Positions 1 through 38,439 of a stretch of DNA of 38,439 bases are shown piece after piece. How positions within the stretch are numbered: the stretch's first letter is position 1; every line of letters begins with the position of its first letter. The notes under the pieces were generated by a model, which saw nothing but the letters and a program-made list of their open reading frames with translations, had not been told where the DNA came from and searched no databases. Made by a program: the position numbers and the translations under genes. The stretch is taken from positions 1-38,439 of the forward strand of contig CAYSOC010000048.1 of assembly GCA_964432445.1 (NCBI GenBank), read 5' to 3'. The DNA is from an uncultured Anaerolineaceae bacterium (GTDB lineage: Bacteria > Chloroflexota > Anaerolineae > Aggregatilineales > UBA2796).

Positions 1-703
1 CGAGATTTTGAAGTCAGATCAGACCTGCTGCTATAACCCGGAACATACTTCAGACAGTCATGTCGAGGCCGGCAAGGAACAAATTATCATTTTGCTCTTC
101 AGCAAAGGCATGTATACGGCCAGTACACCTAGCCCCAATACAGTCTGGCTGGAACTCTATTTCACCCAGGTCAAGGTAGTCAGCAAGCCGGAAGTGACCG
201 TAGTGGCCTTCCCGTCAGGCACAGGCAATCAACCTGTCATCAATGTAACCTGGGATAACGCCGCCAGTTATTGCGAGTATGTGGGAAAACGTTTGCCAAC
301 AGAAGCTGAATGGGAACATGCCGCACGCGGAACTGAAAACTTCCAGTTCCCCTGGGGAAATACCGCCAAAACCAATGGTGTTATTCCAGCGAACTGGAAT
401 AGCAAGGCTGTCGAAAATGTTGGTAGCTACCCAGCGGGTCAGTCGCAGTATGGCGTTCTGGACATGGCGGGCAACGCCTGGGAGTGGGTGAGCGACTGGT
501 ATCAGGCAGACTATTATGCGACCAGTCCCAAACAAGACCCAACCGGGCCAGCAAACGGATTGCAGCGTATTCGGCGTGGCGGCAGGTTCATGCAACTGAA
601 CGAAACCGGGACATTTGAATATACGACGACCTATCGGCTGTCACAGGCAGGAGATACGGAAAACCAGTCGTTCGGCTTTCGTTGTGCGAAGGATGTTTCC
701 TGA
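1..703 (+). CDS. FGE-sulfatase (formylglycine-generating enzyme family) domain protein, probably 5'-truncated by the window edge
   Basis: FGE/SUMF1-domain motifs are present: [29 protein letters not shown], then [11 protein letters not shown], then a C-terminal RGG(R/S)F...FGFRC. The reading frame is open to nucleotide 1, so the true start is probably upstream. Confidence 0.6.
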
Positions 704-732
704 CCAGAGGAAACACCCTTTAAACACAATGA

Positions 733-1488
733 TTATTTCGCGGCTTCAGGTGTTGCGGCAGTCGTCGAAAACAACGATGGATCGACAAACGGCTTGACTG
801 GCACTAGCGCGCTTTTTCCGATTGCTTTGCGGATGGCTTCCGCACCGGGATATTTGGTCGGTTCTTTTTCCATTGCGCCCAAGCCGCCTTCTTTTCCATC
901 CAGAAGGGGTTGCAATACTGGAACCGCATCGGAGACATTGAAGAATTTGGGTTCTCCTAGCGGAATGTTGTTTGGAAGCTGATTGGCGGTCTGGCGAACC
1001 AGTGCGAGGTGTTGGCCTTCGATGACCGCGACCTGTGCCGCCGTTGCCGCCAGCAAGGGTTGGTCCAGTTCAGCGAAACGGCGTGTCGCCGCCAGATATG
1101 CCCCGACAAAAACGGTTTCGGCAACCGAGGTCACTGTGCCAAACGAGATCGCGCTTTTGAATACGCCCTGGGGGAAGTAGAACGCCTCAAGCAGGGCTTT
1201 ACCCCCATTGGCATTCAGAAATTCCAGATGGATCAATTCCTCTTCCAATGCGGCTTTGATGTAGGCTAATTGGGGAGTTGTGAACCTGATTTTGCTGTTG
1301 AGCGCCTGAAAATAATGGGTGCAGGCAAAGGTCTCGGCAGTAGCGGCAATATTCAGGATGGTGGGAATATCATCACCTGCCGTCTGTGACAGGTTGTGCA
1401 GGCCAAACATGCCACTAAAACCAACTGTCGAAGCCGTAGCGAGTAGGGTGCTGCCTTTTAGGAAGTCTCGACGATTTATCTGGCTCAC
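733..1488 (-). CDS. Tat-signal ferritin-like domain protein (secreted)
   Basis: The N-terminus carries a twin-arginine motif (MSQINRRDFLKGSTLLATAS). The rest resembles the ferritin-like (Ferritin_2/DUF4439) family, with E/H-containing helices (EEELIHLEFL, VIEGQHLAL). Confidence 0.5.
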   Translation of the reverse strand: MSQINRRDFLKGSTLLATASTVGFSGMFGLHNLSQTAGDDIPTILNIAATAETFACTHYFQALNSKIRFTTPQLAYIKAALEEELIHLEFLNANGGKALLEAFYFPQGVFKSAISFGTVTSVAETVFVGAYLAATRRFAELDQPLLAATAAQVAVIEGQHLALVRQTANQLPNNIPLGEPKFFNVSDAVPVLQPLLDGKEGGLGAMEKEPTKYPGAEAIRKAIGKSALVPVKPFVDPSLFSTTAATPEAAK

Positions 1489-1534
1489 GGTTACCTCTTC
1501 AATATTTGAGATAGTGACATATTTACCACACTGT

Positions 1535-1551
1535 TGTTGAAAAATTCAACA
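1535..1551. promoter_or_regulatory. Perfect 7-3-7 palindrome TGTTGAA-AAA-TTCAACA about 50 bp upstream of the ferritin-like gene start; candidate operator
   Basis: I read an exact inverted repeat in the 5' region of the minus-strand gene that starts at 1488. It has Fur/PerR-like box geometry but not the canonical sequence. Confidence 0.25.
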
Positions 1552-1692
1552 TACCCCTACATTAACTGAGCCATATTTCTGTAGGGGATGCTGTGATTGG
1601 GCGAATCAATCCAGAGACTGTCTGAAAAGGATTGACCCCTATCCCCAACCCTTTCCTCACAGGCAGGGAAAGGAGGTTAAAACCAGGCGTGG

Positions 1693-1722
1693 AAGTCCCT
1701 CCTCGCTGGCGGGGAGGGACTT
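1693..1722 (-). terminator. 10-bp GC-rich stem-loop (AAGTCCCTCC / GGAGGGACTT) 33 nt downstream of the kinase-WD40 gene stop
   Basis: Perfect inverted repeat with a 10-nt loop. On the minus-strand RNA it is followed by GGUUUUAACC, a weak U tract. Two weaker 7-bp hairpins (CCCTACA/TGTAGGG and CCTTTCC/GGAAAGG) lie nearby. Confidence 0.3.
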
Positions 1723-1754
1723 AGGGTGGGGTTTATTGAACCTCCCAGACGGTC

Positions 1755-4700
1755 TCAGCGTGGTGGCGTCCCGGCTGGCAGAGGTCCACCGCCAGTCTGT
1801 GGGTGTGCGCGTTCTTCTGACGTGCAAGCGGCCAGGCGGAAACGCCCGCGTTCTTCACAGGTGAACGGACGAATGAACCGATTTTTCAACGTCCAATCCT
1901 TGAGTTCCGTGAGACTTTGCGGCGCGATCTGCCAGACGATTACATCTCCATCCAGCGAGGTTGCCAACCCCAATTTGTTATCTGGCGTGAAACGCGCCTG
2001 CCACACTTCGGTACGATAGGCGATATAGTTGCCGACCAGTTCCTGTGTTTCCAGATCGAACAGGAAAAGGTCACCGCCGTTAGACCCGATCAACAGCAGT
2101 TTATCATCCGAACTCAGCGAAACCGAGCGGAGCGCTGCCCGTGCAAGATTGTAGGTAGCGCGAGGTTGTTGCGGTTTATCCACGTCCCAGACTACGGCAA
2201 AATCGTCACCACCAGCTACAACGAAAAATTTTCCGTCGTGTGAGTAGACAATATCGTGTACGAAGAAATGGTTGCCGCCAATGTATTTCTGGACAGGCTT
2301 ACCCGTCTCCATATCCCAACGTGTCACCGTACCGTCACCTTCGCCAGAAAGGACATATTTTCCGTCCGGGCTGATAGTGATGTTATAGAAGGGCATTGAT
2401 CCCTGAAAGACATTCAATGGGCGTTCGGATTCCAAATCCCAGAGGATAAGCGCTGCACCAAACGAGAGCGTGACCGCGCGTTTGCCATCCGGCGTGATTG
2501 CCAGTCCGGTCAGTGCGCTGATCGGAGACTCATAGCGCCGGATCATTTTTCCGGTTTCTGCGTCCCAGAGCGTCATGGCGTTATCGCCGGGACCAAAAGG
2601 ATTGCCCGAAGTGGTCACGAAGCGTTTGCCATCGGGCAGGAACGCCGCCGAGAAAATAGTGCTTTTCGCGCCCTCAAACGCCCGTATCTCTTTACCCGTA
2701 GCAATATCCCAGATATGGATCAGGTTTGGTCCGAAGTATGGTTTAAAGAAACTCGGAGAGCCGGAACTAGTAACGGCGGTCTTTCCATCCGGGCTGATCG
2801 CCAGCGCCCATTGACCTGTTCCCGGCGGCGAGAACATGCGGCGTACTTCGTTGTGGCTGAACAATTCCCAGTCGCGGGCGAAGGCATCTGCCCCGGCGGT
2901 GATTACGCTGCGGCTGTCTGGCGAGAACGCCATATCTGTGATCGGCGCATTGGGGTACAGGAAACGGCTGATTTCGATACCGTTCTGCAAATCCCAAACC
3001 ATGATATAGCTCTCGAAGCCATAGGTCACGGCAAAACGTCCATCCGGGCTGATGGCGACCCGATACGCAAAGCGGTCATAGGGCGCGGGTATCCGGCGGA
3101 TGATCTCGCCCGTGTCCAGATTCCAGTAAATGACAGCGCCTTCGATCCCGCCGGAAAGCGCGGTTTTGCTATCCGGGCTATAGGAGAGGCTAAACACGCC
3201 GCCCTGATGCCCCTTGAGATGGCGCAATTCCTGCCCGGTTTGCAAATCCCACAGCACAACGTCGGGCGCGTCAATCAGTGGCGAAGTTGGACCAGCAGGC
3301 CCAGTACCCGTCAGCGCTGTTTTACCATCGGGGCTGACGGCAATGGAATAATAAAAGTCACGCGAGGCATTGAAGCGGCGTATTTCTTCGCCCGTTTTGG
3401 TATTCCATAATACCAGTGCCGATTTGCCCGTTTCGAGGTCGTTATTGGCGGCAAGGATCGCATTCCCATCCGGTGTGAGTGCTATGGCGACCACCTGCCC
3501 GACATGCTTCCCAATCTGACGCAGTTCCTTGCCGCTGGCAATATCCCAGACCCGTAGCGTACCATCAGCGGAGGCAGAGTAGACCAATTTACCATCAGCA
3601 GAGAAAGCCAGATCGGTGAGGGTGTTGGTGTGTCCTTCCAACCGCTGGAGCATCTTGCCGTCTGTCCGATCCCACAGCACCACCGCATAATCTCCCGACG
3701 CGGGCGAACTGTTCAGCGGTTGGAAAGTTGGTCTGCCTTTATACAGGTTCGATCCCGGTGTGGTCGGTCCACCGCCAGACGCGATCAGCTTCATATCCGG
3801 GCTGAGTGCCACTGCCCACAGTGGATTCGTCGTCTGTATCTGGCGGCGTGTCCCCGGCAGCGATGCGGTTTGCAAGAGCATTCGTTTGGATTCATTTGGC
3901 GGCGCGTCGGTCTTGTTGGCTTCCAACGCTAGCGCCAGCGTGAGATCGAGATCATTTTCATTCAGGGTTTGCTGTGCCGATGCCGAGAGCGCCAGACTTT
4001 GCACCTCTATCGCACGATTTTCAGCGATGGCGCGTGCCTGTTGTTCGGCTTGGCTACGGCTGAAAGCAAAAGCAGTCAGGCCAAGCGAAATAACTACCGC
4101 CGCCGCCATGACCCCGACCAGCCCTCGCAGCGTTTGCGCGGCGCGACGTTCCAGATTTTTTTCGCGCGCTTGCCGCTCCTGTTCGGCGGCTTCTTGGGCT
4201 TTACGTTCCTGTAGACTGGTTTGCAGGTATTCGTTTTCAAAAGCAGTCAGCGCCAAATCAGTCGTTTTTGTCCACTCGTCGAACTGCGTCAGGCGTGAAC
4301 CACGCAGCAGGAAACTCGGATCGCGTTTGGCAGTCTGCCATTCGTTCGCCGCAGCGGAGAGTTGGCGTTGTGTCCGAATATCGCCACGACCAGCATCCAG
4401 CCATTCCCGAAGCTGCACCCATTCCCGAATCAGGGCTTCGTGCGCGACTTCTACGGTAGGTTCGCGGGTCTGTGCATCATGGTCGAAAGTGAACAGCCGG
4501 AACTTGCCAAAATTATCGAGGATGGTTTGCAGCGCATCCTTGTCCTTCGCAACGGCTGCCAGTTCGGAACGGAGCGCCCGCCGCCGGGTATCTTCCACCC
4601 CTTCACCCAACGTAACGAGGCGCAGGAAAACCTGTCGTGCCACGCTCTTCTGTGCTGGACTGAGCGCGTTATAGAGTTCATCGGCACGGCGGGCGACTGC

Positions 4701-6380
4701 ACCAGTCACACGCCCGATGTTCTGATAACTTTCCAGCCTGAGCAGGTTTGCCGTGCGACGCTCAAAGAGTTCTGTGAGCGCATATTGCAACAGTGGGAGC
4801 GTACCCGGTTCTTCGCGTACATCGGTGATAATATCCGCCACGAGGTTCGGCGCGACCTGTAACCCGGCACGTTCGGCAGGCTTGATGATCGCCGCTTCCA
4901 GTTCTTCAGTTGTGAGGGGGATAACCACTTCGGTACGGTTGCGAATCAATGCCGCGAACGCTTCATAGAGCAGTGGGCGATCATAAAAATCGGCGCGCAA
5001 CGTCACGATCAGATGCAGACGTGGATCGCTTTGTACTGCGTTCGTCAACAGTTCAAGGAAGCGCACGCGGGCAGCTTCATCATCCAGCAGGGTAAAAACT
5101 TCTTCAAATTGATCGATTAACAGGAATAAGTGTTCATTTTCCGGCAGAATCGCCTTGAGCGCGTTTTTCAGCCCATCACCATCCTTGCGCAATATTTCCG
5201 CGAGATCAGCAGGAGGGTTGATCGCTACGCTCAGGAGTGCCGTTTCGAGAGTCTGGAACGGATCAACGCCGGGGGTCAGTTCCGCATAGAACCATTTTGC
5301 CGAACCGGGCAACGCGCCGCGCTTCAACGCCGGGATCACGCCTGCTTTGACTACGCTGGATTTACCGCTTCCGCTTGGCCCGACCACCGCAAGGAAATTG
5401 GAATGGCGTTCCTTGCCATCCAGACGCTCGATTAGATATTTCACCAGCGCTTCGCGTCCGAAAAAATCGCCCGCGTCCGCTTCATCGAAGGCGCGCAAGC
5501 CTTTATAGGGGTTGACGATGGTTGTGAAGTCCACCACAGCGAACCCGGTTTCAATGGGGGTATCTGCCGAAAGCGCCTCGCGGAAGTTCTTCGCCAGTGC
5601 TACTGCATCCGGGTAGCGATCCGCTGGCAGTCGCGCAGTTGCCCGCTGGATGAAGGCGCGCAGTTTTGGCGAGATTGGCGAATTAGCGGGAATATCCAGC
5701 GCATTGCCTTGCAAATGTTTCAGGAACATCTGCGAAGGGGTCAGCCCTTGAAACGGATGATTCGCAGTCAGGACTTCATAGATGACGATCCCGAAACTGT
5801 ATAAATCCGTATGCGCTCCGATTTCCCCGGCTGTGATCTGTTCTGGTGCGATATAACCGGGTGAGCCGCTTACATCGTCCTCCTCTTCACCATCCTTCGT
5901 TGTCGCTCTTGCGATGCCGAAATCTGTCAGATAGGCGTTGCCATCATCATCGAGCAGGATGTTATCCGGTTTAATATCGCGGTGAATGATGTTGTTGCGA
6001 TGCGCCAGAGAGAGAGCCGACGAAATCTGATCCACCAGTTTCAGAGTAGCTTCCGGCGTAAACGCGCCTTTGTTGCGCAACGTCGCGTAGACGCTCCCGG
6101 CGCGCAGATAACGCATTACCAGATATGCGCCTTCGGGGTCACGCCAATAGTCAATCAGCGGGACGATGTGCGGGTGTTCGAGTCGGGCGACGAGTTGCGC
6201 CTCAGTCTCGAAACGGCGGATAAAATCGGGACGACTGGCGTATTCAGGAAGGATCACCTTAATGGCGATTTCACGATCTACCGAAAGCTGTCGCCCGCGA
6301 TAGATAGCACCAAAACCGCCTTCACCGATCTTGTCTTGCAGGGCATACCCTTTGATGTTTAGTCCGGCTAAACTGCTCAT
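1755..6380 (-). CDS. Multidomain Ser/Thr protein kinase - STAND-like P-loop NTPase - coiled coil - single TM helix - about 14 WD40 repeats
   Basis: Kinase motifs GEGGFGAIYRG, AIK, HRDIKPDNILL, DFGIA, SGSPGYIAPE. An FGRE motif followed by Walker A GPSGSGKSS and Walker B LLIDQFEE. A charged coiled-coil segment (ERKAQEAAEQERQAREKNLERR). A hydrophobic helix (LVGVMAAAVVISLGLTAFAF). Many WD dipeptide blades (VLWD, RVWD, VLWN, IYWN, VWDL, IWDI, TLWD, ILWD, TRWD, VVWD). The long ORF opens at 6434, but the Met at 6380 (MSSLAGLNIKGY...) lies 14 residues before the glycine loop, the typical spacing. Confidence 0.85.
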   Translation of the reverse strand: MSSLAGLNIKGYALQDKIGEGGFGAIYRGRQLSVDREIAIKVILPEYASRPDFIRRFETEAQLVARLEHPHIVPLIDYWRDPEGAYLVMRYLRAGSVYATLRNKGAFTPEATLKLVDQISSALSLAHRNNIIHRDIKPDNILLDDDGNAYLTDFGIARATTKDGEEEDDVSGSPGYIAPEQITAGEIGAHTDLYSFGIVIYEVLTANHPFQGLTPSQMFLKHLQGNALDIPANSPISPKLRAFIQRATARLPADRYPDAVALAKNFREALSADTPIETGFAVVDFTTIVNPYKGLRAFDEADAGDFFGREALVKYLIERLDGKERHSNFLAVVGPSGSGKSSVVKAGVIPALKRGALPGSAKWFYAELTPGVDPFQTLETALLSVAINPPADLAEILRKDGDGLKNALKAILPENEHLFLLIDQFEEVFTLLDDEAARVRFLELLTNAVQSDPRLHLIVTLRADFYDRPLLYEAFAALIRNRTEVVIPLTTEELEAAIIKPAERAGLQVAPNLVADIITDVREEPGTLPLLQYALTELFERRTANLLRLESYQNIGRVTGAVARRADELYNALSPAQKSVARQVFLRLVTLGEGVEDTRRRALRSELAAVAKDKDALQTILDNFGKFRLFTFDHDAQTREPTVEVAHEALIREWVQLREWLDAGRGDIRTQRQLSAAANEWQTAKRDPSFLLRGSRLTQFDEWTKTTDLALTAFENEYLQTSLQERKAQEAAEQERQAREKNLERRAAQTLRGLVGVMAAAVVISLGLTAFAFSRSQAEQQARAIAENRAIEVQSLALSASAQQTLNENDLDLTLALALEANKTDAPPNESKRMLLQTASLPGTRRQIQTTNPLWAVALSPDMKLIASGGGPTTPGSNLYKGRPTFQPLNSSPASGDYAVVLWDRTDGKMLQRLEGHTNTLTDLAFSADGKLVYSASADGTLRVWDIASGKELRQIGKHVGQVVAIALTPDGNAILAANNDLETGKSALVLWNTKTGEEIRRFNASRDFYYSIAVSPDGKTALTGTGPAGPTSPLIDAPDVVLWDLQTGQELRHLKGHQGGVFSLSYSPDSKTALSGGIEGAVIYWNLDTGEIIRRIPAPYDRFAYRVAISPDGRFAVTYGFESYIMVWDLQNGIEISRFLYPNAPITDMAFSPDSRSVITAGADAFARDWELFSHNEVRRMFSPPGTGQWALAISPDGKTAVTSSGSPSFFKPYFGPNLIHIWDIATGKEIRAFEGAKSTIFSAAFLPDGKRFVTTSGNPFGPGDNAMTLWDAETGKMIRRYESPISALTGLAITPDGKRAVTLSFGAALILWDLESERPLNVFQGSMPFYNITISPDGKYVLSGEGDGTVTRWDMETGKPVQKYIGGNHFFVHDIVYSHDGKFFVVAGGDDFAVVWDVDKPQQPRATYNLARAALRSVSLSSDDKLLLIGSNGGDLFLFDLETQELVGNYIAYRTEVWQARFTPDNKLGLATSLDGDVIVWQIAPQSLTELKDWTLKNRFIRPFTCEERGRFRLAACTSEERAHPQTGGGPLPAGTPPR

Positions 6381-6495
6381 TATGGACTTTTCCCCGTGAG
6401 GCATCGAATTGAATCGCCACAAATAGTAACGCAATCCCTTGAAATACGCTCCACTGGAATTGTTTCAAAATTATGATACTTCCACTAACATCCAG

Positions 6496-7554
6496 CTACG
6501 GAGTTAGTGGCTGGCTGGTTTGCACTGCCTTAATCACCAATAGGATAGCGTCAGTGACCTGCTGTGCATACTGTTCATTGCCGAGGATCGAGCCATGATC
6601 CGCCCCTGCGATCACGCGCGTAATGCTGTTTGAAGAATACATGCTGATTTTGGCATGAAATTCTCGCAATGTCGGAACCAGTTCCATCATCTTGTTTGTT
6701 TCAGATGCCCATAGGATGACAACCGGGAGCGTTCCCAGATTTTCAGCCGTTGCGGAGGCTTCGGTAAGCGATTTCATCACCGGGATTTCTTCGGCATAGG
6801 TGGTATCAAAAGTGCGGTTGGTAGAATGTAGTGCCGCCAATTCTGGCACAATTTCCGATGGATAACCCCATTTGCTAAAACTACTGCTATCGGATAGACG
6901 CACGATTCCCGTTCGATACGCTATCCATAGAAACATCTGCAACATATCGTTTGATCTTTTCCAATCCTCAAACTCGCTCTGACTGGCAAATTTCGCTGGA
7001 ATGACCAGTCCGCTGTCGACCAGAACAACGCCCGCTACTTCTTTTGGATACTGTGCTGCGTATATACGTGTCCAGATGCCACCATAGGAGTGTCCCGCCA
7101 TAACGTAAGGGGCAGGTATCCCCGCCTGCTGCAAAAGGATATGGAGTTCACTTGTGATTGTGAGGGCATCGCGCGCATCGGAAACTGATTCGCTCCAGCC
7201 TAGTCCGGGGCGATCATAGGCGCAGACTTGCGTTTGTCTGGAAAGCTGATTCTGAACCCGATACCACCACAGAGATTCGGCAGAGAGGCCACCTTGCAAA
7301 ACGACAGTCGGGCTCCCCTTACCTGTGCAGATAATGTGTATCTGATGACCATTCACAGTAAACAATTGTCCGCGCGGTGAAAAATTGCGTTTGTCTTGTT
7401 CGGTGGTAATGCTCTGATATGCCACGCCCAACACGATGAGCAAAAGTAAAATAAGGACGAACCATTTTAGAAAACGCCTTATGATAAAAAGGCAACCCCG
7501 ACGTTGTACGGTCTTTTTTTGCTTGGGTAATGTTTCACTTATACTTGTAGTCAA
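6496..7554 (-). CDS. Membrane-anchored alpha/beta-hydrolase (esterase/lipase-like)
   Basis: N-terminal TM helix (FVLILLLLIVLGVAYQSI), a nucleophile elbow GHSYGG, and later D/H residues consistent with the alpha/beta fold. Confidence 0.65.
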   Translation of the reverse strand: MTTSISETLPKQKKTVQRRGCLFIIRRFLKWFVLILLLLIVLGVAYQSITTEQDKRNFSPRGQLFTVNGHQIHIICTGKGSPTVVLQGGLSAESLWWYRVQNQLSRQTQVCAYDRPGLGWSESVSDARDALTITSELHILLQQAGIPAPYVMAGHSYGGIWTRIYAAQYPKEVAGVVLVDSGLVIPAKFASQSEFEDWKRSNDMLQMFLWIAYRTGIVRLSDSSSFSKWGYPSEIVPELAALHSTNRTFDTTYAEEIPVMKSLTEASATAENLGTLPVVILWASETNKMMELVPTLREFHAKISMYSSNSITRVIAGADHGSILGNEQYAQQVTDAILLVIKAVQTSQPLTP

Positions 7555-7707
7555 TTTTCGTTTTCCTTCATCGTGGCCTATAGTATGCCTGCTTATTGTA
7601 TTTTATTGTGAGATTATGAATGTTGTCCGGTTGAGCCTTCCAACAACAATACAGGCAACAAGGCACAAGGCTTTTGGGTAGTTTTAGATTGTAGTTCTGA
7701 AAGGATC

Positions 7708-15890: not shown

Positions 15891-16786
15891 TCTGCCGCAG
15901 CCGTCGAACCGCCGAATGCTACCAGCAAGTCGGCTTCATTGAAGTATGGCCCCGGATTGTTTTCCACTGCCGCAAGATATAGCGAGGCTTGCAACAGGCT
16001 ATTGATTGCGCCACCGATCAACGTTACTGCGCCAACCAGAATGAACAGGAGCAAAAAGCCGATGGTCGTAATGAAGGAACTGCCGGAGTTTGCGCCCATC
16101 GTCGTGAGCAGGCAGCCGGGGATCGCTGCAAACACAGCAACCAGCACCGCGAGTACGCTCACCGGGCCAAGACCGCCTGCCTCTTCGCCCATCAATTGCC
16201 GGAAAATTTCGGCGCTCTTGCGCATCGAAGCGAAGAGATTCAGCTTTTCCACAACGATCACCGGGATCGCCAGATAGGTCAGGATATTCCATGCGCTGGC
16301 TACCGTTGTTCCGACCAGCGCACCAATCACCGAAATGGCGAGGTTATCTTTTGCCTTGCCGCGTGCTGAAAATTCCGCGATGAACCGTGCCACCAGCCCG
16401 ATGGTTGCCGACAATGAAGCATAGCCGATCAGCGCAGGCAAACGCTTCGCCGCCAGCGTATAGCCATCGCGTAATTCCGGCTCTTCTCCACCCAAACGGA
16501 TCAACGTGGCGCTGATCAACGCGGCATTACAATAGGTGCTGACAATATAATTTATGATGTAGAACACAATGAAAATTAGAAAAACACCGAACTGTTGCCC
16601 GAACGTCGTGCCTCTGCCCAGGTCGATATTCTCGAAGAGCCGATAACCGGAAATGAAGATGAGCATCACCAGCGCAATCCCAACATAGGCGGCCATGCCG
16701 TAGAGTGGATAGCGACTCAATACCTTATCGGCGCGCAGAATGCCCAAACTTTTCCTCGCTAGTGCGATCCCTGCTTTGATGTCCAT
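15887..16786 (-). CDS. Polytopic membrane protein of unknown function (glycine-rich TM helices)
   Basis: About 6-7 hydrophobic segments (YVGIALVMLIFISG, FGVFLIFIVFYIINYIV, LAVLVAVFAAIPGCLL, IGFLLLFILVGAVTLIGGAI). No recognisable catalytic motif. Confidence 0.5.
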   Translation of the reverse strand: MDIKAGIALARKSLGILRADKVLSRYPLYGMAAYVGIALVMLIFISGYRLFENIDLGRGTTFGQQFGVFLIFIVFYIINYIVSTYCNAALISATLIRLGGEEPELRDGYTLAAKRLPALIGYASLSATIGLVARFIAEFSARGKAKDNLAISVIGALVGTTVASAWNILTYLAIPVIVVEKLNLFASMRKSAEIFRQLMGEEAGGLGPVSVLAVLVAVFAAIPGCLLTTMGANSGSSFITTIGFLLLFILVGAVTLIGGAINSLLQASLYLAAVENNPGPYFNEADLLVAFGGSTAAAE

Positions 16787-16908
16787 AATTGCCCCTTGAA
16801 ATTGTGCATAAAATTACCGCAAAAGGTTAGGATAGATCAACGATACTATGAAGCAAAGCAACTGAAACTTACATACAATTCGTATTTTAATAACAAAAGG
16901 ACTTTTAA

Positions 16909-19569
16909 ATGAATCAGGATGCCGAACGTCAACGCCTGCACGAAGCACGCGAGGGAACCGCACACTGGAAGCACTGGGGGCCATATCTCAGCGAACGGGC
17001 CTGGGGTACGGTGCGTGAGGATTACAGCGCGAGTGGCGATGCGTGGAATTACTTCCCGCACGATCACGCCCGCAGCCGTGCCTATCGCTGGAATGAAGAC
17101 GGGCTGGCGGGCATCTCTGATCAGAATAGCTATCTGTGTTTTGCGGTAGCGCTCTGGAACGAACATGATCCGATCCTGAAAGAGCGCCTGTTTGGGCTGA
17201 CCGGGACAGAAGGCAATCACGGTGAGGATGTGAAGGAATATTATTTTTATCTGGATAGCACGCCGACGCATTCCTACATGAAAATGCTGTATAAGTATCC
17301 ACAGGCGGCATATCCCTACGCAGATTTGCTGAATGCCAGCCGTGCGCGTGGCTACCACGATCCCGAATTTGAATTACTCGATACAGGGATTTTCAGGAAT
17401 AATCGCTATTTTGATGTTTTTATCGAATATGCAAAGGCCGCACCAAACGATATTTTAATTCGGATTCAAGTCAGCAATCGTGGAGATACACCTGCCCCAA
17501 TTCATATTCTGCCGACACTGTGGTTTCGCAATACATGGAGTTGGGGCTATCCCGACGGCCCGATGCTGGATGTACCCAGCAAACCGAGGTTACAGCGTGC
17601 GGAAAATAGTATTCATGCCGATCATCCTGTTGTCGGGAAATATATGTTGTATATGGAAGACAGCCCGGAACTGCTCTTCACGGAGAACGAAACCAACCGC
17701 GAACGGCTCTATGGTGTCCCCAACGACTCGCCTTATGTGAAGGATTCTTTCCATCGTTATATCGTCAATGGCGAACAGGGCGCGATCAACCCCGCACAAC
17801 AGGGTACAAAAGCCACCGCACATTATCTATCAAGTATCCCGCCGGGTGAAACGATGACGCTCCGTTTGCGCCTGAAACATCAACATGAGCCGACGAATGC
17901 ACAGGCCGATCCGTTTCAGGATTTCGATCAGGTTTTCGCGTTGCGAGTGAGCGAAGCCGATAAATTCTATGAACGCTTGCAGCCCGCCACACTCACACCA
18001 GATGAAAAATCGGTACAACGACAGGCATATGCCGGGATGCTCTGGTCGAAGCAGCTTTTTTACTACGATGTGTTGCAATGGCTGGAAGGCGATCCCGGTG
18101 CGCCGCCACCACCACAAGAGCGCAAACATGGACGCAACGCGCAATGGGCGCACCTGAATAACTTCGATGTGATCTCGATGCCGGACAAATGGGAATATCC
18201 CTGGTATGCGTGCTGGGATTTGGCGTTCCATTGCATCCCATTGGTGGAAATTGACCCGGATTTTGCGAAGGACCAACTGCTCATTTTCACCCGCGAATGG
18301 TTTATGCACCCGAATGGACAACTCCCCGCCTATGAGTGGTCGTTGGGTGATGTGAATCCGCCAGTTCATGCGTGGGCAACATGGCGCGTCTACAAAATCG
18401 ACGCCAGGCATCGGGACAAACCGGATCGTGCATTTCTGGAGCGCATCTTTCATAAACTGCTGCTCAACTTTACGTGGTGGGTGAATCGCAAGGATGCAGA
18501 CGGGCGCGATATATTTTCCGGTGGCTTTCTCGGCCTGGATAACATCAGCGTGTTTGATCGCAGTGCGCCGCTACCGACAGGGGGACATCTCGATCAATCC
18601 GACGCAACTGCATGGATGGGCTTCTATAGCCTGATCATGATGCGGATTGCGCTGGAACTGGCGCAGGAAGAACCGATCTATCAGGATAGCGCTACAAAAT
18701 TCTTCGAGCATTTCCTGCGCATCGCCAACGCGGTGACGGCTGGAAATCATTCATTATGGGATGAACAGGATGGCTTCTTCTACGATGTGTTAAACGTGCC
18801 GAATAGTCCACCATTTCCGTTGCGGGTGCGCTCCCTCGTCGGGTTGATGGCATTGCTGGCGGTAGAAACACTGGAACCGCATATTTTCAGCAACTTTACC
18901 CATTTTGCGACAGGAATTCACTGGTTGATGAAGCACCGCCCGCAGTGGACGACCAATATCACCAGCGTTCAAACGTCGGATGACCTGAATCGCGGGTTGA
19001 TTTCATTCCTGAGCAAGGATCGGATGATTCGCATCCTGCGCTATATGCTGGATGAAAACGAATTTCTTTCGCCCTATGGGATTCGTTCACTCTCCAGAAT
19101 TCACGAAAATAACCCGTATACATTTCATGCCGCCGGGTCTGCGCTCACAGTGAACTATCAGCCCGCTGAATCGCAAAATGGACTGTTTGGCGGTAATTCC
19201 AACTGGCGCGGGCCGATCTGGTTTCCGATCAACTACCTTCTGATCGAGGCACTCCAGAAATATCATCATTTCTATGGCGATGAATTGAAAGTCGAGTGTC
19301 CTACTGGTTCAGGAAACATGATGACACTGGGGCAGGTAGCGCACGAATTATCTATGCGCCTGCGCAAGTTGTTTCTGCGCGATGCTACAGGCAAGCGTCC
19401 GATCTATGGCGGCGTTGAAACCCTGCAAAGCGATCCGCTGTGGCGCGACTATGTGTTATTCCACGAATATTTTCATGGCGACAATGGGGCAGGTCTGGGC
19501 GCAAGCCATCAAACAGGCTGGACGGGACTGGTTGCACGGTTGTTCCAGCAATCGGAGAGGCGCGACTAA
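16909..19569 (+). CDS. Large six-hairpin glycoside hydrolase, GH63-like (bacterial MGH1 / alpha-glucosidase-like family)
   Basis: The N-terminus ([47 protein letters not shown]) is the kind I associate with bacterial GH63-family glucosidases of about 880 aa. Acidic/aromatic motifs ([36 protein letters not shown]) are typical of (alpha/alpha)6 glycosidases. Confidence 0.55.
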
Positions 19570-19619
19570 TCGCCAGAAGCGCTAAAATAGAGGTGTGAAA
19601 AGCTCAATGGGAAGCGTTC

Positions 19620-20639
19620 ATGTTGACACTTTTTCTGGGCGGCGTTTCGCTCTGGCTTGGCGCATATCTGCTCAATCGTCGCCCGCTTACGCGACTACTT
19701 GCCCTGCAAGGGGACGTACTTATCCTTTGCGCCATTGCGCTTGCAGTGGATTCGATTCTACGCGCCGATCTTACGCTTAATTTGATTCTGGCTGTTCCAG
19801 TTTTTTTGTTGGTTGGCGGCGGGGTTTGGCTTCACCATCGGGACGCGCGGCAGCGGGATGAAAACGTCTGGTTGCCACTAACCCGTTCCTTCGATGGCGC
19901 ATTTTTCACGGCGTTTCTCTTCGGCGCACAGATTGTGCTGTTTTCGAGCGTTTTGCCTGCCGAAACACAATCCAGCCGTACCGTACCCCTAATCGCGCTT
20001 CTGTTTGGCGTGATGGCGGCGGCAATCCTGATTCAAACCCTTTCCGGGCGTGTCCAGAGTGCGTTTGATGCGTTCGCGTTTGCCTTCCTGCCATTGCTCA
20101 CGCGCCAACAGATGAAGCAGTCGCGGACTGATTTGCGCGAGGCAATCGAGGAAATCCCCAAAGCACCACCCCCCGTCGCGGAACTTACCACGCTGGATGA
20201 AGCCGAATTTGCAAAGTTGACACGCCGCGCCCTCAGTAGCATGACCGACCTGCCAAAACTTGCGGTGAGTCCCCTGGTAGAACTGCCGATCATCGATCAG
20301 CGGTTGACCCAGCGCGGCGCGCGGCGTGATGCCCTGGAACGCACCGTCGAACTGAAACGTTTGCTGGTTGAGATGATCAGTCGGCTCAAACCGGAAGGGG
20401 AAGCGTCTTTTGGGACAAGCAGCGAATGGCGGCACTATAATGCGCTCTATTTTCCATACGTTGCAGGAATCAAACCCTATGCACGCTTGAACGGCGAAAA
20501 GGATACGCTTGAGCCGGATCAATGGCAGGCGTTGATGTGGTTTCAGCGCGAAGTACCAGAACGCACGCTGTATAACTGGCAGGGCGCAGCCGCCAAACTT
20601 ATTGCACACGAATTACGAAACGAATTGAGCGATTCATAG
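19620..20639 (+). CDS. Hypothetical membrane protein (N-terminal 4-5 TM helices, cytoplasmic C-terminal domain)
   Basis: TM segments (GGVSLWLGAYLL, VLILCAIALAV, LILAVPVFLLVGGGVWL, FFTAFLFGAQIVLF, LIALLFGVMAAAILI). The C-terminal 150 aa are soluble with no family I recognise. Confidence 0.45.
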   Translation: MLTLFLGGVSLWLGAYLLNRRPLTRLLALQGDVLILCAIALAVDSILRADLTLNLILAVPVFLLVGGGVWLHHRDARQRDENVWLPLTRSFDGAFFTAFLFGAQIVLFSSVLPAETQSSRTVPLIALLFGVMAAAILIQTLSGRVQSAFDAFAFAFLPLLTRQQMKQSRTDLREAIEEIPKAPPPVAELTTLDEAEFAKLTRRALSSMTDLPKLAVSPLVELPIIDQRLTQRGARRDALERTVELKRLLVEMISRLKPEGEASFGTSSEWRHYNALYFPYVAGIKPYARLNGEKDTLEPDQWQALMWFQREVPERTLYNWQGAAAKLIAHELRNELSDS

Positions 20640-20734
20640 CGATTTGGCAGTAATTGGCAGTGCTTTATCAGGTGATGGCAGTCAGTTTTTGCCTATGATG
20701 TGGTCATGTTCCTCTATTCTCAAGGACGAAAAAC

Positions 20735-21082
20735 ATGACTATCAACCAATGGTTAAATCTTCTGAGCGCTGTTTCGGTGTTGCTTTATGGTATCGGGGCG
20801 ATGCTTGTGCCGGGAATGATTGCCAAACTCGTACACCACGAATTGCCAGACGGACGCGGCAAGGCAGAATTTCGTATCGCGCAGGCTGGCATCTTCATTG
20901 GACTGGGACTGATGGCAGTTCTGTTACGTAACACCACCGTTTATCAATTGATGGCAGGGCTTTGGTTCGGCGCAGCAATCACTCGATTAATTGCGATTGC
21001 GCTGGATCGTCCCAAACTGACATCTGACTATCTGGGCTTTGCAGTAATGGAGTTCGCATTCGGGATTCTGGCATTGATCTGA
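20735..21082 (+). CDS. Small 4-TM membrane protein (DUF4345-like)
   Basis: 115 aa with four hydrophobic helices separated by short charged loops. Confidence 0.45.
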   Translation: MTINQWLNLLSAVSVLLYGIGAMLVPGMIAKLVHHELPDGRGKAEFRIAQAGIFIGLGLMAVLLRNTTVYQLMAGLWFGAAITRLIAIALDRPKLTSDYLGFAVMEFAFGILALI

Positions 21083-21091
21083 TTTTGACAG

Positions 21092-21128
21092 ACGCCTGAT
21101 CCGGGGGATGGATCAGGCGTGATTGTTT
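21092..21128 (+). terminator. Intrinsic terminator: 11-bp perfect stem ACGCCTGATCC / GGATCAGGCGT with a 7-nt loop, then GATTGTTTG
   Basis: Perfect inverted repeat 10 nt after the stop of the small membrane-protein gene, with a U-rich tail on the plus strand. It lies between convergent genes. Confidence 0.55.
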
Positions 21129-21129
21129 G

Positions 21130-21807
21130 CTAGAGGGTCAGTTCCAGCGATTCAGCCACGTGCGTCCCCAGACTTTCCTTCAGGAATTGCGTGATGGCAT
21201 GAACCGGAACGGCTGCGCCAACCTGTCGCCCGGTCAGGAGCGTATTGATCCCGACCAACCGTCCATTGGAATCCACCAACGGCCCGCCGGAATTACCGGG
21301 GCGTACTTTCAGGTTGATTACCACCCAGTCGCGTCCGTTGGTGATTTCCGGCAAATCCGTACCTGTACCGATGACGATCCCGCCGCTTGCTGCGCCGACC
21401 ACACCCCAGGGATGCCCAACAGCGAATACCCACTGTCCGGCTTTCAGTTTGCGAGAATCCCCCAATTGGACTGTTGGCAGGCTTTGCGTGTCAATCGAAA
21501 GTGCTGCAATGTCGCGCTCGGCGTCCATCGCCAGCAGTTTGGCAGGATGTACCGCGCCGTCGGGGAGCGTAACGGTCAACTCCGGTTCGCTGGCACGGTA
21601 TGCGCCATATGCGCGCCGGAAGCGGGGATCGCGTCCCCGGATTTCATCCAAAGCACCGACAACGTGAGCATTGGTAATGATCAATCCGTCACTGTGCCAG
21701 ATCGTACCAGCACCATTCCCCATCCCATAGTTGATGCGGACGAGGGATCGACGCACCGAGTCGATCACGTCCCCCATCTCGGAACTAAGACTACTCAGCG
21801 TAGACAT
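21130..21807 (-). CDS. Trypsin-like serine protease (HtrA-family S1C catalytic domain only, no PDZ)
   Basis: Catalytic triad context: TNAHVV (His), DIAAL (Asp), GNSGGPLVD (Ser). 225 aa. Its ATG abuts the TAA of the upstream protease gene. Confidence 0.75.
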   Translation of the reverse strand: MSTLSSLSSEMGDVIDSVRRSLVRINYGMGNGAGTIWHSDGLIITNAHVVGALDEIRGRDPRFRRAYGAYRASEPELTVTLPDGAVHPAKLLAMDAERDIAALSIDTQSLPTVQLGDSRKLKAGQWVFAVGHPWGVVGAASGGIVIGTGTDLPEITNGRDWVVINLKVRPGNSGGPLVDSNGRLVGINTLLTGRQVGAAVPVHAITQFLKESLGTHVAESLELTL

Positions 21808-22698
21808 TTATGGTCGTTCTCCAATCGTGATCGAAATTTCCTGAATCTGTCCGCCACGCACAATCTTCGCGGATACGGACGCGCCGACGCCATTTGCCGC
21901 CAGCGATGCCGCCAGATCATCCATACCGCGCACCTGTCGCCCGCCAAAGCTGACCAGCGTATCTCCGAGGAGCAAGCCACCCTTGTCCGCTGGACTATCG
22001 CTTTCTACCGAGGCGATCAACAGCGCGGTTTCCTGTCCGAGCGATTCGCGTAGCGCCGTTGGCAAACGAACTGGCTGCGCACCAACGCCCAGATAACCCT
22101 GACGTACCTTGCCGTGCTTGACCAGCGCGTCAACCACGCGGGTGAGCGTCGGAACGGGAATGGTCAGGCTAGTGTCGCGCATGGCAGAGGTATTCATCCC
22201 CACCAGATTGCCGCTGGCGTCTACCAAAGGGCCACCGGAAAAGCCAGGGAACATCTCAACATCGGTTTGGATGAAATAATCCAGATGTCCGGCGCGGCTG
22301 CTGCCATCCTGCCCAATCGCGCTAACGATGCCTAGTGTCGAAAGAACATCCTTACCCGGACGCCCCAACGCCAGCACCAGATTTCCCACGCGGAGCGACT
22401 CGAACGAAACGCGCTCAAACACGTTCAGCCCGCTGCTGCTCGTCTTGAGTTTCAGAACCGCAACATCAGTAGAGGGATCGCGCCCAACCAGCGTTGCTTC
22501 CACTGTTTCGCCGTTCGGCAGACCGACGCGGATATTTCCATCGCGCTCAACGACATGATGTGCTGTGACAATCACGCCAGATTCCCACGCAAATCCTGTC
22601 GCGGGGAGGCGGCGACGCGCTTCAATACGAACCGTGCTGCCAGAACCACGTGCTACAACGTCTGCCAAACCATTGGAAAAATCGGAAAGAGAGGTCAT
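21808..22698 (-). CDS. HtrA/DegP-family serine protease with C-terminal PDZ domain
   Basis: TAHHVV, DVAVL, GFSGGPLVD, then a PDZ-like segment (YLGVGAQPV...GDTLVSFGGRQVRGMDDLAASLA). AGGAG RBS 9 nt upstream. Coordinates include the stop codon. Confidence 0.75.
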   Translation of the reverse strand: MTSLSDFSNGLADVVARGSGSTVRIEARRRLPATGFAWESGVIVTAHHVVERDGNIRVGLPNGETVEATLVGRDPSTDVAVLKLKTSSSGLNVFERVSFESLRVGNLVLALGRPGKDVLSTLGIVSAIGQDGSSRAGHLDYFIQTDVEMFPGFSGGPLVDASGNLVGMNTSAMRDTSLTIPVPTLTRVVDALVKHGKVRQGYLGVGAQPVRLPTALRESLGQETALLIASVESDSPADKGGLLLGDTLVSFGGRQVRGMDDLAASLAANGVGASVSAKIVRGGQIQEISITIGERP

Positions 22699-22860
22699 TT
22701 CAGTTTAACTCCTGTCGAATTTCTTAACGTTGAGCATAGGATATAACAGGGCAGATTTAAGTACACCCATCATCGGTTCGGGGCAATCCTATACCAAAGA
22801 TCGGCACGCAACCGGATTCTCCCTTTCCCGTAGTAATGAGTAGACAAAAAGGAAAGCGCA

Positions 22861-23400
22861 ATGTCCAAAGATTTCAATGAATTGGAACTGCAAAACCTGC
22901 GATGGGTACAAGCGAAGGGCTGGTCACGGGATTTCAATCTGGTGAATAGCGACGGTGAAATTACGGGGACGATCAAACGTCCGCGCTGGTGGAATGATTC
23001 CTATGCCGAAGTAGATGCCCCCGGCAACCGCTGGAGTTTTCAACGGATGGGGTTCTGGCAGCGCCGGATTATCGTCAAATCGCTCGGCACGGGAAATGAG
23101 ATCGCTACCTATTTCTATGGGATGGGAAAAAACAAACTGGTACTCACAGATGGGCGCATTTTCTACTGGAAACAGGCAAATTTCTGGGGCAGCAAACACG
23201 TCTGGATGCTGGAAAATGATAAACCGATCATCGGGTTCAAGGCTGGTGGTTTCCTCTCATTCAGTGGTGAGATGGACATAGACCCCAGCGTCATTGATAT
23301 GAAATCACTGGGGTTGCTGGTCTTTATGGGCTGGTATCTGATTCTGCTGCAACGTTCGGATGCTTCATCGTCGGGAGCAGTAGTGGTAAATGTCGGCTGA
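22861..23400 (+). CDS. Hypothetical protein, possibly a tubby/scramblase-like (LURP-one-related, DUF567-like) beta-barrel with a C-terminal hydrophobic helix
   Basis: Repeated beta-strand-like segments (FNLVNSDGEITGTIK, WSFQRMGFWQRRIIVKS, KLVLTDGRIFYWKQ, VWMLENDKPIIGFK) end in a hydrophobic helix (LGLLVFMGWYLILL). The fold assignment is an inference from the pattern only. Confidence 0.35.
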   Translation: MSKDFNELELQNLRWVQAKGWSRDFNLVNSDGEITGTIKRPRWWNDSYAEVDAPGNRWSFQRMGFWQRRIIVKSLGTGNEIATYFYGMGKNKLVLTDGRIFYWKQANFWGSKHVWMLENDKPIIGFKAGGFLSFSGEMDIDPSVIDMKSLGLLVFMGWYLILLQRSDASSSGAVVVNVG

Positions 23401-23403
23401 AGA

Positions 23404-24108
23404 TTAACGCCTGTGGATCGATCCAATTCCGTGTATCCGCTTCGATACTTTTGGATCGCCCTGGTAGCTGATCACGCCCGCACCATTGATCGTTGCGTCG
23501 AGTGTTTCGGTAGCGGTAACAGCAGCACGCCCGGTTCCGCTTAATATCACTTCCGAACTGTGGCTTTCCATTCCTTCACCGGAATAGTTGCCCGCGCCGG
23601 GGATGTTTACAAATTGGCGTTCGGTCTTGCCCGTCACGCGGACGTGTGCCGCGCCGCTAATCGTAACATTCAAATCCGGGACGTTCACATCAAACGCCTC
23701 GATCATACCCGCGCCGGAAATCTGGAAGGAGTCTACCGGACATTTATGGATTTTGACCTTGCCCGCGCCGCTCACGTTCATCTGCATATGGTCAACATCC
23801 AGCGGGAACACAGTAATTTTGCCCGATCCGGTCAGGCTGATTTCTTCGAGTTTGCGCACTGTGAGGTTGTAATTGATGTCGATTGGAATATGAATGTGGA
23901 CGCGCTTCATGTCGATATAGAGTGTGCCATTCCGAACTTCTGTAGTAATTTCCGGCATCACCTCTTCAGGCGCTTCAACCATCAAGGATTCCTTATCGGA
24001 CTGCACGATAGTCAGATTTCCGAACCCTCCGAGAACAACCTTGTCGAAATCGTGGACTTCGCGCCCTTCACTAACCAGGTCGCTCACTACATTAATGTGT
24101 ACAGACAT
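23404..24108 (-). CDS. DUF2807-like (putative adhesin head / GIN-domain) beta-helix protein
   Basis: Repeats of (S/T)G(A/S)G-x-(V/I) strands (SLTGSGKITV, NVSGAGKVKI, QISGAGMIEA, TISGAAHVRV, ILSGTGRAAV, INGAGVISY) are typical of DUF2807. I place the start at the Met preceded by GGAGGAACAAA. The long ORF extends to 24138. Confidence 0.55.
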   Translation of the reverse strand: MSVHINVVSDLVSEGREVHDFDKVVLGGFGNLTIVQSDKESLMVEAPEEVMPEITTEVRNGTLYIDMKRVHIHIPIDINYNLTVRKLEEISLTGSGKITVFPLDVDHMQMNVSGAGKVKIHKCPVDSFQISGAGMIEAFDVNVPDLNVTISGAAHVRVTGKTERQFVNIPGAGNYSGEGMESHSSEVILSGTGRAAVTATETLDATINGAGVISYQGDPKVSKRIHGIGSIHRR

Positions 24109-24138
24109 TTTGTTCCTCCAAGTTGAATCGTTGATCAA

Positions 24139-24313
24139 AATAATAAACCTCGAAATTTAAAAAGTCAATCAATATTTTGAATTTTTATAAAAATTAAATG
24201 TTTCAAATTGAATTTTTGAATCAACATTCTCGATCTTCGAGATCGGTAAAAATGGTCGGGGTTGATGTACAATAGCAGGTAAACGATTTATCCAACCCTC
24301 AGGAGAAAAATTC
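24139..24313. promoter_or_regulatory. AT-rich divergent promoter region with direct repeats (TTGAATTTTT x2) and a 6-3-6 inverted repeat CGATCT-TCG-AGATCG (24231-24246)
   Basis: This is the lowest-GC stretch between divergently transcribed genes (DUF2807, M20 peptidase). The repeats were read directly from the sequence. Confidence 0.3.
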
Positions 24314-25681
24314 TTGTTCAATCGTGAAGCATTTGATCGATATGTTGCAGCGAACCGGGAACGCTTTTTGAAAGAATTTGCAGAATTTATTGCAGTACCG
24401 AGTGTCGCCGCCCAAAAACGCGAAATTGAGCCGATGGCAGAACTGTTGGCGGCGCGTTTGCGTAAACTCGGCGCAAACGTGACCGTTTTCCCGATTGAAA
24501 ACGGCAGCCCGATTGTCTACGCGGAATTGCGCGGCGAGAGCGACGATACGCTCATGATCTATAACCATTACGATGTGCAGCCGGAAGTACCGCTGGAACT
24601 GTGGAACAGTGCGCCGTTTGAATTGACCAGCAAAGATGGCATTCTATACGGGCGTGGCACAAGCGACGACAAAGGTGAATTGCTGGCACGTATCCAGGCT
24701 GTCGAGACATGGATTGCGACACACGGCAAACTGCCGGTTACTTTGAAATGGGTTGTCGAAGGCGAAGAAGAGATCAGCAGCGTTCATTTGCCGGAATGGG
24801 TGGATCAGCACCGGGATATTCTCAAAGCGGATGGCTTGCTCTGGGAAGGGGGCGGCTATGACGCAAAAGGGCGCTATAGCATGGGCATGGGCTGCAAGGG
24901 CATTGCCTACTTTGAATTGCACGCTCACGGCGCGACGATGGATTTACACTCGTCCATTGCGCCGATTGTGCCAAACCCGGCATGGCGGTTGGTACATGCA
25001 CTGGCGACGCTCAAAGACGCGAACGATAAAATCCTGATTGACGATTACGATAAGCATTTCGTGCAACCTTCCGATGAATTGCTGGCACGTCTGGACGCCG
25101 TTCCGATTGATGATATGCCGGATGATATGGCGCGGTTCGGTCTGAAAGGCTGGCTGAACGGTCTGGATGACAAAGCGGCCTATCGACGTTTGATGACCGA
25201 GCCTACCGTGACGATTTGTGGCATCGAATCCGGCTATACGCTTGGTGGTTCAAAGACCGTTTTGCCTGCCCACGCTTTCGCAAAGGTGGATTGCCGCCTT
25301 GTGCCGAATCTGACGCCACCACTGGTAAAAGACCTTTTGCGGAAACATCTGGACAAGCGCGGCTTCACGGATATTGAAATTGTTCTGCTTGGTGGTGAAG
25401 ACCCGGCAGATTCTCCCGCAAATTCGCGCGTCGAACGGGCAGCGGTGCGCGCTGGCGAAATCGCGTGGAACGCGACACCGATCCCTGTCCCGCGCATGGC
25501 GGGTAGCGGTCCGATGCACGCACTCAGTACGCACCTCGGCATCCCGACAATTTGCGGCGGCGCGACGTGGCATCCGAACGCACTGGCGCATTCGCCCAAC
25601 GAAAATATCCTCGAAAAGGATTATTTCGATACAATGCGCTTCATGGGCGCGTTGATCGATACATTTGCACAGGAGAAGTAG
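24314..25681 (+). CDS. M20-family metallopeptidase (dipeptidase / ArgE-DapE-CPG2 superfamily)
   Basis: M20 motifs HYDVQP and GRGTSDDKGEL, a dimerisation-domain insertion, and the overall 455-aa length. It has a TTG start with AGGAG 8 nt upstream. Confidence 0.75.
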   Translation: MFNREAFDRYVAANRERFLKEFAEFIAVPSVAAQKREIEPMAELLAARLRKLGANVTVFPIENGSPIVYAELRGESDDTLMIYNHYDVQPEVPLELWNSAPFELTSKDGILYGRGTSDDKGELLARIQAVETWIATHGKLPVTLKWVVEGEEEISSVHLPEWVDQHRDILKADGLLWEGGGYDAKGRYSMGMGCKGIAYFELHAHGATMDLHSSIAPIVPNPAWRLVHALATLKDANDKILIDDYDKHFVQPSDELLARLDAVPIDDMPDDMARFGLKGWLNGLDDKAAYRRLMTEPTVTICGIESGYTLGGSKTVLPAHAFAKVDCRLVPNLTPPLVKDLLRKHLDKRGFTDIEIVLLGGEDPADSPANSRVERAAVRAGEIAWNATPIPVPRMAGSGPMHALSTHLGIPTICGGATWHPNALAHSPNENILEKDYFDTMRFMGALIDTFAQEK

Positions 25682-25695
25682 GCAATGCTCTGTGT

Positions 25696-25719
25696 CCCGG
25701 CGCTGAAGCACCGGGCTAT
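25696..25719. repeat. GC-rich palindromic hairpin repeat, copy 2 (CCCGGCGC-TGAA-GCACCGGG-CTAT), 14 nt after the M20 peptidase stop
   Basis: Same family as 12097-12121, in inverted orientation. It is followed by ATCAAATTTTCT, so it may act as a terminator. Confidence 0.4.
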
Positions 25720-25841
25720 GATCAAATTTTCTGTTATGCGTGATGGTTGTTCGCTTGATCTATCAAAACAGGTTAAAAGCTGAGAGATACCGTGTTCATA
25801 GATCGAGCAAACCGATGGCAATCACAACTTTTATATCGTTC

Positions 25842-25865
25842 ATAGCCCGGCGCTTTAGCACCGGG
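25842..25865. repeat. GC-rich palindromic hairpin repeat, copy 3 (ATAG-CCCGGCGC-TTTA-GCACCGGG), 8 nt upstream of the deoC start
   Basis: Same family. Together with copy 2 it forms inverted ATAG/CTAT-flanked ends bracketing about 170 bp. Confidence 0.4.
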
Positions 25866-25872
25866 AAAGGCG

Positions 25873-26865
25873 TTGGATATGGCAAATACCCTTACTCATT
25901 CAAAAAAAATAAAAGTTGTTTCTCACGAGCGTAATCCCGGCATTCCGTTCGATCTGGATCATGTGCTGAACCAGCGTGTGAATCGGAGCGCTGTCGAACG
26001 CCGTGCTGCTAGCCTTCCGGGGCGGCGTACCGTTAAGAAAGAGTGGCAAGCCGCGTGGCTCCTGCGCGCGATCCAGTGCATCGACCTAACCACGCTGCAA
26101 GGGGACGACACGCCGGGGAATGTGCGCCGTTTGTGTGCGAAGGCACGCCAGCCTGTCCGTACTGATTTGCTGGAAGCGTTGGGCGTGCAGTCCATCAAAA
26201 CGGGTGCGGTCTGCGTTTACCATAATCTGGTCAGTGTGGCGGTGGAAGCGCTTGAAGGCTCAGGCATTCCCGTTGCAGCCGTCAGTACCGGCTTCCCGGC
26301 AGCACAGAACCCGCTTGATCTGAAAATCGAGGAAATCCGGCGCTCGGTAGCGGAAGGCGCACAGGAAATCGACATCGTGATCAGCCGCGCGCACGTCCTG
26401 ACGGGAAACTGGCAAGCGCTCTACGATGAAATCAAAGCCTTCCGTGGGGCGTGCGGCGACGCGCATCTGAAAGCGATCCTAGCGACGGGCGAACTCGGCA
26501 CGCTGCGGAATATTGCAATGGCGTCACAAGTGGCGATGATGGCAGGTTCGGATTTCATCAAGACCAGCACAGGCAAAGAAACGAGTAATGCAACCATTCC
26601 GGTCAGCCTGGTGATGGTGCGTGCCATCCGCGAGTATGAAGAGCAGACCGGACATAAGGTTGGTTTCAAGCCTGCGGGCGGGATTCGTACCGCTAAACAA
26701 TCGCTGGACTGGCTGATCATGATGAAGGAAGAACTTGGCGACGAATGGCTGAAACCGGATTTGTTCCGGCTCGGCGCGAGTTCACTGCTTTCGGACATTG
26801 AGCGCCAGTTGGAACATTTTGTAACCGGGCATTATTCGGCGTCGTTCCGGCATCCAATGGTATAG
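25873..26865 (+). CDS. deoC: Deoxyribose-phosphate aldolase, long (eukaryote-like) form
   Basis: DERA motifs IDLTTLQGDDT, GAVCVY, the Schiff-base lysine context FIKTSTGK, and GFKPAGGIRT. 330 aa. Confidence 0.8.
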   Translation: MDMANTLTHSKKIKVVSHERNPGIPFDLDHVLNQRVNRSAVERRAASLPGRRTVKKEWQAAWLLRAIQCIDLTTLQGDDTPGNVRRLCAKARQPVRTDLLEALGVQSIKTGAVCVYHNLVSVAVEALEGSGIPVAAVSTGFPAAQNPLDLKIEEIRRSVAEGAQEIDIVISRAHVLTGNWQALYDEIKAFRGACGDAHLKAILATGELGTLRNIAMASQVAMMAGSDFIKTSTGKETSNATIPVSLVMVRAIREYEEQTGHKVGFKPAGGIRTAKQSLDWLIMMKEELGDEWLKPDLFRLGASSLLSDIERQLEHFVTGHYSASFRHPMV

Positions 26866-26869
26866 TGAC

Positions 26870-26889
26870 GGGGACGCGATCCAGCGTCC
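26870..26889 (+). terminator. Stem-loop GGGACGC-GATCCA-GCGTCCC downstream of deoC
   Basis: 7-bp GC stem 4 nt after the deoC stop. There is no clear U tract. Confidence 0.3.
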
Positions 26890-26915
26890 CTCTGATGGAT
26901 TGGTGAGGTGAGATC

Positions 26916-27506
26916 ATGCAGACCAAAGCACAGTTGATGAATGTCGAAGAATTCCAGGCGTTTACAGAGCTGCCAGAGAATCGGGACAAACATTTTGAAC
27001 TAATCGAAGGAGAAGTTATCGAAGTGCCATCGCCAAAAGAAATTCATGCTTGGATAGTTGCAGAGATAGCTTTTTTGTTGAGATTGTTCCTTAAAACACA
27101 AAATATAGACGGAACAGTTTATCACGACAACCTCGATTTCATCCTCGGCGAAAACATTGTTCTTAAACCCGATGTTAGCTATACCTCGGCAGCACGCAAG
27201 CCTAAAATTTTGGATTATCCAACTGTTGCGCCCGATTTAGTAGTAGAAGTGGTTTCACCGTCCAATACGCTGGATGAATTTGAAGCCAAAATGAATATTT
27301 TTTTCGCGCATGGTACGCAACTTGTTTGGTTGGTATATCCTAAGCAAAAGCTGATACGTGTCTACAAACCAATTCCCGGCTCGGAAAAACCAGATATTAA
27401 AACATTTACTGCAAAAGATATGATAGATGCTGGCGACGTACTGCCCGGTTTTAGCGTTTTGGTAGAGAGTTTATTTCCCGAACAGGCCAAAGATGAATCC
27501 ACCTGA
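26916..27506 (+). CDS. Uma2-family (DUF820) putative restriction-endonuclease-like protein
   Basis: The Uma2 architecture is present: EEFQAFTELPENRDKHFELIEGEVIEV, YHDNLDFILGENIVLKPDVSYTS, PDLVVEVVSPSN (the PD-(D/E)xK core), KMNIFFAHGTQLVWLVYP. The local GC is much lower than in the flanks. Confidence 0.8.
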   Translation: MQTKAQLMNVEEFQAFTELPENRDKHFELIEGEVIEVPSPKEIHAWIVAEIAFLLRLFLKTQNIDGTVYHDNLDFILGENIVLKPDVSYTSAARKPKILDYPTVAPDLVVEVVSPSNTLDEFEAKMNIFFAHGTQLVWLVYPKQKLIRVYKPIPGSEKPDIKTFTAKDMIDAGDVLPGFSVLVESLFPEQAKDEST

Positions 27507-28215
27507 AAATTTAAAGATCGAACAACTGCGCGCCGAAGATATTCCCGCTGTGCTGGATACCTTCGCGGTGTGGCATAAAACGCAGGAGCAATTTGAGGGT
27601 TATCTCGCAGAACAGGAACGCGGCGAACGTACTGTATTTTTGGCGTGGCTGGATGAGAAAATTGTTGGTTGGCTCAATGTTCAACGAGAAATTACTTATG
27701 ATCTATACCCACCAGAAAAATTTGCACAAATTTCTGAATTGGAGGTAATTAGCGAAAATTTATTTGTCCAAGTGGGCAAACTACTGATCAATACTTGTAC
27801 AAAATCCACAACACAAAATGATGTATTCAGCCTTATTATTGAAATTCCGCTGAGTCCCATAGATATTCCTGAAAAATGGATCAAACTTGGCTTTTATCCT
27901 GTCGTTTTTCATGATGTTGAACAAGTCTTGTTTATCAAAACAAAGGATACAGAATTTATAGGCTCTATCGCGGATTCCTATTTGCCAATTTCTGAGGTCA
28001 AGCCAATTGAGGTTTTAAGAAGAACACGACACGACATAAAGAGATGGGTTATTGCAATTGAAGCATGGGCTAACTTGTTAACAGTAACTTCGGCTCTGGA
28101 AGATAATGTTCAACAATCAGCAAAAAGAATCAGCAAAAATACGAAGCGAATTGAATTAATTCTCCAAATACAAGAATTGTACTACCAGCTATTTACCAAA
28201 AATCAGATATTTTAA
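27493..28215 (+). CDS. Hypothetical protein with a GNAT-like N-terminal region
   Basis: IEQLRAEDIPAVLDTFAVWH...TVFLAWLDEKIVGWLNV is GNAT-like, but the acetyl-CoA Q/RxxGxG/A motif is not evident. AT-rich. It overlaps the Uma2 gene by 14 nt. Confidence 0.35.
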   Translation: MNPPENLKIEQLRAEDIPAVLDTFAVWHKTQEQFEGYLAEQERGERTVFLAWLDEKIVGWLNVQREITYDLYPPEKFAQISELEVISENLFVQVGKLLINTCTKSTTQNDVFSLIIEIPLSPIDIPEKWIKLGFYPVVFHDVEQVLFIKTKDTEFIGSIADSYLPISEVKPIEVLRRTRHDIKRWVIAIEAWANLLTVTSALEDNVQQSAKRISKNTKRIELILQIQELYYQLFTKNQIF

Positions 28216-28226
28216 GGGTAAACAAA

Positions 28227-30617
28227 ATGCAAGTCGCAAAAATTTTGGAAACAATGGAATATGGGCCAGCGCCCGAATCTGGTGCAATCGCCAAAACGTG
28301 GCTCTCGGAGCGCTCTCCATTCGGACAATTCATCAATGGACAATTCGTTGCCGGAGGGAGCCATTTCGATTCGATCAACCCAGCAACAGGCAAACCCATC
28401 GCCAAGATCGCACAGGCTACCAAAGAGCAGGTCGATCAGGCAGTAGACGCTGCCCGCGCAGCATTCGGCAGTTGGAGCAAACTTCCCGGTCATGCCCGCG
28501 CGCGTTACCTCTACGCGATTGCGCGGCAGGTACAAAAGCATTCGCGTTTGCTCTCCGTCCTCGAAACAATGGACAACGGCAAACCAATCCGTGAGACACG
28601 CGATATTGATATTCCGCTGGTCGCGCGCCATTTTGCCTATCATGCAGGTTGGGCACAACTCATGGAGACAGAATTCCCCAGCTATGAGGCACTCGGCGTG
28701 GCAGGGCAGATCATCCCCTGGAATTTCCCGCTGTTGATGCTCTCATGGAAGATCGCGCCCGCGCTGGCATTGGGAAATACGGTTGTCCTCAAACCTGCCG
28801 AATTCACTTCGCTGACAGCGTTGGCCTTCGCAGAAATCTGCCAGACGGTAGGACTGCCGCCGGGGGTCGTGAACATTATCACAGGCGACGGCAAAGTCGG
28901 CGCGATGATCACCGAACACCCCGGCATTGATAAGGTGGCATTCACAGGATCAACCGAGGTCGGGCGTATCATCCGCAAGGCGACAGCGGGCAGCGGCAAG
29001 AAGCTGTCATTGGAATTGGGCGGCAAATCGCCGTTCATCGTTTTTGATGATGCCGACCTTGATTCAGTAGTCGAAGGCGTGGTGGATGCGATCTGGTTCA
29101 ATCAAGGCGAAGTGTGCTGCGCTGGTTCGCGGATCATCGTGCAGGAAAATGTTGCGGATGCGCTGGTAAAGAAACTCCGCGCGCGCATGGAAAAACTCCG
29201 CATGGGCGACCCGCTCGATAAAGCCGTCGATATGGGCGCGATTATCGACCCGATCCAATTGCAGAAAATCACGAGTTTGGTTGAACAGGGTGGCAAAGAA
29301 GGCGGCACGATTTATCAACCCTCGTGGCAATGCCCCACCGATGGCTGTTTCTATCCACCAACGCTGATCACGAATGTCGCACCCGCGTCTACTGTCGCAC
29401 AAGAAGAAATTTTTGGCCCAGTGGCGGTTCTGATGACGTTCCGCACGCCTCCAGAAGCGATCACCATTGCTAATAATACCCGCTATGGACTCGCGGCGAG
29501 TATCTGGAGCGAGAACATCAATACGGCGCTGGATATGGCGCGCGGTGTCAAAGCCGGGACGGTGTGGATTAACAGCACCAATTTGTTCGATGCGGCATCC
29601 GGGTTCGGCGGCTATCGTGAATCCGGCTATGGGCGCGAAGGTGGGCGTGAAGGCTTATTTGAATATATGAAGCGGAAGAAGTCGGCGGTAGCGTTGCCTG
29701 CATTCGCTAACCTGCCTTCGGCAAATGGTCACAAGCCCGATCCTGCCAAAGACGCGAGTAGCCTTCCGCGCCTGGATCGCACACCGAAGATGTTTATCAA
29801 TGGCAAGCAGGCACGTCCTGATTCCGGCTACAGCCTGATCGTCAAAAATCATGCGGGGGTGGCGATTGGTGAAGTTGGCGACGGCAACCGTAAAGACATT
29901 CGTAACGCTGTCGAGGCGGCGCGCGGCGCGGAAAAATGGGCAGATGCCACAGCATACAATCGCGCGCAGATACTCTACTATCTTGCGGAAAATCTGAGCG
30001 CACGCGCCGACGAATTTACAGCACGCATCAGCCAGCAAACAGGCGCAGATACGGCAACTGCTCGCGCCGAAGTCGAGGCCGCGATTGAGCGTTTGTTTAA
30101 CTATGGCGCATGGGCGGATAAATATGACGGGCTGGTACATGCCACGCCAATTCGTAATCTTTCCGTTGCGTTGAACGAGCCAATTGGCGTGATTGCCGCT
30201 ATTTGCCCGGATGAATCGCCTTTATTAGGTTTGGTCGCGTGCCTTGCACCTGCGATGGCGTTGGGTAACACCGTGATTGTTATACCATCGGAGCGTTTCC
30301 CATTGTCTGCCACCGATTTCTATCAGGTGATGGAAACATCGGATGTCCCGGCAGGTGTGGTGAATATCGTCACGGGCAAGCGCGATGTGCTGACAACGAC
30401 CCTCGCGGAACATGATGACGTGGACGCCATCTGGTATTTTACGGGCGAAAAAGACACAGAACAGGTGAAGAAAGTTGAAGCGGCTTCGATCACAAATATG
30501 AAGCGCGTCTGGATCGGACATACCGAAGACTGGGCGACAAACAGCCGTGAAAACAACGCGGAGTTTCTGCGACAAGCCTGCCAGGTGAAAAATATCTGGA
30601 CGCCCTACGGAGCATAA
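28227..30617 (+). CDS. Tandem (duplicated) aldehyde dehydrogenase-family protein, about 796 aa: N-terminal catalytic ALDH domain plus a C-terminal degenerate ALDH-like domain
   Basis: Domain 1 has the catalytic Glu (LELGGKSP), Cys (NQGEVCCAGSR), the NAD-binding GSTEVG, and QIIPWNFPLLM. Domain 2 (aa 500-796) repeats the fold signature (GVIAAICPDESPLLGL, APAMALGNTVIVIPSE). I see no Cys at the position that aligns with the domain-1 catalytic cysteine. Confidence 0.8.
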   Translation: MQVAKILETMEYGPAPESGAIAKTWLSERSPFGQFINGQFVAGGSHFDSINPATGKPIAKIAQATKEQVDQAVDAARAAFGSWSKLPGHARARYLYAIARQVQKHSRLLSVLETMDNGKPIRETRDIDIPLVARHFAYHAGWAQLMETEFPSYEALGVAGQIIPWNFPLLMLSWKIAPALALGNTVVLKPAEFTSLTALAFAEICQTVGLPPGVVNIITGDGKVGAMITEHPGIDKVAFTGSTEVGRIIRKATAGSGKKLSLELGGKSPFIVFDDADLDSVVEGVVDAIWFNQGEVCCAGSRIIVQENVADALVKKLRARMEKLRMGDPLDKAVDMGAIIDPIQLQKITSLVEQGGKEGGTIYQPSWQCPTDGCFYPPTLITNVAPASTVAQEEIFGPVAVLMTFRTPPEAITIANNTRYGLAASIWSENINTALDMARGVKAGTVWINSTNLFDAASGFGGYRESGYGREGGREGLFEYMKRKKSAVALPAFANLPSANGHKPDPAKDASSLPRLDRTPKMFINGKQARPDSGYSLIVKNHAGVAIGEVGDGNRKDIRNAVEAARGAEKWADATAYNRAQILYYLAENLSARADEFTARISQQTGADTATARAEVEAAIERLFNYGAWADKYDGLVHATPIRNLSVALNEPIGVIAAICPDESPLLGLVACLAPAMALGNTVIVIPSERFPLSATDFYQVMETSDVPAGVVNIVTGKRDVLTTTLAEHDDVDAIWYFTGEKDTEQVKKVEAASITNMKRVWIGHTEDWATNSRENNAEFLRQACQVKNIWTPYGA

Positions 30618-30620
30618 GCC

Positions 30621-31157
30621 ATGACAGACGGACGTAAGGAACTCGCGCGCAATGTCGGCCTGACAAAATCCGATTCGCAGGCGTACTATGAACGCGGACT
30701 GGTATCATTCGGCAAAGGCAACTATGAAGACGCCATCGTCGATATTTCCGAGGCGATTCATTATGATCAGGGGCGTGCTGAGTTGTACGCTGCGCGCGGG
30801 TTCATTTACGTTCAATGGGCGCGCGAGAAAAAACTGCCCGGCAAGTTGGAAGACGCCATTGTCGATTTGGGCTATGCGCTGAAACTCAGCAAGCGGCAAT
30901 GGTTCGCGCATCTGGCGCTGGGCATAATCGATTTTGAAAATGGGCAGTGGTCAGATGCGCTCAAGCATTTCAACGATGCAAAAGAATCCTCACCGGGACG
31001 CCCCGAACCCTGGTTCTACCGTTCCATTTGTCAATACAAAATGGGCAAAACCAATCTGGCGGAAGATGATATGATGCTGGCATTGCGCTGGATGAAAGAG
31101 AGCGATCCACGCCACAAGGAAGCCGAACGCTGGTTGAAGGAATTCCAGAAAGAATAG
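30621..31157 (+). CDS. Tetratricopeptide-repeat (TPR) protein
   Basis: TPR-like W/LG/Y/A/F/A/P periodicity (AYYERGLVSFGKGNYEDAI, LYAARGFIYVQ, AHLALGIIDFENGQWSDAL, WFYRSICQYKMGK). Confidence 0.6.
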   Translation: MTDGRKELARNVGLTKSDSQAYYERGLVSFGKGNYEDAIVDISEAIHYDQGRAELYAARGFIYVQWAREKKLPGKLEDAIVDLGYALKLSKRQWFAHLALGIIDFENGQWSDALKHFNDAKESSPGRPEPWFYRSICQYKMGKTNLAEDDMMLALRWMKESDPRHKEAERWLKEFQKE

Positions 31158-31164
31158 CCACTAC

Positions 31165-31186
31165 GGGCGAACCTACAAATTCGCCC
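31165..31186. terminator. Bidirectional stem-loop GGGCGAA-N8-TTCGCCC between the convergent TPR and methyltransferase genes
   Basis: 7-bp GC stem 8 nt after the TPR stop and 2 nt after the methyltransferase stop. Confidence 0.4.
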
Positions 31187-31188
31187 GA

Positions 31189-31983
31189 TTATGATTTGCC
31201 CTTACGAGCGCACAACACCAGTGCATAGCTCCATCGGCTATCCAGCGGCGTGCCGTGTTCATTGCGCAAATGGGCAATATCCATATTGTTCTTCAAGCGG
31301 AAAATCTTTCGCACAATTGCCAGCGCCTTGAAAGGATTCACGAAGTCGAAGGACGCGCCGAGTGAACTCCCGAAAACGCGACAATCTGTCGCGCCGACTG
31401 CCTTGCCGAGCCGGATTAATTCTCCATGTGAAAATGGATACTCCTCACCATAAATCCATTTCCCGGTGCGCTGCGCCACAAACTTGAATAATCGGTAAGG
31501 TGGACAGAATTTATTCGGTACGGAGATAAACAGAATACCGCCGGGCTTGAGCGTTTCAAGATGTGCCTTGATAATCTGTGTGCGATTTTCTCCCTGAAAA
31601 TGCTCTACCAACCCAAACGACATGGCAACGTCGAACCGATTCTGTAGGGTGGCAGGTAAAGCAAGCGCGTTCTCATTGACAAACTCGGCCTTGAATCCAC
31701 CCCGTCCGAAGAACTCACGCGCCCGATCCAGTGCCTTGTCAGAGTAATCCAGAATCGTGACTTCCGCGCCGCGTTTTTGCATGAGCGCCGCACACGTCCC
31801 CGATCCTGCTCCAAGTTCGACTACACTTCTTCCTTGCAGCGATCCGAGAGCCGCTAGAGTTGCCTCTTCAATACGCCGCCAGCGAATGGAATGTTCCTCT
31901 TTTGCCAATGCGTAGGCATCCTCTTCGCGGCTGAGAGGTTTTTCCCATAGTTCGTCCCATAGTTCCGGTGTATTCTGGCGCAT
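31189..31983 (-). CDS. Class I SAM-dependent methyltransferase
   Basis: Motif I VVELGAGSGTCAAL, an acidic D in ILDYSD, and further Rossmann-fold features. Confidence 0.75.
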   Translation of the reverse strand: MRQNTPELWDELWEKPLSREEDAYALAKEEHSIRWRRIEEATLAALGSLQGRSVVELGAGSGTCAALMQKRGAEVTILDYSDKALDRAREFFGRGGFKAEFVNENALALPATLQNRFDVAMSFGLVEHFQGENRTQIIKAHLETLKPGGILFISVPNKFCPPYRLFKFVAQRTGKWIYGEEYPFSHGELIRLGKAVGATDCRVFGSSLGASFDFVNPFKALAIVRKIFRLKNNMDIAHLRNEHGTPLDSRWSYALVLCARKGKS

Positions 31984-32124
31984 TCGATAAGACCTTTGAG
32001 CATCATTAATAGAGCAGGCGCATTTTATCTCTAAAACGGAAATTTTCGCTAACTATCGTTATAATTTGATTTAATCGTCAGGGAATCGCTTGATATAAGA
32101 AGGTTTTCACAACCCTTCTTTTCA

Positions 32125-32382
32125 GTGGAGAAATGGGTAGGAATGGCAGATCATCGTTTGGTCGAATATCAAATTGCACGATTGCAAAATATGAATCGGG
32201 AAACACGTTTGCGGGCGATCGAGGAATTGCGACTGCTGGCTGATGAGGCGGCATTGCAACCATTGGAAGCGATCTTTCGCACCGATGATGATGAAGAGGT
32301 ACGCCGCGCGGCACAAAAAGCAGGCTTCGAGATTTATTTGAAGAATCACCCGGAGATCAAACCACCAGCAGGGTCGAAATAA
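32125..32382 (+). CDS. Small HEAT-repeat (PBS-lyase-like) protein
   Basis: ETRLRAIEELRLLADEAALQPLEAIFRTDDDEEVRRAAQKAG is a HEAT/PBS-lyase repeat pair. The start could instead be MADHRL at 32143. Confidence 0.4.
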   Translation: MEKWVGMADHRLVEYQIARLQNMNRETRLRAIEELRLLADEAALQPLEAIFRTDDDEEVRRAAQKAGFEIYLKNHPEIKPPAGSK

Positions 32383-32388
32383 GCGAAG

Positions 32389-32416
32389 CGCCCCCATTAC
32401 CGTACAAATGGGGGCG
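32389..32416. terminator. Bidirectional stem-loop CGCCCCCATT-N8-AATGGGGGCG between the convergent HEAT ORF and ABC permease gene
   Basis: Perfect 10-bp inverted repeat read directly. Confidence 0.5.
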
Positions 32417-32424
32417 GGGATTAG

Positions 32425-33231
32425 TCACACACCAACGTCACGACGCTGGAACAAGCCTGTCGCTGCGCCAATCAGGATAAGAGTCACAACCAGCAGAAGC
32501 AGAATTGAACTGAATTGCACACCCTTCACCAGCGCATTTGTGCCATCGAAGTAGGTGAAGAACGAAATCGCGCGCAACGCCCCGGCTTTACCCTCGGCAG
32601 AACGTCCCATCAAGTCCAGCAGATAGCTGATCACGACGAACCCGCCAGCAATTCCGATAACCTGTCCACGCCGCCGAATCACACTCGCTACGAACGCGGT
32701 GAATGCAATGGTCAGCAGAATACTCGGAATCATATTCATACTGCTCCAGAACGCATTCCCCAGGCTGATCTCTTTAAAGACCTCTGATCCCTGCGTGAAG
32801 ACCACAATTGAAATGAAGGTCACGAAGGCGATCACGAACGTATTGATTGTGTGCGCAAGGAACTTCTCGATGACAACGCGCCAACGTGGAAGCGGCATCG
32901 AGAGCAACACATCCATGATCCCGCGCTCTTCTTCATTGGCGGTGATGCTCAATCCGGCAATCACGCCGTAGGCAGCCAGCACCAGCATAATCCAGCTATA
33001 GAACATCACGCCAAACATCCCCGCGCCTGTTGCCATCACTGAGGCATCCGAGCCGATGAGCAGGACGGCAAATTTCGGCATGGATTTGATCAGTTCGCTG
33101 TACTGCTGTACTGTTTTCATATCCGGGATGGCAATAACCACATAGCCAACCATCATCGCCATACTGAACGCCCAGCCAAGCGTCGCTTTCCAGTTGCGGC
33201 GCAGCGTCTCGAAAAATACTACTCCACTCAT
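32425..33231 (-). CDS. ABC-2-type transporter permease
   Basis: Six hydrophobic helices and the typical ABC-2 permease length. It lies immediately downstream of an ABC ATPase. Confidence 0.65.
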   Translation of the reverse strand: MSGVVFFETLRRNWKATLGWAFSMAMMVGYVVIAIPDMKTVQQYSELIKSMPKFAVLLIGSDASVMATGAGMFGVMFYSWIMLVLAAYGVIAGLSITANEEERGIMDVLLSMPLPRWRVVIEKFLAHTINTFVIAFVTFISIVVFTQGSEVFKEISLGNAFWSSMNMIPSILLTIAFTAFVASVIRRRGQVIGIAGGFVVISYLLDLMGRSAEGKAGALRAISFFTYFDGTNALVKGVQFSSILLLLVVTLILIGAATGLFQRRDVGV

Positions 33232-33233
33232 GA

Positions 33234-34160
33234 TTACACAGCCTCCCTGACCATGCCATTCGCGTGCGTTTTTGTGCCATAGAACGTCAGGAAAATATCT
33301 TCCAGCGATGGCTCTGTGGTATGAATGCTCACGATATATTCGCCACTCAGAGCGCGCAGCACCGGATCAAAATCGCCAGCCAACCGAAACCTGAGTGTAT
33401 TGCCTTCAGCGGTGACTTCGCTCACACCGGGGATGTTCGCCAGACGTGCAGGATTTACCGGGTTGGATAGCTGCATTGTGACGAAGCTGAAATTGAATGT
33501 TGTCAGGTCTGCGACACGCTGTACCGCTTTCAACTGTCCGTCCCGCAGGATGGCTACCCGTTCGCAAATCGCCTGTACCTCGCTCAGGATATGCGACGAC
33601 AGGAACACCGTGCGCCCTTCTTTCTGGACTTCGAGCATCATTTCATGAAAGGTCTGCTGCATCAGCGGATCAAGACCGTTCGTTGGTTCGTCCAGAATCA
33701 GCAGTTCCGGCTTGTGCATCAACGCCAGCACTAATCCAAGTTTGCGGCGATTGCCCGTTGAGTAGCTACGGACACGCTTGCCCAAATCCAGCACCAGTCG
33801 ATCCGTTAGCTGATTGACATAGGAGCTATCAACGCCGCCGCGAATCCGGCTCAGATAACTGACCACCTGCTGTCCCGTCATATTGTCCCAGAGATTGAGT
33901 TCACCGGGCAGATAGCCGATTTTCCGGTGTAATTCGATAGCGTCTTTCTGTGCATCCAGCCCCAACAGATGAGCCGATCCGCTGGTCGGACGGATAACAT
34001 CCAGCAATAGACGGATGGTTGTAGTTTTGCCAGCGCCGTTTGGTCCAAGATAGCCAAAAATTTCGCCTTTGTTGACGCTGAGATTCAAGTGATCGAGCGC
34101 CAGTTTGCCCCTTTGATATTGTTTGGTCAGACCGTCCGTCTGTAACGCGAGTGTACTCAC
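33234..34160 (-). CDS. ABC transporter ATP-binding protein
   Basis: Walker A GPNGAGKTT, Walker B LLILDEPTNGLD, a signature-like YSTGNRRKLGL, and an H-loop SSHIL. Confidence 0.85.
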   Translation of the reverse strand: MSTLALQTDGLTKQYQRGKLALDHLNLSVNKGEIFGYLGPNGAGKTTTIRLLLDVIRPTSGSAHLLGLDAQKDAIELHRKIGYLPGELNLWDNMTGQQVVSYLSRIRGGVDSSYVNQLTDRLVLDLGKRVRSYSTGNRRKLGLVLALMHKPELLILDEPTNGLDPLMQQTFHEMMLEVQKEGRTVFLSSHILSEVQAICERVAILRDGQLKAVQRVADLTTFNFSFVTMQLSNPVNPARLANIPGVSEVTAEGNTLRFRLAGDFDPVLRALSGEYIVSIHTTEPSLEDIFLTFYGTKTHANGMVREAV

Positions 34161-34861
34161 GATTTCTTTTCCTTTCGTTCTTTCTCGATCTGGCGATAGG
34201 CTTCTACCGCCTGTCGTATCAACGCCTTGCCCGCTTCGGTATCGGTCACCCCTTCCGGCGTCAGGTATGGACCGATCATTTCGGATAATGTTTCCACCAT
34301 GCGCTCATAGGGAGGGAGTGGCCCGCCAAAGCCTTCTTCATCCAGCGCAAAGAACCCTAGCGTGAACGCGCCCAAAACGTAGGAAACGCTGTCGGCATCC
34401 ACCTCCTTGCGTACCAGTCCCATGTGCTGCATGGCGACGATTAGTTCCTTGCGCATCAACGAGCGTTGGGAAAATATGTTGGGCATTCGCCGGAGCATGA
34501 AATTTCCGATGATTCGGGCATCCCGCGCGTAGAGCGCCCGTACTATCGGTTGTTCGTTCATTATTGCAAGCGCATATTTGAACATACTGGTGATCGTCCC
34601 GCCCATCGGGTCGGCCTCTGTACGTTCCAGATACACCTGCAAAAATTCCCATGCCTCATACCAGATCAAGGCTTCAAGCAAATCGTCCTTGCTGGCAAAG
34701 TGCAGATAGATTGCGCCTTTGCTGATGCCTGCTTCGCGGGCTATATCATCGACAGTGGTTTTATCGAAGCCATAGCGCAAGACGAGTTTGCCCGCCGCCT
34801 CCATGATACGTCTTTCACGCTCCGGGTTCGGTAATTCGCTGTTATCGCGTGCTTTCCCCAT
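34157..34861 (-). CDS. TetR/AcrR-family transcriptional regulator
   Basis: N-terminal HTH (FDKTTVDDIAREAGISKGAIYLHFASKDDLL). A 4-nt overlap with the ABC ATPase start indicates an operon. Confidence 0.8.
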   Translation of the reverse strand: MGKARDNSELPNPERERRIMEAAGKLVLRYGFDKTTVDDIAREAGISKGAIYLHFASKDDLLEALIWYEAWEFLQVYLERTEADPMGGTITSMFKYALAIMNEQPIVRALYARDARIIGNFMLRRMPNIFSQRSLMRKELIVAMQHMGLVRKEVDADSVSYVLGAFTLGFFALDEEGFGGPLPPYERMVETLSEMIGPYLTPEGVTDTEAGKALIRQAVEAYRQIEKERKEKKS

Positions 34862-34997
34862 TTTTCCTTTGTTGGTTGACTATTTGACCGAAAATGCACT
34901 TTCAGTCAAATAGTACCACGACTTCGATCAAAACGAGGTCAAAAAGATATAAAAACGGGTTCGGGTTACAATTGCGCAAACAGGACGGGTTTTCAGC

Positions 34998-35867
34998 ATG
35001 AATGTGGATCGTGTGCATCCCGATTGCCGGGAGTTTGTGAACGTTATTGAAGAGCTTCTGAAGCGTCGTCAGCAGGAGGGTGTCCAACGCTGGACGCAGG
35101 ACGACTGGGGGCCGCGTACATGGACACGCACCGAACTTGAGGATATGGTGTATAGCAGCTATAAGCGGATGCGTCAGGGGGATGTGACGCGCCCGCCACG
35201 CCGTTCTGTCGTGATGGATATTGCCGATTATCTGAACTGTACGCTGGAAGAACGAAACCGCTTGCTCATGGCGGCACATACTGCGCCCATTTCACCATAT
35301 TTCACAGGGCAGCGGCTGGAAAAACTGCTACAGGTGACGATAGAAGCCGCGCAACACCTGGATGTTCCGGTGATTATCATCAACCGTGACTGGCATATTC
35401 ATTATATGAATGAGCAAGCATTGACACTGAACGCGATCACCTTTGAAGAAGTTGCCAGGATTCCACCGGAACGTCTGAATTTCCTGCGCCTGATGTTCGA
35501 TCCCGAATTGCCGCTCTATCCCAACCTTGCGCGGAATCGTGTCACATGGACGCGCATGGCACGCCAGACCATTTACGGTTTCAAGATGGCGAATGTATTG
35601 TGTCAATTCGAGGATTGGTATCAAAATCTGGTACAGGAATTTATGAGCCTGCCAGAGTTTGCGGCGCACTGGAACTCTGTGAATATTGATTTGCCTTTTG
35701 AGCATGATCAGAGCGCGCGAAACCTTCCCGAAGCAGTAACAGTAGAATTGACTTCAAGCCACGAACAACTCTGGTTGCGTCCATTGGTTATTTCCGCTGG
35801 CTATTTCCAGTTCGATTTCCCGCAAATTCTGGCGTTCCTGCCTGCTGATAGCACCGCTCTCCCCTGA
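34998..35867 (+). CDS. Putative MmyB-like transcriptional regulator (N-terminal HTH-like region + PAS-like ligand-binding domain)
   Basis: VVMDIADYLNCTLEERNRLLMAAH resembles the end of the MmyB N-terminal HTH (xLDEAERAHLFDLAR). The downstream segment (PVIIINRDWHIHYMNEQALTL) resembles the MmyB C-terminal domain. This is weak, pattern-based evidence. Confidence 0.35.
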   Translation: MNVDRVHPDCREFVNVIEELLKRRQQEGVQRWTQDDWGPRTWTRTELEDMVYSSYKRMRQGDVTRPPRRSVVMDIADYLNCTLEERNRLLMAAHTAPISPYFTGQRLEKLLQVTIEAAQHLDVPVIIINRDWHIHYMNEQALTLNAITFEEVARIPPERLNFLRLMFDPELPLYPNLARNRVTWTRMARQTIYGFKMANVLCQFEDWYQNLVQEFMSLPEFAAHWNSVNIDLPFEHDQSARNLPEAVTVELTSSHEQLWLRPLVISAGYFQFDFPQILAFLPADSTALP

Positions 35868-35936
35868 AACCGGACATTTTGTCCTTTGATGGGGGCTTAT
35901 ACTGTCAGGTATCTCTATCAGAGAAATGGAAAAGCT

Positions 35937-36716
35937 ATGTCAACCAAAAATGTGTTGTTCATTCACGGTTTGTTTGTAACCCATCATTGCTGGGATGCGT
36001 GGGTCAGTTGCTATGAAGCGAAGGGCTACACCTGCCGTACTATCTCCTATCCAGGACGCGATAAAACCGCTGCGGAGTTGCGCGCCAAACCCGATCCGAA
36101 TCTGGCGAATGTCACGCTGGATGAGATTGTGGAGGTTTGCAGGAGAGCGGCACAATCTTTCGATACACCGCCGATCATTATTGGACATTCGATGGGTGGC
36201 CTATTCACGCAAATAATGAATAATCAGGGATATGGTGCGGCAGGCATAGCGATAGATTCCGCACCACCACGCGGCATACTACCAATATCATATTCATTTT
36301 TGCGCGCGAATTTCCCGGTTTTAAATCCGCTTGTCTCGGATTCCCGTCCACATACAATGTCATTCCCCGCTTTTCAGTATGCTTTCGTGAACGGGATGCC
36401 GCTTGAGGAACAGCGCGCAGCATACGATACACACGTCGTATCAGAATCGCTCAAGATTCCACGCGGAGCGCTATCCTCGAAAAATGCCTTGCTTGATTTC
36501 AAGAAATCGCGTGCGCCGTTACTCCTGATCGCTGGCGAAATTGATCACATCATTCCGGCCTCGCTCAACAAAACAAATTACGCGCGCTACAAGGATTCGC
36601 CCAGCGTCACAGATTTCAAGGAATTTGCGGGGCGCAACCACTGGATCATCGCGCAAAAGGGATGGGAAGAAGTCGCTGATTACGCACTGAACTGGGCAGA
36701 AAAACAAAAAATCTGA
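35937..36716 (+). CDS. Alpha/beta hydrolase
   Basis: VLFIHGLF, the nucleophile elbow GHSMGG, and a C-terminal His (GRNHW). I place the start at MSTKN. The long ORF opens at 35886. Confidence 0.65.
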   Translation: MSTKNVLFIHGLFVTHHCWDAWVSCYEAKGYTCRTISYPGRDKTAAELRAKPDPNLANVTLDEIVEVCRRAAQSFDTPPIIIGHSMGGLFTQIMNNQGYGAAGIAIDSAPPRGILPISYSFLRANFPVLNPLVSDSRPHTMSFPAFQYAFVNGMPLEEQRAAYDTHVVSESLKIPRGALSSKNALLDFKKSRAPLLLIAGEIDHIIPASLNKTNYARYKDSPSVTDFKEFAGRNHWIIAQKGWEEVADYALNWAEKQKI

Positions 36717-36723
36717 GGGAGCG

Positions 36724-36752
36724 GGCAGGGCAGATTCGCTATTTGCCCTGCC
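36724..36752. terminator. 9-bp GC stem-loop GGCAGGGCA-N11-TGCCCTGCC at the convergent gene ends (overlaps the last codons of the EEP gene)
   Basis: Perfect inverted repeat 8 nt after the hydrolase stop. There is no U tract. Confidence 0.35.
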
Positions 36753-37551
36753 ATAACAAACGCAGCTTTATCCCTTTGTGATCGGATAAGTAGAACCTCT
36801 GACCTCCTTCTGCTTGATGTTTCTCCTCAAACATCAGGCAACTCTCAATAGTCAATGACCCTTTGATAGAATCTGGCGCTCGAAACAGAATGAAATCTAT
36901 CGGGGCTGCGTAACGGGCAGGCATCCCGGATAAAGGGCGAAAGGTAGGCCGCAGATCGCCTGCAAGCGCGTCGGTCAAACCACTCTTTGCTAAAAATTGT
37001 TCCGAGAGCCAACTACCACGCGGGATATTGAAATCTCCCGTAACGAGTACCAGACATTCCTCCGGCTGTGTGTGGACCAGCCCCGCAAGTTGTTGCAATT
37101 GTTCCCATTCGTGGAGGGCAAACCGATTGGCGGGCGACCAATCCCCGGTGTAGTTGGCTGTGAGATGTGTATTCATCACCACGATAGGCAAATCACCATA
37201 TTGGATATGAGAAACAAGAATTCCCTTGTGAAGTATCCAATCCGCAATTGCCGGCGTGTACCATAACCCCCGCTCATTATAGAGCGTGAATCGGGATTGA
37301 TGAATTGGATGTCGACTCAGCGTAAGCAATCCTCCTTTTGGGGCATGAACGAAACTGCGATAGGAATGATAAAGGTAGCCCGTACAGGCTTTAAGCAGCA
37401 GGCGTCGATAGGGATTTGCCTGAACTTCCTGCAAGCAAACAACATCGGCATCGAGATCGTTTAGGACGCGACTCAGCGCAAATAGCCGCCGCCGCGTGGA
37501 GGGCATCGGTACGCCAAAACAATTCAAAGTCAGGATCGTAAAACTATTCAT
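36739..37551 (-). CDS. Endonuclease/exonuclease/phosphatase (EEP) family protein
   Basis: N-terminal ILTLNCFG...VVCLQEV, and internal TGDFN and SDH motifs typical of EEP (sphingomyelinase/CCR4-type) phosphoesterases. Confidence 0.7.
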   Translation of the reverse strand: MNSFTILTLNCFGVPMPSTRRRLFALSRVLNDLDADVVCLQEVQANPYRRLLLKACTGYLYHSYRSFVHAPKGGLLTLSRHPIHQSRFTLYNERGLWYTPAIADWILHKGILVSHIQYGDLPIVVMNTHLTANYTGDWSPANRFALHEWEQLQQLAGLVHTQPEECLVLVTGDFNIPRGSWLSEQFLAKSGLTDALAGDLRPTFRPLSGMPARYAAPIDFILFRAPDSIKGSLTIESCLMFEEKHQAEGGQRFYLSDHKGIKLRLLWQGK

Positions 37552-37646
37552 AGTATTGGATATAGCAAATCGGGTTTCTTTTGCCGAATATGGGCTGGAC
37601 TGGAATCAGTGTCCTATAATCTGACCAAACGAATAGAGAAATCCTT

Positions 37647-38357
37647 TTGAAAAATTCTACAAATGGGGATTTGTTGCGTTATTTGCTGTGGCTGGCGGTT
37701 GCGGAAACCGCTTATGAAAACCGACAGCTATATCATATGGCGACTACCTGGTTGCCACATCTTGCCACCAACACACTCTCGCTGCTGCTCCCGGATTTGT
37801 TTCGGCTGATTACCCCATCGGAATCCAAAATTGATGATGCCAACGGGAATAATCCGACGGACATTCAAATGGTCGAGCAAGCCGTCATAGCAATGGTGCG
37901 TGATAATCCAAATTATGCGGGCTATGTTGCGCCGCTGGCACTTGGATATATCCTTTCCCATCCTCGATTTAATATTTACAAGGGGAAAATGGCAGAGTTA
38001 CGTATTGCCGGACTTGGGTTAGACGCTTTACCACATGCCGCAACTGCATACGGGTTGGTTGCGCTGGTTGCGGATACAGCAGATACTGCTGAGAAGATAG
38101 TGCCTCGTAAAAATAAATTTCGACCTCTAATTGATTGGGTAGCGCGGCATCCTGGCATTTTTACCGGAATTGTCCTGACTGTTGTGACGTTGTTTTGGGA
38201 AACCAGTGAATATCGGGTTCATCAGCACGAACTCAAGTTACGCGGGGATATCACTAAAATCAACATGCAATGGAGCATAGAAGATACAATTCGAGACTGT
38301 ATCGCCAATGCACTTGGTTGGTTAGTGGCGATGGTTATTCGGAGTTGGCGCAGATAG
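37647..38357 (+). CDS. Hypothetical protein with one predicted TM helix
   Basis: A 236-aa ORF with consistent coding appearance, one hydrophobic helix (GIFTGIVLTVVTLFW), and no recognisable motifs. Confidence 0.4.
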   Translation: MKNSTNGDLLRYLLWLAVAETAYENRQLYHMATTWLPHLATNTLSLLLPDLFRLITPSESKIDDANGNNPTDIQMVEQAVIAMVRDNPNYAGYVAPLALGYILSHPRFNIYKGKMAELRIAGLGLDALPHAATAYGLVALVADTADTAEKIVPRKNKFRPLIDWVARHPGIFTGIVLTVVTLFWETSEYRVHQHELKLRGDITKINMQWSIEDTIRDCIANALGWLVAMVIRSWRR

Positions 38358-38439
38358 ACAACCCATTAAACGGTTGGCAACTTGAATAGCCGTTCGGCGT
38401 TTGCCGTCGTTTGTTCTGCGATGTTTTCCAGTGTAGTCA

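What the first reader, a model, noticed from the sequence alone, without database searches (positions are those of the whole stretch)
1755..6380. 1,542-aa kinase - STAND NTPase - transmembrane - double WD40 propeller protein with predicted split topology
A eukaryotic-type Ser/Thr kinase with all catalytic motifs is fused to a P-loop NTPase carrying the FGRE...GxSGSGKSS...hhhhDQFEE pattern seen in bacterial STAND/NACHT-like ATPases. A roughly 60-aa charged coiled coil follows, then one TM helix preceded by RRAAQTLRG (positive-inside, implying N-in), then about 14 WD40 blades, enough for two seven-bladed propellers. That predicts a cytoplasmic kinase and ATPase with extracytoplasmic WD40 propellers. 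This receptor-kinase layout resembles Mtb PknD (kinase-TM-NHL propeller) but carries an added STAND switch. Such STAND modules are also the core of several antiphage sensors, so a role in signalling or defence is open.
Basis: partly seen in the sequence, partly recalled or inferred. Interest (0 to 1): 0.5.

Follow-up and report, generated by a model that had tools for sequence, protein, structure and literature searches.

The report
Membrane-spanning kinase–STAND–WD40 receptor protein
This gene encodes a large single-pass membrane protein with a protein kinase and an ATP-driven switch inside the cell and a double beta-propeller predicted outside; it is a typical member of a very large, already named but experimentally unstudied bacterial family (nSTAND1).

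Summary
A 1,541-aa ORF (minus strand, 1755-6380) encodes four parts. First, a PknB-like Ser/Thr kinase with all catalytic motifs. Second, a full-length nSTAND1 STAND NTPase (Pfam PF20703, E 1e-121). Third, a charged helix and one hydrophobic segment (residues 753-773). Fourth, 14 WD40 blades forming two propellers (AlphaFold2 pLDDT 91).

The split topology has indirect support:
- The hydrophobic segment recurs at the same position in 101 of 120 full-length homologues. Its hydrophobicity is conserved; its sequence is not.
- Lys+Arg in the flanks average 5.1 (N side) against 1.6 (C side).
- 68 of 70 complete nSTAND1 proteins from other phyla have the segment, whether the N-terminus is a kinase, caspase, TIR or SARP domain.
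- Three relatives carry ABC-type solute-binding domains, an extracytoplasmic fold, after it.

One clade of 19 homologues has precisely deleted the segment.

The gene is not novel in kind. The NTPase region has more than 20,000 relatives among 50%-identity cluster representatives, and the kinase version is common in Chloroflexota. No partner gene is conserved, no defence gene lies nearby, and PADLOC matches only the kinase.

Most likely it is a transmembrane, nucleotide-gated receptor kinase. Its ligand and role are unknown. That the family as a whole places its sensor outside the cell is not mentioned in the papers I could search.

The parts
1755..6380 (-). Complete CDS, 1,541 codons plus stop; a solitary gene
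   Evidence: ORF list, translation and start region. Identical JGI gene call P0001. The N-terminus matches the homologue consensus.
5613..6347 (-). Hanks-type (PknB-like) Ser/Thr kinase domain, residues 12-256; predicted cytoplasmic
   Evidence: Pfam Pkinase E 2e-53. All catalytic motifs present. Top Foldseek match is M. tuberculosis PknB, TM-score 0.87 normalised to the target, 32% identity.
4317..5510 (-). nSTAND1 STAND NTPase module (nucleotide-binding, helical and winged-helix parts), residues 291-688
   Evidence: PF20703 E 1.7e-121 over the full profile. AAA_16 and NACHT score above their gathering cut-offs. AlphaFold2 pLDDT is about 85-95, and the order of secondary-structure elements fits a P-loop core followed by a helical part and a winged-helix-like part (my reading of the element list).
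5355..5381 (-). Walker A motif GPSGSGKSS, residues 334-342
   Evidence: Seen directly in the sequence. Residues G334-S342 other than S338 are invariant in 52 sequences; S338 is conserved in at least 90%.
5100..5126 (-). Walker B motif FLLIDQFEE, residues 419-427
   Evidence: Seen directly in the sequence. D423, Q424, E426 and E427 are invariant.
4125..4244 (-). Charged (E/R/K/Q-rich) helix leading into the membrane, residues 713-752
   Evidence: AlphaFold2 predicts one helix at 713-761. Composition: 11 D+E and 9 K+R in residues 700-752.
4062..4124 (-). Predicted single transmembrane helix GLVGVMAAAVVISLGLTAFAF, residues 753-773
   Evidence: Kyte-Doolittle 2.32 and the only such segment in the protein. 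Insertion-energy sum about -0.5 kcal/mol. Present at the same position in 101 of 120 homologues with a positive-inside bias, and in 68 of 70 nSTAND1 proteins from other taxa. It lies within a helix in the second model but has low pLDDT in the first.
3798..4061 (-). Post-membrane helical linker (continuous helix to about residue 807, then two short helices), residues 774-861
   Evidence: AlphaFold2 helices at model positions 2-48, 52-62 and 70-80, with pLDDT 84-97. L817 is invariant and A821, L835 and A839 nearly so.
2862..3797 (-). WD40 blades 1-7 (first propeller; boundary approximate), residues 862-1173; predicted extracytoplasmic
   Evidence: Blade parsing. Pfam WD40 and beta-propeller families. 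AlphaFold2 model. Assigning blades 1-7 to the first propeller is an inference from the count of 14.
1926..2861 (-). WD40 blades 8-14 (second propeller; boundary approximate), residues 1174-1485; predicted extracytoplasmic
   Evidence: Same as for the first propeller. Foldseek matches to the 14-blade Nostoc propeller 2ymu, Apaf-1 and Aip1 span about 650-750 alignment columns.
1758..1925 (-). C-terminal tail with the conserved motif W..(A)NR(Y).R..TC.ER..(Y)R....C, which holds the only two cysteines of the protein (C1508, C1519), residues 1486-1541
   Evidence: Cysteine positions. W, N, R, C, Y and C are invariant or nearly so. Exactly two Cys in the C-terminal part in 64% of TM-bearing homologues against 5% of TM-less ones. 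A disulfide is an inference.

Best explanation
The gene encodes a single-pass (N-in, C-out) membrane protein of the nSTAND1 family.

Shown or strongly supported:
- An intact PknB-like Ser/Thr kinase and a STAND nucleotide-binding oligomerisation module lie N-terminal to one membrane helix.
- A rigid-looking helical stalk runs into and out of that helix.
- Fourteen WD40 blades, forming two seven-bladed propellers, lie C-terminal to it and therefore outside the cytoplasm.

Inferred mechanism:
- The outside propellers bind a macromolecular ligand, such as an envelope component, a neighbouring-cell surface molecule or a foreign particle.
- The sensor cannot fold back onto the NTPase as it does in cytosolic STAND proteins. 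The signal must therefore cross the membrane through the helix and stalk or by ligand-driven clustering.
- This permits nucleotide exchange and oligomerisation of the nSTAND1 modules under the membrane.
- Oligomerisation brings the kinase domains together for trans-autophosphorylation and phosphorylation of cytoplasmic targets.

The role is more probably signalling than abortive-infection defence. The gene stands alone in housekeeping surroundings. Relatives built on the same chassis carry regulatory outputs (SARP DNA-binding domains) and small-molecule-binding ectodomains.
For: Domains. Kinase, nSTAND1 and WD40 were identified by Pfam. The motifs are present. The AlphaFold2 models have pLDDT 82 (residues 1-900) and 91 (residues 760-1541).

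Membrane helix:
- It is the only hydrophobic segment, with Kyte-Doolittle 2.32 and an insertion-energy sum of about -0.5 against +9.2 elsewhere.
- No N-terminal signal peptide: the kinase begins at residue 12.
- Hydrophobicity, but not sequence, is conserved about 420 aa after the P-loop in 101 of 120 homologues.

Orientation:
- K+R in the 15-residue flanks average 5.1 on the N side and 1.6 on the C side. The N side exceeds the C side in 97 of 101, with four ties and never the reverse.
- The kinase and the NTPase both need cytoplasmic ATP (established knowledge).
- Post-TM domains in relatives L033 and L042 are Bmp/PnrA (E about 1e-40), and in L050 SBP_bac_1. These folds are known from extracytoplasmic solute-binding proteins.
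- In TM-bearing homologues the C-terminal part has exactly two Cys in 64% and an even number in 80%. In the TM-less clade the figures are 5% and 58%, at twice the Cys density.

Family-wide feature:
- 68 of 70 complete nSTAND1 ORFs have the segment next to the domain end, including 37 of 37 with a kinase. They come from Chloroflexota, Acidimicrobiia, Streptomyces, cyanobacteria, Myxococcota, Proteobacteria and Acidobacteria.
- N-terminal modules vary: kinase, caspase, TIR and SARP.

Signalling rather than defence:
- No neighbour is shared among five loci, and I saw no recognisable defence system near the gene.
- PADLOC matches only the kinase domain.
- The blades are diverged from each other (mean 28% identity), so this is not a highly repetitive, recently amplified array.
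Against: No dedicated topology predictor and no experiment was available, so topology rests on hydropathy plus comparative inference.

The first AlphaFold2 model gives pLDDT below 50 for residues 760-778.

A monophyletic clade of 19 homologues deleted the TM helix yet kept the kinase, NTPase and WD40 parts. The same sensor module can therefore apparently work in the cytoplasm. This weakens any argument that the WD40 part is intrinsically an outside domain.

The conserved C-terminal Cys pair is also present in 68% of those TM-less proteins, so it is not specific to export.

How a STAND module could be controlled by a sensor on the other side of a membrane has no characterised precedent that I know of. 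Oligomerisation, kinase activity and the ligand are all unshown.

The family's describers place nSTAND1 in counter-invader conflict systems (PMC8195603). Caspase and TIR outputs in relatives fit that view.
Confidence: 0.55

Rival explanations
1. The architecture and topology are the same, but the protein is an immune or conflict sensor of the kind proposed for nSTAND1 by its describers. The outside propellers would detect an invader or competitor, for example adsorbing phage particles, predatory cells or toxins. NTPase-driven assembly would turn on the kinase as an effector that shuts down or kills the cell, or alerts its neighbours in a filament.
For: PMC8195603 describes nSTAND1 as a central NTPase of predicted counter-invader systems and lists S/T/Y kinases among the N-terminal modules. 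Relatives on the same chassis carry caspase and TIR domains. The kinase domain matches the PADLOC kinase models PD-T4-6 and mad6 with E down to 4e-74. The family is concentrated in filamentous or multicellular lineages. Paralogues occur in tandem (L044), and the WD40 part evolves faster than the NTPase.
Against: I saw no recognisable defence system in the 38-kb window or in four other loci. The PADLOC hits are generic kinase-domain similarity; the NTPase and sensor match nothing beyond P-loop noise. The blades are old and diverged (mean 28% identity), not hypervariable repeats. No diversity-generating retroelement signature lies near the 76% homologue despite an adjacent reverse transcriptase gene. 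Relatives with SARP outputs and solute-binding ectodomains look regulatory.
Confidence: 0.28
2. The hydrophobic segment is not a membrane-spanning helix and the whole protein is cytoplasmic. The segment would then be a buried oligomerisation helix or a peripheral membrane anchor, and the WD40 propellers would sense a cytoplasmic ligand as in Apaf-1.
For: A clade of 19 close homologues lacks the segment and keeps everything else. WD40 repeats attached to STAND NTPases are classically cytosolic, as in Apaf-1, which is a Foldseek match. The first AlphaFold2 model has low confidence at residues 760-778.
Against: The segment has 21-22 consecutive uncharged residues with Kyte-Doolittle 2.3 and a favourable insertion-energy estimate. 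Its sequence is free to vary while its hydrophobicity is kept, which is typical of lipid-facing helices. The charge asymmetry across it is strong and consistent in 97 of 101 proteins. Relatives have extracytoplasmic solute-binding folds after it. Cysteine parity differs between TM-bearing and TM-less homologues.
Confidence: 0.1
3. The protein is a cell-envelope growth or division kinase analogous to PknB. The WD40 propellers would replace PASTA domains as a cell-wall-fragment or envelope-protein sensor, and the NTPase would serve mainly as a scaffold.
For: The kinase domain is closest to PknB/Stk1 (NCBIfam NF033483 E 9e-82 over the kinase part; Foldseek top hits are PknB). The topology matches that of PknB. 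Envelope-related genes lie in the window: a glycosyltransferase, an M23 peptidase and an HtrA-like protease.
Against: It scores 275.9 bits against the 450-bit cut-off and has no PASTA domains. Many paralogues occur per genome or contig, and gene context is not conserved; neither suits a core growth regulator. The NTPase motifs are invariant, which argues for a working switch.
Confidence: 0.07

Closest known systems
nSTAND1 family of STAND NTPases (Pfam PF20703; named in Kaur, Iyer, Burroughs & Aravind 2021, eLife, PMC8195603)
   Same: Full-length, very strong profile match (E 1e-121). The NPY.GL..F...D..FFGRE lead-in, the GPSGSGKSS Walker A and the hhhhDQFEE Walker B are all present. The layout is an N-terminal output domain, here a kinase, with C-terminal repeats. 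The taxa are the same: Chloroflexota, actinobacteria, cyanobacteria and myxobacteria.
   Different: Nothing differs in kind; this is an ordinary member. The main text of the defining paper, as far as I could search it, does not mention a membrane helix after the NTPase. Here that helix is near-universal in the family.
Kinase-TM-WD40/TPR Ser/Thr kinases of Planctomycetota ('Ca. Uabimicrobium amorphum', PMC11032199)
   Same: A cytoplasmic Pkinase domain, a single membrane span, and long WD40 arrays predicted to be periplasmic.
   Different: That study reports no NTPase between the kinase and the membrane helix (the terms 'NTPase', 'AAA' and 'STAND' as a domain do not occur in it). I did not test whether those proteins contain nSTAND1.
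Mycobacterium tuberculosis PknD and PknB receptor kinases
   Same: A Hanks kinase inside, one TM helix, and an extracytoplasmic sensor (an NHL beta-propeller in PknD, PASTA domains in PknB). The kinase fold is closest to PknB.
   Different: They have no STAND NTPase, and their sensors are NHL or PASTA rather than WD40. Scores fall far below the NCBIfam equivalog cut-offs: 97.9 against 839 for PknD and 275.9 against 450 for PknB.
Apaf-1 and bacterial Apaf-1-like STAND proteins with WD40 sensors (PMC13581612)
   Same: A STAND NTPase followed by two WD40 propellers. Apaf-1 is a strong structural match for the propeller pair. The presumed logic is that ligand binding at the propellers licenses nucleotide-dependent oligomerisation.
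   Different: The NTPase is nSTAND1, not NB-ARC/AP-ATPase (NB-ARC E 0.24). A membrane helix separates the NTPase from the propellers, so the sensor cannot dock on the NTPase. The output is a kinase rather than a CARD or caspase.
Antiviral STAND systems (Avs1-5, bNACHT) catalogued in PADLOC
   Same: The general tripartite plan of effector, STAND NTPase and repeat sensor.
   Different: No PADLOC model matches the NTPase or sensor. There is no defence-island context. Avs sensors are cytosolic, whereas this sensor is predicted to be outside.
Thermomonospora curvata PkwA (kinase + 7 WD40; cited in PMC5587647, PMC1262709)
   Same: A bacterial Ser/Thr kinase fused to WD40 repeats.
   Different: From my own knowledge of the protein, not tested here, PkwA is about 740 aa with one propeller and no STAND NTPase.

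Membership tests
nSTAND1 (PF20703) | Profile match above the gathering threshold over the whole model | tested here: met
   406.8 bits against a cut-off of 27.1, profile positions 1-378 of 379, residues 291-688. On the isolated region the score is 410.6 bits.
nSTAND1 (PF20703) | Walker A (GxxGxGKS/T) and Walker B (hhhhD followed by acidic residues) intact | tested here: met
   GPSGSGKSS at 334-342 and FLLIDQFEE at 419-427. They are invariant or nearly so in 52 aligned sequences.
nSTAND1 (PF20703) | N-terminal effector or output domain and C-terminal superstructure-forming repeats | tested here: met
   Pkinase at the N-terminus and 14 WD40 blades at the C-terminus. PMC8195603 lists S/T/Y kinases among the N-terminal modules.
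STAND NTPase superfamily | P-loop core followed by helical and winged-helix domains | tested here: inconclusive
   AAA_16 and NACHT score above their gathering cut-offs. The AlphaFold2 element order (strands 329-334, 364-368, 418-422, 455-462 and 483-485 with intervening helices; helices 513-587; then helix-helix-strand-strand at 604-645) is consistent with this by my reading. No solved STAND structure was recovered by sequence or profile search. The fold search was swamped by kinases.
STAND NTPase superfamily | Nucleotide-dependent oligomerisation switch | not testable with these tools
   This needs biochemistry: SEC-MALS or cryo-EM with and without ATP analogues, and Walker mutants.
Hanks-type Ser/Thr protein kinase | All catalytic motifs (Gly loop, VAIK Lys, HRD, catalytic Asn, DFG, APE) and the kinase fold | tested here: met
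   Motifs. Pkinase E 2e-53. Foldseek match to PknB with TM-score 0.87 normalised to the target. Catalytic activity was not tested.
PknB/Stk1 PASTA kinase (NF033483) | Equivalog score cut-off and extracellular PASTA repeats | tested here: not met
   275.9 bits against a cut-off of 450, with the match confined to residues 12-280. No PASTA family is among the listed Pfam hits.
PknD (NF009651) | Equivalog score cut-off and an NHL beta-propeller ectodomain | tested here: not met
   97.9 bits against a cut-off of 839, with the match in the kinase region only. The ectodomain is WD40, not NHL.
Avs / bNACHT antiphage STAND systems | Match of the NTPase or sensor to a catalogued defence model; defence-island neighbourhood | tested here: not met
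   PADLOC on residues 286-1541 gives only P-loop-length hits to mad3 and mad8 (E 3e-4 and 0.012). The neighbours have housekeeping or miscellaneous functions in five loci.
Apaf-1-type AP-ATPase (NB-ARC) | NB-ARC domain match | tested here: not met
   NB-ARC E 0.24, 11.1 bits against a cut-off of 23.5. Only the propeller pair resembles Apaf-1.
Single-pass N-in/C-out membrane protein | One hydrophobic span of about 20 residues, no cleavable signal peptide, positive-inside charge bias | tested here: met
   The span is conserved in 101 of 120 homologues and in 68 of 70 wider family members.
Single-pass N-in/C-out membrane protein | Experimentally or algorithmically (DeepTMHMM/TOPCONS) determined topology | not testable with these tools
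   No topology predictor or experiment was available. Indirect support comes from solute-binding ectodomains in relatives and cysteine parity.

The most novel reading that the evidence does not exclude
nSTAND1 proteins as a whole may be transmembrane NLR-like receptors. Their ligand sensor would sit outside the cell and their nucleotide-gated oligomerisation module and output domain (kinase, caspase, TIR or SARP) inside. The two sides would be coupled through one membrane helix and a rigid charged stalk. This would combine receptor-kinase or Toll-like outside-in sensing with NLR-type assembly, and no such STAND mechanism has been characterised. The clade that deleted the helix would be a natural experiment in moving the same sensor from outside to inside.
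Probability: 0.45. Interest if true: 0.65.

Novelty: new member of a known kind. Interest (0 to 1): 0.35.

Why it matters
The gene itself is one more copy of a very common, named family, so it adds little on its own.

What may matter is the family-level pattern that this window makes visible. STAND/NLR proteins are regarded as cytosolic sensors whose sensor domain docks on the NTPase. Here, and in nearly all nSTAND1 relatives examined, a membrane helix separates the two, and some relatives carry bona fide extracytoplasmic ligand-binding folds.

If the predicted topology is right, tens of thousands of bacterial proteins use a STAND switch to read signals from outside the cell. These proteins are concentrated in filamentous or socially living lineages. 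That is a signalling logic nobody has dissected, and it is relevant to how NLR-like immunity and receptor signalling relate. None of this has been tested experimentally.

Tried and rejected
1. Solved relatives of the NTPase. phmmer and a 9-sequence profile against PDB sequences found only Walker A-length matches to ABC, UvrA and SMC proteins. No solved nSTAND1 structure is detectable by sequence.

2. Foldseek of the 1-900 model against the PDB returned only kinases, so it says nothing about the NTPase fold.

3. Conserved partners. The neighbourhoods of the window, the 76% homologue and three further homologues share no gene. An APH-family gene lies near both the window gene and the 76% homologue, but the two are unrelated copies (BLASTP E 0.019).

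4. Diversity-generating retroelement. A reverse transcriptase gene lies about 2 kb from the 76% homologue, but no direct or inverted repeat of at least 40 bp (template/variable pair) exists there.

5. Defence membership. PADLOC hits are to the kinase domain only.

6. Promoter and terminator scan of 1400-7800: counts equal the shuffled expectation.

7. Highly repetitive, recently amplified WD40 array: rejected, since blade-to-blade identity averages 28%.

8. Organism names through cluster look-up: no names were returned. Taxon assignment rests on the annotated homologues (Chloroflexi/Anaerolineae), and no close genome match was found (best 47-53% identity).

9. Literature. I found no experimental study of a kinase-nSTAND1-TM-WD40 protein.
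Full report
THE OBSERVATION

The minus strand carries one long ORF with its stop codon at 1755-1757 and an ATG at 6380. An in-frame ATG at 6403 and a TTG at 6434 lie upstream. Two things support the 6380 start. The homologue consensus begins M..L.G..IKGYEL, exactly as this protein does. An identical 1,541-aa protein was called independently on a JGI metagenome contig (P0001).

DOMAINS

Pfam finds a protein kinase at residues 12-256 (E 2e-53). It finds the family 'Novel STAND NTPase 1' (nSTAND1, PF20703) at 291-688, covering profile positions 1-378 of 379 with E 1.7e-121. It also finds many WD40 and beta-propeller families between about 894 and 1490.

The kinase has every catalytic motif: GEGGFG, IAIK with K41, HRDIKPDN, DFG and APE. 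Its best solved structural match is M. tuberculosis PknB, with a TM-score of 0.87 normalised to the target and 32% identity.

- nSTAND1: E 1e-122.
- AAA_16: 36.9 bits, above its cut-off of 32.6.
- NACHT: 27.4 bits, above its cut-off of 26.7.
- NB-ARC: not significant.

They are invariant or nearly so across 52 aligned sequences.

An AlphaFold2 model of residues 1-900 has pLDDT 82 overall and about 85-95 through the NTPase. It shows alternating strands and helices around the Walker motifs, then a helical block (513-587), then a helix-helix-strand-strand unit (604-645). I read this as the helical and winged-helix parts of a STAND module. That reading is mine. No solved STAND structure could be recovered by sequence or profile search, and the fold search returned only kinases.

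THE MEMBRANE HELIX

GLVGVMAAAVVISLGLTAFAF (753-773) is the only strongly hydrophobic stretch in the protein.
- Its Kyte-Doolittle 19-residue mean is 2.32.
- A simple sum on the Hessa biological hydrophobicity scale gives about -0.5 kcal/mol, against +9.2 for the best window anywhere else (scale values from memory).
- There is no N-terminal signal peptide.
- The second AlphaFold2 model puts most of the segment inside one continuous helix running to residue 807, with pLDDT 84-96.
- Upstream, one predicted helix (713-761) carries a very charged E/R/K/Q-rich stretch. I can confirm a charged helix of about 40 residues but not a coiled coil.

COMPARATIVE EVIDENCE FOR TOPOLOGY

No dedicated topology predictor was available, so I tested the prediction by comparison.

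First, close homologues. Among the 120 best full-length homologues (mostly about 1,500 aa and 40-45% identical, from Chloroflexi and Anaerolineae metagenome bins), 101 have one hydrophobic segment about 420 residues after the P-loop. Its sequence varies freely while its hydrophobicity is kept. Lys+Arg in the 15 residues before it average 5.1, against 1.6 after it. The N flank is richer in 97 cases, equal in 4 and never poorer. This is the positive-inside pattern expected for N-in.

Second, the wider family. A scan of one genome per species found nSTAND1 genes in Chloroflexota, Acidimicrobiia, Streptomyces, Saccharothrix, cyanobacteria, Myxococcota, Proteobacteria, Acidobacteria and Pirellulaceae. 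Of 70 complete ORFs, 68 have a hydrophobic segment within a few dozen residues of the end of the nSTAND1 domain, including all 37 with a kinase. The N-terminal module in the others is a caspase, a TIR domain or a SARP DNA-binding module.

Third, ectodomains in relatives. In three relatives the domain after the helix is not WD40. It is a Bmp/PnrA-like domain (E about 1e-40) in two and an SBP_bac_1 solute-binding domain in one. These folds are known from extracytoplasmic binding proteins of ABC transporters.

Fourth, cysteines. The query has only two cysteines, both in a conserved C-terminal motif. In TM-bearing homologues the C-terminal part has exactly two Cys in 64% and an even number in 80%. 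In homologues without the helix the figures are 5% and 58%, at twice the Cys density. This fits disulfide pairing and cysteine economy in an exported domain, but it is soft evidence.

Taken together, I put the N-in/C-out topology at roughly 80-85%.

THE TM-LESS CLADE

Nineteen of the 120 homologues lack the helix through a clean deletion. Their sequence runs ...ERQAREQRK | AVEMQSLALTAN..., and the flanking sequence aligns with the query on both sides. In a neighbour-joining tree of the NTPase region they form one pure clade, which implies a single loss.

They keep the kinase, NTPase and 14 blades. This cuts both ways. The helix behaves as a discrete, removable module, as a membrane anchor would. 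But the propellers can evidently also serve in the cytoplasm.

THE PROPELLERS

Sequence parsing gives 14 blades. The AlphaFold2 model of 760-1541 has pLDDT 91.2 and pTM 0.89, with 57 strands. Its best solved matches are the 14-blade Nostoc propeller 2ymu, tandem-propeller ribosome-biogenesis factors, Aip1 and Apaf-1, aligned over 650-750 columns.

The blades are only 28% identical to one another on average. This is therefore an old, differentiated array, not the near-identical repeat type linked to rapid diversification. Across homologues the NTPase is the most conserved part and the propellers the least. Against the 76% homologue, the NTPase is 86% identical and the propellers about 69%.

GENOMIC CONTEXT

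The window looks like ordinary chromosome. Genes recognised by Pfam include:
- alpha/beta hydrolases and a ferritin-like protein;
- a glycosyltransferase, an M23 peptidase and an HtrA-like protease;
- a thioredoxin-NHL protein and an aldehyde dehydrogenase;
- an ABC exporter with a TetR-family regulator.

There is no phosphatase, FHA protein or recognisable defence system. The 76% homologue and three further homologues sit among entirely different genes. The gene is therefore a self-contained unit. PADLOC matches only the kinase domain and nothing in residues 286-1541 beyond P-loop noise.

HOW COMMON IT IS

The NTPase-plus-helix region has 20,792 relatives at E<=1e-30 among 50%-identity cluster representatives, and 35,939 at E<=1e-10. 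The kinase version alone supplied at least 120 full-length hits. Several contigs carry two copies, for example L044 in tandem.

WHAT IS ALREADY KNOWN

- nSTAND1 was named by Kaur et al. (PMC8195603). They describe it as a central NTPase of predicted counter-invader systems with N-terminal modules that include S/T/Y kinases. I found no mention of a membrane helix after it in that paper's text.
- A study of Planctomycetota kinases predicted many kinase-TM-periplasmic WD40 proteins (PMC11032199).
- A 2012 survey of prokaryotic metacaspases recorded transmembrane helices in metacaspase architectures (PMC3501461).
- A 2026 survey of STAND phylogeny labels nSTAND clades and notes WD40 sensors without discussing topology (PMC13581612).
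- I found no experiment on any protein of this architecture.

INTERPRETATION

The best-supported reading is a transmembrane, nucleotide-gated receptor kinase.

Shown:
- Intact kinase and NTPase motifs.
- One membrane-type helix that is conserved across the family.
- A double propeller C-terminal to the helix.

Inferred:
- The propellers lie outside and bind a ligand.
- The signal crosses by the helix and stalk or by clustering.
- The nSTAND1 modules then oligomerise and bring the kinases together for trans-phosphorylation.

I favour a signalling role over abortive-infection defence. The gene has no defence neighbours, and sister architectures couple solute-binding ectodomains to SARP DNA-binding outputs. 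Caspase and TIR outputs elsewhere in the family keep the conflict-system reading alive; I give it about 0.28. A wholly cytoplasmic protein remains possible at about 0.1.

VERDICT

The gene is a new member of a known kind. The one point of wider interest is that the nSTAND1 family as a whole appears to place its sensor across the membrane from its STAND switch. That point is computational, belongs to the family rather than to this locus, and still needs a topology experiment.

Noticed in passing
window 7708-9387 (+): A 559-aa protein matches two domains of the eukaryotic major vault protein: Vault_3 repeat (E 1.3e-10) and MVP_shoulder (E 1.3e-6). A bacterial vault-protein-like gene lies two genes upstream of the kinase gene (an alpha/beta hydrolase gene lies between them), on the opposite strand. 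It is also present on the identical JGI contig L002.
   Followed up: no
homologues P0009, P0015, P0019, P0020, P0022, P0027-P0030, P0032, P0035-P0038, P0041, P0043, P0047, P0052, P0066 (e.g. L084 6001-10545): One clade of kinase-nSTAND1-WD40 proteins has precisely deleted the membrane helix while keeping all other domains. It forms a single pure clade in a tree of the NTPase region, and it has more cysteines of relaxed parity in the WD40 part.
   Followed up: yes
L033 (ORF from 7122), L042 (ORF from 7158), L050 (ORF from 7173): nSTAND1 relatives from Acidimicrobiales and Chloroflexia carry Bmp/PnrA-like or SBP_bac_1 solute-binding domains after the membrane helix instead of WD40. At least L033 has a SARP (Trans_reg_C + BTAD) DNA-binding N-terminus. 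These look like one-component transmembrane transcription regulators built on a STAND switch.
   Followed up: partly
window 2-703 (+): An ORF open at the left edge of the window ends in an FGE-sulfatase domain (profile positions 87-255 of 255, E 7e-38). FGE-sulfatase domains are common sensor modules of bacterial kinases and STAND proteins, and the N-terminal part of this gene lies outside the window.
   Followed up: no
L001 16876-23047 (-): Next to the 76%-identical homologue lies a reverse transcriptase gene (RVT_1) followed by two large ORFs (493 and 1,069 aa) with no Pfam hit. No template/variable repeat pair was found, so it is not an obvious diversity-generating retroelement acting on the WD40 gene.
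   Followed up: partly
window 13818-15842 (+): A 674-aa fusion of a thioredoxin/AhpC-like domain with NHL beta-propeller repeats.
   Followed up: no
window 26916-27506 (+): A Uma2-family putative restriction endonuclease-like gene (E 1e-31) lies among metabolic genes.
   Followed up: no
L044 (ORFs from 7959 and 13513): Two kinase-nSTAND1-TM paralogues lie in tandem in an Ilumatobacteraceae genome. P0054/P0058 and P0085/P0109 report the same longest-contig lengths, which suggests further multi-copy loci.
   Followed up: no
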